DNA of 64,000 bases from Desulfatiglandales bacterium (GTDB taxonomy: Bacteria; Desulfobacterota; DSM-4660; Desulfatiglandales; Desulfatiglandaceae). Positions 1 to 64,000 of the stretch are shown here, piece after piece (position 1 is the first letter of the stretch; every line of letters begins with the position of its first letter). The DNA is taken from the NCBI GenBank assembly GCA_963662465.1, contig OY759599.1, positions 3,392,001-3,456,000 of the forward strand, read 5' to 3'. The notes beneath the pieces are model-generated. The model had not been told where the DNA came from. It searched no databases and worked only from the letters and a program-made list of their open reading frames with translations. A program made the translations under genes and the position numbers.

Positions 1-224
1 TGATCCGAGATCATCTTTCGGCCATTTCCCGGATACCGCTGGATATTGCCGTATCCAACAAATTCCTCCTCCTGATGGAAACATATTCCCTAAGCCACAA
101 ATTGAGTCTTCCAGATGCGATGATTGCCGCGACAGCCCTCGTTCATTCCATGCCGTTGTACACCTTTAATACCAGGGACTTTCGGTTCATCGCAGAGTTA
201 CAGCTTTACCAACCCATCGTTTGA
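1..224 (+). CDS. PIN-domain (VapC-like) toxin, C-terminal part; the gene starts before the window
   Basis: Frame from nt 3 reads ...YSLSHKLSLPDAMIAATALVHSMPLYTFNTRDFRFI..., with the PIN 'DxxIAATA...LxTxNxxDF' motif; TGA at 222-224. Confidence 0.85.
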   Translation, partial: IRDHLSAISRIPLDIAVSNKFLLLMETYSLSHKLSLPDAMIAATALVHSMPLYTFNTRDFRFIAELQLYQPIV

Positions 225-245
225 GCCGTAACGGACGTCATTCAT

Positions 246-392
246 ATGAAATCCACCACCTGCGATATCCTGATCATCGGCGCCGGCCCTGCCGGGTCTT
301 CCGCCGCCATTTCCGCAGCCAAGAATGGCCTGGATGTACTCAAGGAAGATAGAAATCGCATACGACGTCAAATGGGAATGGCGACAGTCTAA
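246..392 (+). pseudogene. N-terminal fragment of an FAD-dependent oxidoreductase (geranylgeranyl-reductase-like)
   Basis: MKSTTCDILIIGAGPAGSSAAISAAKNGLDV carries a Rossmann GxGxxG motif, then runs into unrelated sequence and stops after 48 aa. Confidence 0.75.
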
Positions 393-456
393 TTGAATTT
401 TATTTTTCGTTGTGATAGAGTTGACCGCAAATGGCAACCATAACCGGAGGAAAAAA

Positions 457-939
457 ATGAAAATAATTAAAATCTGGATTATAGCGCTTTGTTTCTCCAT
501 TTTGATGGTGGGCGGATTTCAAAATCGTTTTGCCTGCGCCGGCACAATGGACTTGATTTCCACCCTGGTAGACGCTCTGGGGATCACCGAAAAGCAGGCG
601 GAAGGCGGCGCCGGCGCACTGTTTAAAAACGCCAAGGAAAACCTTAGTCAGGAAGACTTCAACAAAGTATCCGACGCAGTCCCCAAGGTGGATGACTATA
701 TGGCCCAGGCCCCTTCTACCGATTCAGGGAGCGGCGCCGGCGGTCTTCTGAGCAGTGGATTATCATCACTGGGAGGCAGCGCAGGAAAAATCGGCGGCAT
801 GGCCGGTTTAGCGGACGCCTTTTCGAAACTCGGCATGAACACTGAAACCATGACCCAATTTATACCGGTTGTCGTTAAATTCATGGATTCCGAAGCCGGA
901 AGCAGTGTCGCGGGATTGTTAAAAGGGCTATGGCAATAA
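457..939 (+). CDS. DUF2780-family exported protein
   Basis: Signal peptide; 'LGITEKQAEGGAGALF...LSQEDF' and 'AFSKLGM' motifs; GGAGG before ATG 457. Confidence 0.75.
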   Translation: MKIIKIWIIALCFSILMVGGFQNRFACAGTMDLISTLVDALGITEKQAEGGAGALFKNAKENLSQEDFNKVSDAVPKVDDYMAQAPSTDSGSGAGGLLSSGLSSLGGSAGKIGGMAGLADAFSKLGMNTETMTQFIPVVVKFMDSEAGSSVAGLLKGLWQ

Positions 940-1051
940 AAAGTCTGAAACGCCTGCCTTGACGCCACCCGGCTTTTGATGATATTCTTTGGGCCTCATA
1001 CAATAAAAAGACAATAGAGAATGGAATAATATCATTGTAAATGGGGTTTTT

Positions 1052-1447
1052 ATGGAAAAGGTCCTGAGCATTACCGGTCGAATCGAAGACAAGAAACGGC
1101 AAAAACAGATAGAATCCAATCGGGACAAGTTTGATGCGGTTCAGAGAATGCTTCAATGCGGATCATGCCGTTTCAAGTGCGCCATGTGCGGACGTCATGC
1201 TGAAAATCCCACATCTTCGGATTCACAAGAAATGCCCTACTCCGAGTTCACGTTATGTGAAAGCTGTAACGCGGAATTTGAAGATTATATGAAAATCGCT
1301 GAAAAAAAGGGTACGCCGCACGATATTTTCTGGCACAACAGGGAATGGGTTGAGATGTGGTCCTCTTGGGTAAAATACCGGCGCTCCCTCAGTAAATTCA
1401 GATCTTCATTCCACTTTGAGCAGTTGCCCGGCAACGAAAGTGAGTAG
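1052..1447 (+). CDS. Hypothetical protein with three CxxC pairs (putative Zn-binding)
   Basis: CGSC, CAMC and CESC in a 131-aa ORF. Confidence 0.65.
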
Positions 1448-1596
1448 CAACCGACCCTTGGCATTTCAAATCGCAAACCGGGGAATGCTATCTTAATTTT
1501 CTGAGCCAATCGCCTTGGCTGTTTTGTGATCGACATAAAACAATTCATCTAATAGAGAATCCATGCTATGGATTCTCTCATACTGGAGGTAACCCG

Positions 1597-1791
1597 ATGT
1601 TTGGAATAGGCATGCCGGAATTGATTATCATTTTAATCATCATCTTGGTGATTTTCGGGGCTGGAAAATTGCCTGAAATTGGAAGCGGCATCGGAAAAGG
1701 GATCAAAAATTTCAAAAAAGCCACCCATGAAGCCAAAAATGAGATTGAAGAACCCAAAGAAAACGAGAAAAAATCTGAGGATGAAGCCTAG
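1597..1791 (+). CDS. tatA: Twin-arginine translocase subunit TatA/E
   Basis: [13 protein letters not shown]...[23 protein letters not shown] signature; GGAGGT RBS. Confidence 0.95.
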
Positions 1792-1962
1792 TCGCATTGA
1801 TCAACCATACAATTCTCCAAGATCCAGGCTAAGCGTCTTTTCGTTAACTTCGGTCTTGAGATCCCTCACCGATTCGATCATAATAGATTTAAAATCAGAA
1901 AGAAAAGGGGTAGAAATGCGCCGGCGCGTTTTTTTTGGCTCTCACCGGATTGGAGGGAAAAA

Positions 1963-3138
1963 ATGAAATGGGTCAAAAAGGAAGATAATCAGAGAGTCCC
2001 CATAAAATCATGGTGCGACCCTATTGAGGAGGGAGCGCTGCAACAAGCTTTAAATCTTTCAAGGCATCCTTCAGTTTTCAAGCATGTCGCGTTGATGCCG
2101 GATTGTCATCGAGGCTATGGGATGCCTATAGGGGGCGTTATCGCTTGCAAAATGGCTATCATTCCAAATGCTGTAGGGGTTGATATTGGGTGTGGGATGT
2201 GCGCCATAAAGACGGATTTTCCCGTTGGAGATATTACAGAAGAAGCCATAAAGAAAATCATGGGGCAAGTCCGCGAAAAAGTACCTGTTGGTTTCAGCCA
2301 CAACGAAGAAAATCAAGAGTGGAATGGTTTTGATAATGCCCCCGACATCTCTATTGTTCAGCAACAGCTACTTTCCGCAAGAAAGCAACTCGGCACCCTT
2401 GGAGGAGGCAACCATTTCATTGAGATCCAAAAAGGCGATGATGGTTTTGTATGGCTGATGGTTCATTCCGGATCAAGGAATTTTGGTTATAAAATTGCCA
2501 ATAAGTACCACACCAAAGCATTAATCCTCTGTGAAAGGTGGTTTTCCGATATCCCAGACAAAGAACTTGCTTTTTTACCGATTGAGTCACCGGAAGCAAA
2601 AGAATATTTTGAGTGCATGAATTTTGCTCTTGAGTTTGCAAAGGAGAATCGGCAAAGAATCATGGACCATTTCAAGGACGCTGTTCAGAATGTCCTTGGA
2701 TGCCTGTTTTTAGGGGAGCAAGCCAATATCCATCATAATTACGCGGCATGGGAAAACCATTTCAAACAGAACGTAATAATCCACAGAAAAGGCGCCACAA
2801 GCGCTAGAAAAGGACAGATTGGCATTATTCCCGGTTCAATGGGTACTCCGTCCTATATCGTTAAAGGATTGGGAAACCCCGAGTCGTTCCACAGTTGCTC
2901 TCATGGGGCTGGACGAAAAATGGGAAGAATGGAAGCCTCAAGAATCTTAAGCAGGGAAGAATGCGACAAGGCCATGGATGGGATCGTGTTTGGTCGATGG
3001 GGGCAGAACCGAAAAGGCAACCTGGATTTTGGGGAAGCGCCGCAAGCTTACAAAGATATTGAGGACGTAATCCGGTCTGAGCTTGATCTGATTACGCCTA
3101 TTGTAAAACTTCACCCCCTGGGTGTGATAAAAGGGTAA
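1963..3138 (+). CDS. rtcB: RtcB-family RNA ligase
   Basis: MPDCH, GVDIGCG, GTLGGGNHF, HSGSR, HRKGA, PGSMG, SHGAGR and EAPxAYK motifs. Confidence 0.93.
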   Translation: MKWVKKEDNQRVPIKSWCDPIEEGALQQALNLSRHPSVFKHVALMPDCHRGYGMPIGGVIACKMAIIPNAVGVDIGCGMCAIKTDFPVGDITEEAIKKIMGQVREKVPVGFSHNEENQEWNGFDNAPDISIVQQQLLSARKQLGTLGGGNHFIEIQKGDDGFVWLMVHSGSRNFGYKIANKYHTKALILCERWFSDIPDKELAFLPIESPEAKEYFECMNFALEFAKENRQRIMDHFKDAVQNVLGCLFLGEQANIHHNYAAWENHFKQNVIIHRKGATSARKGQIGIIPGSMGTPSYIVKGLGNPESFHSCSHGAGRKMGRMEASRILSREECDKAMDGIVFGRWGQNRKGNLDFGEAPQAYKDIEDVIRSELDLITPIVKLHPLGVIKG

Positions 3139-3251
3139 TAACGCTCCCTTTTAGTCCTCTCGACAGGAGAAGGCGCGTTTGTTTCAGAGCCAGGCCGGAA
3201 CAGATGCAAGATCGAGAAGGAGCAGAAGGCATAACGCCATGGTGAATCTTT

Positions 3252-3825
3252 GACTAAACAACCACCGTCTTGAAGACGGTGGGTTTAAAATCGCGGACTG
3301 AAAGTCCAGCAAGACCGGCTTTTGCCGGTAAATTATTCGATATCGAAACGATCGTTTGGGTCTTTTTCAAAATGGTGCTCAAGATAATCTTGAATCATGT
3401 CCTTGGTAAGCTCGCCAGACGTGACACAGAAATACCCCCGCGCCCAGAAATGCTTACCCCAGTATCGTTTCTTCAGGTGTGGGAATTCCTCAAAAATCTT
3501 ACGCGATGCCCTACCCTTCACCCTTCGCATAATGTCAGAAGGGGATATATTTGGTGGTGCGGAGACAAGAATATGCACATGATCTTTGCTGACAACACCG
3601 CGCAATATGCGAATTTCAAAACGTTCACAGGTTTGTCGCACGAGTTCCCGAACTCTAAGGGCAACGTCGCCCTGTAAAACGTGATAACGGTATTTCGTTA
3701 CCCAAACAAAATGATATTCAATCTTGTAGCGAGTGTGGCTTCCTTGACGATATTCCATGCCAAGTATTATAAGCCAGCTGCTAGCAAAATGCTACCCGCC
3801 TGAAAGGCGGGGGTTTTAACCTTGA
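3252..3825 (-). mobile_element. IS200-like element (tnpA only); ends approximate
   Basis: tnpA flanked by subterminal hairpins CCACCGTCT-tga-AGACGGTGG (3262-3282) and CCCGCCT-gaa-AGGCGGG (3795-3811). Confidence 0.85.
3333..3758 (-). CDS. tnpA: IS200/IS605 Y1 HUH transposase
   Basis: YHFVWVTKYR, HUH motif DHVHIL, FWARGYF, catalytic Tyr in IQDYLEHH. Confidence 0.95.
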   Translation of the reverse strand: MEYRQGSHTRYKIEYHFVWVTKYRYHVLQGDVALRVRELVRQTCERFEIRILRGVVSKDHVHILVSAPPNISPSDIMRRVKGRASRKIFEEFPHLKKRYWGKHFWARGYFCVTSGELTKDMIQDYLEHHFEKDPNDRFDIE

Positions 3826-3879
3826 ACAGAAACAATAAACGAATTGTGGATCATCTTCATGGCATCAGCAAGGTATTTT

Positions 3880-4034
3880 GGCTCATCGTGGATTCGCGTG
3901 AGATTTGGCTTCTGAGCCGATTGTAGGTGCGACTTCAGTCGCACATTAAGCCGACCCTGTGCGACTGAAGTCGCACCTACAACCCGAACCGAAACAATCT
4001 CAAAGCGCGATTTCACGTTAATCCGCGATGAACC
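3880..4034. mobile_element. 155-bp MITE (ISL3-like ends) carrying a REP doublet, copy 1
   Basis: Imperfect TIRs GGCTCATCGTGGATT / GGTTCATCGCGGATT; 8-bp direct repeat GGTATTTT on both sides (3872-3879, 4035-4042). Confidence 0.88.
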
Positions 4035-4135
4035 GGTATTTTTTCATATTGCGGGCCTTATCATAACGGGAAACTTGCAAAAAATGGAATAGGGACGGCA
4101 AATAATACCTAGAAATCAACGGTTTTTTTGCCAAT

Positions 4136-5290
4136 TCAACTGAACCCATGCCATTGGCCTGGAACCAGATCCCGGAGGAACTGCTCACAGGGAAGGCAGA
4201 GGATGTCATTGATTAAAAGCCGTTCATTGCCGCGATAGAGGAGGAGCGCCCGTGCCTCTGGATAATCTGCTCTAAATGCACTTAAACCTTTGAGCATTTT
4301 GCTGTTAATCCCGGCGGAATTCTTAACCTCAATGGCCTGAAAGGTATCTTGACCGTAGAGGACAAAATCGACCTCAACCCCTGATTTTGTCCGCCAATAA
4401 TAGAGATTGCAATTGTTGTTGCCGTATGCGATCCAGGCTCTCAGGTGCTGGGCAACAAGGCCTTCGAGTCCGGCGCCGTCAATTTCATGGGGACTGTCCA
4501 GGGGGCCTGTGGGTCGTACGGACCGAAAGATGCCGCTATCAAAATAATAAAATTTAGGATGAGAAATCAGGCGCCGTTTGGCCCGTCTGGAAAAAACCGG
4601 TAACTGGAAGGACAATAGCAGATCATCGAGTACAGCAAGATAGTTATCCACGGTTTTTCGTTTGACCTGGCATTCCCTTGCCACTTCAGAGACATTCAAG
4701 ATGCTGCCATGGGAAAAGCTGACAGCCTCCAAAAAGCGGCTGAACGCACCGATATTCCGCACGATTCCTTCCATCTGCACTTCTTCCTTCAGATAGAGAG
4801 CGACATACGAGGCAAGCGTTTCACGGGGATCAGGAGAACTGGTGATCAAGGGCACCAGCCCGATCTGGAGGCTTTCCGCCAAGGAGAAGGATGCCCCAAG
4901 TTCAGCAGCCATAAAAGGGTGCATTGTTTTGACCAGCGCCCGACCGGCTAAAAGGTCGACCCCGGTTCTTTTCAGTTTCCGGGCGCTGGATCCGGTTAAA
5001 ATAAAACGGCGCCCTGCCCCCTCTTCAATAAGTTCATGCACCACATCAAGAAGCTCAGGGATTTTCTGAACCTCATCGATAATAATGGTTTTACGCTTTG
5101 ATCCTCTGGTTACCTCACGCAACCGTTCCGGCCTTGCCGAATATGTTCTGAAAACCTCAGGGGCCAGGAGATCAATCAGCTCGGCGTCTGAATAATGGCG
5201 CTTTAGCCAGGTTGATTTCCCCGTGCCTCTGGGTCCGAAGAGAAAAAAACTTTGTCGGGGTGCCTGGAAAAAACGATCCGTTGTTTCCAT
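4136..5290 (-). CDS. AAA_14 ATPase with DUF4143 domain
   Basis: GPRGTGKS Walker A, IIIDEVQ Walker B, LTGSS, KFYYFDSG and EVDFV...AIEVK. Confidence 0.9.
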   Translation of the reverse strand: METTDRFFQAPRQSFFLFGPRGTGKSTWLKRHYSDAELIDLLAPEVFRTYSARPERLREVTRGSKRKTIIIDEVQKIPELLDVVHELIEEGAGRRFILTGSSARKLKRTGVDLLAGRALVKTMHPFMAAELGASFSLAESLQIGLVPLITSSPDPRETLASYVALYLKEEVQMEGIVRNIGAFSRFLEAVSFSHGSILNVSEVARECQVKRKTVDNYLAVLDDLLLSFQLPVFSRRAKRRLISHPKFYYFDSGIFRSVRPTGPLDSPHEIDGAGLEGLVAQHLRAWIAYGNNNCNLYYWRTKSGVEVDFVLYGQDTFQAIEVKNSAGINSKMLKGLSAFRADYPEARALLLYRGNERLLINDILCLPCEQFLRDLVPGQWHGFS

Positions 5291-5441
5291 TTATGCCTCC
5301 TTTTTTGCATCTTAAATGCAAAATATCACATGTTTGAGGCGCGTGCAAGGAACAACCATCAAAAAGGATTAGAAAATTCTGTCCTCGGTGGCCCAGACGG
5401 GAACCCTCTAAAAGAAGAAAACGGGAACGTCTTATCCCCCC

Positions 5442-8400
5442 TTATTCAGGATCCGCCCATCGGATTGTCCACGTAGTTCCCCCGTCTCTGTTGACCTGCC
5501 AGGCGCCTTCCAGCTGCCCCTCGATTAACTCGGTAACGAGCTGCAAGCCAAGGGTATCGGCAGCGCCCGGATTAAGATCCGGGCTCAGACCGATCCCATT
5601 GTCGGCCACCGTCGCGACGATGTCATCATTTGCTTCGTGTACGACTTCAATCCGGATCTCTCCGCCGGTGCCCGACGGAAAAGCGTATTTCAGGGAATTG
5701 GTCAACAATTCGTTCATGATCAACCCGAAGGGGATCGCCTGATCGATTCCCACAATCGCCGTTTCAGCATGGATGTGAATATCGATTCCGCCGGCCGGCG
5801 CTGAGAAGGCCTGAAAAATATGACCCACCAGCCTTTCCAGATACGATTGCAGTTGAATCTCCCGGAGGTTTTCCGATTGATATAAAATCTCATGCACAAG
5901 AGCCATGGACTGCACGCGGCTATGGGCATCCAGAAAAGCGTCCGTAACCTCCTTGCCGGTGATCTTTGACGATTGAAGGCTCAGAAGGCTTGACATCACC
6001 TGCATGTTGTTTTTGACCCGGTGATGAATCTCTTTCAACAGGACTTCCTTTTCCCTCAGGGCGGCTTGCGTACGTTCTTCCGAACATTTGATGTCCGTGA
6101 TGTCCACGCGAAAGCCAACGGTGCTGCCGTCCTCGGTTTTTCGTTCGGCGATTTTGATCCACCGCCCATCTTTCAACCGCTGGTCAACGCTGCCGGCAGG
6201 CAGGCGATGTTGGGCCATTTGATCGACAACCCATTCTTCCTCTTTTCCCACGGCATCGGGATATTGCCCTCTCATGGCCCCTTCGCGGACAACATCCTCA
6301 AACCGAGCCCCCGGCACCAGGAGATCTTTAGTGTCTTGGTAGATCTCCGCAAATTTTGCATTGAACAGGACCAAACGGTCCTGGTCGTCGTAGATGACGA
6401 AACCCTCATCGATCGCATCGATGGCGGCCAGAAGGCGTTCCTCGCTCTTTTTCCCGGCGGCTTCCATCTCCAGTCGCTCGGTAATGTCCCTGGAAATGCC
6501 GAATACCGCTTCCTTGTTATTCCAGAACCCCAGAGAAACCTTGGTCTCCACGGGGATCAGACGACCATCGGCCGTCAGCAGCGGAACGGGACAGTGGGTA
6601 GCGGTTCCTTCCAGCATATCTTTTACAATCCGGGCCGCCTCTTTCCGTCGATCAGGGGGGTGTACCGCCAGAACATCCATGGCCAGAAGTTGTTTTGGCG
6701 AATAACCCAGGCGCTTTTCCACGACGGGATTGAACCCCACAATCCGCCCGGACGAATCCAGCACGAACAGAAAGTCATCCAGGTTTTCGAACAGGGCGCT
6801 GAGGTTCTGTTGGCTGGCCTTCAAGGCCTGATCCGCCTTGATTCTGGCCAGTGCGCCCGCAGTCTGAGAAGCGATGTTTTCGAGGGAATATCGGGAGAAT
6901 CGCGAAAACGATTCGTGGGTCTTGGACCCGGCATTCAAAACGGCGATCACCCGGCCCTCATGTTTGACCGGCATCACGCCAAGGGCAAGGAGTCCGCTTT
7001 CCCGCCTGGACTCCGCCCCAACAGGATCATTTACCAGGGCATCCACCAATTTGGCGTAAGACGTAAAGACAGGCTCTCCCTTGGCGATCATCCGGGCATG
7101 GCGGGACTGGCCCTCAAAATAGCGGGTCATCTCTGTGAATTCGGCGGGGAGGCCCTGGTGGACAGTCAGATTAACGGCGCCGTCTTCGGAATCGACCAAA
7201 TAGATGCCCCCACAATCAATTTCCGGCACCTTGATCATCGCGTCCAAACAAACCCTCAAAGCCGCCTCAAGACCGCCGATGGCGCCTAAAGCCACACCGA
7301 GATCCCTTTGAATGGACAACAACCGCTCCATGTGCTTTTTATCGGTAATATCCTCGACCAGTACAACAAACCGTCCTTCTTCTTGTTCCCCACCCATGGG
7401 TGCATATTGGATCGCGCAGTCGAAGACTGAACCGTCCTTGCGACGCCATTGGGTTTCCAGTCCGGCAACCCTTTGCCGACGCAACATCTCCGTTATCTCC
7501 AAATCGGCCTTTTCGCCTGTTTCCTCATGCGCATAGAGGATCCGCGGGGACTTTCCCAGCAGTTCTTCCGGAGCATATCCGGTGATCCGGGTCATGGCCT
7601 CATTGTGCCAATTCACCACCTTGCCGCGCAACACCCCGATCCCGACAGGGGACGCAGTTAAAATGGTGCGCAGGGCAGCTTCGGACCGGGTCAGTTCTTT
7701 GGTCCGACCGGCCACCGTTTTTCTCAGCTGCAGGTTCCAGAACCAAACCAGCAGGATCATCACAACCATCCCTGCCAGCATGCCCATGAGCTGGACCCTG
7801 TATTTAACCAGAAAGGACTCCCGCAGGGATATTTGGACACCCAGCCACTTGCGTTGAATACGGTCCAGGACGCCACGCTTGCGGGTTATCGCAATCCCTT
7901 TGTTGAGAATGGACCGGAGAATGCGGTTCCCCTCTTTGACGGCCATACAGTTCCGACCCATATAAAGCGGTTCCCCCACCTTTTTGATACGCTTGATCAG
8001 CCCATCTGAATAGGCATGATACAAAACGATCTGTTCATCGCCGATAACGGCATCGGCCTTGCCGGATGCCACCAGGTCTACGGCTTCAGCAAAATTGGCG
8101 GTCTCAACCACATTAAAAGAGATGCCGCTGGATTGCAGGAACTCCAGGGCATAATCCCCCTTCTGCATGGCAATGGCTTTGCCGTTCAGATCCTCGACGC
8201 CCTTGATGTCCGGCCTGTCGGCCGCCACGAAAATGGACGCGGGCACATCAAACATCGTATCCGTAAAATCAAACTGCCGGTCTCGCTTCTCACTGTGGAA
8301 AAGGCTGGTCAAAACATCGGCTTCTCCAGACAAAATCGCCTGCTGAGCCTCATTTAAAAAGGTGTCGGTAAATCGTGCCTTGAATCCAAATTCCGTGGCC

Positions 8401-8648
8401 ATCCACCTGGCCAACTCAATACACATGCCAGTGTGGTCGCCATTTTTCTCAACAAACTCGAAGGGGGGATAGACCGTCTGGCTCACAAAAACAATTTCCC
8501 CTTTGTTTTTCAGGTAGCGCTTTTCTTCTTCCGTGAGCGTTTCACCGCACAAGCCCCGAGGGAGAAAAATCGCCAACAACAGGATCGATACCGTCAAGCA
8601 TGCGAAATAAAATTTTATCGGTTTCATGGGAACGTCGTATCGCATCAT
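5442..8648 (-). CDS. Sensor histidine kinase: periplasmic SBP_bac_3 domain, PAS, GAF, PAS, PAS, HisKA_2/HATPase
   Basis: YPPFEF solute-binding motif, TM helix, PAS repeats, LLKEIHHRVKNN, NELLTNSLKYAF, DNGIG. Confidence 0.9.
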   Translation of the reverse strand: MMRYDVPMKPIKFYFACLTVSILLLAIFLPRGLCGETLTEEEKRYLKNKGEIVFVSQTVYPPFEFVEKNGDHTGMCIELARWMATEFGFKARFTDTFLNEAQQAILSGEADVLTSLFHSEKRDRQFDFTDTMFDVPASIFVAADRPDIKGVEDLNGKAIAMQKGDYALEFLQSSGISFNVVETANFAEAVDLVASGKADAVIGDEQIVLYHAYSDGLIKRIKKVGEPLYMGRNCMAVKEGNRILRSILNKGIAITRKRGVLDRIQRKWLGVQISLRESFLVKYRVQLMGMLAGMVVMILLVWFWNLQLRKTVAGRTKELTRSEAALRTILTASPVGIGVLRGKVVNWHNEAMTRITGYAPEELLGKSPRILYAHEETGEKADLEITEMLRRQRVAGLETQWRRKDGSVFDCAIQYAPMGGEQEEGRFVVLVEDITDKKHMERLLSIQRDLGVALGAIGGLEAALRVCLDAMIKVPEIDCGGIYLVDSEDGAVNLTVHQGLPAEFTEMTRYFEGQSRHARMIAKGEPVFTSYAKLVDALVNDPVGAESRRESGLLALGVMPVKHEGRVIAVLNAGSKTHESFSRFSRYSLENIASQTAGALARIKADQALKASQQNLSALFENLDDFLFVLDSSGRIVGFNPVVEKRLGYSPKQLLAMDVLAVHPPDRRKEAARIVKDMLEGTATHCPVPLLTADGRLIPVETKVSLGFWNNKEAVFGISRDITERLEMEAAGKKSEERLLAAIDAIDEGFVIYDDQDRLVLFNAKFAEIYQDTKDLLVPGARFEDVVREGAMRGQYPDAVGKEEEWVVDQMAQHRLPAGSVDQRLKDGRWIKIAERKTEDGSTVGFRVDITDIKCSEERTQAALREKEVLLKEIHHRVKNNMQVMSSLLSLQSSKITGKEVTDAFLDAHSRVQSMALVHEILYQSENLREIQLQSYLERLVGHIFQAFSAPAGGIDIHIHAETAIVGIDQAIPFGLIMNELLTNSLKYAFPSGTGGEIRIEVVHEANDDIVATVADNGIGLSPDLNPGAADTLGLQLVTELIEGQLEGAWQVNRDGGTTWTIRWADPE

Positions 8649-11440
8649 TTGCTTCGTTCCATGGATAGTGCGGCCTCAAACGTTTTTTTCAGCGCATCCT
8701 TCAGATCCGTCAGGCCATAGGGTTTCTGGAGAAACATTTGGGGCTGCGCCACATGGGCTTCGGCCATAATCCGAGCTTCATCGTACCCGCTCGCCAGGAT
8801 CACCGGGATGTGGGGTTGTATTTTCCGAAAGGCCGCCAGGCTTTCCCAGCCATTCATGCGCGGCATGCTCAAATCAGAGATTATCAGGGAAATCTCATCC
8901 TTTTCAGCCTTGAAAATTTCCACGGCCTCGACGCCGTCACAGGCAATAACCACCTCGTAACCGAGCCGTTTTAACATGGCCCCGGCCACATTGCGAACCA
9001 CTTCTTCATCTTCTACCAGGAGTATCCGGAGCCCTGTTTTCGCCGGCGCGGCACGAACAACCCCTTTACCGGCATCCGGCGCAACATTTTGATTCAGAAT
9101 GGGAAGAAAAACCTGAAAGAGGCTTCCGACATCCGGTTTGCTTTCCACGGCAATTGCTCCTCCGTGGCGCTTTACAATCCCCAGGACAACGGCCAGGCCC
9201 ATCCCCCGACCGGTAAATTTTGTGGAAAAAAACGGGTCCATCAGGCTGCCCATATCCTCGGAAGAGATGCCACATCCGGTATCCGACACCCCAAGCGCCG
9301 CATAACGCGATGCCGCCGGCTTCCAATCGGCGGGCCAACAGGATTCCCTCGGGATATCCTCGACATTCAGGGTTCGAATAAACGCCCGGATCTCACCTTT
9401 TTTGTCCCCAAGGGCTTCCCAGGCGTTATTGACAAGCTGGGCAAATACCTGCCCGATCTGGCCGACATCGGCCTTGACAACCGGGCCTGGAGAAGGAAAA
9501 TCGGCCAACAGACGCACATGGCCGGGCATCATGTTCAGCAGTTTCGGAATCATCGGGTCGCAAATCTCCGACAGCGCAAGGACCTTCAGATTTTGCGCTG
9601 AAAGACCCGTATAGGTCAGCATGAGCCGACTCATCTCCGCGGCGCGTTCGGCCGACCCCCTGGCCTCGCGGATATTCTCGGCGATGTCCTTTCCCGAGCA
9701 CAGATCATCCTGAGCCAGTTCCAGGTTGCCAATGACCCCAAACAGCATGTTATTGAAATGATGGGCCACAGCGCCGGCCATACGATTGAGGCTTTCCGCC
9801 TTCGTGACCTGTTTTTCCCGCCTCTCCAGCGCCAGACGCTCGGAAATATCCCTGCTAGTGCCAAAAATTACCTCCCGACCCTTCCATTGGCCGAGATGCA
9901 CCCGGACTTCCACCGGAAGGAGAAGGCCGTCCCGGGTCTTCAATGAGGTAAAGAAGGCCTTGGTCTGTCCGGTCAGAATGGCGGTAAGCAAGCTTTCGAC
10001 TTCTTCGTAACGATCCTTGGGATACACATAAAGGACGTGTTTCCCCGTCAATTCCTCCTTAGAGTATCCCAGTTTTTCACAAATCATTCTATTGTAATGG
10101 ATAATGTTGCCTTCCCCGTCGAGGATGAAAAACATGTCATTGATTGTGTCGAAAAGCGTATTCAAATCCTGCCGGCTTTGCCGAATTTCCTCTGCCTGCA
10201 GTTCCTGTTCGACAAACGAACCGGCATAACGGGCAATCCGTTCCAGGGCCCTTCGGGCATGATCCGGCACGTGGTCCAGCGTATGGGCGCCGACATTCAA
10301 ACAAGCAATAACGCGATCCTGGCTCAGCACGGGAATGATCGCAAGGGACTTCAACCCTTCCTCCGCAAAAACATCTTTGACCGTCTCGGGCAGATCTTCT
10401 ATTTCAGCATAAACCGGGACGCCCTTTTGAACCAGTTGCGCATGCGCTGAATCGGCGGAATGGCACGAGACCTTGCCGACAAAGGAAGGATGCAATCCCC
10501 GGTGTACGGCGAGAACAAGACTGCTGTCGGTTTTATCCACCAAATAGAGCCCGCCGCAATCCATGTCAGAGATCTGAATGGCCATCCGGAGACAGGCCTC
10601 AAGCCTCTCATTGAAGGTGGTTGCGCTGCTCCATGCCGCCGCCATGTCCCGTTCGGCTTGCAACAGTGTCTCGTAGCGCTTGTTTTTGGTGATGTCCACG
10701 TGGGTTCCGATCATACGCACCGGTTTGTTGTCCTGATCCCACGAAACCACCCGGCCTCGGTCCAGCACCCATATCCACAAACCGTTCTTGTGTTTCATCC
10801 GGAATTCACAACGGTAGAAATCGGTCTCCCCGACGAAGTGTTTTTCCAGCTGTTCCCTGGATTTCTTCAAATCATCCGAGTGACAAAGATCCATCCACGT
10901 TTGAATGCTCACGGGTTCGAGTTCATCGAGGGTATAGCCCAAGATCTCGGCCCAGCGTTCGTTGAACACGGTTTTGCCGGTCTGGACCTGCCAGTCCCAC
11001 AACCCGGCGTTGGTTCCCTTGAGGGCAAGGTCCAGCCGTACCTGGCTTTCAACCAGTTTCTTTTCCATCCTGGATTGAAACAGGGCCATCTCCAGCGTTG
11101 CGCACACCTGAGTGGGACTATATGGCTTGACCAGATATCCAAAGGGTTCCGTGGATTTCGCCCTTTCAATGAGTTCCCCATTGGAGTGGGCCGTCAGATA
11201 GACCACCGGCACACCCAGGCGCTCCTTTATCCGCCGGGCCGCTTCTATTCCGTCCATGGCCGACGCGAGCCGGATATCCATGAGTACCAGATCCGGTTGA
11301 TCTTGCTCGGCAAGCGCAATGGCCTTTTCACCGGATCTTGCCGGACCCGTCACGGTATACCCATTGCGTTCCAGAATTAGTTTCAGGTCTTTTCCGGTAA
11401 TGACTTCGTCTTCTACAATGAGGATCTTTCCACGTTCCAT
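8645..11440 (-). CDS. Hybrid sensor kinase: REC-PAS-GAF-PAS-HisKA-HATPase-REC
   Basis: N- and C-terminal receiver domains, AHHFNN His box, DTGCG, PFFSTK, GMGL. Start placed at ATG 11440 after GGAG. Confidence 0.88.
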   Translation of the reverse strand: MERGKILIVEDEVITGKDLKLILERNGYTVTGPARSGEKAIALAEQDQPDLVLMDIRLASAMDGIEAARRIKERLGVPVVYLTAHSNGELIERAKSTEPFGYLVKPYSPTQVCATLEMALFQSRMEKKLVESQVRLDLALKGTNAGLWDWQVQTGKTVFNERWAEILGYTLDELEPVSIQTWMDLCHSDDLKKSREQLEKHFVGETDFYRCEFRMKHKNGLWIWVLDRGRVVSWDQDNKPVRMIGTHVDITKNKRYETLLQAERDMAAAWSSATTFNERLEACLRMAIQISDMDCGGLYLVDKTDSSLVLAVHRGLHPSFVGKVSCHSADSAHAQLVQKGVPVYAEIEDLPETVKDVFAEEGLKSLAIIPVLSQDRVIACLNVGAHTLDHVPDHARRALERIARYAGSFVEQELQAEEIRQSRQDLNTLFDTINDMFFILDGEGNIIHYNRMICEKLGYSKEELTGKHVLYVYPKDRYEEVESLLTAILTGQTKAFFTSLKTRDGLLLPVEVRVHLGQWKGREVIFGTSRDISERLALERREKQVTKAESLNRMAGAVAHHFNNMLFGVIGNLELAQDDLCSGKDIAENIREARGSAERAAEMSRLMLTYTGLSAQNLKVLALSEICDPMIPKLLNMMPGHVRLLADFPSPGPVVKADVGQIGQVFAQLVNNAWEALGDKKGEIRAFIRTLNVEDIPRESCWPADWKPAASRYAALGVSDTGCGISSEDMGSLMDPFFSTKFTGRGMGLAVVLGIVKRHGGAIAVESKPDVGSLFQVFLPILNQNVAPDAGKGVVRAAPAKTGLRILLVEDEEVVRNVAGAMLKRLGYEVVIACDGVEAVEIFKAEKDEISLIISDLSMPRMNGWESLAAFRKIQPHIPVILASGYDEARIMAEAHVAQPQMFLQKPYGLTDLKDALKKTFEAALSMERSK

Positions 11441-11673
11441 TATTTTCTCCATATCCTTATGATCAAATGGGACATCCAATGACGACGATGGCGCCGTTCA
11501 CGCTTTGCCGTTCGATGGACCCATTGCGTTTTTTTCTATTTTCAGCGCATTGGCGAACAGTTGCCAAATGGGATGGTCCTGTCGGGTTGCATCCTGATGC
11601 AGGGAGGGATGGCGTCTATTCGAAACGCGCTGACACACATGACCTCCATCAGCAAATGATAATGAATGATTGT

Positions 11674-12410
11674 TCATTTACCAAAAACCGTCGGAGATCG
11701 CAAGAGAACTTTCTTAGGGGTTGAATCCACCATTGTTGAACTCAAGAAACTGCCGCTTTCCAATTGTCTCCTCAAACATACGCATGCCATCCTCCCATAA
11801 ATCCATACCTGAGGACGATAGAATCTATCTGCCTGAAAAGTAAAAATGACAGGGAACGGCGCGTTGGGATTTTTTCGTGAGATCCTTTTATCTCCTTCGA
11901 GAGTACGATTGAACTCATATGTCAAGGAGCGTCTTTTCCAGTTTTCAGGTCTATCGGCCTCACTGGCAGAAGGCTCATTTATTCGATCAAACTTTTGTTC
12001 AGGCAAAATCTGATCTTTTCTTACTTTTATTTTGGGTGTCTTGGCCTGATCCCGCTTTATTTCGCGCAACCGGCAAAGCCTTTTACCGCTGATGTTCAAT
12101 ATTTTCTTGATGCAAGAAAAGCAATAAATGTAATTTCCGTGTGAATCAAATAGGTTGTCGAGAAGCCACTTATTTTGAAGATTTCTGTTTATTGTCTTTG
12201 GCTGTTTGGTTGACAGGTTATTGTGAAGCATATTTTGGAAATCGTCGGAAAATTTCCCTAAAGTTTCCAATCAAGTACATTTCGGAGTTATAGAGTCAAT
12301 CTCATTTTCTTTCAAACCAGTGGCAATGTCTTTGCGTAGAACATAGGGCCGTCTTGCCTTGCCGCCTAAAAAATTTTCCACACTGTCTTGCCTTCTTCTT
12401 TTTCTGTATG
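11674..12410 (-). pseudogene. Degraded AT-rich hypothetical gene with an in-frame stop
   Basis: Frame continues upstream of the tracked ORF (RKRRRQDSVENFLGGKARRPYVLRKD...PKCT*LETLGK); contains YCxxC; 3' end degenerate. Confidence 0.5.
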
Positions 12411-12535
12411 TAGAATTTCAAAACCTGTAAGTTCAATTCCAATGCTCCAATCAACACAAAAGGCATTATCATACAGATTTTTGTTGCATAAATTGCCTGA
12501 GTTTCTGAGAGATGGCTCGCCGCGTTAACACAATT

Positions 12536-12690
12536 GGCTCATTGTGGATTCGCGTGAGATTTGGCTTCTGAGCCGATTGTAGGTGCGACTTTAGTCGCAC
12601 ATTAAGCCTACCCTGTGCGACTAAAGTCGCACCTACAGCCCGAACCGAAACAATCTCAAAGCGCGATTTCACGTTAATCCGCGATGAACC
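12536..12690. mobile_element. 155-bp MITE/REP doublet, copy 2
   Basis: Near-identical to copy 1; paired changes in both REP arms; no target-site duplication. Confidence 0.88.
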
Positions 12691-12721
12691 GTTTATTTTT
12701 CATTTGATGGTCTCCTTTTTT

Positions 12722-14254
12722 CTAAAACGGCAGAGCCGCGGTTTTAATTTTTTCCAGCAATGATTTTCTTGTTTTTTTGTCAGGGGCAATGGCGTTTTGA
12801 TCTGCTGTTTTTGAAACATCGGGTTGATTCGGTTCAGGAGGCGTCAGCACCCACCCCCCGCCTAAGGACCGACACAGATCGATCCGGTCCTCCACCAGGT
12901 CCAGTTGGGCAGTCAGCAGGTTGATCTGCAGTTCCTGCTGGGAGAGCAGCGCGTCCAGCACCCGTTGGTAATCCACGGTTCCCTGCACATATCGGTCCCG
13001 CACCCGCTCCACCACCTGTTCCGCCAGCCTCAACTGCTTGTGGAGGCTGGCCATGAAGTCCCGCCGGCGCTGTTCCCGAACCAGGGCGTCTTCCACCTCC
13101 CCCAGGGCCTCGAGAATCGTTTGGCCGTAATTGTTCAGCGCTTCGGATGCAACCGCCCGGGTCCGGTCCACCTCGGCCTTGCGCAATCCCCCATCCATAA
13201 TGGGCGCCACCAGATTGGCAGCAAGGGTCGCCAGCCAGTTGTCGAACAGATCCCGCACATGCCCCCCCGAGGTGTCCAGACCGGCGGTGAGACTCAACCG
13301 GGGGAAGCGGTCCGCAATGGCCGCCGCAACGTCGCTGTCGGCGGACCGCACATCGTAATAGGCGCTACGGATATCCGGACGGCGCCGGATCAGTCGGGCC
13401 GGCAGACCCGTCTCCGGCATGGGGGCGAGATCCGGAAACCTGAAAACCTTGGGTCCCACCGCCTGCTGGGGGGGATATCCCAGGAGGATGGCCAATTGGT
13501 GCTCTAAAATTTTGATCCGGGCCGCTGCCTGGACCTTTTCCCCCCGGTTGGACTCCACCAGCTGCCGCTGTTGAAGGATATCCGCGATGCCCACCTGGCC
13601 GGTCCGAAACTTCAATGTCACCAGTTCCAACACCTGTTCATTGGTCTTGATCTGCGCATCCGACATGTCCCATTGTCCGTGCTGCTCAACCAGTTGATAC
13701 CAGGTGACGGCCACCTGGGACGAGAGGGTAAGGGCCGCGGTGCGCAGGTCTTCGGCGCCGGCCCGTGCATCGAACAGGGCGGCATCCCGGATCGACCGGA
13801 TGCGGCCCCAGAGATCAATTTCGTAGCTGGCCACCAAACCCAGGGCATAGCCGCGGCTTTCGCCCGTTTGACCCGTTTCACGGTAACGGGTTCCGGAGGC
13901 GCCTGCCTCCCCATCCAATGCCGGATAGAGGTCCGCTCCCGCCATTTCAGCCAGGGCTTCCAATTGATGGAGCCTGTCCCAGGCGCTCTTGAGGGTAAAG
14001 TTTCCCACCAGGGCCTGATCCATAAGGGTATTCAAAATGGGATCTTCAAAAGACAACCACCATTTGTCCGGCAGGGGCGAACCGCCCGACTGGGAGAACT
14101 GTTCCGGAACCGCAACCGGTAGCTTGATTTCATGATTTGCCGTGCCGCAACCCAAAATCCACAGGGCCGGCACGGCCAGGAACAGAAGCCGGACCAATGG
14201 GTTTGCAGCCGGTTTTTTAGAATACTTACAGGGTTTTTGGGTTGGATTTGCCAT
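12722..14254 (-). CDS. RND outer-membrane factor lipoprotein (NodT/OprM family)
   Basis: Lipobox ILGC, WWLSFEDP, SYEIDLWGR, RRRPDI, SLGGGW. Start at 14254 after GGAG. Confidence 0.9.
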   Translation of the reverse strand: MANPTQKPCKYSKKPAANPLVRLLFLAVPALWILGCGTANHEIKLPVAVPEQFSQSGGSPLPDKWWLSFEDPILNTLMDQALVGNFTLKSAWDRLHQLEALAEMAGADLYPALDGEAGASGTRYRETGQTGESRGYALGLVASYEIDLWGRIRSIRDAALFDARAGAEDLRTAALTLSSQVAVTWYQLVEQHGQWDMSDAQIKTNEQVLELVTLKFRTGQVGIADILQQRQLVESNRGEKVQAAARIKILEHQLAILLGYPPQQAVGPKVFRFPDLAPMPETGLPARLIRRRPDIRSAYYDVRSADSDVAAAIADRFPRLSLTAGLDTSGGHVRDLFDNWLATLAANLVAPIMDGGLRKAEVDRTRAVASEALNNYGQTILEALGEVEDALVREQRRRDFMASLHKQLRLAEQVVERVRDRYVQGTVDYQRVLDALLSQQELQINLLTAQLDLVEDRIDLCRSLGGGWVLTPPEPNQPDVSKTADQNAIAPDKKTRKSLLEKIKTAALPF

Positions 14255-14303
14255 CTCGCTCCACATGAGAAAAGTTGTTATGGTGACAATTAGCTTAAGG
14301 GAT

Positions 14304-14343
14304 GTGAACGTGCCGTCAAAAAGATGTGAAAAAAAAGTGAAAT
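14304..14343 (-). promoter_or_regulatory. OmpR-family (ColR-box-like) tandem operator upstream of the OMF gene
   Basis: Four GT(G/C)AA half-sites at 11-bp period (14304, 14315, 14326, 14337); minus strand reads TTCACTTTTTTTTCAC and TTCACATCTTTTTGAC. Confidence 0.75.
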
Positions 14344-14360
14344 GATTAGATGCGGCGCTT

Positions 14361-15644
14361 TCAGGCATCCTGCCAATAGATCCTGACCCGGGTTCCTTTT
14401 TTCGCTTCACTTTCAATGTCGAGCCGCCAGCCGAATCGTTTGCACAGGCGGCTGACAATGCTCAATCCCAGGCCGAAACCCTGGCTCTTCTCCCCTTTTA
14501 TATGGGATTGGGTCACTGAATCCAGTTTGTCCGGTTCAATGCCCATGCCCGTATCCCGGATTTCCATGTGGGCATGGTCGATGGTGAGGGTGACCGACCC
14601 CCTGGATGTAAACTGAAAAGCATTTCGGAGCAGGTTCGTTACGACAATATAAAGGATTTCCTCTTTGACCCGGACCGCTTTGTCATAAAGCAAGTCCATA
14701 CTCAACGCGATATCCTTGTTTTCGATGAGGTACCGGTTGTTTGAAAGGGCTTTTTCGGCTACGGGCGCCACCCGGCACGGTTCTTCGGTTCCGCCTTCTT
14801 CCCTGGCGAGCCATAAAAAGGTCTCAATGGTGGTTTCCATGTCCCGGGCCGACCGTGAAATCCGTTTGAGCGGTTTTTTCAACAAAGGGTTCGCTTCCAG
14901 TTCCGGCTGCTGCTCCATGATTTCCACCGCCCCCTTGACAATGGTCAACGGAGTCCTCAGTTCATGGCTGGCATCCCTTGTGAACTGTTTTTCCCGCTGA
15001 ATAAAAGCGTTGATCCGGTTCATGGCGATTTCGATGGTTCGGGTCAGCATGCCCAGTTCGTTGCCGGCATGTTTTTGAAGAAACCGGGCCGGTATGTTGT
15101 CAGGGGTCAACCCCTTGACCTGCTCGGTCAGGGACGTTAACGGCTTTAACAGCATGCGGGAGGTGATGTAACCGATGATGCCGCCCGGAATAAGCAGAAG
15201 GGCCAGTGATATCATCAGGATTTGTTCGGGGTTGAGCAGGGAATTCTCTTCAAAAAACTCCCTGCCGTGGAAAAACATGAAATACGGCACGTCTTTTCCG
15301 GCCAGTGCCATGACGCCCACGTATTTAGGGGGCCTTTTGTCCCGTCCTTCGATGGCATGGATGCCCGGGGAAAGGTTTTTGACCTGTTCCCTAAGTCTTT
15401 CCGGCACCGCGTCAACGCCCGCGAACACATCGATATATTTGGAATGGGGCAAGGGCGTTGTGCGATCCTTTTCATATTTGTAAAGGAAGGTATCCACTTC
15501 CGTGTCGATGAGGTTGGCAATTATTTTCGACATGCTGTTGGCCATGACGAAAAAGGTAATGCTCATATTGAGAATCACCAGCAGGACGCCGAACAACAGG
15601 ATGCCGGCCACGATCCTGAACCGGATACTCTGGTAAAATTTCAT
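14361..15644 (-). CDS. Sensor histidine kinase (ColS-like), HAMP-HisKA-HATPase
   Basis: Two TM helices; [34 protein letters not shown]. Confidence 0.9.
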   Translation of the reverse strand: MKFYQSIRFRIVAGILLFGVLLVILNMSITFFVMANSMSKIIANLIDTEVDTFLYKYEKDRTTPLPHSKYIDVFAGVDAVPERLREQVKNLSPGIHAIEGRDKRPPKYVGVMALAGKDVPYFMFFHGREFFEENSLLNPEQILMISLALLLIPGGIIGYITSRMLLKPLTSLTEQVKGLTPDNIPARFLQKHAGNELGMLTRTIEIAMNRINAFIQREKQFTRDASHELRTPLTIVKGAVEIMEQQPELEANPLLKKPLKRISRSARDMETTIETFLWLAREEGGTEEPCRVAPVAEKALSNNRYLIENKDIALSMDLLYDKAVRVKEEILYIVVTNLLRNAFQFTSRGSVTLTIDHAHMEIRDTGMGIEPDKLDSVTQSHIKGEKSQGFGLGLSIVSRLCKRFGWRLDIESEAKKGTRVRIYWQDA

Positions 15645-16327
15645 TGATGCTCTTTCCTGAGCCGGAAACCGACGCCGTGGACGGTTTCGATCATGGCCCG
15701 GTCAAAGGGTTTGTCGATCTTTTTCCGAAGGGTATACATATGGCTGCGCAGCACATCGCTGCCCGGCGGCATGTCCCCCCATAGATAGTTTTCCAGGTCT
15801 TTGCGGGATACCATATTGGGGGCGGATTCCATGAGCAGCTTCAGGATGGAAATGCAGGTGTTGTTCAGGTTGATGATGCTCTCCCGGCGGGAAACCTCAA
15901 AGGTCCCCAGATCCATGCGAAGATCATCCACCACCAGCACCTTGCAGGCGCCTGAACGTCTTTTGGAAAGGGCCTTAATGCGCGCTTCCAGCTCTTTTAG
16001 CGCAAAGGGTTTGACCAGGTAGTCGTCGGCGCCCGATTCAAACCCGAGCAGTTTGTCGTCCAGGGTATCCCTGGCCGTGAGCATGATCACCGGCGCCTGT
16101 CTGTCCGCCTCCCGGCGCAGTTTCCGGCACAGGGTGATGCCGTCCATGCCGGGCAGCATCAAATCCAGGACAATGACGTCGTAATCCCGGGTCAGGGCCA
16201 GGTGGAGACCGCCGATGCCGTCCATGGCGAAATCCAGGATATACCCTTTGGATTCCAGAAAATCAGTCATGTTTTCGACGATGGCCGGATTATCCTCGAT
16301 GATGAGTAGTCTGATGTTTTGTGTCAT
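15641..16327 (-). CDS. OmpR-family response regulator (ColR-like)
   Basis: REC plus wHTH; GLHLA, LWGDMPPGSDVLRSH and IDKPF...TVHGVGFRL resemble ColR. Confidence 0.9.
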   Translation of the reverse strand: MTQNIRLLIIEDNPAIVENMTDFLESKGYILDFAMDGIGGLHLALTRDYDVIVLDLMLPGMDGITLCRKLRREADRQAPVIMLTARDTLDDKLLGFESGADDYLVKPFALKELEARIKALSKRRSGACKVLVVDDLRMDLGTFEVSRRESIINLNNTCISILKLLMESAPNMVSRKDLENYLWGDMPPGSDVLRSHMYTLRKKIDKPFDRAMIETVHGVGFRLRKEHQ

Positions 16328-16384
16328 GGTTTTCCTTCAGAGTTCGGATTCAAAACGCTTTCATTGTATTTTGGAATACGGAAT

Positions 16385-19300
16385 TCAAACATGCAAGGAA
16401 TAATCCGGCAATGCCTCCCGCGATCGTGAACGACTTACCCATTGGTGAATGTCTTCCATTAACAGGTACAGGCACGGCACCAGAATCAGGGTGATCACCG
16501 TGGCAAAGAGGATGCCGAAACCGAGGGATAACGCCATGGGGATCATGAACCGGGCCTGGCGGGAAGTTTCAAAAATCATGGGCGCCAGGCCGCCGAAGGT
16601 GGTGAGCGTCGTGAGGATGATGGGCCGAAAGCGGCGCAGTCCGGCCATACGAATCGCCTGGTCGGCATTCATGCCCTCCCGTCGCCTTCGATTGGCGTAA
16701 TCGATCAACACCAGCGAGTCGTTGACCACCACCCCGGAGAGAGCCACCATTCCCATCATACTCATGAGACTCAGGTTATAGCCCATCAAGAGATGCCCCA
16801 GGATGGCGCCGAAAACGCCGAAGGGGATGGCCAGCATGACGATCAGCGGCTGGCTGTAACTGCGAAAGGGGATGGCCAGCAGGAAGTACATGGCCAGCAT
16901 GGCCAGGAAAAATCCGCCCAGCAGGCGCTCCATGCTCTCTTTCATGTCCGCCTGATTGCCCTGGTATCCGTAAGAGAGACCGGGGTACTGGCGGGCCAGC
17001 TCGGGCAGAATGGTATTGTTGAGGGCGGCCTGTATCCGGCCAGTCTCGCCCATGGGCTCCACGTTGGCGCTCACCGTCACCGTGCGTCTTGCGTCCCGGC
17101 GACTGATGGCGGTGTAGGCCCGGTTTCGCCGCACGTCGGCAATCTCCAGTAGCGGCACGAAGGCGCCGGCCGGGGTCCGGATCATCAAATTCTCCACATG
17201 ATATTCGCTTACGCGTTCATTCTCCGGCAGGCGCACCCGGACCGTCACCTCGTTTCGACCCCGTTGCTGCCTGAGAGCCTCTGCCCCTGAAAAGGCGTTG
17301 CGTACCTGGCGGGCCACCTCGGCGGAGGTCAGCCCCAGACTCCGGCCTTCGGGTTTGATGGAAAAATCGAGCTGCTGCTTGCCCGGGGTGTAGCCGTCGT
17401 CAATATCCTTGACGTTTGGAAATTCTGCCAGTCGTCCGGCCAGGGCCGCGCCTGCCCGGTCCAGCACCTGGATGTCGGAATGGGAGAGCTCTACGGTCAG
17501 AGCGGCCCCTGAGCCCGGGCCCCCGCGGTCCGACTGGAACCTGAGCGATTCCAGGCCAACCATGGGTCCCAGCGCTTTCCGCCATACTCGGGTCACCTCG
17601 CCGGTACTCAAGGGGCGTATTCCGGAGTCGGTGAGGTAGGCCTGCACTTCCACCTGGTTTTCATCGATTTTGGAGAAAATCCCTTTGAGAAGTTGATCAC
17701 CGCCGTTTAAAGAGGCCACCGCTTCCATAGCTTCGGACAGTCTCTCTTGAGCGGCCTTGACTTTGGCCATGGGGCTGCCCACCGGGAGGACCGCGGTGAC
17801 CACCGCCTCGTCCGACTCGGTCCGGGGCATCAAAATCATGCCGATACGGCCACTCAGGGCATAGCTGATCACCACCAGCAAAGCCGCCAGGCCGAGGGCC
17901 ACGGTCAGGGTCCGCCAACGGATGCACCATATAAGAAACGGACCGTAAACCCTCTCGGTGAAACGGGTCACAGCCTTGGCGAACCCCTGCTGCCGCCGGT
18001 ACAGGCGCCCCACGAAACCATGGTCCAATCCATTGGCCAATACGTTGCCCGGTGGGGTGGATGGACGGCCTTTGGCGTGGGCCAGGTGACCCGGCAGAAT
18101 CAGCAGGGATTCGACCCAGGAGAGGAGAAAAACCGTGATCACCACCATGGGAATGACTTTCCAGATCTTTCCCATGATCCCGGGTATAAAGGCAAGGGGC
18201 AAAAAAGCCACCACATTGGTCAGGATCGCAAAGGTGACGGGCACGGCTACGTCCCGGGCCCCCAGGATCGCGGCTTTGACGAAACCCATTCCCTGCTGCC
18301 GGTACTCATAAATGTTTTCACCGGCAACGATGGCATCGTCCACCACGATCCCCAGGGCGATGATAAAGGCAAACATGGACATCATGTTGATGGAAGCCCC
18401 CATGGCCGGAAGAAAGAGCAGACTGCCCAGAAATGCGGTGGGGATGCCCATGGTGACCCAGAAAGCCAGTTTGAACTCTAGAAACAGCCCGAGCACCACC
18501 AGTACCAGCGCCAATCCCATGAAGGCGTTCTTGAGCAGCAATTCCAGGCGTTGCCGGTAGACGTCGGACATGTCGCGTCTGATGTGCCAGCGGATACCCG
18601 AGGGGAGATCACGCTCGATTTGACTCATGGACGAACGCACCGCCTCCGCGACCCCCATGGGGGTCTGGTCTCCCACCCGATAAACATCGATGCCGATGCA
18701 GCGACGCCCGTTGTAAACGGCGGACCGGTCGCTGTCCTCGAAATCCTCGCGCACCGTTGCCATGTCCTCCAGATAAACCACACTGCCGTCAGCGGTGGTC
18801 ACAATGGGAATCCGGGCGAACTCCCGGGCCCAGTCGCGGCGGTCTTTGACCCGCAGCAGGAGATCCCCACCGGCCGTATCCACCGAACCGCCTGGAATTT
18901 CGGTGGAGGCGCTGTCGATGGTCTGGGCGATCCCGGTGAGGGTCAGGTTGAAGGCCCGCAAGCGCTCCTGGGAGACTTCAACCAGGATTTCGTAGTCACG
19001 GGCCCCGGCCAGATCCACCTGGGTGATATGGGAACTCTGTAAAAGCCGGTCGCGCACCTGATCCGCCGTCTTGCGCAGAGCCATTTCCGGCACGTCCCCG
19101 TAAAGGTCCATGGCCAGCACCTCCCGACGGTGGGTGACCAGTGAGACCTCCGGCTCTTCGGCATCTTCGGGAAACGTGGTGATCCGATCGATCTCCTGCT
19201 GGATCTCCTGATAGATTTTCTGCTGGTCGGCGCCTTCCGAAAGTTCCGCCATGACCGTCCCGTTCCCCTCCCTGGCGGTGGCGGTCAGCTCCTTGACGCC

Positions 19301-19552
19301 GTCAATGGCCCGGATGGCTTCCTCCACGGCCAGGATGATCCCCTGCTCCACCTCTTCGGGACCGGCCCCCGTATAGTCGACGCTGACCGTCACCATATCC
19401 AGGTCGAACTCGGGAAAGACCTCCTGTTTGATGCGGGTGGTCATGAACAGTCCCCCCAGCAACAGAAAGATCATCAACAGATTCGGTGTGACCCGGTTAT
19501 GCACCATCCAGGAGATGGGACCCCGGTTTTCCAAAATACCATCCCGTTTCAT
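16385..19552 (-). CDS. RND efflux permease (AcrB family)
   Basis: GIVVDDAIV, SGVVVNDSLVL and RFRPIILTTLTT; 1055 aa. Confidence 0.95.
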   Translation of the reverse strand: MKRDGILENRGPISWMVHNRVTPNLLMIFLLLGGLFMTTRIKQEVFPEFDLDMVTVSVDYTGAGPEEVEQGIILAVEEAIRAIDGVKELTATAREGNGTVMAELSEGADQQKIYQEIQQEIDRITTFPEDAEEPEVSLVTHRREVLAMDLYGDVPEMALRKTADQVRDRLLQSSHITQVDLAGARDYEILVEVSQERLRAFNLTLTGIAQTIDSASTEIPGGSVDTAGGDLLLRVKDRRDWAREFARIPIVTTADGSVVYLEDMATVREDFEDSDRSAVYNGRRCIGIDVYRVGDQTPMGVAEAVRSSMSQIERDLPSGIRWHIRRDMSDVYRQRLELLLKNAFMGLALVLVVLGLFLEFKLAFWVTMGIPTAFLGSLLFLPAMGASINMMSMFAFIIALGIVVDDAIVAGENIYEYRQQGMGFVKAAILGARDVAVPVTFAILTNVVAFLPLAFIPGIMGKIWKVIPMVVITVFLLSWVESLLILPGHLAHAKGRPSTPPGNVLANGLDHGFVGRLYRRQQGFAKAVTRFTERVYGPFLIWCIRWRTLTVALGLAALLVVISYALSGRIGMILMPRTESDEAVVTAVLPVGSPMAKVKAAQERLSEAMEAVASLNGGDQLLKGIFSKIDENQVEVQAYLTDSGIRPLSTGEVTRVWRKALGPMVGLESLRFQSDRGGPGSGAALTVELSHSDIQVLDRAGAALAGRLAEFPNVKDIDDGYTPGKQQLDFSIKPEGRSLGLTSAEVARQVRNAFSGAEALRQQRGRNEVTVRVRLPENERVSEYHVENLMIRTPAGAFVPLLEIADVRRNRAYTAISRRDARRTVTVSANVEPMGETGRIQAALNNTILPELARQYPGLSYGYQGNQADMKESMERLLGGFFLAMLAMYFLLAIPFRSYSQPLIVMLAIPFGVFGAILGHLLMGYNLSLMSMMGMVALSGVVVNDSLVLIDYANRRRREGMNADQAIRMAGLRRFRPIILTTLTTFGGLAPMIFETSRQARFMIPMALSLGFGILFATVITLILVPCLYLLMEDIHQWVSRSRSREALPDYSLHV

Positions 19553-20886
19553 GATGGGTTCTCCCGCGCGGGCGTTGTGGAACTTTGACCGATTTCCACG
19601 TCAGCGGTGCGCAGCGGCATCCCTTCCACGGGTGCGGTCAGATCGGTCACAACGAGCCGTTCCCCCGGGGCGATGCCGCCGGTAATCAGGACCCGGTCCG
19701 TTCCACGGAAGGCGATCTCCACCGGGCGGATGGCGAGATCCCCTTGGGGGTCCATGACCCAGACGTTTTTGCCGTTATGGATGAATTCACGGTCGACGGC
19801 CGCGGCCGACGGCACGGTTTTCCCTTCGATTTCCACCCGGACATAGGCATTGATCAGCATGGAAGGCTTGCCGGCATTGCCGGGCTCAAGGCTCAGGGGG
19901 TCTTCCACCCGGACCAGCAGCCGCGCCATGCGTCCCTGCTCTTCCAGGTCCGCTTCCAGGCGGATCACCCGACCTTCCCTGTAGACGCCATGGCCCCATG
20001 CGGCAGGATCATGGATTCGGACCAGCGCCCCTTTTTCTTCCTCGGATCGGGGGATCCGGATCCAGCGCAGCCGGCTTACCGGCACCGACACTTCCACCCA
20101 GTAGGCATCGGTGCCGATCAGGGTGGCCAGAACGGTGGATTCGTTGGCCCGGGTCCCGATGGTTACCTCACGGGAGTGGACCATGGCATTAAAAGGCGCT
20201 TTGATCCGGGTGCGCGAAAGATCGACCCGGGCCTGTTCCAGCTTGGCCTGGGCCGCTTCAAGGGTGGCACGCAAGTTCATCAACTGGGGCCGGCGCAGGA
20301 TCAGGGCTTTCTCCGCATCGCTGACCGTCTCGCCCAACAGTTTGTACTCTTTTTGGGCCACCAACTGGTTGCCCTGTTCAAGCTGCAAGTCCGATTCGGC
20401 TTTTGCGACATCGGTGGTCAGATGCCGTACGGACAGGCGGTAGTCTGTGGGATCGATTTTGAGCAGTGTGGCGCCCTTACGGAAATGGCCCCCGGGAACC
20501 AGGTTGCGGTCCATCTCGATGATTTCGCCGTTGACCTGGGGTTTCAGGTCCACGCTGCGGGCCGCCACAACGGTTCCCATACCGGATAGAAGGGTCTTTT
20601 GGGGGCCGTATGCCACATTTTTCACCCCCACCAGGGTTGTGCTGCGCCCCCGGGGGCGCGGTTTCGCCTGGGGCCCGGTCTCCATAAGCCATCCGGCAAT
20701 GGCCGCGCCCGCAACCAGGACCGCCACGGGCAGCAGGATACGGAGAATCCTCCGTCGTCGGGGGATGCTTTTGATACCCGCGTTGAAGATTTCGCTGTTT
20801 GAAATTTCCATATTGGGGTTTTTATCAGGATCGGATATTGAGCTTTTTTGTTTGGGCGACATGCGTTTCACCTCTTGCTTTTCCAC
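19549..20886 (-). CDS. RND periplasmic adaptor (MFP)
   Basis: TM anchor, PQVNGEI lipoyl half, RTRIKAPF; start uncertain. Confidence 0.92.
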   Translation of the reverse strand: MEKQEVKRMSPKQKSSISDPDKNPNMEISNSEIFNAGIKSIPRRRRILRILLPVAVLVAGAAIAGWLMETGPQAKPRPRGRSTTLVGVKNVAYGPQKTLLSGMGTVVAARSVDLKPQVNGEIIEMDRNLVPGGHFRKGATLLKIDPTDYRLSVRHLTTDVAKAESDLQLEQGNQLVAQKEYKLLGETVSDAEKALILRRPQLMNLRATLEAAQAKLEQARVDLSRTRIKAPFNAMVHSREVTIGTRANESTVLATLIGTDAYWVEVSVPVSRLRWIRIPRSEEEKGALVRIHDPAAWGHGVYREGRVIRLEADLEEQGRMARLLVRVEDPLSLEPGNAGKPSMLINAYVRVEIEGKTVPSAAAVDREFIHNGKNVWVMDPQGDLAIRPVEIAFRGTDRVLITGGIAPGERLVVTDLTAPVEGMPLRTADVEIGQSSTTPARENPS

Positions 20887-20922
20887 TGTCGGATCGTATG
20901 AAGGGATCCTACCGTCAGGGGT

Positions 20923-20962
20923 GTGAACAGGCCGTCAAAAGAAAGTGAAAAAAACGTGAAAT
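20923..20962 (-). promoter_or_regulatory. Second ColR-box-like operator array upstream of the MFP-RND-RR-HK operon
   Basis: Half-sites at 20923, 20934, 20945 and 20956; about 40 bp closely similar to 14304-14343. Confidence 0.75.
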
Positions 20963-21017
20963 CCTCAAAATTCTCATGGAATTCAGCAATAAATGCTTCG
21001 CCGGTTCAGTTCCTCCT

Positions 21018-21042
21018 GGTTCCCACGCTCTGCGTGGGAACC
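21018..21042. repeat. REP-type palindrome GGTTCCCACGC-tct-GCGTGGGAACC
   Basis: Perfect 11-bp arms in an intergenic position. Confidence 0.65.
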
Positions 21043-21168
21043 TCAGAGTTGTCCATAATGAGAATTGCTGGTTTCACAATTCCGGCCTTGACCCACAAGC
21101 TGATTTTCTCTATGCTCATCGCTGAAAATAGTAATGTCTTATCACCTCACCAGAATGGAGGGGTCGCC

Positions 21169-21402
21169 ATGATGCAACGTATAACAGCAAACCCAATGAT
21201 ATTAGGCGGAAAACCGATCATAAAGGGAATACGTATGTCGGTCGAGTTTATCCTCGACCTGCTGGCTTCCGGCGTTTCCGAGGGAGAAATTCTTGAAGAT
21301 TATCCGCATTTGACAAAAAACGACATACAGGCGTGTCTAAGATATGCCGCGCGTTCCTGTAAAAACGAGATTTATGTAGCGCTGGAGACAGTTACCGCAT
21401 GA
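21169..21402 (+). CDS. DUF433-family antitoxin
   Basis: RITANPMILGGKPIIKGIRMSVEFILDLL...EILEDYPHL; GGAGG RBS. Confidence 0.9.
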   Translation: MMQRITANPMILGGKPIIKGIRMSVEFILDLLASGVSEGEILEDYPHLTKNDIQACLRYAARSCKNEIYVALETVTA

Positions 21403-21609
21403 AATTAGGTTTCATCAAGATTCTTGCGGATGAAAATATTTCACCGAAAGTACAGAATTCTATACTTACGGTTGAGGGACTTGAAACCAACCAGTGTCGT
21501 TCGTGTTTGCCGGCAGGTATTTCGTCAGGATCTGGATATTTTTCCCGGCACAATCCTTGTCATCGAAGAAAGCAGGATACGGATTCGGCATCCCTTTCTA
21601 AACGACTGA
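21399..21609 (+). pseudogene. DUF5615 PIN-like toxin with internal deletion and frameshift
   Basis: N-terminal LADENIS motif is joined out of frame to a C-terminal ILYLRL...ILVIEESRIRIR; the middle is missing. Confidence 0.75.
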
Positions 21610-21802
21610 TCATGGAGACTACTCAGAAGTTTATTCTGATAAAATGAGAAATGAAAGCAATCCCTATTCAGGATCTTTCACCATCAATTTTTTGGCTTGA
21701 TGGTATATGCATAATGTGTCCTCTTTTGACACATTTGATGGTATCATCGCAACAAGTATTTGATATGCTGGATCAAAAATGGAAATTCCTATGCTTTCAA
21801 GT

Positions 21803-22135
21803 TTAGGATACAGCTGTTTCGTTTTTTCCAATAGACGAAAAGTTTGTAATTCTTACGGCGCCATCTGGGAAACGCGCTACAATATCAAGCTCCCCCCCCA
21901 TAGCCTCAATAGTCGAACGTAAAGTGGAAATATAGATATCGGTGCGCTTTTCCAGTTTGGCTACATTCGGTTGCTTGATTTGTAAAGCTTTCGCCAGCAC
22001 TTCTTGAGATAACCCTCTGGCACGGCGCAATTCGTGCAGAGGCATCTCAGCAAGCATCTCCCGATAACGGGCGTCGGAACGGACGATGGCTTCCTCCGAC
22101 ATTTTGGCTTCCAGTTCAGCAAATTTACGTGCCAT
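21803..22135 (-). CDS. XRE/HigA-type antitoxin
   Basis: LHELRRARGLSQ...QPNVAKLEKRTDIYISTLRSTIEAMGGEL. Confidence 0.9.
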   Translation of the reverse strand: MARKFAELEAKMSEEAIVRSDARYREMLAEMPLHELRRARGLSQEVLAKALQIKQPNVAKLEKRTDIYISTLRSTIEAMGGELDIVARFPDGAVRITNFSSIGKNETAVS

Positions 22136-22151
22136 TTTTCGAGTTCTCCTT

Positions 22152-22493
22152 TCACAAGGCTTCTAAATGTTCGTCATAAAGTCGATCCGCAATCGGCACA
22201 TGTTTTTCATACCATCGATCCTTGCCCGTCTTATCGCTACCAATCAAAAGAATTGCGCAGCGACGGGGATCAAAAGCATAGAGTATACGATATGGACGGC
22301 CACTGTGTTGAATTCGCAGTTCACGCATATTGCCATGGCGAGAGGTCGTCATGTCGCTGGAGTGCGGAAAACGCAGTTGAGGACCAAAGTTGGCCAGCAG
22401 TTTTACAGTGGCTCGAACTGATTCCTGCTCCCCTTCGGTAAGCCCATCCCACCATTGGCCGAACTCATCTATATACTCAATTTCCCATTTCAT
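22152..22493 (-). CDS. RelE/HigB-type (Gp49-like) toxin
   Basis: GPQLRFPHS, MRELRIQ, YRILYAFDPRRCAILLIG; toxin precedes antitoxin. Confidence 0.9.
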   Translation of the reverse strand: MKWEIEYIDEFGQWWDGLTEGEQESVRATVKLLANFGPQLRFPHSSDMTTSRHGNMRELRIQHSGRPYRILYAFDPRRCAILLIGSDKTGKDRWYEKHVPIADRLYDEHLEAL

Positions 22494-22499
22494 AGCACA

Positions 22500-22528
22500 A
22501 TTATACCTTACAGGGAATATATCTTCAA
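22500..22528 (-). promoter_or_regulatory. Sigma70 promoter for the HigBA-like operon, probably leaderless
   Basis: TTGAAG-N17-TATAAT, then 6 nt to ATG 22493; no RBS. Confidence 0.7.
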
Positions 22529-22605
22529 GGGTATATTACGGTTTTTATAGAACTCTGCGGGCCTTGAGCATAATTCCGGGGATAAAATACAAAATTATTG
22601 GCCAG

Positions 22606-22630
22606 TTATGTTGCGGAATGGGTTATGTTG
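22606..22630 (+). repeat. TTATGTTG-N9-TTATGTTG motif (RIT-like terminal repeat?)
   Basis: The same architecture occurs inverted at 32147-32171. Confidence 0.5.
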
Positions 22631-22905
22631 TGTTCCTTTCAAAATATCTTACACTCTTTCCAACAGATTTCTATGGGCGCTGGGTCGGATGGGAATTGGA
22701 TGAGAAAAATTCGGATGTGAATTCCGATTACCGGGCGTTTTATTTTTGCATTGAAAAACACATTTGTGTGTACACAATTAACGTCAGGGTGGGTCTGGGA
22801 TGACTACAACATATTGTATTTTCCGGAACTCTCCCAGAAGTCGTCCACATCCAGATTGGTGGCTCTAATCTTTACGTTTGGCTGCGTGACATATGTTGGA
22901 GATAT

Positions 22906-23038
22906 CTGCAACGTCGGGGGTAAGCTGCCGCCAACATTGCGAGGCAAGTACCTCACGGGCGCCCCTTGACTGTGTATGGAGCAGTAGCCGTCAAGAACCG
23001 CGTTTCTGTTGGCAGTCAGCTTGACCCCATGGTTGGGC
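22906..23038 (-). mobile_element. Integron attC site, copy B (cassette truncated)
   Basis: 22899-23064 is nearly identical to 30638-30803; R''/L''/L'/R' boxes retained. Confidence 0.82.
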
Positions 23039-23187
23039 GTATCGTTTTCCGTGCGATGTCAATAGTTGGAGTTATGTTGCAGGTTTCAAGACAGCCTTCA
23101 GTGGCGTGACATTTTGCGTCCGCTGGAAAGCATAATTATACCTCAATTAAGGTTCCACCAGCATTTTTTTTCCTGCGAGCAAGATCT

Positions 23188-23387
23188 ATCGGTGAATTTG
23201 AAGCCAAGCTCTTGGCTATGGCTTGTTCGGAGGCGCCAGAAGGTCGAGAACAATGGACAATGCGGCTATTGGCTGAGAAAATGGTTGAATTGGAAATCGT
23301 ACCGAGTGTTTCTCAGATGACTGTGTGTAACACTTTAAAAAAAATGAAATTAAGCCTCACTTAAGCAAATACTGGAAAATACCGCCT
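23188..23387 (+). pseudogene. IS630-family transposase fragment
   Basis: EAKLLAMACSEAPEGREQWTMRLLAEKMVELEIV...TLKK / EIKPHLSKYWKIPP around the A-run frameshift site. Confidence 0.8.
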
Positions 23388-23485
23388 TCTGTTCCCAAAA
23401 ATTATATTTTTGGAGATTCATACATGATGTGAACTATTTAGGCAGAGCAACCAAGAATTAAATTGCAGAGGTTGAAGAAACTTTC

Positions 23486-23535
23486 TTGACATCATAATTG
23501 GGCAAGCGTATATTTCCGTAACAGCATATATGAGT
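23486..23535 (+). promoter_or_regulatory. Sigma70 promoter with a putative overlapping ArsR operator
   Basis: TTGACA(23486)-N17-TATATT(23509); ATAT...ATAT dyad overlapping the -10/+1 region. Confidence 0.7.
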
Positions 23536-23539
23536 TCAA

Positions 23540-23702
23540 ATGAAAAAATTTATAGAAGTGATGAAAGCCCTTTCCGACCCCAACCGGGTTAGAATCATTA
23601 AGCTGCTACAGCACCGCTCCATATGTGTGTGAACTTCAGGCTGGATTGGGTATTTCTCAGCCCGCCGTATCCAAACATCTGAAAATACTTGAGGGGGCAG
23701 GT
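23540..23702 (+). pseudogene. arsR: ArsR/SmtB repressor, frameshifted and truncated
   Basis: MKKFIEVMKALSDPNRVRIIKLLQHRSICV / ELQAGLGISQPAVSKHLKILEGAG; 2-bp loss in a TG repeat at the CVCEL motif. Confidence 0.85.
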
Positions 23703-23789
23703 AGAGAAGATCTCTGCAAAAAGTAATTTATTTTGCGCTTGATATATCGCCATATAGCGATCCATAAATTCATAATACGGCCATCGGCC

Positions 23790-23927
23790 GTAAAGAAGGT
23801 TAAAGACATCATGGAAATTGCCAAGCACGGGGTTTTCATGACCCCTGCCGTGGTAGTGGACGGAGAGGTGAAGAGTGTGGGCAAGGCGCCTTCAAAAGAG
23901 GATATCAAAGGATGGATAACCCAATAA
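23790..23927 (+). pseudogene. C-terminal half of a small redox-active disulfide protein (thioredoxin-like)
   Basis: VKKVKDIMEIAKHGVFMTPAVVVDGEVKSVGKAPS; the N-terminal CxxC is absent. Confidence 0.75.
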
Positions 23928-23961
23928 TCAATCCATAACCCGTGCAACAGGAGTGAATGAC

Positions 23962-24834
23962 ATGGCACATCAGAAAAACGGGATACACGACCTGGTCAAG
24001 GAAAAATATTCCGCCATCGCCCAGGGCAAACGCGGCCTGGGAGCGTCTTCTTGCTGCGGCGGCCCCACGCCCCTTGTGGACATCCAGACCCTTTCGAAAA
24101 CACTTGACTACGGGGATGAAGATCTTCTTCTGGCCCCCGGAAAGGCAAACCTGGGACTGGGGTGCGGAAACCCCATCGGCGTAGCCGATTTGAAACCGGG
24201 AGAAGCGGTGCTGGATCTTGGGAGCGGCGCCGGGTTTGATGCTTTTCTGGCGGCTCGGCGTGTGGGCGAATCCGGGATGGTCATCGGTACGGACATGACC
24301 TCCGAAATGATTGATAAGGCCAAGGCGAATGCGGAAGAACTGAACATCAACAACGTTGAATTCCGCTTTGGTAAAATCGAGGCGCTTCCCGTGGAGGACT
24401 CTTTTGTGGATGTGGTCATCTCCAATTGCGTGATCAACCTCTCCCCGGATAAAGAAGCCGTTTTCGGTGAAATCCACCGGGTCCTGAAACCGGGAGGCCG
24501 CATCGTTATTTCCGATGTGCTTCGATCAGGGGAAATGCCTGAAGAACTCAAGAACAACCCCCTCGCCTATACCGACTGAGTGGCCGGGGCCATTTCACCC
24601 GGTGAGGTGAAAGGGATTCTCTCCGATCTGGGATTTCAGCAAATCGACATCAGATCGAAAGAACAAAGTGACAACATCATTAAGAACTGGAATGTGGCCG
24701 AAGGCGCCGAAAAGGTGGTGTTTTCCGCCTACATTCTGGCGGTGAAACCAAACATAGGTTTTCAGGCATCAGGGCTTCTATGCAGAAACAAAGGCGCTGA
24801 AACAGTTTTTTTCAATCTAAAACCCAATTTTTAA
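23962..24834 (+). CDS. arsM: Arsenite S-adenosylmethionine methyltransferase, probable selenoprotein (UGA 24577-24579 = Sec)
   Basis: SCCG, LGLGCGNP, LDLGSGAGFD and ISNCVINL motifs; frame continues LAYTD-U-VAGAI where homologues have Cys; hairpin follows the UGA. Confidence 0.85.
24593..24612 (+). promoter_or_regulatory. Putative bacterial SECIS hairpin
   Basis: TTTCACC-CGGTGA-GGTGAAA begins 13 nt after the in-frame TGA; G-containing loop. Confidence 0.65.
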
Positions 24835-24847
24835 GGAGGTCGATACG

Positions 24848-25186
24848 ATGTCTGACGCACGCCTTTTAGCGGAATGGTTTCCGGAGTTCGCTGAACATCT
24901 GGACAAAATGGATGAAACCTACAAGGAAATGCGAACCATCGATGAAAAGACCTATCAGTTCATCTGCTTCGCCCTGGCCATTAAGGCCCGCTCAAAGCCT
25001 TGTCTGCTGAAGCATTTCATGGGCGCCCTGGAAGCGGGGGCCACGGTAAAGGAACTTTCATACATCATGGCGTTGACCTTCAGGGAGGCGGCGGGCGGGG
25101 ACGACTGCTGGACCCATGATGCCCTTGGGGATTATAAGGCCCTCATTGCCGAAGGCCTGAAGAGTTCGGAGTGTTGCAAGCGGTAA
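24848..25186 (+). CDS. Carboxymuconolactone decarboxylase/AhpD-like protein
   Basis: IDEKTYQFICFALAIKAR...HFMGALEAGATVKEL; AAGGAGGT RBS; C-terminal CC. Confidence 0.8.
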   Translation: MSDARLLAEWFPEFAEHLDKMDETYKEMRTIDEKTYQFICFALAIKARSKPCLLKHFMGALEAGATVKELSYIMALTFREAAGGDDCWTHDALGDYKALIAEGLKSSECCKR

Positions 25187-25348
25187 TGTCTTTTGGCCCC
25201 TGAGCATATGGTGTTTTCAACGCTCGTGGCCCAGGGGGCGAAGGGAGCGGTTTCTCTCTTGATGACTAAATGAATGTTTTTACACAATGAAGACCCTGAC
25301 ACCTTTTTTTTGTCCATCATATGTCACCGGACCAGGAGATACTGACCC

Positions 25349-25879
25349 ATGAAAAAAGGCGGAAATGCAGGAAAGACATGGCGAGCCATCCGGCAGTCGG
25401 GGCTGATTCTTACTTTGGCTGCAATAACGGGCCTTCTGATAAACCAAGCCCGGTCCAACACCCTTCCGCCGGCAGCCAGTTGGGCGCCGGAGTCCCGTTT
25501 AACCACTGATACGGGGAATAGCATGGTCGTTTCTCTCGATGAGGCGGGAAGTCTCTGCCTTGAGAAGCAGGCCATATTCCTTGATGCACGATCTCCCCGG
25601 GATTATGCCATGGGACATATTCGTGGTGCTCAAAATATTCCATGGCAATCTTTTGACCAATATATCGACCGCATCTTCGACACGATACCGGAAGATACCC
25701 GGATCATAACGTACTGTGACGGAGAGCACTGTTCCCTGAGCGAAGACCTTGCCAAAGAGCTGGTTTCCATGGGCTACAAAAAGGTGCAGGTTCTTCTAAA
25801 TGGCTGGACGAGGTGGCAGGAGGCAGGACTTCCCGTAGAAAAAGGAGAGATGGGTCCTTCGGATGGCCGGAAAGGATGA
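25349..25879 (+). CDS. Membrane-anchored rhodanese-domain protein
   Basis: N-terminal TM; FLDAR, GHIRGA, ITYCDG, GWTRW. Confidence 0.85.
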   Translation: MKKGGNAGKTWRAIRQSGLILTLAAITGLLINQARSNTLPPAASWAPESRLTTDTGNSMVVSLDEAGSLCLEKQAIFLDARSPRDYAMGHIRGAQNIPWQSFDQYIDRIFDTIPEDTRIITYCDGEHCSLSEDLAKELVSMGYKKVQVLLNGWTRWQEAGLPVEKGEMGPSDGRKG

Positions 25880-26034
25880 CAATGGAAACGCACCCTAAAA
25901 TCGGGCATGGGCCTGAGAACAGTGAGGCGAGGGATGAACGGCGCACTGCATCATCCATTAATTTTTAACGCAAGGTTTCCGACGATAGGCGTCGGGTTGA
26001 ACAAACTGAGGTTTATTAATTTTTATCAGGAGGC

Positions 26035-26649
26035 ATGATCATGAAAGATTTTCAAGAAATTTTCGAAACCGGTTTGAAATTTCACGGCCACAAATGCCCG
26101 GCCATGCCCATGGGGCTTAAAGCCGGTCTGGCAGCCATGGAAAAACTGGGAGTGGAACGATCCCGGGATAAAGAGCTTTATGTCAAATCAGAGACCGGAA
26201 AGGGGCATGCGGCCGGATGTTTCCTGGATGGCATAATGACCGCCACCGGCTGCACCTACGGCAAATCCAATATCGAAAAGCTTTACTATAATAAGATGGC
26301 TTTTACTCTGATCGATGTCAAAGCCGGTAAGGCGGTGCGAGTGTCGCTCAAACCGGATTTTTTTGAAATGGCGCTCAACTCCCCTTTCGTGCAGAAACGC
26401 AAGGCCGGCGTACCGCCCCAGGACATTGAACCGGAGATCACCGATCCGCTGGTGGAACGGATTAAAGGTTTGCCTGAAGCCAAGTTTCTGGATATCGGCG
26501 AAGTCCACACCGTGGATTTCAAGCCGGGCAAGGGCGTTTTCGAAGCCAAACGCTGTGAAAGCTGTGGGGAAATCACATTCGTCAACAAGCTGCGAGTGGG
26601 GACCGATGGAAAGGTTGTCTGCATCCCCTGTTCCGAATATGGCGAGTAG
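26035..26649 (+). CDS. FmdE-family protein with C-terminal Zn finger
   Basis: FHGHKCP, CFLDG...TGCTYG, CESCGE...CIPC. Confidence 0.88.
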
Positions 26650-26730
26650 CCGAACCGGAAAGTAAAACCGGGGTGATCCTCCCCCGCCTGGTCGCGGGTG
26701 GTTCACCCCTGTTATCGGGAGGACATACAA

Positions 26731-27483
26731 ATGATTATTGCTCTGGTTACAGGCGCCATTCTGATCCTTGCTTTTATATTCTCAATGCTGGGTCTGGGAG
26801 GTGCAATGCTCTATATTCCCGTATTTCACTGGTTCGGCTATGATTTTAAATCCGTAGCCATTCCAACCGGGCTGCTGCTCAACGGGATTACGGCGCTGTC
26901 CGCCGCGGTGTTCTATCTCCGGTCGAAGATGGTGGACATTAAAGGGTCCATTCCGCTTATTGTCTCCTCTTTTATCGGGGCGCCGGTGGGCGCGTATTTC
27001 ACAAAATTGGTACCGACCCGGACACTCATCCTCCTCTTCGCCATTGCCATGGTCTTTGCGGGAGGCCGTATGCTAATGACTTCGGGGCGGGCTGATAAAG
27101 AAAAGATGATGGAAACGAGGCGCCGGATGACCCTGATGAGTATCGGGGGTTTTTTTATCGGCTTCATTGCCGGGCTTCTGGGAGTGGGCGGTGGGTTCCT
27201 GTTTGTCCCGATGATGATTGCCATGGGATATGCCACCAAACAGGCAGCCGCAACAAGCGCCTTTGTGGTGATCTTTTCATCTTTTTCAGGATTTGCCGGT
27301 CATATCGCGGAGGGGCATTTTAACTGGCCGCTGATGATCGCCACATCCGTTGCCGTCATCATCGCTTCTCAGATCGGCGCCAAGGTGATGAAAGAGAAAA
27401 TGAAAGCCCGCTGGATCAAACAGATGTTCGCCGTGGTGTTGCTGGCAGTTGCTGCCAAGCTTTTGTGGAAGCTTTTCTTATGA
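26731..27483 (+). CDS. TauE/SafE (TSUP) family sulfite exporter
   Basis: LGLGGAM and GLLGVGGG repeats; multiple TM helices. Confidence 0.88.
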   Translation: MIIALVTGAILILAFIFSMLGLGGAMLYIPVFHWFGYDFKSVAIPTGLLLNGITALSAAVFYLRSKMVDIKGSIPLIVSSFIGAPVGAYFTKLVPTRTLILLFAIAMVFAGGRMLMTSGRADKEKMMETRRRMTLMSIGGFFIGFIAGLLGVGGGFLFVPMMIAMGYATKQAAATSAFVVIFSSFSGFAGHIAEGHFNWPLMIATSVAVIIASQIGAKVMKEKMKARWIKQMFAVVLLAVAAKLLWKLFL

Positions 27484-27579
27484 CGGCGGCTGGTGATTTC
27501 GTAAAATTCAATGTTGAGGACAACAACGCGCAACGTCTTTTTTTGCAGTGTACTTACCGGTTCCAATTTTAGCGGAGAA

Positions 27580-28581
27580 ATGGAAATGCATCATAAAATC
27601 GAGCATGGGCCTGAGAGCAGCGAAACGGTGGCGCATGTTCACGGTTCAACCGGCGCCTGCTCACACCATCACGTGGATATGGAAGACACCAGTGGGTCCC
27701 GACTCTTATGGACATTGGCACTCAACCTCATGATCCCCGTAGCCCAGCTCATCGGAGGGGTTTACGCCAACAGCATGGCCCTCATCTCCGATGCCACTCA
27801 TAACTTCAGCGACTTCGTGGCCATTTTGATTGCCTACATTGCCCATCGCATCGGCAAGAAAGGGCCTTCTTTTCAAAACACCTTCGGTTACAAGCGGGCG
27901 GAGATCCTGGCCGCTACCATAAACGTAGCCATTCTCATAGGCGCCTCGGCTTTCATCGTCTACGGGGCAGTGGATCGGTTTTATCACCCGCAGGCCGTTT
28001 TCGGCAATGTGGTCATTCTCTTGGCCGGTGTCGGGATACTGGGCAATGGTCTGTCCGCGTGGCTGCTCCATCGGGATTCAAAGCACAGCCTCAATGTCCG
28101 GGGCGCTTTCCTTCACATGTTGGGGGACCTTCTAACGTCCGTCATGGTGTTGGTCAGCGGGGTGATCCTCATTTTCAGGCCCTGGTACTGGCTGGACCCC
28201 TTGCTTTCCATTCTCATCGTCATTTTCATTCTGAAAAACTGCTGGTCCATCCTCAAGGCAAGTGCCGGGATACTCATGAATGCCACCCCGGAAGGGTTGA
28301 ACCTTGAGGAAATCAAGAATTACCTGGAACAAATCCCCGGTGTTTGCGGCGCCCATTATCTCCACGCCTGGAATATATCCGCTTCCAGTGTCGGTTTTTC
28401 CTGTCATGTGGAAGTGTTGGACCAGAAGGTCAGTAAGACCGAGAAGCTTGGGGAGACGATACGTCACGAGCTTTTCCATCGTTTCGGGATTGATCATCCG
28501 ATACTCCAGTTCGAAACCGGGCCATGTGGGAATGGAGGAGTTCTTTGCGAAATCTCTTGCGGAGAGGCTATAAATGGCTGA
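27580..28581 (+). CDS. Cation diffusion facilitator (CzcD/ZitB-like)
   Basis: His-rich N terminus; SMALISDATHNFSD, TFGYKRAE, RGAFLHMLGD. Confidence 0.92.
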   Translation: MEMHHKIEHGPESSETVAHVHGSTGACSHHHVDMEDTSGSRLLWTLALNLMIPVAQLIGGVYANSMALISDATHNFSDFVAILIAYIAHRIGKKGPSFQNTFGYKRAEILAATINVAILIGASAFIVYGAVDRFYHPQAVFGNVVILLAGVGILGNGLSAWLLHRDSKHSLNVRGAFLHMLGDLLTSVMVLVSGVILIFRPWYWLDPLLSILIVIFILKNCWSILKASAGILMNATPEGLNLEEIKNYLEQIPGVCGAHYLHAWNISASSVGFSCHVEVLDQKVSKTEKLGETIRHELFHRFGIDHPILQFETGPCGNGGVLCEISCGEAING

Positions 28582-29065
28582 AGGTCAAACAGGTTTTCTC
28601 AGGGGAGAGTGGAAACGGGAAGGACTTTTAGCCCTGTGCGCCCGTTTGATTCTCGGGGGTGTCTTTGTTTATGCGAGTATTGACAAAATAAAGCATCCCG
28701 AAGCCTTTGCCAAAGCCGTCTATAATTACCAGATCCTTCCGGACACCCTGATTAATCTTACGGCGGTTATGTTACCGTGGCTGGAGCTGATTCTGGGCCT
28801 CTTTCTGATTATCGGTCTCTTTCGGGAAGGGAGTGCATGTATAGCGACGGTTCTGATGCTTGTCTTTTTGGGGGCCATGATCTTCAATCTGGCGCGAGGT
28901 CTTGACATCCATTGCGGTTGTTTCAGCACGAGCACGGATGGCGCTAGCGACATTCCTATGACCTGGTATGTGATGAGGGACAGCCTTTTCCTGATCCCGG
29001 CATTCTATCTATTCTATCACACTTTCAGAGCAAAGGGCCGTATGGTAAGGGTCAAAGAATCATGA
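28574..29065 (+). CDS. DoxX/MauE-family membrane protein
   Basis: RLILGGVFVYASIDKI, LPWLEL, GLDIHCGCF. Confidence 0.88.
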   Translation: MAEGQTGFLRGEWKREGLLALCARLILGGVFVYASIDKIKHPEAFAKAVYNYQILPDTLINLTAVMLPWLELILGLFLIIGLFREGSACIATVLMLVFLGAMIFNLARGLDIHCGCFSTSTDGASDIPMTWYVMRDSLFLIPAFYLFYHTFRAKGRMVRVKES

Positions 29066-29108
29066 AAAGCGATCTGGAGGACAACTAATGGTTCTGACCA
29101 TTTCCGAT

Positions 29109-29162
29109 AAGGATGAAGGGTTGATCGATGGCCGGGATTTTGAGGGACAACAAGGGAACCGC
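29109..29162 (-). pseudogene. Short remnant of a paralogue of the 32.7-35.8 kb RND gene
   Basis: About 54 bp nearly identical to 34268-34321; abuts MITE copy 3. Confidence 0.7.
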
Positions 29163-29164
29163 TT

Positions 29165-29319
29165 GGCTCATCGTGGATTCGCGTGAGATTTGGCTTCTGA
29201 GCCGACTGTAGGTGCGACTTCAGTCGCACATTAAGCCGACCCTGTGCGACTGAAGTCGCACCTACAGCCCAAACCGAAACAATCTCAAAGCGCGATTTCA
29301 CGTTAATCCGCGATGAACC
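29165..29319. mobile_element. 155-bp MITE/REP doublet, copy 3
   Basis: Near-identical to the other copies; no TSD; sits between two truncated genes. Confidence 0.88.
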
Positions 29320-29939
29320 AAATTTTCAAGGGACCGCTTCACATGATGCTGCGGGAAGCGCTTTCTCATATCCGATCCATGGTCATCGAAGAAAAGGCAA
29401 TTAAATACCCTGATCGGGCCGAAGCGGACCGGTTTTTCAATTATCCTTTCCCGGCCATTGAAGAGGCCCTGTGTAATGCAATATATCACCGGTCCTATGA
29501 GATACGCGAACCGGTCGAGGTGCGAATTATGCCCGATTGTATCACCATCGGCAGTTTTCCAGGTCCGGACCGTTCTATCCGCGAAAAAGACATGCGGGAA
29601 TTCCGTTTTCTCTCACGCCGTTATCGCAACCGGCGGGTGGGTGAGTTTTTAAAAGAAACGGAAGTCACCCCGCAAGTCACCCCGCAAGTCACCCCGCAAG
29701 TCAAACAGATCCTTAACGTGTTGCAGAGTGAAATGACCCGGACCGAAATAATGAAGAGGCTTGGTTTAAAAGACAGAATGCATTTTAGCAAAGCATATCT
29801 TTTGCCGGCAATGGACGCCGGAGTTGTGAAAATGACACTGCCGGACAAACCGAAAAGCCGTCTTCAAAAATATCGACTCACACAAAACGGCCTAACGTTC
29901 AAGAAGTTGGCGAAGGAAACAACACAGGACAAAATATAG
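29320..29939 (+). pseudogene. 5'-truncated RecG-like ATP-binding protein (HATPase_c_4 plus C-terminal wHTH)
   Basis: EEALCNAIYHRSY, RRYRNRRVGEFLKE, PDKPKSRLQKYRLT; begins at the MITE edge and appears internally deleted. Confidence 0.75.
29662..29703 (+). repeat. 12-bp coding tandem repeat (AAGTCACCCCGC) x3.5
   Basis: Encodes VTPQ repeats. Confidence 0.9.
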
Positions 29940-29981
29940 GAAGAGGATTCATATTTCAGAAAGGATTTTCCCCTTAGGGTC

Positions 29982-30246
29982 TTTCACCCACAGAACGAAA
30001 ATAAGCAGAATAAACCCCATCATGGTGGGCATGGACACATGGTAATTGAGCAGCAGCAGGGTTTAGGAAGCGCCGATGAGGGTGAGGGGAATGGAGAGTA
30101 CGATCATGAGGGCCACCTTGACGCTGTCAAACAGAGCCACCAGAGTGAAAAAGGTCAATGCCACGGCAAATCCGATGGCGAATGCCATTTTCCCCGCCGA
30201 GTTTTTGAACTGCTTCATGTCTCCGGTCTGTTCCATGGTTACCGAC
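29982..30246 (-). pseudogene. C-terminal remnant of a paralogous RND permease
   Basis: Matches about 32687-32720 joined to about 32976-33218; TGG changed to TAA. Confidence 0.85.
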
Positions 30247-30644
30247 TTGGTCGGATGACGACTGGTCATCAACAGGGCAGTCACAAAATATTGGGGTTGT
30301 CAAACATTCCACTAAAGCCATTTTCAATTTTGGAACGGATCAGAGATGCGGCTCATATCACAACCCACTACCCCACTGATATATCAAATATATCAAAAAT
30401 ATTTACAGGTTTCGGTTCATCCAAAAAATCGTGCCAGGGGTCTGCTTTTTTCACGCATCCGGGCTCCAAGCCCAACAGAAGAATGATAGGAAGTCTTCAC
30501 TTTTGGATTAACGACCTAATGCGGACGCGACCACACGATGTAGTGGTTCTCCCATTCTGGGTTCATGGGGTCAATGGACTACAGTTTTACTGAATATCTT
30601 GCCCGTTGTCATTTGAAACCGCATCTGAGATACGTTTGAGATAT

Positions 30645-30777
30645 CTGCAACGTCGGGGGTAAGCTGCCGCCAACATTGCGAGGCAAGTACCTCACGGGCA
30701 CCCCTTGACTGTGTATGGAGCAGTGGCCGTCAAGAACCGCCTTTCTGTTGGCAGTCAGCTTGACCCCATGGTTGGGC
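30645..30777 (-). mobile_element. Integron attC site, copy A
   Basis: Minus strand: R'' GCCCAAC, 5 nt, L'' GGTCAAGC ... L' GCTTACC, 6 nt, R' GTT; two extrahelical bases at the canonical positions. Confidence 0.88.
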
Positions 30778-30994
30778 GTATCGTTTTCCGTGCGATGTCA
30801 ATAAGGGAAAGGAGTGCATCATTCACAGCTTCCTCATTCGGGAAAGCCTGTGCAACCTCCGGCTTGAGAACGACGATATTAGATGACTCTTTCAAGCGTT
30901 TTGCATACTTGCCCCGCACAAAACCGCCAGGAAAATCAGCTCGCTTATATTCTGGGCGGAGTTCGTCTTTGTCGATTTTTTTATCCGTCTTCAT
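30755..30994 (-). CDS. BrnA-like antitoxin
   Basis: DELRPEY...VRGKYA...VVLKPEVAQAFPNEEAVNDAL; overlaps the toxin stop. Confidence 0.85.
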   Translation of the reverse strand: MKTDKKIDKDELRPEYKRADFPGGFVRGKYAKRLKESSNIVVLKPEVAQAFPNEEAVNDALLSLIDIARKTIRPTMGSS

Positions 30995-31253
30995 AGAGAT
31001 TTCGTTCTCCTTTGCTCGCCTTACGAGCGCTTATAAGCCTAATAGTTTCCCCTTCCTCAGTATGAGAGACCACAAGGAGTCTATTCCTTGCTGACACCCC
31101 GAACGTGACATATCGATCTTCATAATCAGAATGATCGGGATCAGCACCGGTGACGGCCATGGGGTCACTCAGAGCAGTTGCAGCTTCTTCAAATGCAACC
31201 CCATGCTTTTTAAGGTTAAGTTTTGCCTTTTTTAAATCCCATTCAATTTTCAT
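30981..31253 (-). CDS. brnT: BrnT-family ribonuclease toxin
   Basis: EWDLKKAKLNLKKHGVAFEEA, EDRYVTFG, IRLISARKA. Confidence 0.92.
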   Translation of the reverse strand: MKIEWDLKKAKLNLKKHGVAFEEAATALSDPMAVTGADPDHSDYEDRYVTFGVSARNRLLVVSHTEEGETIRLISARKASKGERNLYEDG

Positions 31254-31423
31254 AGTCTAAATTATACCACGTTCCTGCATTTTTGCCAGAGGCTTCGCAG
31301 TCGTTCAGAGCCCAACCACTGATTATCAGGTCGATTTGCTCTGATAATATGATATTGACAAAAAAATCAGGCAAAACCATTCACCAGCCACGTAGATCAT
31401 CACATTTGACCAAAATAATAAAA

Positions 31424-31578
31424 GGTTCATCGCGGATTAACGTGAAATCGCGCTTTGAGATTGTTTCGGTTCGGGCTGTAGGTGCGACTTCAGTCGCACA
31501 GGGTCGGCTTAATGTGCGACTGAAGTCGCACCTACAATCGGCTCAGAAGCCAAATCTCATGCGAATCCACGATGAGCC
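31424..31578. mobile_element. 155-bp MITE/REP doublet, copy 4 (inverted orientation)
   Basis: 8-bp TSD TAATAAAA at 31416-31423 and 31579-31586. Confidence 0.9.
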
Positions 31579-32146
31579 TAATAAAACTACTCAGTGAAAA
31601 TCAATGCAATTCGCCATCAATGACAACATCAGTAGTCACAAGATCTACGTTATTTGAGGAGTGTAGCCTGTTCTGGTGATATATTGAGTTATGTTGTGTG
31701 TTGGCCTAACCTATCGAAATAATAAGGGAGTTCGGATCTGGCTTAAGAAATGATGATTTGGTAAAGATTCCGATAGTTTACCTCCAATTTCCAGAAACGG
31801 TTTGAAGGAACTCGCAACATAATAATAATCCTTTAAACATACTTCTGTGTTCTGATCCAGGGGTTAAACTGCTCCGGGGAGGGTTACTGGATCAAGCGAG
31901 CGGGCCTACATCTTTCATAAAGTCTCATATCGCAAACCTCCTATAAGGAAGGTAATTCGACGTGGGGTAGGACATAACAGACAGCTTGCAACTTCTAAAA
32001 TCAATCATAATAATAATATGAGAAAAACCATAAAATCAAGCTTGGTGTAATATATACCATGCTTGTAAGGCAAAGTCAAGCTCAGAATGATAAGAATTAT
32101 ATAGATATTTCAATTTTAAATATGAATTAGATGAATTAAATACACA

Positions 32147-32171
32147 CAACATAACCAAACTCGCAACATAA
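32147..32171 (-). repeat. TTATGTTG-N9-TTATGTTG motif, inverted relative to 22606-22630
   Basis: CAACATAA-CCAAACTCG-CAACATAA on the + strand. Confidence 0.5.
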
Positions 32172-32550
32172 ATTGAGAATATATGAAATCCTCGAACATG
32201 TCAAAAGCAAGAGATATGGCTTTCAATGTTGGGAAATATGACCGGGGATACCGAACCTGATTGATGTCCTGCCTGCACAATATGTATGGGTCGGCCAATT
32301 TACATCGTTATTCCGCCCGATTCAATGATGCTTGCATAAGTCCTGCACGTTACTTAATCAATTTAAACTGATATTCAACCACTTGTAAAGCGACAAATTT
32401 ATAAATATCCAACGGAAGGTTACATATGCCAGCCTTGAAGTCACAGATTTCGCTTCCGAAGACTAATTTCCCGGAATCTCACCAGAAGAAGAAGTACGTG
32501 CATTCCTCAGTGAGTACCTCCCCGATGTCCGCTACAATACCAGATCAATT

Positions 32551-32635
32551 ACTGTTATTGAACGAGAAAATAATGCATTACCTGGCATTGAAATCAAGGC
32601 CGGTTCTGCTGTCGGAAAAAAGGGTTTCGAACCTT
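32551..32635 (+). pseudogene. Possible DUF4143 C-terminal fragment
   Basis: VIERENNALPGIEIKAGSAVGKKGF resembles the 'GIEIK' nuclease-like tail. Confidence 0.4.
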
Positions 32636-32662
32636 TTTTGGATAGGCTTTCCGGAAGAAATC

Positions 32663-35600
32663 TCATGCTGTTTCAAGGGTTGATGTTTTCACCCACAGAA
32701 CAAAAATGAGCGGAATAAACAGTAGGGTCAAGAAGGTGCCCACGATAAGGCCGCCGATGGCCACTGCCCCAAGAGGCGCCAGACGTTCAAGACCGATGGC
32801 GGACCCCAGGGCCACGGGAAGCATGCCGGCGGCAACCGCAAAGGCGGTCATCAGTACCGGTCGCGTGCGAATGCGGATGCTTTCAAGCATGGCCGCTTCC
32901 GAGCTTAATCCGTCCGCCATCTTTTCCTGAGCAAAATGGATCAGCAAAATGGCGTTGTTCACAATAATGCCGGAGAGCAGAATAAACCCCATCATGGCGG
33001 GCATGGACACATGGTAATTGAGCAGCAGCAGGGTCCAGGAGGCGCCGATGAGGGTGAGGGGGATGGAAAGCACGATCATGAGGGCCACCTTGACGCTGTC
33101 AAACAGCGCCACCAGGGTGAAAAAGATCAATACCACGGCAAATCCGATGGCAAACGCCATTCTCCCCGCGGAGTTTTTGAACTGCTTCATGTCTCCGGTC
33201 TGTTCCATGGTTACCGACGGGGGCAGTTGAAAATCCTTAAAGGCGGTTTCAAAATCGGCCATGATATGGGTGATAGCGGCTTTTTCCCGTGAGGCGTAAA
33301 CATTCAGGGTGTAATTGAGCCCTTCCCGGGTGATCATGCCCGGTTCCGTTTCACTGCTGACGGAGGCCACGGCCCCAAGGGGAATTTTCCCTTTCGGGGA
33401 ATCCAGCAAGGTCGCCTGAATCACCGCCAGGGTATTGCGGTTCATTTCGGGGACCCAGACGCGGACGCCGAAGTCAACGCTGTTTTTAAGGGGAAATGAG
33501 GCGACCCGGGCGCCGCGCAGAACCGCCTGGATCCGGCGTGAAATATCCGCGCCGGTCAATCCGTAAAAGGCGGCCCGTTCCGGGTTGATATCCAGATTAT
33601 AGACGGTTTTGTCATTGGACCAGGTTCTGGAGACGGAAGCCAGCCCCGGGGTTTTGTAAAGGGCTTTTTCCACCCGGTTTCCGGCTGTTTCAAGGTCTTT
33701 AAAGCTGGGGCTGGACAGCATGACGTCAATATTGGCGCGAATACTGGAAAGCGCCGTGGCCCCGTAATCCACCACTTCGAGCCTTTTGAGGTTCTCTATG
33801 CGGGCCATCAGGGGCCGCAAACGCCGTTCCATTTCCCAAACGGATGCCTTCCTTTTGTACCGGTCCACATAGGTAGCGGTGATGGCCATGTGATCGATGC
33901 CGCTGCCGCTGCCGATGCTGAGGACGCCGGGTTCACTGCCGATGGCGGATGACAGGCGCAACAGCCGGCCGTTTTCTCCCAGAATCCTGTCGGCCGCTTT
34001 CACCATTGCCTGACTTTTTTCAATGGGAAGGTTGGGATCGGCCACCATGTTCACCTTGATCCCGCCGGTGTCCATGGGGGGCATCAACTCCTGGCCCACA
34101 AGGGGCATGACCATGCGCATGCTGATCACAAAAAGAGCGGCCAGGACCAGGAAATAGGCCATGGACACCATTTTATACTTCAACCCGAGAGTCACCGCCA
34201 TGCTGAAAAAGGCCTGGATACGGTTGTTGATACGGCCGGTGATGCGTTGAAAAAAATCCTCCAGTCGAAGGATAAAGGGTTGATCGATGGCCAGGATTTT
34301 GAGGGACAACAAGGGGACCGCCGTAATGGAGATGACGTAGGATGCCGCCAGTGCCAGCAGCAGGGTCGCAGCCAGGGGCCGAAAGACGGTCTGGGGGTAG
34401 CCGCCCACAAAGAGGATGGGGGCCAGCGCGATCATGGTGGTCATGGTGCCGGACAGATCCGCGAACATGATCTCCCGAGTGCCCGCAAGAACCGCTTTGT
34501 CAATGGCGCCTTGCCGGGTTTGATAATGCCGTTCAATGTTTTCCATGACCACCACCGCATCATCCAGGAGCAGGCCGAGGGCCAGGATAATGCCCGTTAG
34601 CGTGACCACGTTGAACTCGATCCCTACCATCCACATGAGCGCAATGGTGCTCGCATAGACCATGGGGATGGTCAACAGCACCACCAGCACCTGTCTGAAA
34701 CTGGCCAGAAAGAAAAAGACCACCAGGGTGCTCATGATGATGGCATCCCGCAACGATTCAAACATGTTTTCCATGCTCTGAACGATGAGTTCCTTCTGGG
34801 TATCGGTGATTTCAAACTTCAGATCCGCGTATTTTGCCCTCATATCATCCAGCTTTTCTTCCACCCGGGTGACGGTTCTGATCACATCCGCATCGCGACC
34901 CCGTTGGATGGACAGGGCAATGGCCGGCTTTCCATTGCCGTAATAGGCGGCGGTATTCTCATCATGGCCGAAATAGATGCGGCTCACATCGCCTAACCGT
35001 ACATCGGGCGTCAGGCGAAGGGACCGAAGCCCTGGAACGGTCTCTTCTTTTCCGGGAGATTTCAGGAGATAACGGTCTTTTTCGCTGGTGATAAAACCGA
35101 TGGCGTAATCCTTGTCGTTTTGTTGCAGCACCCCCATTACCGTTCCAAGACCCAGGCCGTATTGATCCAGGGTTTTCTTGTCGATGATGATCTGCACTTC
35201 TTTTTGATAGCCGCCGAAGATATCCACATTGGCCACGCCCGGGATTTTGATCAAATCATGCTTCAGTTGGTTTTCCGCAAGCTGTCGAATGTCGGTGAGG
35301 GGAATGGTTTCGCTGCTGATGCCCACCACCAGGATTGGGGCCGTGGCGGCCGATATTTTGTGGAGCTGAGGTTCCATGAGGTCTTGGGGAAGTCTGGAAC
35401 GGATTTTGTTGATGGCATTTTCCACATCGGCGGCGGCCATATCCAGGTTCTTGGTGTATTCAAATTCCGCCCGGATCACCGACACTTCATCGATGGTGGT
35501 GGAATAAACCCTTCGGATTTTATCAAGGGTGTACAGTTCCTCCTCCACGGGAACGGCAATGTTGGCGGCAATGGTCTTGGCGGAGGCGCCGGGCTGCACC

Positions 35601-35767
35601 ATAACAACGGCAATTTCAGGGTAATTGGATTCCGGGAAGAGGTTTCGGGCGACGTTTTTGTAGCCTACAACCCCCAGGAATACAAACATGACCAGAAAGG
35701 AGTAGATAAAATAGGGGCGTTGCAACAGCCTCTCAATCCAGGATTTATTCACCCGCTTCTTCTCCAT
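32663..35767 (-). CDS. RND efflux permease (AcrB family)
   Basis: GLLLDDAVVVMENI, GIIVNNAILL, RTRPVLMT. Start placed at ATG 35767. Confidence 0.95.
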   Translation of the reverse strand: MEKKRVNKSWIERLLQRPYFIYSFLVMFVFLGVVGYKNVARNLFPESNYPEIAVVMVQPGASAKTIAANIAVPVEEELYTLDKIRRVYSTTIDEVSVIRAEFEYTKNLDMAAADVENAINKIRSRLPQDLMEPQLHKISAATAPILVVGISSETIPLTDIRQLAENQLKHDLIKIPGVANVDIFGGYQKEVQIIIDKKTLDQYGLGLGTVMGVLQQNDKDYAIGFITSEKDRYLLKSPGKEETVPGLRSLRLTPDVRLGDVSRIYFGHDENTAAYYGNGKPAIALSIQRGRDADVIRTVTRVEEKLDDMRAKYADLKFEITDTQKELIVQSMENMFESLRDAIIMSTLVVFFFLASFRQVLVVLLTIPMVYASTIALMWMVGIEFNVVTLTGIILALGLLLDDAVVVMENIERHYQTRQGAIDKAVLAGTREIMFADLSGTMTTMIALAPILFVGGYPQTVFRPLAATLLLALAASYVISITAVPLLSLKILAIDQPFILRLEDFFQRITGRINNRIQAFFSMAVTLGLKYKMVSMAYFLVLAALFVISMRMVMPLVGQELMPPMDTGGIKVNMVADPNLPIEKSQAMVKAADRILGENGRLLRLSSAIGSEPGVLSIGSGSGIDHMAITATYVDRYKRKASVWEMERRLRPLMARIENLKRLEVVDYGATALSSIRANIDVMLSSPSFKDLETAGNRVEKALYKTPGLASVSRTWSNDKTVYNLDINPERAAFYGLTGADISRRIQAVLRGARVASFPLKNSVDFGVRVWVPEMNRNTLAVIQATLLDSPKGKIPLGAVASVSSETEPGMITREGLNYTLNVYASREKAAITHIMADFETAFKDFQLPPSVTMEQTGDMKQFKNSAGRMAFAIGFAVVLIFFTLVALFDSVKVALMIVLSIPLTLIGASWTLLLLNYHVSMPAMMGFILLSGIIVNNAILLIHFAQEKMADGLSSEAAMLESIRIRTRPVLMTAFAVAAGMLPVALGSAIGLERLAPLGAVAIGGLIVGTFLTLLFIPLIFVLWVKTSTLETA

Positions 35768-36830
35768 GAATAATTTGCACGGAGCCATAACTGGGAAGCA
35801 GGCTCAGCTTGGCCTCCGGGCCAAGGGCCACCGGGGAGGACGGACAGGGTTCGATGAGGGCCCGGGTCTCGTTTTGCCCCAGGATTCTGATGGGAAAAGG
35901 GGTGAACCGCTGGTTTTCATACACCATGACCTGTTCCCCTTCCTTTTGATGCAAAACTGCGTTTACAGGTACAACACATCCTTCTCCGGTAAAGACCACC
36001 ACATCGATGGAGAGATAACTGCCGTCGGGTTGATCAAGGAGTTGGCCAGGGGGCTGGTCGAGAACGACCTCGGCCTCGAAAAGAGCGTTTTTCGCATCGC
36101 TGTACCGTTTTAGGACCGTTCCGATTTTTTCTTTCCCCAGAAAAACCGCCTGGCCCGGGGAAATGGGAGGGGTATCCGGCACATAACTGAAGGTGAGTTT
36201 CCGGTCCGGAGAATGGAGGGTTAAAAGGGGTTGACCGGGGGTCGCCAGATTCCCCTTTCGCAAAAAAACCGTTGCGACAATGCCGTCAAAGGGCGCGCGA
36301 ATGTTTAAATAATCCAACTGGATTTTTTGCGCCGCAATTTTCTGGCGGGTCGCTTCCACGGCCGCCTGTTTACCGGCTTGGGCCACCGCTGACGCTTCCA
36401 GTTTTTCCCGGGCCAGACCCCCTACCTTAAAAATGGCCTGATTACGGGCATGCAAACCGTTGGTATAGTTCAAGTCCGCTTCCTGGGATTTCAGGGTTTC
36501 CTCAAGGGACTTTATGGCGGATAGAATCTCCCGATCATCGATTTGAACCAGCAGATCCCCTTTTTTGACCGGCTGATTTTCGGTTACCCGAACAGCCATG
36601 ATGAGACCACTCAATCTTGAAGCGATATGTGCCGTGTCGACGGATGTCAATTGCGCCAAAAATGGCCTCGTCCGGCGCAGGGATGATTCCCTGGGTGAAA
36701 CAGTCTTCACGGAAACAGCCATGGGGATCGGGACGGGGGCATCTTTTGCTTCCTGCATCCGTTTTTTGAGCAGAACCCCGGCGCCCGCAATAAGCCCCGC
36801 CGCCAGCAATATGAAAATGATTTTCTTCAT
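35745..36830 (-). CDS. RND periplasmic adaptor (MFP)
   Basis: IASRLSG...VKKGDLLVQID and IRAPFDG. Confidence 0.92.
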   Translation of the reverse strand: MKKIIFILLAAGLIAGAGVLLKKRMQEAKDAPVPIPMAVSVKTVSPRESSLRRTRPFLAQLTSVDTAHIASRLSGLIMAVRVTENQPVKKGDLLVQIDDREILSAIKSLEETLKSQEADLNYTNGLHARNQAIFKVGGLAREKLEASAVAQAGKQAAVEATRQKIAAQKIQLDYLNIRAPFDGIVATVFLRKGNLATPGQPLLTLHSPDRKLTFSYVPDTPPISPGQAVFLGKEKIGTVLKRYSDAKNALFEAEVVLDQPPGQLLDQPDGSYLSIDVVVFTGEGCVVPVNAVLHQKEGEQVMVYENQRFTPFPIRILGQNETRALIEPCPSSPVALGPEAKLSLLPSYGSVQIIHGEEAGE

Positions 36831-38152
36831 TTCTCCGTTCCGTTCTCCAGCACATAATCGAGGTAAAACTGCGCGCTCAGGCAGGCATATTCGGCGCTGA
36901 TCAAGCGGCTCAGGGCCTGGTGATTGCGGGCTCTGGCATAGAGCAGATCATTTACGCTGATGGCGCCGTTGTCAAATCGCACCTGCTCGATGGTTTGGGT
37001 TTCCGCCGTCATGCCCTGTTCGGCCCTGGCGCTCTTATATTCATCAAGGGCCGTTCTGATTTTGGCCGTTGCCTCAACCAGGGACTTTTTCAAATCAAGG
37101 GCCGTCTTCAATTTTTCCATTTCACTTTGCCGTTTACGAATTCGCGCTTTCTCGCCGGCGGATTCCCGTACCCCGAAATCAAAAATATTCCATGTGAGAT
37201 TCACCACTGTCTGCCAGACTTCCTGGTTATTCCAGTCGCCGCTGTATCGGTTGGAATAGTCGTTGGGACCGAAGTTCCGGCCGAAAAAGGCATTGAAGGT
37301 CACCTGCGGATAATAGCCCGCTTTGCTTTTTTCCACCAGTTTGGCGTTCTTTTCCACTGCCATCACCGCATATTGATAACGATCCAGATCCTTGATGGCG
37401 CCTTCCGGGTCAATGGTTTCAGGGAGACGCCGGGTGACGGGAACCGCTTCCAGGGGGGGCAATTCCGCCACATTCAATAGACCGGCAAGCGTCGCCTTGA
37501 CAATCAGGATGCTGGTTTTAATACGGCTCTCCTGGGCTTTGGCGTTTTCAAGATCGGCCGCCGCTTTCAATTGATCGACCCGGGCCTTTCTATCCAGTTT
37601 TACCTCATAACGGATATCCTCAAAAAGGGCCGCCAACGCCTGAGCGTAAGCATTCTGGGCCGTTTCCTGACGTTCCAGGGCGAGGGCGTTCACATACAGG
37701 CTTTTGACATTGTAGATCAACTGCTCTTCACTCAGCTTCAGGGCCACACCCGCCATCTCCTTCTGCATGACGGCGATTTCAACGGAACGTTGCTGAGCGA
37801 ACCCGGTAAAAAGGGGCACCTCATACATAATGCCGGTGGTGAAAAGGTCCTGGGTGGTGGGCACCGCATAGGGGTCGGAAAGGATGGAGGCCGGCGTCAA
37901 GGGGGCGAGGGTTCGCGGCAGATTATAATGACCGTAAGATGCCACCAGCCCAAATTGCCCGAAATTTTGAGATTTTTTTTCAGCCAGATCGTTTTCACTC
38001 AATGTGTGGTTCATCCGTTGACGTTGCATGTCCGGATTGTTGGCAAGCGCCATGTCCACGGCTTCCTCAAGGCTCAGTCCGCGACCGAGCCCAGGGGACA
38101 CGAACATGACGCCCATGGCCAGCAAGAGAGTGAAAAAAATGAATTTCAACAT
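36827..38152 (-). CDS. TolC-family outer membrane protein
   Basis: Signal peptide; LSLEEAVDMALANNP, VPLFTGF, YYPQV, WNIFDFG. Confidence 0.92.
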   Translation of the reverse strand: MLKFIFFTLLLAMGVMFVSPGLGRGLSLEEAVDMALANNPDMQRQRMNHTLSENDLAEKKSQNFGQFGLVASYGHYNLPRTLAPLTPASILSDPYAVPTTQDLFTTGIMYEVPLFTGFAQQRSVEIAVMQKEMAGVALKLSEEQLIYNVKSLYVNALALERQETAQNAYAQALAALFEDIRYEVKLDRKARVDQLKAAADLENAKAQESRIKTSILIVKATLAGLLNVAELPPLEAVPVTRRLPETIDPEGAIKDLDRYQYAVMAVEKNAKLVEKSKAGYYPQVTFNAFFGRNFGPNDYSNRYSGDWNNQEVWQTVVNLTWNIFDFGVRESAGEKARIRKRQSEMEKLKTALDLKKSLVEATAKIRTALDEYKSARAEQGMTAETQTIEQVRFDNGAISVNDLLYARARNHQALSRLISAEYACLSAQFYLDYVLENGTEK

Positions 38153-38160
38153 CGTTTAAG

Positions 38161-38205
38161 TCAATAACTCCGGTAAATGCCGTCTTTGATTTTTCTTGCC
38201 TTCAT
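38161..38205 (-). pseudogene. 5' stub of an fprA paralogue (MKARKIKDGIYRSY*)
   Basis: First 11 codons match FprA MKARKIKDRIY; the upstream region is duplicated from about 40640-40728. Confidence 0.75.
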
Positions 38206-38270
38206 GGTAATCTCCCTTTTTCACAAGGTAATATCTGTGTCACAAATACCACTCATTTCCATCGTGTGTC

Positions 38271-38286
38271 TTTGCGCCGGCGCAAA
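38271..38286. promoter_or_regulatory. Crp/Fnr (NnrR-type) box TTTGCG-CCGG-CGCAAA
   Basis: Perfect palindrome, identical to 40703-40718. Confidence 0.7.
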
Positions 38287-38363
38287 CAAGACGCTTTTTT
38301 CACAGCGTTCTATTGGCATGATTGTTGATTTTTTTTCGAATATCATTACTTTTGCAAAATAGG

Positions 38364-38747
38364 TCATGCTGAAAAACTCATGTTATTGGAGGCTTGCCAT
38401 ATTTCAATGCGGTGTCCTTCCGGATCGAAAATATAAAACACCTGTGCATCCCATGGATGCTTCCTGAGTTCCGTCGGTTTCATACCAGCTTTCTCGGCAT
38501 ATTCCCGTACGGCTTCAATATCATCAACCTCTAACGATATTGTGACGCCTTTACCGCCACAGCTATTGATGGAAGATCGGTTTTCGTCGGCGATGCTCAG
38601 TCTTGACATTGCATTTATGCGAAACTCCACAAACCAATCCGTGGAAAATATAATGGGCAACTTCAGCTTGTCCCGATAGAACCGAACTGTTTTTTTCCAT
38701 TCCTTACAATAAAGAATCGTGTTGGTGGTTATCAAACAATTTTCCAT
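38364..38747 (-). CDS. VOC/glyoxalase-family protein
   Basis: RFYRDKL, ISLEVDDI, HPWDAQVFYIFDPEGHRIEI. Confidence 0.85.
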   Translation of the reverse strand: MENCLITTNTILYCKEWKKTVRFYRDKLKLPIIFSTDWFVEFRINAMSRLSIADENRSSINSCGGKGVTISLEVDDIEAVREYAEKAGMKPTELRKHPWDAQVFYIFDPEGHRIEIWQASNNMSFSA

Positions 38748-38793
38748 CGCCAATTCCTTACACAATAGGCAAAGGCTAACTTTTTTGAGCAAA

Positions 38794-39348
38794 TCATGGC
38801 TCCGGATATTTTCCTTGGGATTCTGCTCCGTCGACCACAGCCTTGTATTTCTCGTGAATCATCTTCCGGTCAAACTCCCAGAACTCCTCGAGCATGGACT
38901 GGTCCTCTTCATCTGTGAAATAGGATCTGGATGCCGGGAAGAAGATTTTATCTTCTTTTTGGATATGTTTGGGGTAGAACCCCACAAGCGTCTGAAGCTT
39001 GCTGACAATGTCCGCCAACGCGGATTCATCGCCGTTGCGATACCGTGTGTTGGCTTCAACAAGGGCTTTGGTGGTCTGCCGCCCAAAGACATGCTCTTCG
39101 AAAAGCTCCTTCATGAGACGCTTGTCTTCGGCGGACAATGACCGTTTGCTCAGGTTTCGAAAGAGGATGTCCTCTTCTTTGCCGTGATGCGTCCTGTCGG
39201 CGTAGGTGCGAATGAAATCAACCGCTGTATCCACGAACAAAGGATCAACCTTGCGTGTTGATTCGATTTGAACCAGAGCATCCTTGACAATCAACAGCAT
39301 CCGTTCGATCAGGCGATGCTCTATCATGAGTGGACCACGTGCTTGCAT
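38794..39348 (-). CDS. Hemerythrin-domain (HHE) protein
   Basis: LMIEHRLIER, HHGKEEDILF, EEHVFGR, HIQKEDKIFFP. Confidence 0.88.
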   Translation of the reverse strand: MQARGPLMIEHRLIERMLLIVKDALVQIESTRKVDPLFVDTAVDFIRTYADRTHHGKEEDILFRNLSKRSLSAEDKRLMKELFEEHVFGRQTTKALVEANTRYRNGDESALADIVSKLQTLVGFYPKHIQKEDKIFFPASRSYFTDEEDQSMLEEFWEFDRKMIHEKYKAVVDGAESQGKYPEP

Positions 39349-39459
39349 GTTTGCTTCCTCCTCTACTTTAAATCTCAGAGCAAGTAATTGCATCGATTTT
39401 TGCCCCCGACTTCCAGAATTGGCCATCCTGTTCGGGTATTTCATTTCCGGTAATCATTG

Positions 39460-40638
39460 CTACACGAAATGATGCTCCTTGTGTTTTGCTGAAATAGCGG
39501 CAGCCAGGTCATCCAGCGCTTTGAAATCCTTTTCTGAAGGCGCCCCTTTGCAAAGGACCGGTTCTATGACTTCCACCTTGAGGTTGGGGATCATTCCCGC
39601 CAGTGTTTCCACCGTCTTCCCGCCCCATCCATAGGAACCGATGATGGAAAGAAATTTTGTTTTGGGTCGCAGTGCATTTGCCAGAAGCGCGGCGTAGGCC
39701 GCATACGGATGAGGGCCTGCCAAAATGGTAGGGGTGCCGATAACGATTGTCGCCGCATCAACCAGGGCCATGGCAAGCTTGCCGACATCGCTTACGGCCA
39801 GGTTGAACTGCTCGACCCTGACGCCATTTTCCACAAGGGCGCCGACAAAATGGTCAACCATTAACTTCGTGCTTTCATGCATGGACACGTAAGGCAGAAC
39901 CACCGTATTTCCGGGGGGAGAGGAAACCCAATCGCGGTAGGCATCCATGATAAATGCGGGATTATTGATGATCTGACCATGGCCGGGAGCGATCATTTCG
40001 ATATCATAGGGCGCAAGTTTCTCCAAATCTTTTTTGATGACGCTTCTGAAAGGCATCATGATTTCGGCAAAATAACGCTTGGCCGCCTCATGGAAGCGAC
40101 CTTCATCCGTGACAAAGAGGTCGCTTGTTGCAATATGGGAACCGAAAAAATCACAACTGAAAAGGATTTTGTCTTCTTCCAGATAGGTCGCCATGGTCTC
40201 CGGCCAGTGAACCCAGGGAACATGTATAAACCGGAGGGTCTTGTCCCCCAGTGAGAGGGTTTCGCCATCCTCGACGGTCATGAAAGATGCCTCGGGTATT
40301 TGAAGAAGATCTCCCAGCATTCCTTTCGCCTTGGGGGTTGATATGACCTTTGCGCCGGGGTATTTTGCCAGCACCTGGGGAATTGTTCCCGAGTGATCCT
40401 GCTCAGCATGCTGTGAAACGATGTAATCGATCTTTTTGACCCCCTCGAGCTGAGACACCAACTCATGGGCCATGGGAGGATCAACTGAATCCAGCAAAGC
40501 GGTTTTCTCACTTCCTTCAATAAGATAGGCGTTATAGGTCGTGCCATCCGGAAGGGGAACCAACGCATCGAACAGACGCCTGTCCCAATCCACGGAGCCC
40601 ATCCAGTAAATACGGTCTTTAATTTTTCTTGCCTTCAT
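39460..40638 (-). CDS. fprA: Flavodiiron protein (class A; NO/O2 reductase)
   Basis: GTTYNAYL, HAEQDHSG, HWPE, SCDFFG, APGHG; flavodoxin GSYGWGG. Confidence 0.93.
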   Translation of the reverse strand: MKARKIKDRIYWMGSVDWDRRLFDALVPLPDGTTYNAYLIEGSEKTALLDSVDPPMAHELVSQLEGVKKIDYIVSQHAEQDHSGTIPQVLAKYPGAKVISTPKAKGMLGDLLQIPEASFMTVEDGETLSLGDKTLRFIHVPWVHWPETMATYLEEDKILFSCDFFGSHIATSDLFVTDEGRFHEAAKRYFAEIMMPFRSVIKKDLEKLAPYDIEMIAPGHGQIINNPAFIMDAYRDWVSSPPGNTVVLPYVSMHESTKLMVDHFVGALVENGVRVEQFNLAVSDVGKLAMALVDAATIVIGTPTILAGPHPYAAYAALLANALRPKTKFLSIIGSYGWGGKTVETLAGMIPNLKVEVIEPVLCKGAPSEKDFKALDDLAAAISAKHKEHHFV

Positions 40639-40675
40639 GATAATTTCTCCTTTTCATAGGTTAATATCTTTGTCA

Positions 40676-40718
40676 AAAATACCGCTCATTTCTTCCGGCG
40701 TCTTTGCGCCGGCGCAAA
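40676..40718 (-). promoter_or_regulatory. Class II Crp/Fnr-activated promoter of fprA (NnrR-type box plus -10)
   Basis: Box at 40703-40718; -10 TATTTT at 40681-40676 places the box centre at -41.5. Confidence 0.72.
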
Positions 40719-40759
40719 CAATACACCTTTTATTTCATCCCCTCAGTCATATTGTTTTC

Positions 40760-41443
40760 TTATAAATATTCGAGCAAATCCCGGAACCTTCGCCACTGCA
40801 ACACCAAAAGGATGCATAAAACGATGCTAATGATAATGCTTGCGATTCCGATATAGGAGCTTATTTTATACCGAATCTGTTCTGTATGGGTTATGTTTTT
40901 CACGATGTGGATCTGCATCTGATACAATTCATCAATTTTATTTGTAATCGGATCAACAGTTTGATAGAGGTCTTCCCTGATAAAGCGCGCAAGCGCTCTA
41001 CGGTCTTCATTTAGAAGAATGCTGTTCAATTTCATCGCCATCTCGTCAGCCGCTTTAAATAATAATTGCAGGCGGTCAACCACCTCTTTTTCTTCCTCAA
41101 CAAGGTATGTATGGATGTATTCATCCCACAAATCCGGAATTCTCTTTCTGGCGCCTTCTAAGCATTTTCTCCCTTCATGCCACGATATAATATCGTTAAA
41201 AACCTTGTTTGCGGCGTCGACCATGTTTATTGCGTATATGTCGGAAATCATCTTTAACTGTTTTAACGGCTTAACGCGATCTTCATAAACAGTTTCGAGA
41301 CCCATATTTATGATTTTCACATTACTTAACTTCAAAATTCCCAATCCGGCGCCAAATGATACAAAGGTCATTACTAAAAAAATGATAAATAGCCTTCTCT
41401 TTATCTTTGCATATTTATCATAGAAGATATGGTTTTTCGGCAT
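40760..41443 (-). CDS. Stand-alone 4HB_MCP sensor domain between two TM helices
   Basis: GLETVYEDRVKPLKQLK...YAINMVDA...W; no cytoplasmic output domain. Confidence 0.75.
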   Translation of the reverse strand: MPKNHIFYDKYAKIKRRLFIIFLVMTFVSFGAGLGILKLSNVKIINMGLETVYEDRVKPLKQLKMISDIYAINMVDAANKVFNDIISWHEGRKCLEGARKRIPDLWDEYIHTYLVEEEKEVVDRLQLLFKAADEMAMKLNSILLNEDRRALARFIREDLYQTVDPITNKIDELYQMQIHIVKNITHTEQIRYKISSYIGIASIIISIVLCILLVLQWRRFRDLLEYL

Positions 41444-41498
41444 CTTTTTTTCCCATGCTCACTGATTGACCACCAAATTCATACGCTGTGAAATTTCC

Positions 41499-41951
41499 TT
41501 ATGTGCGGTTTTTTTCCTGATCATCTCGTTCGCCAAAAACAGCAATCTCCGCGCAAAGTTTTTTCACTGCGTTTTCAAAAATGGATGGATGTGGTATCAT
41601 CTTTAATCTTTCAGTTACGTTTCGTATTGACATGATTATTTTACCGCCAAAATCGTCTTGCCGATTTTTCAGCATTTGAATTAACGCATCGCCGGCAAGA
41701 ATTCTGGCGTCGTAGTAAGTGTTGTCATCGTCCAGTATGCTGAGAACCTGGTGAATCAACTGATGGGACGGGCGTTGAATCTCTCCGACCCGTTTTAGCA
41801 CCTCCTCGCGAAGCCGCCAGTTTCCCTTGTGTTTCAGTATCCGAATCAGACCGGCCTGACATTCCGGTAGTTTGCCGGCGTTCGCCAGTTCATCAAGGAT
41901 ATCCAGAACCGCCTCCCAATTATTGAGGTCTCCAAAGGGATCTTGCTTCAT
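41499..41951 (-). CDS. Hypothetical helical (HEAT-like) protein
   Basis: NWRLREEVL and YYDARILAGDAL repeats; translationally coupled to the antiporter stop. Confidence 0.65.
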   Translation of the reverse strand: MKQDPFGDLNNWEAVLDILDELANAGKLPECQAGLIRILKHKGNWRLREEVLKRVGEIQRPSHQLIHQVLSILDDDNTYYDARILAGDALIQMLKNRQDDFGGKIIMSIRNVTERLKMIPHPSIFENAVKKLCAEIAVFGERDDQEKNRT

Positions 41952-42960
41952 TGAACTGCTCCTTCGCAGGCATCGTCCTTACGCAGTGAAGACGATGCCA
42001 TGAGAAAAAATGAATTCCTGTCCTGGTCATTTCCGATAATCGCGACCAGGTCTTCAGGCTCCAAAACAAAGTCGGCATCGGGATTGGCTTTTAAGACGCC
42101 TTCCCGGACAACGCCGACGATGGATACCCCCGTTTTTTTGCGTATTTCGCTCTTGTCGATCGTCCCATGGGCCATGGGACTTTCCTGCGCCAAACGGACC
42201 CATTGCAAATCGAATTGTTGCTCGGCGCCTCGGAGTTGGGACAATAAGCGATACTTGTCATTGTTATTAAGCAAAGCGGCATAGCGTTCCTGTCGAATGG
42301 TATCCGTGTGGCGTTGGACTTCCGTCGGCGGAACCCTCAAATGGAGAAGGGCCTGTCGCGTCATTTCGAGGCCCGCCTCGAATTCCGGAAGAACGATTTG
42401 CGCCACCCCCAGATCTTTAAAAACATCGAAATAATCCGGGCCGGATGCTCGTGCAATTATTTCGAGCCTCTCATTTAGCCGTTTCGACTGAACCAGGGTC
42501 GATTTGGCAGCCACAACCCCGGGGATGGTTAAGATCAGAAGGGTCGCATCTTTGATTCCTGCCGCTTCAAGAACAATTTCCTGGCCGGCATCGCCATATA
42601 CAATAGCCAAACCAGCCGCCTTGGCTTGTTCAAAGCGCCGGTGGTCAAGCTCTATAATTACAAATGGCATACCGACCCGCTTCATGACCGTTGCTATCTG
42701 AAAACCCAACCTTCAACGCTAATCAAAACTGAACCAAGTTTGCTAATGGAAATTGAACCATTGGCTGTCACCGCCGGTGAGTACGGCCCTCAGGTATAGC
42801 GGACGATGAGGGATCCATAAGTGGCGGCAAAGGAGTCGTTGATGTAGATTTACTTTTCAATAAATTTTTATAAAATCTATTTTCTTTGGATTTGGTTTTC
42901 TTCTTCCAAGACAGAGGCTTGGTTAAGTGGAAATGCGATTTACTTTGTAGAATGGATGGT

Positions 42961-42996
42961 GAAGGCCCGAAGTAGCCGCTTCGGGCCTTCTTTTTT
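42961..42996 (+). terminator. Intrinsic terminator/attenuator in the IS leader
   Basis: GAAGGCCCGAAG-tagccg-CTTCGGGCCTTC followed by T6. Confidence 0.75.
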
Positions 42997-43072
42997 GACC
43001 ACCGGATAGAGCCGGAAGCCACACACACGCCAATTTTATATAAGTGTGTTTCCGGCCAATTGCAAGGCTGGA

Positions 43073-43489
43073 ATGATGGGAGATGTCCTTTTAAGAGTGG
43101 TTCAATGCCGATGTTGTGGTTGCTTTTTTCACGTCTGTCGGTCGTGTTGGCGTGGCCAGGCCTATTGTGGGGAACGATGTCGCAGGATACGCCAAAGACA
43201 GCTGCACCGGAAAGCTCAGGGGAAATACCGCAATTCGAAAAAAGGGAAAGAGCGCCGTCGTTTGTACGAAAAAACAAAAAAATCCAAAAAAAATGGACTG
43301 AACCCTGGTGATGATAGTTCAACACCTCAAAAAGACTGTGATATTGAACCCAAAAAGCGGTCGGGGAACCGACCCAGCTGTCTTTTTTGCGGGTCGATCG
43401 GGGTTGTTGTGGACCATTTTCCTCGCCGTGCTTATGCAGGGAGGGTTTTTTCAGATGTAACAGGCTTTGAGAAAACCCCATATCCATGA
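43073..43489 (+). CDS. Basic Cys-rich (Zn-finger) protein, IS passenger
   Basis: CRCC..CRSCWRGQAYCGERC, an R/K-rich helix and CLFC. Confidence 0.75.
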   Translation: MMGDVLLRVVQCRCCGCFFHVCRSCWRGQAYCGERCRRIRQRQLHRKAQGKYRNSKKGKERRRLYEKTKKSKKNGLNPGDDSSTPQKDCDIEPKKRSGNRPSCLFCGSIGVVVDHFPRRAYAGRVFSDVTGFEKTPYP

Positions 43490-43501
43490 CAGGAGAAAAA
43501 A

Positions 43502-43921
43502 ATGATCAAAAAAAGAGTCCTTTTTCCCGAAAGAGTGCGTGTCATCAATGGAAGCTTCGGCTTTCTGGAGCATCGTTTTTTGAGAAACGGCTTTTGGGAG
43601 AGCCTGAATCATCATGAGCTGCTGCTCTACATTTTTCTGGTGTTGGTATCTGACAAAAACGGGCTCTCTTATTATGGTTACGACAGAATCTGCCGGATTT
43701 TAAAGGTGCATTTGGATCAATATATCGATGCCCGCGATGGCTTGTTGGACAAGGATCTGATTGGGTTTGATGGCCGTCTGTTTCAGGTTCTTTCGCTTCC
43801 CAGACGTCCTGTGATTGTGAAACAGGTAAAGGAGATCCGGCAAGGAAATTGGGTCAGTCTTGGAGAAACCATAGAGGAAATCTTTCGGGAGACTGGGTAT
43901 GGAATCCATCCGAACCGTTGA
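43502..43921 (+). CDS. Winged-HTH-like protein, IS passenger
   Basis: AGGAG RBS; LLLYIFLVLVSDKNGLSYYGYDRIC..L resembles the N terminus of replication-type wHTH proteins. Confidence 0.7.
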   Translation: MIKKRVLFPERVRVINGSFGFLEHRFLRNGFWESLNHHELLLYIFLVLVSDKNGLSYYGYDRICRILKVHLDQYIDARDGLLDKDLIGFDGRLFQVLSLPRRPVIVKQVKEIRQGNWVSLGETIEEIFRETGYGIHPNR

Positions 43922-44783
43922 TATTCATTTGCTGGAGTTGCGTTACGCTCATTGCCGGATAATGAATCACCAGGCTTTAAAGCGATTGAGGGATTCCATC
44001 GAAACTTACGGGCAGATCGTTCCGGCCCTGGCTATTGAAGAAAAAGACAAACTGATTCTGATTGATGGCTACCTGCGTGTTCGAGCGCTTTGTGCTTGTG
44101 GAAAGGACCGGATATGTGTCCAATTCTCAAAAGAAAACGAACAAAATGCCATGTTTTCGCTTTTAACCAAGGCCAATGAACGGCAATGGGAAGTCATTGA
44201 GCAGTCTGTTTTACTTCAGGAATTACATCGGCGTTTTGGGTGCAGCCTCTCCCATATTGCAACCCGAATAGGGCGCGACAAGAGTTTTGTAAAACGGCGG
44301 CTGGACCTGGTTGAAGCCCTGCCGGAAAATATTTTGAGAACCGTGATTGCAGGCTCACTTTCAACCTGGGCTGCCAGCCGTGTCATGGCGCCGTTGGCGC
44401 GCGCCAACGGTGAAGACGCACAAAAACTGTTGGCCCACCTGGAAAAAGAACCTCTATCCACAAGGGAACTGGCCCGTTTCTACGCACATTACCAGAAAAG
44501 CAACCGGTCTGTTCGAGACCACATGCTGGAAAATCCATCCCTTTTCATAAAAGTTCTCGAACAAAGAACCCAGTCTAAACAAGCCAAAGAAGTTCATGAT
44601 GGACCGGAAGGCAAATGGTTCAAGGATATTGAAATGGTATATGCGGTTCTCAAACGTCTGGTGAAAACCGTTTCGCATGTCCATTACCCAAAAAGCGATC
44701 AGTTGAAGAAACAAACGCTCAAAACCTGGGTGAAAAAGATAGAAAAACAAGCACTGGAACTCAAGAAAGCGACCCAATTATGA
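43899..44783 (+). CDS. ParB/Spo0J-like protein, IS passenger
   Basis: LRDSIETYGQIVP, LIDGYLRVRAL (GxxRxxA) and HTH SLSHIATRIGRDKSFVKRRL. Confidence 0.85.
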   Translation: MESIRTVDIHLLELRYAHCRIMNHQALKRLRDSIETYGQIVPALAIEEKDKLILIDGYLRVRALCACGKDRICVQFSKENEQNAMFSLLTKANERQWEVIEQSVLLQELHRRFGCSLSHIATRIGRDKSFVKRRLDLVEALPENILRTVIAGSLSTWAASRVMAPLARANGEDAQKLLAHLEKEPLSTRELARFYAHYQKSNRSVRDHMLENPSLFIKVLEQRTQSKQAKEVHDGPEGKWFKDIEMVYAVLKRLVKTVSHVHYPKSDQLKKQTLKTWVKKIEKQALELKKATQL

Positions 44784-46162
44784 TCCGACAATCCAAAAAA
44801 GATGCCATTGTGGAATTGAAAAAAACCGGCATGAGTTTGCGCGACATCGCCAAAACCCTGAAGGCCGGTCGCAATACCGTCACGAAGGTTTTAGATGATC
44901 ATGACGAAGAGGCGGTACCCCAAAGGAACTCCCGGTATGAAGAACATGTCCCGTTGATCCGCGAGCTTTTCAAGGAATGTAAAGGAAATGCCGTGCGAGT
45001 AGCCGAGGAACTGGAAAGCCGCCAACAGATCAAAATCCCTTATCAGAGTCTGACCTGGATTATGAGAAAGTACGAGATCCGGGAACGTAAAAAAAGACGG
45101 GCGGGCCAATACCATTTTAAACCCGGTCAGGAGATGCAGCATGATACGTCACCCCATCTGGTTGTCATTAATGGGAAAAAAATGTCGACCCAGTGCGCGT
45201 CCCTGACCCTGGCCTTTTGCCGAAGGATTTTTATTCAGTATTACCCCTGTTTTACCCGGTTTGAGTGCAAGGTTTTCCTAAAAAAAGCATTCGAGTTTAT
45301 GGACGGGGTGTGTTCCCGGTGCATGGTTGACAACACCAATGTTATTGTGGCCGGCGGCACCGGGCCTGATGCATTGATTGCGCCTGAAATGAAATACTTC
45401 GGCGATATGTATGGAACCCGGTTTGAGGCCCATGCTGTAGGAGACGCCAATCGAAGTGCCCGTGTGGAAAGGCCTTTTCATTTTGTGGAAAACAATTTTC
45501 TTCCCGGTAGAACATTTGTTAGCTGGCAGGATTTGAACCGGCAGGCAATCGACTGGTGCCGGAATACAAGCGATAAAAAGTTTAAACGGGCTTTAGGGAT
45601 GACGCCGGATGAGGCCTATGTCATTGAAAAGCCATATCTCATTGATTTACCGGCATACCAGCCGCCAGTCTATGTGGCAGAACACAGGGTAGCCGATGTT
45701 CAGGGATATGTGCACTTGGACACCAACCGCTATTCAGTCCCTGAAGCGCTGATTGGGAACTCCCTGGAAGTACAGAAACATTGGCTCAAGGTCATCGTTT
45801 ACGACAAAAACACAAAAGTGGCGGAACATGACCGCATACTGGATAAACGCAACACCCGAACAACCCTGCCCGGTCACCATGTTCCCATTCGAAGAAAAAA
45901 AGATCCCCGAATCCCTTCAAAAGAAGAACAGCTGTTGACGGGAGAGGATGCCATCCTGGATGAGTATGTGGCTGAACTGAAGAAAAGAAGTCACGGTCGC
46001 GGTGTGGTCAAGTTACGTCGGTTGCTTCATCTGAAACGCACTTATCCCGGGGAACCTTTTTTGAAAGCCATAACACAGGCGCTTAAATATGGACTTTTTG
46101 ATTTGTCGCGTCTGGAAAACATTATTCTCGATTATATCGCGGGAGACTTTTTTGATCTATGA
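44780..46162 (+). CDS. istA: IS21 DDE transposase
   Basis: N-terminal HTH; PGQEMQHD, VDN, SARVER; DTNRYSVP beta domain. Confidence 0.92.
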   Translation: MIRQSKKDAIVELKKTGMSLRDIAKTLKAGRNTVTKVLDDHDEEAVPQRNSRYEEHVPLIRELFKECKGNAVRVAEELESRQQIKIPYQSLTWIMRKYEIRERKKRRAGQYHFKPGQEMQHDTSPHLVVINGKKMSTQCASLTLAFCRRIFIQYYPCFTRFECKVFLKKAFEFMDGVCSRCMVDNTNVIVAGGTGPDALIAPEMKYFGDMYGTRFEAHAVGDANRSARVERPFHFVENNFLPGRTFVSWQDLNRQAIDWCRNTSDKKFKRALGMTPDEAYVIEKPYLIDLPAYQPPVYVAEHRVADVQGYVHLDTNRYSVPEALIGNSLEVQKHWLKVIVYDKNTKVAEHDRILDKRNTRTTLPGHHVPIRRKKDPRIPSKEEQLLTGEDAILDEYVAELKKRSHGRGVVKLRRLLHLKRTYPGEPFLKAITQALKYGLFDLSRLENIILDYIAGDFFDL

Positions 46163-46878
46163 AAAAGAAAATTGAACAGTTACTCATTGATTTGAAGTTT
46201 AAAGGCATGCTGAAGGCTCTCGAAGAACAGTTGGCTTCGGCTGAAAAGAACGGTTTTTCCATTCACGAGGTCATCTACAATCTCCTGGCTGAGGAATTAC
46301 GTTTCCGGCAGGAGCGCAGCATGATCTATCGGGTCCAGATTGCAAAGCTTCCATGGGAATGGACCCTCAACTCCTTTCCGTTTGATCTTCAGCCGGGAAT
46401 ACAGAAGAGCCGGATCATGACGTTGTCCGGCCTTGACTTTATCAGCCGAAGAGAAAACATCGTGTTCCATGGAAAAACCGGCGTCGGCAAAACGGGATTG
46501 GCCGTGGGGATCCTTCGTCAAGCCATTATTGCCGGGTACCGGGGGCGTTTTTATAATGTTCAGGATTTGCTGGATCAGCTCTATGCGTCTTTGGCAGATC
46601 GGTCCACCCCGAAACTCCTCAATGCCCTTTGCAGATATGACCTGCTTCTGCTCGATGAACTGGGATACCTGACCCTCAAAAAAGAGCAGATGAACGCCTT
46701 TTTTAAACTCATGAAAGATCGCTATGAAGCCGGTCGGTCCACAATTATTACGACCAATCTTCAACCTGAACAATGGTATTCGCTGCTTGAACCAAAGGAC
46801 ATGGTCGATGCCTTGCTGGATCGTCTCAACCATCGCTGCATCAACATTCATATTGATGGTCCTTCCCTCAGAAAATGA
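46159..46878 (+). CDS. istB: IS21 helper AAA+ ATPase
   Basis: GKTGVGKT, LLLLDELGY, STIITTN, ALLDRL. Confidence 0.95.
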   Translation: MKKKIEQLLIDLKFKGMLKALEEQLASAEKNGFSIHEVIYNLLAEELRFRQERSMIYRVQIAKLPWEWTLNSFPFDLQPGIQKSRIMTLSGLDFISRRENIVFHGKTGVGKTGLAVGILRQAIIAGYRGRFYNVQDLLDQLYASLADRSTPKLLNALCRYDLLLLDELGYLTLKKEQMNAFFKLMKDRYEAGRSTIITTNLQPEQWYSLLEPKDMVDALLDRLNHRCINIHIDGPSLRK

Positions 46879-46976
46879 GATGTTCGCCAAAGGGCCGGTT
46901 TTGAGGTCTGAATATCACCGGTCTGTTTGAATCTCGTTACACGAATATCAGAAATTACCTTGTCTTGGAGCTTGAA

Positions 46977-47174
46977 ATGAGAGGTGGAAAACGGGTAGGC
47001 GCCGGCCGAAGAAAGAAACCGGAACATTTGAGACGTGAACTGCTCACCATTCGTCTCCCCAAATGGATGATTCTACAGCTGAAAAAAAACGGGGAAATTG
47101 GATATTTGATTGAGGATCAATTGGCGAAGGGAGGCCTCCTGAATTTACCGGACGACTATGACATAGACAAATAG
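46977..47174 (+). CDS. Small putative DNA-binding protein, IS passenger
   Basis: RGGKRVGAGR motif followed by an RHH-like TIRLP; GGAG RBS. Confidence 0.6.
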   Translation: MRGGKRVGAGRRKKPEHLRRELLTIRLPKWMILQLKKNGEIGYLIEDQLAKGGLLNLPDDYDIDK

Positions 47175-48846
47175 TTCCTCAATAAGCATTGCCCTTAACC
47201 GAAAAATCTAATCCCCTCTTCTCTGCCATCACCATATTGATGGTATCCTCATCACTGATTCTTCAACCAGAACGCTACGTGTCTCACCAGCATTTTTAAA
47301 ATACCATCTGATATACTCTTTCATGCAACCTCTAACAAATTTACAAGAAAACCCTTCTAAAAGGAAAAGACCAGTGCGCAATATCTGGTTCCGTTTGGAG
47401 TAGCAAAACTGGTTCCATTTTGGTTAGCGCCCAAGAACCCAACCGACCGCCGCCGGCAATAACGGCATGGTTCTTAAGCCCGGTGTCGGGTATGCTTGAC
47501 GACTCAAGCGGTTCATGACGAAACCAACGCTTTTTCAATGCATACAGCCGCGCAGTCTGGCCTGAAACCAATGGGGTCAGCACCATCGTCAAGACGGTAG
47601 TGGTCAGTATCAAAGCGTAGAGATCGTTGTTTATCGAATGGGTCGATAGCCCCAGGCGCGCCAACACGAACGAAAACTCGCCAATCTGAAACAGACCCAG
47701 CCCAACGGCCAGCGGGATCACGTTGCCGTATCTGAAAATCCGAACGATGACCGCGAAAATGATGCCCTTGCCGATACCGACGGCCAGCACCAGGGCAATC
47801 ACCTGCCCGAAATGATCCACCAGAAAAACCGGGTCCAAGAGCATGCCGACCGAGGTGAAAAACAACAGCCCAAAAAGATCACGAAGGGGAATGATATCGC
47901 TCAGGGCTTGATAGCCATAGTCGGATTCGCTTAGCACCATGCCGGCGACAAACGCACCAAAGGCAAAGGAAAGCCCCAGCATGTGCGTAACATACCCTAT
48001 GCCCAAACCGATGGCGGTGATGGCAAGCAAGAAGAGTTCCCGCGAACCCAGGTTGGCGATATGCGTCATCAGTCGCGGCAAAAGCCGGGTGCCCAGCAAG
48101 ATCATTCCCGCGATAAAACCAGCCGCTTTTACCGCGGCGAAACCGATGGCAGGCAAACCTACCGCCGGGTTGTTCAGTTGAGGGAGGATAATCATCATGG
48201 GGATCACAGCCAGATCCTGAACGATGAGCATTCCAATCATCACCTTGCTGGAAAGGGCGCCTAACCAGCCCTGGTTCATCAGCGTCTTGAGGATCACCAT
48301 GGTGCTCGAAAGGGAAATAAGGGCCCCGAGCCACAGTGACGCTTTCCAATCCCATCCCATCAAGTGCCCGATACATAAACCAAAACCAATGGTAAGGGTC
48401 ATCTGGATAGGCGTACCGATCAAAGCCGCCTTTTTTACCGGTTTGAGATCTTTGAGGGAAAACTCAAGCCCCAGCGCGAACAGAAGCAGGGCCACGCCTA
48501 TCTCGGCAAGCAATTCGATTTCGTGAATGTTGGAAACCGTAAGCCCCCCGGTATGGGGTCCCAAAATGACCCCTGCCGCGATATAACCCAGGATTAGCGG
48601 CTGGCCGAGTCGCTGCATAATCATGCCGCAAAAAAATGCCGCAACGATAAGAAGTATGATGTCGGTCGCAATACCCATTTTACCGCATCCCATGCCTTGG
48701 GCAAAATTCATTTAAGATGTCGGCATCGGCGGGCAACATATAACACGTTGGCTGCTCCATGCATGCCTTCACCCTGGAATATTTGTCGTTATTCCTTCAC
48801 GGCAGTAACGCATCCCGTTATGCGTTAAGTACCAATGTAAAATCAA

Positions 48847-48863
48847 AGCAAAATGAATGCCAA
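48847..48863 (-). promoter_or_regulatory. Sigma54 (-24/-12) promoter for the antiporter operon
   Basis: Minus strand TTGGCATTCATTTTGCT (GG-N10-GC); adjacent bEBP gene; palindrome GGGCGA-ca-TCGCCC at 49011-49024 is a possible UAS. Confidence 0.72.
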
Positions 48864-49045
48864 ACCCGATGGGGTTACATAACAACCGGATATGTATGGA
48901 AAACAAAGCTGAAGGGGGGGGGAGGGCAAAAAAATGCCGACGCGAAAAGATCGCCCACCCAAATTAATGAAAAACGATATAAGCTTCTGAATTATAAGGA
49001 TTGTTAAATTGGGCGACATCGCCCGCCGGCGGGCGCTTCCGGCAC

Positions 49046-50848
49046 TTAAGGGGATGTCATCTTCCGGAAAAGTGCTCGTCGGGATATGCCCAATAGCGTA
49101 GCGGCCCGGGTTCTGTTGCCATCCGCCTGATGCAGGGCTTTTGCAATGAGGGATTTTTCCAATTGTTGGACGGCTTCACGCAGGTTAGTGGTTGTTGTGA
49201 TCGGCGCCGTTTTCGATTGGGAACCCGATACGAGAAAATCAACGTGGCCCAAGGTTACGTAGCGTTGCAATACATTGCGGAGTTCGCGCACATTACCCGG
49301 CCAATCATACGCCATCAGAATATCCAATGTGCGACCGGGGACCTTGTTCATTCCGGAAGGCGCTTTCATGTTGCGTAAGAAATGTTCTATCAACAAGACA
49401 ATGTCCTGTTTACGATCACGCAATGGCGGCAACTGAATTTCTATCACCTGGATGCGGTAAAAAAAATCCTTGCGCATTTGACCGTTCGCGACTTTGTCGC
49501 CTAAAAGGGCATTTGATGCCGATATTATACGAAAATCCGTTGAGATGGCCTCTGCCCCGCCCACCGGTCGATATCCGCCACCTTCTATGGCCCGGAGCAA
49601 CTTGGCTTGCATGTTGACGGTTAACTCACCGACCTCATCAAGAAACAGGGTCCCGCCGTCAGCCGTATCCAGATAGCCTGGAGAATCGGCATGGGCGCTG
49701 GAAAATGCCCCTTTGCGGTGCCCAAAAAATTCCCTCTCAAACAACGACTCTTGAATTGCACCACAGTTCACCGCAACAAACCGCTTATTTTTTCTGTCAC
49801 TATGGTCATGTATGGCATGGGCGACCAGTTCCTTACCCGATCCGGATTCCCCGGACACGGCAACATTTGCATCCGTTGCAGCCGCTTTAAGAATGAGTTC
49901 ATAGACCGCCTGCATGGCCGGCGAACGGCCAAGGATTTCCCCAAGTCGATACCGTTCTTTCAATGAGGATCTCAGGACTCGATTTTCGTTGTGCAATTGG
50001 GCAGCCATGTGCTGGGCAGCCATCTGTTGTTCCTTTATCCGAGTTATGTCTTTGAAAGTTGACAGTAAGGCTGGGCGCCCTTTCAGGGTAATCAGGTTAT
50101 GACATACTTGTACCCATAAAATTTTATCGGATCGTATCAATTGGTGAACTTCATCAATCCTGACATCGAGGATACCATCTGCCGTGGACGCATAGAGGCT
50201 TGCGATCTCGTCCGCATTACCCCCTGGAGGGCGATGAACCAAACCATCGCACATCTCTTCCGCGGATGGAACGTTAAACACTTTGCAAAATGCTGGATTC
50301 ACATAACAAAAACGTGAATTTTGGACCAGTGCAACACCTTCGTCAACCTGTTCGGTAAGCATCCGATAGCGCTCTTCACTTTCTTTAAGGGCCTCCTCGG
50401 AACGCTTTAACCACAGCACTTTACTCAAACGTTCGCCAATGGCCCTTAAAAGGCGGTCTTCTTCTAAAAACGCGCCCTTTTCTCCAGTCGGAGGTTTCTG
50501 GATGTAATAGACCTCCACATCGCCCACATGCTGGTCGTTCAGGATGATTTTGCTATCTTGCCGCCAGGGCGTCGGATTAAAATTCTCGGAGACATATTCT
50601 TGACCATCCACCCGAATGCGTGCGCATGCATTTTCCGGATACTGCCAGGCTGTGGGAATCAATTCGACGGCACGCTGCATAATCCACGACAAGGAGACAT
50701 CCTGATTTTCAAACAGGTTGGAAATGCCGTACAAACAATTGAGTTCTTTGATACGTTCGGTAAGCGCGTTCGGGGCCGTGGAGACCCCCAGCGGTTTCAA
50801 ATAAATATTATTCCCGTTATTTTTCACAAGTTTAGCGCCCATATACAC
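49046..50848 (-). CDS. Sigma54-dependent enhancer-binding protein with PAS and Fis HTH
   Basis: GESGSGKE, FVAVNCGAI, TLFLDEVGEL, WPGNVREL; loop 1 reads GAFSSA. Confidence 0.92.
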   Translation of the reverse strand: MYMGAKLVKNNGNNIYLKPLGVSTAPNALTERIKELNCLYGISNLFENQDVSLSWIMQRAVELIPTAWQYPENACARIRVDGQEYVSENFNPTPWRQDSKIILNDQHVGDVEVYYIQKPPTGEKGAFLEEDRLLRAIGERLSKVLWLKRSEEALKESEERYRMLTEQVDEGVALVQNSRFCYVNPAFCKVFNVPSAEEMCDGLVHRPPGGNADEIASLYASTADGILDVRIDEVHQLIRSDKILWVQVCHNLITLKGRPALLSTFKDITRIKEQQMAAQHMAAQLHNENRVLRSSLKERYRLGEILGRSPAMQAVYELILKAAATDANVAVSGESGSGKELVAHAIHDHSDRKNKRFVAVNCGAIQESLFEREFFGHRKGAFSSAHADSPGYLDTADGGTLFLDEVGELTVNMQAKLLRAIEGGGYRPVGGAEAISTDFRIISASNALLGDKVANGQMRKDFFYRIQVIEIQLPPLRDRKQDIVLLIEHFLRNMKAPSGMNKVPGRTLDILMAYDWPGNVRELRNVLQRYVTLGHVDFLVSGSQSKTAPITTTTNLREAVQQLEKSLIAKALHQADGNRTRAATLLGISRRALFRKMTSP

Positions 50849-50898
50849 TGTTTTTTCGTATCTTTTGGTGTTATGTCCGACTTATTACAGGACGTCGA

Positions 50899-51597
50899 TC
50901 AACCGTTTTCGGCGAATTGAACCAGGGCGTGGGGATCGGTGACAACGATCTGCTCGCGCCCGGACTTGATCCAGCCGTTTTTCTCCCAGGCGCTGAGGGT
51001 CCGGCTGACCGTGTATAAAGTGGTCCCGGAATAATCGGCGATATTTTGGCGGCTAAGGGGCATATCAATTTGAATCCCGGACCGGGTTTTCGAACCAGCC
51101 CGCCGCATGAGCCGCAGCAGGGAGCGGGCGATACGTTGATCCACACGCTCGGTGCAAATTTCCAGATACCGGTGTTGCACATCGTCGATGCGCTCCAGAA
51201 TAATGCTTAGCAGATTGATGGTGATATCCGGATATTGGCGCAGCCATTGCGTCATTGCCGATTTATCCCAGCAGGTGATTTCCGTCTCTTCTATGGATTC
51301 AGCCGTGACCGGATAGGGCCGGTTTTTGAGGACGGCGATTGCGGCGGTCAATTCTCCCGCGCCGATATAGCGGAGGATTATTTCCTTGCCCTGCTCGTTG
51401 AGTTGGGTCAGTTTTAAACGCCCCTGATTTACCAGAAAGCAACTGACGGCCGGATCACCCTGATGGAATAGAATGCTTTTGGATTGGAGTTTTATGCGAC
51501 GCCCTTTTTTCAATAGATCTTCGTATTGCTCACTTTCAAGGCCCTTGAAAATCTCTGATTCATGCAGGCTATCCGATATATGCGGGTTCGTATCCAT
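50899..51597 (-). CDS. Crp/Fnr-family regulator, NnrR-like
   Basis: cNMP domain; HTH IDMPLSRQNIADYSGTTLYTVSRTLSAWE...GREQI resembles the NnrR clade. Confidence 0.85.
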   Translation of the reverse strand: MDTNPHISDSLHESEIFKGLESEQYEDLLKKGRRIKLQSKSILFHQGDPAVSCFLVNQGRLKLTQLNEQGKEIILRYIGAGELTAAIAVLKNRPYPVTAESIEETEITCWDKSAMTQWLRQYPDITINLLSIILERIDDVQHRYLEICTERVDQRIARSLLRLMRRAGSKTRSGIQIDMPLSRQNIADYSGTTLYTVSRTLSAWEKNGWIKSGREQIVVTDPHALVQFAENG

Positions 51598-51857
51598 TCA
51601 GTTTTAACACAACCTTGCAGTCGTTCCAAATCTCTCACAACGGCTGTGAATTCATCGCCATTCCGAAGCAATAGACAAAAGCTGCTTCTTTCCAACGGAT
51701 TATGGCACATTTCCACGTTTCCTGCCAGGCATAAATCCACCTGAATGCAGAGGCCCAAGAATACAGGCCCTCATTATTCGTTTTTTAAAATTTCAAATTG
51801 ACTGGAAACAGGCGGACATGATAAATATTTCATCCCACCGTATAGGAGCGGTTTCCA

Positions 51858-53315
51858 ATGAATGAAAAGCCGACATATGAGGAACTTGAGCGCAGGGTCC
51901 GGGAATTGGAGCAGGTAGAACGAGACCTAAAGCGGGCCGAGGAAGCGCTGTCGAAGAGCGAGCGGTTTTTACCTGAGGCAGCTAAAATCGCTAATCTTGG
52001 TGCTTGGGAACTCGATATTGATAAAGACGGCAGACCTATCCGCATATCTGGCGCAGCTCAGGATATTACTGAACAAAAACGGACGGAAGACCTGCTGCGG
52101 AAGAAGGCATCTGAACTGGAGCGCGCTCAGCAAGTGGCCCATATTGGGAGCTGGACCTATGATCCGGTCACTCGGATGCTTGTATGGAGTAAGGAGATGT
52201 TTCGAATCTTCGGGATGGAGCCGGCGCCTGAAGCGACCCCGTATATCGTACACCAACAGATTATTCACCCGGAAGATTGGAATCGATTTGACACGGCAGT
52301 GACGCGCGCGATGAATGAAGGCCGGGGGTATAACCTGGATCTTCGAATTATCCGGCGCGACGGTGAAATCCGCTATGTAAACGCCCGATGCAAGACCGCC
52401 CGTGGTCCGGACGGAAAAGTCATTCAATTGATCGGAACCACTCAGGACGTCACTACTCTGAAAGAGATGGAACGAAAACTGACTAAGAGCAGGGACCGTT
52501 ACCAATCAGTGGTGGAAGACCAGACCGAAATCATCAGCCGTTTCAGACCGGACGGCAAGTTCACCTTTGTCAGTGACACCTACTGCCGGTTCTTTGGGAA
52601 ATCATCCGAAGAGTTGATCGCCCGCAAATGGCAGCCGGTGGCGCACGAAGACGACCTGCCGCTTATTCAGAAGCGACTCAGTGAAGTGTCGCCTGAAAAC
52701 CCGGTGGCTGAAGTCGAAAATCGGGTGTGGGACGCCGAAGGGCGGCTGCGCTGGATGCAGTTTGTCAACCGCGGATTTTTCAATAAAAAAGGGAACCTGA
52801 CCGAGATCCAGTCCGTTGGGCGAGATATCACACCCCTGAAAGAGCAGGAACGGTTACTCATTGAAAAAGAGAGGCAGATACGGCGCCAGTCGGAAGAACT
52901 GGAAAAGGTCAATCACGCGCTCGAGGTCCTGCTGGATCAACGGACCCGGCAGATTTCGGATATGAGAGAAGGGCTGTTACGGGACTTCAACCGGTTGATT
53001 ATTGCGGATCTTCATTCATTGAAACGTAGCATGACAGGAGATGCGAATCGCAAAACAATCGACTTGGTCATTGATAACTTTCAGCGCCTGTTGTCGCCAA
53101 AGTCGGATCCCATCACCTCAGAGAAATACCGCCTCACCCGGACCGAACTCAAAATCGCCACCATGCTCCGAAACGACATGACCTCGAGAGAAATTGCCGA
53201 ACACCTCTATATTTCGCCCCATACGGTGGGCTTTCACCGGAAGAACCTTCGAAAAAAGCTGGGCCTTCAGGAGTCGTCCACGGCCCTGACCCAGTTCCTC
53301 AAGACCCATCTCTAA
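51858..53315 (+). CDS. Multi-PAS LuxR-family transcriptional regulator
   Basis: PAS/PAC domains; LTRTELKIA...TVGFHRKNLRKKLG. The first PAS looks internally shortened. Confidence 0.88.
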   Translation: MNEKPTYEELERRVRELEQVERDLKRAEEALSKSERFLPEAAKIANLGAWELDIDKDGRPIRISGAAQDITEQKRTEDLLRKKASELERAQQVAHIGSWTYDPVTRMLVWSKEMFRIFGMEPAPEATPYIVHQQIIHPEDWNRFDTAVTRAMNEGRGYNLDLRIIRRDGEIRYVNARCKTARGPDGKVIQLIGTTQDVTTLKEMERKLTKSRDRYQSVVEDQTEIISRFRPDGKFTFVSDTYCRFFGKSSEELIARKWQPVAHEDDLPLIQKRLSEVSPENPVAEVENRVWDAEGRLRWMQFVNRGFFNKKGNLTEIQSVGRDITPLKEQERLLIEKERQIRRQSEELEKVNHALEVLLDQRTRQISDMREGLLRDFNRLIIADLHSLKRSMTGDANRKTIDLVIDNFQRLLSPKSDPITSEKYRLTRTELKIATMLRNDMTSREIAEHLYISPHTVGFHRKNLRKKLGLQESSTALTQFLKTHL

Positions 53316-53542
53316 TCCAGGAGGATTTATTACTGGTAGGTTTAACCTACCACAAACCCACCGATAAAACACCCATTTATAATGCCCTTAACATCCACTA
53401 TAGTATTTCAAACATTGCAACCGTTTCTCCCATAACATCGCAGTTCAAGCCCTCCAACATGCGGGAGAGGATGAAACGGGCATTCATACCCAACGCCGAA
53501 TTCCGATTGCGGCCGACATAAATTCGGCAACAGAGAGACCTG

Positions 53543-56059
53543 ATGATCACAGCAGCGGAGCATTCAAAAGAGACGGCGCGAAAACTGACGATCAAGTATT
53601 TCCTGTGGATTTTTATCCCCGTGGGGTTCATCCTGTCCGCCTTCATGACCGGCATATATCTGATCGAAATTCAATCCGAAAAAACGAAACTGAAATTCGA
53701 GCAGATGGCCCACCTCAAGAATCAGGAAAAGTTGATTCGGGAGGTCTTATACAACATTTTGTCAGATGTATTGTTTTTGTCGGACCTGGAAAACCTCAGG
53801 GACTTGAATGATGCGGATGTTCCCCATCTTCCACATCATGTGGAACGGGAGTTCTTGAGTTTTTCTAAAAACAAGAAGATCTATGATCAGATTCGATGGA
53901 TTGATCAAAATGGAAAAGAACGCATTCGTGTCGATTTTCATAACGGTCATCCCCTTGTTGTGCCGGAGCGGCTTCTGCAGTCCAAAACCGAGAGATACTA
54001 TTTTAAGGAGGCCTTGGGGCTTCAAAAGGGCCGGATCTATGTTTCCCCCCTGGACCTGAACGTGGAACACGGACAAATCGAGATACCCCATAAACCCATG
54101 ATTCGGTTTGCCACGCCGGTTTTTGATAAAAGGGGCCGGAAAATGGGCGTCCTGGTGCTCAATTATCTGGCAGGTCTGCTCATCAAAGATTTGGAGAATG
54201 CGTTCGAGGATACCCATGGGGAACTGATGCTCCTGAACTGGAAGGGATACTGGTTGATCAGCCCGCGCAAGGACCAGGAATGGGGATTCATGCACCCCGA
54301 TAAACAGGGACTTCGGTTTGAAACCTTTTTTCCGGCGGCCTGGCGCAAAATTCAAACCGAAAGAAGCGGACAGTTTGCAACGCCGAACGGGCTCTTCTCT
54401 TTTTTAAAGGTATACCCGGTGTGTGAGAGCCTGTGGATGGCCCTCAAAGCTACCAAAGGGGATTTTGAATTTGGTGACTGTCCCCTCAAAGAAACCTATC
54501 AGTGGGTTGTGGTATTGCATACACCACCGGCGTTTCTGGCCGATTTGATACGTCCATACCGATACGCCTTTGCGGGTATTCTGGCCTTCTTACTGGTGAT
54601 GGCAGCCTTTGGCGCCTGCATAACGGCGCGACAAATGGCGGCCAGGGAGACCGGCCAGGTGGTGAAGGAAGCCATGTATCGGCTCAAGGACAGCCTGCTG
54701 GGAGCGACCCTTGCCATCAGCGGGAATCTGGATCTGGAGGCGGCGCTGCGGGAAATTCTGGAGAACGCCAAGCAGTTGGCCGATGCCCGGTTTGCGGCCC
54801 TGAACCTGCCCGATAATATGGTGAATGCCGCCCCGTTTTTCAGTTTGGGCATGGATGAAGCGGAAAAAGAGAAGATCGAGCGATGTCCACCGAGAAAGGG
54901 CCTTATCGAGGCCATTGAAACAGAGCGCAAGAGCATTATGGTGCCCGATGTGACGTCGGATGCCAGATTTTGCGGATTTCCCAAAGGACATCCGAAGATG
55001 ACCTCTTTCCTGGGAACGCCGATTATTTATCAAGGGCGTCTTCTGGGGAATATCTACCTGACGGAGAAAATCGGCCGCGACGCCTTTACAACTTTGGACA
55101 AACAGCTTATCGAGGCCTTCGCGGGCCATGCGGCAGCCGCCATTAACAACGCCATGCTCTATCAGGAGATTCGCGAACTGAACCGTCACCTGGAGGACAA
55201 GGTGACGGAGCGAACCCGGGATCTGCAGACCGCGCTTCAGTCGGCTGAAGTGGCCAATCAGGCCAAAAGTGATTTTCTGGCCGCCATGAGCCACGAACTG
55301 CGAACCCCCCTGAACGCGGTGATCGGTTTCTCCGAGGTGCTTTGGGATCAGTTCTTTGGTCCCTTAAACGATAAACAGCTGGAGTATGTGAAAGATGTGC
55401 TGGAAAGCGGCAGACATCTGCTTTCGTTGATCAATGATATTCTGGATTTAAGCAAGATCGAGGCCGGCAAAACGGCCCTGGAGGCGTCGTCCGTGGACCT
55501 GGTTTTGCTGGCTTCCGGCAGCCTGACCATGATTCGTGAAAAGGCCATGAAACACGGCATTCAGACCCACCTCCATGTGGAAAACGATCGAACCGAGTGG
55601 TTTATTGAGGCGGATGAACGCAAATTGAAACAGGTGCTTTTTAATCTGTTGTCCAATGCCGCCAAATTCACCCCGGACGGGGGCGTCATTGAAATCCATT
55701 TGACCCATGCGAAGCCCTTTAAAAACGCCCGGTTCGTTCAAAACGCGGCAAAGGATAACGCTGAGGGTCCGTCGGAATTCGTACGGGTCTGCGTGATGGA
55801 TACGGGAATCGGCATTTCGTCCAAAGACCAGGAAGCTGTATTTGATGCCTTTTTTCAGGTGAGCCGGGGCTATACCGACAAAACCGCGGGCACCGGGCTG
55901 GGGCTGCCGCTTTCCAGACAACTGGTGGCGCTTCATGGCGGCAGGCTGTGGGTGGAAAGTGAGGGAGAAGGGAAAGGAAGTACCTTTTGCTTTGAGATTC
56001 CGGTTTCACAGACCGGAAAACAGGAAAATGATTCAACCAAGGGAGAATCTCAGTCATGA
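53543..56059 (+). CDS. Sensor kinase: dCache-GAF-HisKA-HATPase
   Basis: [41 protein letters not shown]. Confidence 0.92.
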
Positions 56060-57264
56060 AAACACCCCAAATTCTCGTTGTGGATGATGAATCGCAGAAC
56101 CTGCGTCTCATGCAAGCCATGCTGACGCCTCTGGGTTATGCGGTTCATACGGCGGCCGACGGCGCCGAAGGCGTTCAAGCGGCAAACGATTTGAAACCCG
56201 ATCTGATCCTCATGGATGTCATGATGCCCAAAATGGATGGGTTTGATGCCACGAGAGCGCTTAAATCCGGAAAAGACACACACGGCATTCCCATCGTCAT
56301 GGTTACGGCCTTAAGTGAGCGAAAAGACCGCATCCTGGCCATGGAGGCAGGCGCCGATGATTTTTTGTCAAAGCCGGTGGATACCACGGAGCTGAAAGCC
56401 CGGGTCCGGTCTTTGCTCAAAGTCAAGGCCTACCATGACCATCTTCTGAAAGATCAGGAAGAACTGGAGCAGAAAGTGCGTCGCCGCACAAAACAGCTGC
56501 ACGAGGCCCTGGAAAAGATCAACCGGGCCGCCGCGGCGGCCGAATCGGCAAATATCGTGAAAAGCGAGTTTCTCTCCAACATCAGTCATGAATTGCGAAC
56601 CCCCTTGAACGGCATTATCGGAATGAGCGACCTTATGCTGGATACGGACCTTTCAGAGGAACAGCACGAATACATGGCAATCGTCCGCCAGTCTGCGGAT
56701 GCGCTTTTGGAACTCATCGATCGGACGCTGGATTTTTCCGAAATCCATAAGGGACTGCTGGTATTGAAATCCGAAACGTTCCATCTGCTTGAATGGCTGG
56801 ATGATATCGTGCGAATGCTAAAACCCAAAGCGGAAGAAAAAGGAATTGTGCTCACGGTGTCGGCGGACCCGGATGTGCCGGAATCCTTTACCGGCGACGG
56901 AGGGCGCATGCGGCAGGCGCTGGTGAATCTCGCGGGAAACGCCATTAAATTTACGGAACAGGGGGAGGTGAACATTCAGATTTCCACAACCGGCGAAACG
57001 GCCGAGGATTTGCGGTTGCATGTGGCGGTTGCGGATACGGGTATCGGCATTGCCCCCGAGCATCAGGATCGTATTTTTGAAGCGTTTACGCAGGTAGATG
57101 GGTCCTCCACCAGACGCTATGAGGGAATCGGCCTGGGGCTGTCGCTGGCCGGCCGCCTGGTGCAGCTCATGGGCGGCCACATGGGGCTGGAGAGTCAGCC
57201 GGGAGAAGGGAGCCGGTTCTGGTTCACCATTCCCATGACCGAAAAATTGCATCAAAAGGCATGA
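56056..57264 (+). CDS. Hybrid REC-HisKA-HATPase kinase
   Basis: N-terminal [27 protein letters not shown]. Confidence 0.92.
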
Positions 57265-57276
57265 GAGGGAGTTTTC

Positions 57277-59070
57277 ATGAGCGATCAGTTAAGCCGCCAG
57301 GCATTGGAGGCCCGGATTTTGGAACTTGAAAAACAAGTCGCCGATCAAAAGGCGGGGGATATACGGATAAAAATCCTGTCACAGGCGATGGCGTCGAGCC
57401 CCGTGTCGGTGGTGATCACGGACCACAACGGCGTCATTGAATATGTGAACCCCAAATTTGAGTTCCTCACCGGCTACACGCTTGCGGAAGCTGTGGGAAA
57501 AAATCCCAGCGTATTGAATGCCGGGGTTCAGCCTAAAGACTATTACCGGGATATGTGGCAAAAGATTTCCGCGGGCCGGGACTGGAAAGGGGAGTTTTGC
57601 AATCGCAAAAAGAATGGGGAATTGTATTGGGAGCAGGCCCTGATCTCCCCCATTTTGAATGAAGCCGGCCGGATCACCCATTTTGTGGCGGTCAAAGAGG
57701 ACATCACCGAACGAAAGCGCATGACCGAGGAGTTGTCCCGGGCCAAGGTCATGGCTGAATCAGCCAACCAGGCCAAGAATGAATTTCTGGCCAACATGAG
57801 CCACGAACTCCGCACGCCGCTCAATGCCATCATCGGTTTTTCCGAAGTGCTTCAGGAAGGCTATTTTGGTGGTCTGAATGAAAAGCAGCACGAATATGTG
57901 GCCGATATTCTGGGCAGCGGGCGGCATTTGCTCTCACTGATCAATGATATCCTGGATCTTGCCAAAATTGAATCCGGTAAAATGGAACTTGAGACCACCC
58001 GGTTTGCGGTGCATGGTCTGCTGGAAAACAGCCTTTTCATGATCAAGGAAAAGGCGCTGAAGCACGGTATTTCCCTGTCCGTGAACATGCCGGAATCGGA
58101 TAGGGCCCTTGAGATAACCGCCGATGAACGTAAGCTCAAGCAGGTGCTGTTTAACCTGCTGTCCAACGCCGCCAAGTTTACACCCGATGGCGGCGGCATT
58201 GTGCTCGGCGCCCGAAAAATCGCGGATTTTGCGGTGCGTCGAATGGAATTAACGGGAGAAGGCCCCCCGTCGGGCAATGGGGTGCATGCCGTGGATCAGG
58301 GGCCGGGCGTTGAAATTCGCGTGAGCGATACGGGCATCGGCCTTGATGCGGAAGATTTACCCCATCTGTTTGATGAATTCTATCAGGTGGAAACGGGCAT
58401 GAGCAGACAGGGCCCCGGTACGGGACTGGGACTGCCGCTGGCCAGGCGGTTCGTGGAACTGCATGGCGGGGTCATCTGGGTGAAGAGCCGGGGGGCGGAA
58501 CTGGGAAGTATCTTCGGGTTTGTGCTGCCCCTTGAAGTTCCTCCCGCCGCCGTTGAAATGAAGCCCCAAAAACCGGTGAAACAGCTTTCACCGGTTCAAA
58601 GCGGGGATGGTTTTATGTCGCATTTATATGCGCCGACTCCAGGGGCTGAAAATCCCCGGGCCGATGCAAGTTCGGAAAAAACCCATCAACTGACTGAAAA
58701 ACTGGCCCTGTTTCAGCAGTTGATCCTTCAAAGCAACGATGCCATCTTCATGGTTAGGGAAAGCACGGGCAGAATCGTTGACATGAACAACCAGGCCTGC
58801 CGGAGCCTCGGCTACACACGGGATGAATTACTGAAAATGACCGTACTGGATATCGAAGTCTCCATTCTTCACAGCCCTCGGGAATGGAAAGCGCACGTTA
58901 ATGAAATGCGCGTTTCAAACGGAAAAATTCTTCGATGCAGCCACCGCCGCAAAGACGGCTCCATATTTCCGGTGGAGATCAGCCTTCGCCACGTGCATTA
59001 TCAAAATGACGACTATATTGTAGCGATTGCGCGTGATATGAGCGCTTTTAGATGTGAAAAGGAGTGTTAA
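57277..59070 (+). CDS. PAS-HisKA-HATPase kinase with an extra C-terminal PAS
   Basis: [10 protein letters not shown]; a PAS domain follows the ATPase domain. Confidence 0.9.
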
Positions 59071-60170
59071 GCGTGAACAGAAAAATACTGGTGGTGGACG
59101 ATGAGGATCGCAATCTGCGGTTGATGAAGGCCCTGCTGATCCCCATGGGACACGAGGTTTTGATGGCGCCCGATGGTGAGACGGCGCTTCGAATGATGCA
59201 GACCCATGCACCGGACCTGGTGCTGCTGGATATCATGATGCCGGGCATGGATGGGTTTGAAACGGCCCGAAAGATGAAGGCGGATGATGATGGGAAAATG
59301 ATTCCCATTGTCATGGTCACGGCCCTGTCCGACGTTCAGGACCGGGTGCGCGCGCTTGAGGCGGGCGCCGATGATTTTTTGAGCAAACCGGTGGATAAAA
59401 CCGAACTCAGGGCCCGGGTGGGTTCACTCTTGAAGGTGAAAGCCTATAACGACCACATGCGTCATTACCAGGAGGAACTGGAAGCCGAAGTGGCACGCAA
59501 AACCCAGCGCCTGCGTCAGGCCTATCGGCGTGTGCGGGACGCGTCCCTGGATACTATCTATCGACTCTCCCGAGCCGCTGAGTATAAGGATGAAGATACC
59601 GGCCGGCACCTGCTGCGCATGAGCCATTATGCGGCCGCCGTGGCCCGGCAAATGGGCCTGAGCGATCATGTGGCCCAGTCCATTTTGTATGCCGCTCCCA
59701 TGCACGATGTGGGAAAGATCGGCATTCCGGATCGCGTTTTGTTGAAACCGGGCCGGTTCAATCCGGACGAATGGGAGATTATGAAACAGCATACCGTCAT
59801 CGGGGGCAAAATCCTGGAAGGTTCCAAAACCGGTTTTATTCGCCTGGCGGAAGTGATTGCCCTGACCCACCACGAAAAATGGGATGGCACGGGATATCCC
59901 CTGGGACTCAAAGGGAAACGCATTCCCAAAATCGGACAGATTGTGGCCATCGGGGATGTGTTTGACGCGCTGACATCCAAACGTCCCTACAAGGAGGCCT
60001 TCTCAGTTGAAAAATCCTTGAAAATTCTCGATGAAAGCCGGGGGAACCATTTCAGTCCCCACGTGGTGGATGCATTTATGGCAATCCTGGATGAGATCTT
60101 GACGATCAAGGACCGGTATCAGGAACAGGAGCAAAGCCTTCTGCTGAAAATGACCGGCGGCAAAGCGTGA
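59064..60170 (+). CDS. REC-HD-GYP c-di-GMP phosphodiesterase (RpfG-like)
   Basis: MHDVGKIG, HHEKWDGTGYP, DVFDALTSKRPYK. Confidence 0.93.
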   Translation: MLSVNRKILVVDDEDRNLRLMKALLIPMGHEVLMAPDGETALRMMQTHAPDLVLLDIMMPGMDGFETARKMKADDDGKMIPIVMVTALSDVQDRVRALEAGADDFLSKPVDKTELRARVGSLLKVKAYNDHMRHYQEELEAEVARKTQRLRQAYRRVRDASLDTIYRLSRAAEYKDEDTGRHLLRMSHYAAAVARQMGLSDHVAQSILYAAPMHDVGKIGIPDRVLLKPGRFNPDEWEIMKQHTVIGGKILEGSKTGFIRLAEVIALTHHEKWDGTGYPLGLKGKRIPKIGQIVAIGDVFDALTSKRPYKEAFSVEKSLKILDESRGNHFSPHVVDAFMAILDEILTIKDRYQEQEQSLLLKMTGGKA

Positions 60171-60186
60171 GGTTGGGGGCTTGAAC

Positions 60187-60576
60187 ATGGCAGGCGTGAT
60201 ACTCATTGTGGAAGACGAAGAAAAAAACATGAAGCTGGTGCGGGATTTGCTCCAGTTGCAAGGTTACACGACGCTTGAGGCATGGAACGGAGAAGAGGGC
60301 GTTATGCTGGCGAAGCAGAATAAACCGGATCTGATTATCATGGATATTCATATGCCGATCATGGATGGCATAGCGGCGTCCAGGGAGATCAAACAATCAC
60401 CTGAAACCCACGGCATTCCGATTATCGCCCTGACAGCCTATGCCATGAAAGGTGACCCGGAGCGCATCTCACGGGATGGCAGCTTTGACGACTACATGTC
60501 CAAACCGATCAAGATCAAACAATTTCTGGAAACCGTAGCGGCCTATTTCCCAAAATTCGACAACCCTAAACAATGA
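60187..60576 (+). CDS. Single-domain response regulator (DivK-like)
   Basis: ILIVED, LIIMDI, IALTAYAMKGD, SKPI. Confidence 0.9.
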   Translation: MAGVILIVEDEEKNMKLVRDLLQLQGYTTLEAWNGEEGVMLAKQNKPDLIIMDIHMPIMDGIAASREIKQSPETHGIPIIALTAYAMKGDPERISRDGSFDDYMSKPIKIKQFLETVAAYFPKFDNPKQ

Positions 60577-60587
60577 GGATCATTTAA

Positions 60588-61613
60588 ATGCCGCCAATCA
60601 TACCTGGAAACCTGCTGACCACCGCCATGGCGGTCATGCCCCATACGGATGTAGAACGCGCCCTTGACATGGCGTTGTCACTGGATGTGCCGTTTTGGCC
60701 GCAATTGCCCCATTACAGTTATTATGAAGATATGTACGTGCAGGCGGCCGAACATTTTCCCGGCATTTTGCTGGATATGGAAAAGCGAACCCTGAAGTTT
60801 TCCATGGATAAATTCAATCAGGAACTGGAGGAGACCCTGCTCAGATTTGAGGACCCCGCCTACTTTGACGTGAGCGAGACCTATTCGGTGGTGTATCATC
60901 GGTTCCTGGAACAGGATCTGGCCGACCGGCCCGCAATTCGAGGACAGCTTGAGGGTCCCATCAGTTTCGGGTTCAACGTGCTGGACCAGGATGAGCGCCC
61001 CATCCTGTTTGACGATACGGTTCGACCCTTCATGCTCGACTTCATGGCCAGGCGGATCAATGCGCAGCTGGCCCGGCTCAAAAAGCGCAATGTCAACGCC
61101 TTCATGTTTGTGGATGAACCCGGTCTTCAATTCCTCTTTTCCGCCATGGCGGGCTATGGCGATATCAAAGCCAGGGATGACATGGACTATTTTTTCGCCC
61201 AGGTGAATCGACCCCGAGGAATACATCTGTGCGGAAACCCGGACTGGGACTTTCTGCTCAGAATGGATCTCGATGTACTTTCCCTGGATGTTCATACCAA
61301 TGGCGAAATTTTCGTCTCCTACGCCAAAGCGATTCAAAAATTCCTGGACCGGGGAGGCGTGTTGGTTTGGGGAATGGTTCCAACCGGTTTTGAGGCATTT
61401 GCAGAGGAGGAAATCCCTTCTCTGACAAAACGCCTCGAAGACACCTGGAAGACGCTCTGGTCCAAAGGGATCGATAGGGATCTGCTGATCTCCCAAAGCA
61501 TGCTGTCCCCTGCCACCTGCTGTCTGATCAACCCGGACCGGGAGAAAACGGTCGAGCGCGCATTTGCCGCCGTAAATCAAATGAAGGAGATTTTAAGCCT
61601 GAAGTATCTTTAG
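60588..61613 (+). CDS. Single-barrel MetE-core (folate-independent methionine synthase-like) protein
   Basis: PFWPQLP, VDEPG, Zn ligands IHLCG and SPATCC. Confidence 0.7.
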   Translation: MPPIIPGNLLTTAMAVMPHTDVERALDMALSLDVPFWPQLPHYSYYEDMYVQAAEHFPGILLDMEKRTLKFSMDKFNQELEETLLRFEDPAYFDVSETYSVVYHRFLEQDLADRPAIRGQLEGPISFGFNVLDQDERPILFDDTVRPFMLDFMARRINAQLARLKKRNVNAFMFVDEPGLQFLFSAMAGYGDIKARDDMDYFFAQVNRPRGIHLCGNPDWDFLLRMDLDVLSLDVHTNGEIFVSYAKAIQKFLDRGGVLVWGMVPTGFEAFAEEEIPSLTKRLEDTWKTLWSKGIDRDLLISQSMLSPATCCLINPDREKTVERAFAAVNQMKEILSLKYL

Positions 61614-61758
61614 TATATTCGGTTATTTTTTCGGCCAAGGGATTAAACCCGGTAATCTTCAAATTCCCGTCGACCGTAAAAACCGCAGTGGGAAGGCTAT
61701 CGATGACAAAGCGGTAGAAAGCAAGGTTATGGGAATCTTCGTTATCTCCAGTGGTCAT
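61606..61758 (-). pseudogene. Truncated PAS-domain gene (5' stub)
   Basis: FVIDSLPTAVFTVDGNLKITGFNPLAEKITEY runs into the convergent MetE-like gene. Confidence 0.65.
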
Positions 61759-61800
61759 ATTCGAACCTTCAGGAATATCGTTCATAAAGCTTTTCCTTCC

Positions 61801-62484
61801 CTAGAACGTGTAGATCTCTCTCTTGTTCTCACGAAGATCCACCATATAAAGCAAATCGGTCTTTTGTTTCAGTTCTTCCTTGAGTTGCTGAAATTGAAAC
61901 CGGTCAACCCCATACATGCGGATATAGACTTTGCGATGCCCTTCTCTGGCGCGATCGTATGAAGTCAGGATACTGACCATCCGACCGCCATATCCTCTGA
62001 TAATATCCGACACCTCTTTGATGGACCCAGGCCGGTCCTCCAATTCAAAGGCAAATTGGGTTCCCTTTTTTTTCAGGCCCGTCAATGAGACCAGAGCCCG
62101 GAAAATATCCGCCTTGGTAATCACACCCACTACTTCGCCGTTCCGGCCCACCACCGGAACGCCGGATATCTTTTTCTCCAAAAGAAGTTCGGCGGTCTCT
62201 CCGATGGTGTAATCCGGGGGAACGGTAACGGGGTCTTTGGTCATCAGGTCTTTGACCTTGATATTGCTAATAAGATAGAGAAGCTCATGAACTTCCAACG
62301 TGGTGGCATTGGAAGCCGATGCCTTTTTAAGGTCCCGATCGGTTACGATTCCCACCAGTTTATCTTTTTTCATGACGGGCAGCATGCTGATATGGTGTTC
62401 TTTTAACTTCCGGGTTGCATCCACCATGGAATTGTTTACATCAATGGTCGTAACCCCTTTGCTCATCCAATTTCTGACTAACAT
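61801..62484 (-). CDS. CBS-pair plus ACT protein (AcuB-like)
   Basis: Two CBS domains; EDRPGSI ACT motif; AGGAGG RBS. Confidence 0.9.
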   Translation of the reverse strand: MLVRNWMSKGVTTIDVNNSMVDATRKLKEHHISMLPVMKKDKLVGIVTDRDLKKASASNATTLEVHELLYLISNIKVKDLMTKDPVTVPPDYTIGETAELLLEKKISGVPVVGRNGEVVGVITKADIFRALVSLTGLKKKGTQFAFELEDRPGSIKEVSDIIRGYGGRMVSILTSYDRAREGHRKVYIRMYGVDRFQFQQLKEELKQKTDLLYMVDLRENKREIYTF

Positions 62485-62876
62485 GGTTATTCCTCCTGCT
62501 TAATACTCAAATTTTAAAATTGACCGAAATCTAGCGATATTCCAAAAAACAGGCCCCTCTCTTTTATCATAAATCCAGAAGCATAAAGCGTGCCGCCTGA
62601 GCATAGGTTGAAACAACAAATTATTCGAACCGGCAGCGAAAACGCCACATCCCCAGGCCGAATACGGTGCTTCCCACAGCCAAATCCTTAAAATCGGTCT
62701 TGACATGAGGTCCGCTTCAGGTATATCCAAAAACGGCAAAGGACCCCGCCCCCGGCGACCATTCCCAAACGGACCTTCAAGACGTCACCGCTGCCGAGTG
62801 CTTGAGATTATCGGGCCGGATGTCCCCAGCCCCATCGATAGTATTCAACCAACTTTATTTGAGGTTTCAACAGATT

Positions 62877-64000
62877 ATGGTAAGACGTGAAACAGAAGAA
62901 AACATGTTAAAGGAGGCCCTGATAAAGCGGGAAGAAGAATACCGGCTGCTTGTGGAAAATCAAACGGATTTGCTTGTAAAGACCGATATGGAAGGGAGGT
63001 TGTTATTCGTCAGTCCGTCGTACTGCAAAACCTTCGGTAAGACCGAAGAACAACTGCTGGGACAGAAGTTCATGCCGATGGTCCATGAAGATGACCGGGA
63101 GAAAACGATTAAGGAAATGGAGAAACTATATCACCCTCCCCACACCTGTTACATCGAGCAGCGTGCCCTGACCAAGGATGGCTGGCGCTGGCTGGCCTGG
63201 GCCGACAAAGGGGTCGTTGATGAACAAAAGAAGGTCATTGCCATCGTCGGTGTCGGGAGGGACATTACCAAACGTATGGAGGCAAAAAAACAGCTGGAGC
63301 GATCAGAACACCAGATGAAAGTCAGAAATCAGATTGCCGATATATTTCTTACCTTCCCTGATGAAGAGATCTATGGAGAGGTGTTGAAAGTCCTTTTAAA
63401 AGAGTTTGACAGCGATTACGGACTCTTCGGATACATCACCGAAGATAGAACGCTTGTCATCCCATCCCTCACCAACGACATATGGGATCATTGCAAGGTT
63501 GCGGACAAGAACATCCGTTTCCCCCACGAGGAATGGGGAGGGATTTGGGGCCGGGCACTTACCCGTAAAAAGGCTTATTATTCCAATAGTTCTCACCATG
63601 TGCCTGAAGGGCATATGCCCATATTCAGATCACTGAATGTGCCGATCCTTTCTAAAGGGGAGTGCGTGGGGTTGATGGTCCTGGCCAATAAAAAAACCGA
63701 TTATGATGAAACGGATAAAAAGTTGCTGCAAAGTATTGCTGACTACATAGGGCCGATTCTGAACCTGCGCATTCAGCGCGACGGCGTTAGAAAAGAACGG
63801 AAATCAGTTGCTGATGCGCTCATGGCAGCGAAAGAAAGGTATTATAAGCTCTTTGAAAATGCTCCCGTAGGGATCGGCGTCACCAATTTTGAGGGTCGTT
63901 TGATTGATGCTAACCGGCATTTTCTTGAAATCCTGGGGTATTCACTGGAGGAGCTTAAAGGCATCAACATGCTTGAACTCTATTATGAACCTGAAGCGCG
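62877..64000 (+). CDS. PAS-GAF-PAS sensor protein, runs off the window end
   Basis: Open frame from ATG 62877: YRLLVENQTDLL...VSPSYCKTFG...GVGRDIT, a GAF domain (PEGHMPI) and a second PAS. Not in the track because there is no stop. Confidence 0.85.
   Translation, partial: MVRRETEENMLKEALIKREEEYRLLVENQTDLLVKTDMEGRLLFVSPSYCKTFGKTEEQLLGQKFMPMVHEDDREKTIKEMEKLYHPPHTCYIEQRALTKDGWRWLAWADKGVVDEQKKVIAIVGVGRDITKRMEAKKQLERSEHQMKVRNQIADIFLTFPDEEIYGEVLKVLLKEFDSDYGLFGYITEDRTLVIPSLTNDIWDHCKVADKNIRFPHEEWGGIWGRALTRKKAYYSNSSHHVPEGHMPIFRSLNVPILSKGECVGLMVLANKKTDYDETDKKLLQSIADYIGPILNLRIQRDGVRKERKSVADALMAAKERYYKLFENAPVGIGVTNFEGRLIDANRHFLEILGYSLEELKGINMLELYYEPEA

Follow-up and report, generated by a model that had tools for sequence, protein, structure and literature searches.

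The window, i.e., the whole 64-kb stretch of DNA that was analysed, contains an IS21-type element of 4725 bp at 42711-47435 (first base C at 42711, last base G at 47435) that interrupts a cation/proton antiporter gene on the minus strand. The C-terminal half of the antiporter lies at 41948-42709 (TrkA_N, 2.8e-18; TrkA_C, 1.8e-10) and its N-terminal half at 47436-48711 (Na_H_Exchanger, 2e-55, in the minus-strand ORF 47341-48711), and joining the halves across the junction restores a GGGRLG Rossmann motif. The element is flanked by two copies of an 8-bp target site duplication, AACCCAAC, at 42703-42710 and 47436-47443. Its left end (42711-42760, plus strand) consists of the terminal CTTCAACGCTAA and two ~20-nt direct sub-repeats (GCTAAT..TGAACCA), while the right end (47386-47435, minus strand) carries two sub-repeats and terminates in ...TTAGCGCCCAAG. 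At each end the sub-repeats, which constitute repeat family D15, are 24 nt apart. A repeat search delineated 44-nt inverted arms at 42717-42760 and 47386-47429 which are 77% complementary, and the outermost bases of the element are also paired (CTT...AAG). The same left end is present in all 21 full-length copies in this genome and in a relative from NaphS2; the multi-repeat design as such is common to the window element, the NaphS2 element, the deep type-B subfamily and the miniature elements described below.

Between these ends lie six co-oriented plus-strand ORFs, which encode a zinc-finger protein (43046-43489), an HTH_36-like protein (43502-43921), a ParB-like protein (43899-44783), the transposase IstA (44780-46162), its AAA+ helper ATPase IstB (46159-46878) and a small protein, orf6 (46965-47174). 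The HTH and parB genes overlap by 23 nt, parB and istA by 4 nt, and istA and istB by 4 nt. The first-pass annotation had described inverted repeats and an 8-bp duplication around six co-oriented genes, these same overlaps, and otherwise intact antiporter halves; the coordinates proved exact and both halves retain their expected domains. The 335-nt leader contains a promoter-like site, TTTACT-16-TAAAAT (42849-42876, plus strand), which is a consensus match only; five such sites were found against 5.5 expected in shuffled sequences. The NaphS2 element retains both hexamer regions of the site. Further, a hairpin with a 13-bp stem followed by a T run (42961-42990, plus strand), located after the left end and ahead of the first gene, resembles a terminator and is conserved in the NaphS2 element and at a second locus of the same genome.

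The 460-residue IstA matches the IS21 family transposase profile NF033546 over positions 3-294 of 294 (1.9e-37, 129 bits, below the cut-off of 160), contains a Mu-transpos_C_2 domain (9.6e-17, 60.9 bits, above the cut-off of 27) and falls together with annotated IstAs of IS21 elements in the tree. IstB (239 aa) is recovered by both PF01695 (3.5e-59, 200.6 bits) and NF038214 (225 bits, above the cut-off of 200). Other traits of IS21 are present, namely istB 3' of istA with a 4-nt overlap, multi-motif inverted ends and a short duplication. These are shared with the canonical members, i.e., IS21, IS5376 and the annotated istA-istB pairs on Chlorohelix, Azospirillum and Methylobacterium plasmids, in which an IstA with a Mu-type C-terminal domain is likewise followed by the AAA+ IstB, the genes overlap, and multi-repeat ends accompany a short target duplication. 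IS21 is described in a passage of PMC12486865 as encoding two proteins required for mobility. The two-gene layout is not matched here: six ORFs are present, and the genes for the zinc-finger and ParB-like proteins are conserved across the subfamily. Unlike the canonical relatives examined, the window element has these two genes 5' of istA, an internal palindrome, the long leader with its terminator, and extra small genes.

The zinc-finger protein (147 aa from GTG at 43046, or 138 aa from ATG at 43073) has a CxxC...CxxC...QxYCxxxC layout, a basic helical hairpin and a C-terminal CxFCG..FPRRGYG motif. It matched no Pfam, NCBIfam or PHROG family, and its AF2 model has a pLDDT of 72.8. Members of the family lie upstream of parB in both subfamilies, which marks the protein as a conserved partner in the core of the element. 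The remaining two small proteins are exchangeable add-ons. The 139-residue HTH protein matches PF13730 at 5.5e-05 (23.3 bits, below the cut-off of 25) and was found only in the window/NaphS2 lineage and in two of 19 metagenome loci; since its nearest relatives in the genome, at 58-63% identity, head recombinase-trio elements, it can be regarded as a swappable, lineage-specific addition. Similarly, other IS21 types of the same genome encode homologues that are 65-80% identical to orf6 (69 aa, with the basic N-terminus GGKRVGAGRRKKP). This small protein matched no family in Pfam, NCBIfam or PHROG and is possibly a ribbon-helix-helix DNA-binding protein, its nearest named Atlas clusters being RHH/CcdA/NikA-like (0.83-0.88), which serve as leads only.

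The ParB-like protein (294 aa) consists of a ParB N-domain, a DNA-binding HTH domain and a three-helix C-terminal domain that is specific to the family and contains an invariant GPEGxW motif. It is recognized by PF17762 (29 bits, cut-off 22.6), reaches 44 bits against TIGR00180 (below the cut-off of 58.45), and its profile matches 16 PDB sequences, including ParB, Spo0J and Noc, at 3e-17. Its AF2 model (pLDDT 88) retrieves nucleotide-bound ParB structures as the top Foldseek matches (ParB-CDP, E 1.4e-09), with a probability of 1.00 to ParB, Noc and KorB, and the predicted fold is that of the ParB N-domain plus HTH. The GxxRxxA motif noted in the first-pass annotation is present as G57-x-x-R60-x-x-A63; across all 28 aligned relatives G57 and R60 never vary, nor do R20 and D56, and H18, A63 and R95 are at least 90% conserved. 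In terms of the classical motifs, the GERRxRA box reads DGYLRVRA, keeping the glycine, second arginine and alanine and lacking the glutamate and first arginine, while the ENLQR box reads KANER (family consensus KNNDR). In studied ParBs, the glutamate and first arginine of the former box matter for CTP hydrolysis. Their absence, together with the altered ENLQR box, renders CTP-gated clamping doubtful. No ParA-type gene is present in any element examined (the window element, its relatives, type B and the plasmid copy). Additionally, the protein starts directly with the N-domain, its residue 26 corresponding in the alignment to residue 24 of the M. xanthus ParB construct used for crystallisation, which would leave little room for an N-terminal ParA-contacting peptide. 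At E <= 1e-30 the family has 496 cluster representatives, and 984 clusters among the scored candidates reach E <= 1e-5; no close relatives were found among 72,556 plasmids at E 1e-10.

The element is a copy of an insertion sequence that is active today and moves as a whole unit. The same genome contains 21 full-length copies with 99.49-100% identity and identical ends, besides interrupted copies with inserts of other kinds (~1.9 kb, ~1.8 kb and ~0.1 kb), none of which is the same element; NaphS2 also has many copies. The duplications among the 21 copies measure 8 bp in seven, 7 bp in eight, 6 bp in one and 5 bp in one, with none in four. Thus 15 of the 21 have a 7- or 8-bp duplication, as does the NaphS2 copy (8 bp), within the 4-8 bp range of IS21. 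No common sequence was found among the 17 duplications of 5-8 bp, i.e., no site-specific targeting is seen. Further, one contig of public run X1, which bears the same organism label, represents the empty site, joining 42702 to 47436 with nine shared letters at the joint. That run holds an uninterrupted antiporter gene, and the disruption is polymorphic within one organism label. The near-identical full-length copies and the empty-site contig agree with the earlier proposal that the insertion is recent.

Of 28 related loci that exceed 2.5 kb, 26 have a ParB-like gene immediately 5' of istA. This count is ascertained, as are the linkage counts in general, because most related loci were found via ParB or the palindrome; an unbiased IstA search yielded only five other genomes. 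The same order recurs in two relatives with 38-41% ParB identity (L099 and L100). It is again seen in the second deep subfamily, type B, with 22-24% ParB and 28-32% IstA identity, whose ParB-IstA-linked elements come from the same genome, from genomes G206 and G061, and from one named plasmid. The ZnF-ParB-IstA-IstB linkage holds down to 28-31% IstA identity. Among loci ascertained by the palindrome only, 34 of 35 have IstA next, 24 of 26 have IstB, and 22 of 32 have a preceding ORF that matches the zinc-finger profile. Inspection of five of the remaining ten revealed a diverged zinc finger in three (L153, L135 and L182), a Cys-rich protein plus HTH cassette in L155 and no clear zinc finger in L181. 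In the IstA tree, all 13 ParB-linked IstAs fall on one side and six ParB-less ones on the other (branch support 100/99), and the ordinary IS21 elements examined have neither gene. These patterns point to a distinct, deep IS21 subfamily with a conserved core of four genes (zinc-finger, ParB-like, IstA and IstB) rather than two. It had been proposed earlier that the three upstream proteins may be dedicated factors and not cargo, with retention of their genes next to IstA homologues as the check. The check favours the proposal for the zinc-finger and ParB-like genes, on account of the linkage and the single IstA clade, but not for the lineage-specific HTH gene, relatives of which occur in recombinase-trio elements. 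The two conserved upstream proteins may act in transposition.

A perfect 20-bp palindrome, CCGTTGGCGCGCGCCAACGG, at 44391-44410 (16-bp core at 44393-44408) inside parB, at codons P165-G171, is a candidate parS-like cis site. It is the sole match to the 16-mer within three mismatches in the window, and 25 of its 26 occurrences in the genome are in copies of the element; the one extra copy adjoins a diverged right end. Its six codons are identical in five of 12 distinct relatives and one base off in four more, at protein identities of 45-86%. Between clades, synonymous-codon identity is 0.85 at the palindrome versus 0.39-0.41 gene-wide. Among 923 windows across parB, istA and istB it ranks at the top with a z of 14.0 (next non-overlapping window, 5.1), a score which is inflated because the sequence pairs are not independent. 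Part of the conservation is also at the protein level, since the palindrome encodes the invariant P165, R168 and N170. In metagenomes, the exact 18-mer lies inside ParB-like ORFs of 29-64% identity (median 37%) at 54 of 80 loci. None of the other 26 matches falls within a ParB-like ORF, and several are in unrelated contexts that recur; the 18-mer is therefore not exclusive to the ParB-linked IS21 family. At these codons (F-I-R-M/I-N), type-B parB genes read GTTCATACGTATGAAC or GTTTATACGTATAAAC, which amounts to a symmetric, compensatory C:G to T:A change relative to the window type. This type-B pattern was found in five places in three of 401 genomes, all five within type-B parB genes, as against zero control matches. 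The palindrome is thus shown to be conserved at the DNA level and covaries with the ParB subfamily.

The palindrome is also kept in gene-less miniature elements. One of 318 bp (L196) has 27-nt ends that are 93% complementary and an 8-bp duplication, CTCTATGC; it splits a ligase-like ORF, and 2 nt separate its inner right repeat from an exact copy of the 18-mer. Another of ~390 bp (L168) has 50-nt ends with the 18-mer in the middle, and no target duplication was seen. The argument from miniature elements consists of two good cases and one relic, with a duplication in L196 only; it makes a role in cis more likely than pure cargo.

The reading favoured here, with a probability of about 0.55, is that the ParB-like protein binds a parS-like cis site within its own gene for the assembly or licensing of the donor complex in an active four-gene IS21 subfamily. 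A dimer would bind the palindrome through the HTH domain and may close at it, or spread from it, via the partly conserved nucleotide pocket. Once occupied, the palindrome would have an architectural or licensing role for the donor in cis, rather like the phage Mu internal enhancer, and would help IstA to join the two multi-repeat ends or pass the donor to IstB. That complex would probably damp istAB expression as well, since in every member examined the palindrome sits in the same operon, 370 bp ahead of the istA start. Alternatively, the binder could be IstA, the zinc-finger protein or a host factor. A more ambitious version must be considered tentative and carries clearly less than even odds. 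It holds that a ParB-family protein is an obligatory third component of the DDE machine which, possibly as a nucleotide-gated clamp, licenses the donor at one parS-like site, such that only DNA with the palindrome between the ends is mobilised; this IS21 branch, given also the primase-derived modules of the relatives, would then represent transposons that borrowed from the replisome and partition systems, and not simple two-gene insertion sequences.

The position of the palindrome could also be accommodated if the ParB-like protein were solely a copy-number sensor or autorepressor that, at the palindrome and perhaps by spreading like KorB on RK2, blocks istA-istB transcription so that more copies yield less transposase, with no role in chemistry or assembly. 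Translational coupling of the genes, the presence of KorB and Noc among the fold matches, the leader with its promoter-like site and strong terminator suggesting tight expression control, and the high copy number (at least 21) with intact genes befitting a self-limiting element are all consistent with this. However, the gene-less miniature elements keep the exact 18-mer with nothing to repress, and nothing obliges a repressor operator to remain at one codon position down to 28% IstA identity. Moreover, regulation and a cis role are compatible, and the favoured reading would bring regulation along as a side effect; repression as the sole function is accordingly rather unlikely.

ParB-family proteins spread from single sites, and the protein could load at the palindrome and coat the element and its surroundings, thereby keeping IstB and new insertions off existing copies, like MuA-MuB or the TnsB-TnsC of Tn7. 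The lack of any interrupted copy hit by the same element would fit such target immunity, but as the copies make up ~1.4% of the genome, only ~0.4 self-hits are expected among 25 insertions, and their absence is uninformative. IstB is a target-capture AAA+ ATPase in the relevant passages of PMC12486865 and PMC11208146. Yet a 318-bp miniature element hardly needs protection, and the degenerate CTP motifs weaken spreading, leaving immunity improbable.

Still less probable is an episomal or replicative phase, in which an excised or junction circle is held, segregated or primed via ParB and the palindrome along with the primase-derived modules of relatives. Some relatives do encode, 3' of istB, either a DnaG-type zinc ribbon of the CHC2 family (PF01807, 32 bits) or a protein with DUF3991+Toprim_2, another IS21 type in the same genome has a 901-aa IstA ORF, IstB is a DnaC-like AAA+ protein, and HTH_36 domains are common in replication initiators. 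The depth of the element in run X1 is ~35x that of the flank versus ~25 assembled copies, although this ratio is not a copy number. Against this, no right-end-to-left-end junction was seen in the run X1 contigs examined (contigs drop rare forms), the window element is without a primase-like gene, and no replication origin or initiator was identified. Finally, IS elements can carry passenger genes and sources annotate the ParB-like protein as a chromosome partitioning protein, but selfish or host-directed cargo, be it a partition-like, nucleoid-associated or addiction module, is the most improbable reading given the missing ParA, the likely lack of room for a ParA-contacting peptide, the absence of close relatives among the plasmids searched, the overlap of parB with istA, and linkage that is stable to 28% IstA identity in one IstA clade.

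Donor assembly or licensing by a ParB-like protein can be compared with several known systems. ParB/Spo0J, Noc and KorB are CTP-dependent DNA clamps which load at palindromes of 14-16 bp (parS, NBS and OB, respectively), and chromosomal parS sites are often in or near parB. The ParB-like protein resembles them in its N-domain and HTH fold, its partly kept GERRxRA box and the candidate 16-bp palindrome (with GTT...AAC outer arms) inside its own gene. It differs in the lost glutamate and first arginine, the changed ENLQR box, the lack of a ParA partner and N-terminal extension, the GPEGxW domain, and in being transposon-encoded and co-diverging with a DDE transposase. Phage Mu has MuA, MuB and an internal enhancer (IAS) bound by both transposase and repressor. 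The likeness here extends to the DDE transposase, which in Mu is related to IstA (Mu-transpos_C_2), a target-capturing AAA+ partner, several transposase sites per end and an internal cis site far from both ends, which in Mu is also an operator and in the window element a candidate only; a separate ParB-family protein is the presumed binder in the latter. In Tn7-like systems, as outlined in part of PMC10293859, extra DNA-binding proteins, some with zinc ribbons, steer the AAA+ regulator of a multi-component DDE machine (TnsD/TniQ and TnsE, both via TnsC). The window element is likewise a multi-component DDE system with extra predicted DNA-binding proteins, but lacks visible site-specific targeting and carries its extra site internally rather than in the target.

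No published description of a ParB-carrying IS21 subfamily was found; new here is a 20-bp palindrome in parB that is conserved at synonymous sites, covaries in type B and is kept in miniature elements. Public records mostly label the IstA of this subfamily as hypothetical, an HTH-domain protein or a transposase, and the ParB-like genes as chromosome-partitioning; these elements are therefore invisible to IS annotation, despite being highly active, with at least 21 copies in this genome and many in NaphS2. IS21 is a current structural model for the control of a transposase by an AAA+ ATPase, and work on CTP-gated DNA clamps takes ParB proteins as its model; an abundant natural lineage joins the two. 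With its defined 20-bp site and natural miniature substrates the system is directly testable, and it raises the questions of a ParB clamp in transposition, of a requirement in cis, and of the roles of the zinc-finger and primase-like partners. Together, these features point to an extra layer in the well-studied IS21 transposition machine.

The element is a mobile six-gene unit with a conserved four-gene core, one of whose products has a ParB fold and whose parB gene harbors a single co-varying palindrome that is also found in gene-less derivatives. Inspection of its termini shows that it begins with a C at 42711 and ends with a G at 47435 (4725 bp), precisely the boundaries given in the first-pass annotation, and that it is flanked by the 8-bp target duplication AACCCAAC (42703-42710 and 47436-47443) reported there. 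The 44-nt arms (42717-42760 and 47386-47429) are complementary at 77%, the outermost CTT/AAG letters pair too, and each end carries two direct sub-repeats of about 20 nt, spaced 24 nt, as in the multi-site end design of IS21. As that annotation also held, the element is filled by six co-oriented genes, all on the + strand, which code for a zinc-finger protein (43046-43489), an HTH_36-like protein (43502-43921), the ParB-like protein (43899-44783; PF17762 match, TIGR00180 below its cut-off), IstA (44780-46162; NF033546 at 129 bits, cut-off 160, and Mu-transpos_C_2 at 9.6e-17), IstB (46159-46878; NF038214 at 225 bits, cut-off 200) and the 69-aa orf6 product (46965-47174). On these profile scores IstB is a clear family member and IstA appears to be a divergent one. 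The overlaps described between HTH and parB, parB and istA, and istA and istB measure 23, 4 and 4 nt, respectively, and the interrupted host gene is indeed a cation/proton antiporter, the insertion separating its membrane domain from its TrkA_N/TrkA_C domains. The only Rfam match on the element is a chance-level one to Mu-gpT-DE (E 0.24, 20.7 bits vs 49).

The 335-nt leader contains a promoter-like site (42849-42876) and a terminator-like hairpin with a 13-bp stem and a T run (42961-42990); the promoter-like hexamers and the hairpin are also kept in the element of the relative NaphS2. From the left end to the first gene (42761-43045) the leader is 76% identical to positions 3458440-3458702 of the host genome's contig (C1), 2.4 kb past the window's end, where the promoter-like site and hairpin are conserved in a locus that has no inverted repeat. 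The leader may be an insulator against outside transcription, an attenuator or a small RNA of about 115 nt (fold z -2.26).

The suggestion that the insertion is recent is borne out by 21 full-length copies at 99.49-100% identity in the 8.16-Mb single-contig genome, which also holds several further copies interrupted by other inserts. Counted with the invariant first C assigned to the element, the target duplications among the 21 copies are 8 bp (n=7), 7 bp (n=8), 6 bp (n=1) or 5 bp (n=1) long, with none in four; the 17 duplicated sequences yield no consensus indicative of a target preference, and the flanks of the four duplication-less copies show no cross-matching that would account for them. 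An empty site is found in a 3681-letter contig of the public sequencing run X1, which joins 47436 directly to 42702 with 9 letters shared. This contig contains an intact antiporter gene and the window insertion is therefore polymorphic within one organism label of the run index. The X1 strain is without the window's insertion; its word-depth is about 1116-1143 for the element against 32 for the flank (a ratio of about 35x that is not a copy number), and most of the element is present about 25 times in the assembly. Metatranscriptome contigs from runs X7 and X9 cover 26 of 30 bins at 90-99% likeness, which is no proof of transcription. Two copies in the host genome (C1:1533099-1539753 and C1:5974617-5981271) share the same insert of about 1.9 kb at element position 364-373, with a 10-bp overlap; this composite of element and insert is itself duplicated or lies inside a duplicated region.

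The coupling of the ParB-like gene to istA was examined from both sides. A search with the ParB-like protein against one genome per species recovered 68 loci, 28 of them longer than 2.5 kb (many being copies from the single genome of NaphS2), and IstA directly follows ParB in 26 of these 28. The exceptions are a locus whose DNA ends inside parB (L056) and a ParB fragment without IstA (L067). Independent lineages comprise the window type, NaphS2 (ParB identity 84-86%), L033, a group from Desulfobulbaceae/Thermodesulfovibrionia (49-51%), L060, L061 (44-45%) and L074. The same protein gave strong matches in four further genomes among 400 sampled from the phylum: L099 and L100 have the order ParB-IstA-IstB, the latter also with the zinc finger, while L101 is a broken copy, the DNA of L102 stops in parB, and L103 retains remnants of the zinc finger and ParB. 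In the reverse direction, IstA matched five other genomes of these 400 at E <= 1e-40. The matches at 50-55% identity are the ParB-linked loci already met in the ParB search of this set, and those at 31-32% (genomes G206 and G061) have a ParB-like gene of 22-24% identity overlapping istA; no ParB-like gene was found in G284, where IstA is 36% identical over residues 77-460. Further, the host genome itself contains a second ParB-linked IS21 type of 5028 bp at C1:8094473-8099500 (L116), with another copy from 6813482. Its gene order is a ParB-like protein (298 aa), IstA (494 aa, 31%), IstB (35%), a 164-aa CHC2 zinc-ribbon protein of the DnaG type and a homologue of orf6 (78%). A Desulforapulum autotrophicum plasmid displays the layout of this deep subfamily, type B, with a window-family zinc finger in front (hhalign 97.6%), and nothing comparable lies upstream of the annotated istA-istB pairs of three other plasmids. 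A maximum-likelihood IstA tree of 19 rows places 13 ParB-linked and 6 other sequences on opposite sides of one branch with support 100/99, against a small and long-branched outgroup.

The ParB-like family is large: the candidates scored include 984 clusters (90% identity, E <= 1e-5), which stem mostly from 1-5 kb contigs, and there are 496 representatives at 50% identity with E <= 1e-30; the plasmid collection returned no relative at E 1e-10. In two loci at 44-45% ParB identity (L060:5581-7037 and L101:4147-4608) istB is followed by a small ORF resembling HTH_32, one resembling orf6 and a DUF3991+Toprim_2 protein; modules derived from primases are recurrent in the ParB-linked IS21 branch. Three accessions of the Vibrio cholerae B33 draft, on contigs of at most 6.8 kb, encode proteins identical or nearly so to the NaphS2 IstA, IstB and ParB-like protein, and look like assembly cross-contamination rather than transfer.

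A profile of 28 relatives of the ParB-like protein retrieves the nucleotide-bound Myxococcus ParB (3e-17), along with Spo0J, Caulobacter ParB and Noc, and KorB weakly; Foldseek retrieves the same structures with its AlphaFold model (pLDDT 88). The similarity spans the N-domain, at which the protein starts straight away, and the HTH domain. The stretch from residue 210 to 294 consists of three long helices and carries the invariant signature G235-P-E-G-x-W240, seen only in this family. The GxxRxxA motif is preserved (G57, R60, A63), in agreement with the first-pass annotation; however, in comparison to the GERRxRA box of ParB the E and first R are replaced by Y and L, and the ENLQR box reads KANER. 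None of the elements examined encodes a ParA-like protein. Complex predictions of the ParB-like protein with IstA and IstB, using own alignments (0.06, 0.32 and 0.06 in three runs), speak neither for nor against binding.

A palindrome scan identified CCGTTGGCGCGCGCCAACGG (44391-44410) inside parB, at codons P165-G171. Its 16-bp core is the sole match within 3 mismatches in the 64-kb window, and 25 of the 26 occurrences of the palindrome in the host genome fall within element copies. Five of 12 distinct relatives share the six codons CCG TTG GCG CGC GCC AAC without change and 4 more are one base off, with protein identity down to 45%. In comparisons between six clades, identical residues use the same codon at a rate of 0.85-0.86 in the palindrome vs 0.39, 0.41 and 0.40 overall in parB, istA and istB, respectively. 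After correction for each amino acid's codon-identity rate, the palindrome ranks first of 923 six-codon windows (z 14.0; next non-overlapping 5.1), where the rank is what counts as non-independence of the pairs inflates the z values. A metagenome scan with the exact 18-mer found at least 120 stretches, 80 of which were examined; the 18-mer lies inside a ParB-profile ORF in 54 (53 by tblastn, where identity to the window protein ranges from 29 to 64% with a median of 37%). In these 18-mer-found loci IstA follows in 34 of 35 and IstB in 24 of 26; 22 of 32 have a zinc-finger-profile ORF in front. Inspection of five of the ten loci without such a profile match revealed a diverged zinc finger in three (L153, L135, L182), a Cys-rich plus HTH cassette in L155 and nothing clear in L181. 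The remaining 26 of the 80 matches lie in unrelated contexts, some recurrent. Several such non-ParB contexts recur in two or three samples each (L138/L167/L175, L164/L180, L146/L160, L191/L195, L148/L162), and some of them are coding, with ...(P/S)LARAN... in frame.

Type-B elements carry a different perfect palindrome of 16-18 bp in the equivalent parB codons (F-I-R-M/I-N), namely GTTCATACGTATGAAC (host genome and G061) or GTTTATACGTATAAAC (G206 and the D. autotrophicum plasmid). The two spellings differ by a symmetric change, in which a synonymous TTC/TTT difference is coupled to an ATG/ATA replacement. A pattern that admits both spellings matches 5 places in 3 of 401 genomes, each of them within a type-B parB gene, with zero control matches. 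The outer GTT...AAC arms are common to the window-type and type-B palindromes, and the presumed recognition-helix region differs by type (GRDKSFVKRRLDL vs EKSKSWVSMRCGI). An RNA hairpin is an unconvincing alternative at the AT-rich type-B site. We also considered that the palindrome mimics abutted IS termini, its half-site matching 7 of 9 terminal bases by eye in the window element, but dropped this idea as the type-B ends (including those of L116) read CTATAGCGCTCAG, unlike the type-B palindrome.

The palindrome is also present in miniature elements. Locus L196 contains a 318-bp element (919-1236) whose 27-nt ends are 93% complementary and carry two sub-repeats each. This element has no family ORF, interrupts a ligase-like reading frame and shows the 8-bp duplication CTCTATGC, subject to the one-base ambiguity also met in the window element; the exact 18-mer is 2 nt from its inner right repeat. 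L154 contains this element again with a different left flank, and L168 contains an element of about 390 bp with 50-nt ends at 70%, the 18-mer near its middle and no visible duplication. In the host genome, the one palindrome outside a full copy (L118, C1:3732981-3733252; single-copy) sits in AT-rich intergenic DNA; a weak left-end-like motif is 10 bp away, and about 230 bp away is a diverged right end whose terminal 14 letters equal those of the window's right inverted repeat. This locus may be a miniature-element relic.

These features suggest that a dimer of the ParB-like protein would bind the internal palindrome and that the complex would act on the donor, by pairing the ends or by hand-over to IstB, analogous to phage Mu, whose internal enhancer acts on the donor. 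Placed upstream of istA, the complex would probably also damp istAB expression. The closest rival is that it is a pure repressor; as miniature elements keep what is needed in cis and have kept the palindrome, a cis role in transposition is ranked above pure autoregulation, albeit on few cases. Target immunity, carriage of the upstream genes as mere cargo, and an episomal phase are further rival readings. Of the three upstream genes that the first-pass annotation proposed as possible dedicated transposition factors, those for the zinc finger and the ParB-like protein stay with istA/istB across relatives, but the HTH gene is lineage-limited. As for an episomal phase, the contigs of the public runs show no right-end-to-left-end junction, be it from a circle or a tandem.

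The zinc-finger protein is fast-evolving (46% identity where ParB has 84%), with C-x2-C ... Q-x2-C-x3-C kept. Its model (pLDDT 72.8) has no Foldseek match at E <= 0.001, the best being the YacG zinc finger (E 2) and the FCS finger (E 6.9), and its Atlas neighbours are unnamed clusters. By tblastn the HTH gene is restricted to the window and NaphS2 lineages, apart from 2 of 19 metagenome loci; L155 has its Cys-rich and HTH pair in front of parB-istA. Its two other homologues in the host genome (58-63%; C1:3489873-3493976 and C1:285375-288273) are each flanked by a Cys-rich ORF on one side and by three recombinase-like ORFs on the other, the latter read by eye as the tyrosine recombinases of a 'trio' element, and the HTH gene thus moves between unrelated kinds of mobile elements. 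Homology of the zinc finger to the Cys-rich protein heading the trio elements was considered and is unsupported (BLASTP E 0.51). The orf6 homologues are 65-80% identical inside IS21 types whose IstA is merely 23-31% identical, and are conserved far better than the accompanying transposases. They occur at C1:5960208-5960649, 6821080-6821521 and 7838531-7838972 and at seven solo sites, including twice in tandem between a 901-aa IstA ORF and IstB. Like the HTH gene, orf6 is exchangeable.

Public records label these genes ParB-like or chromosome partitioning protein, hypothetical or HTH-domain protein, and IstB-like, and one deposit names the type-B IstA an IS21/IS408/IS1162 transposase. A full-text search found no paper on ParB-linked IS21, the registries ISfinder and TnCentral being outside its scope and an entry there possible; in PMC13139386 the passages containing the terms are unrelated to the subject. 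IS21 is described in the relevant passage of PMC12486865 as encoding two proteins. The present analysis extends this picture by the internal palindrome, the covariation it shows and the miniature elements.
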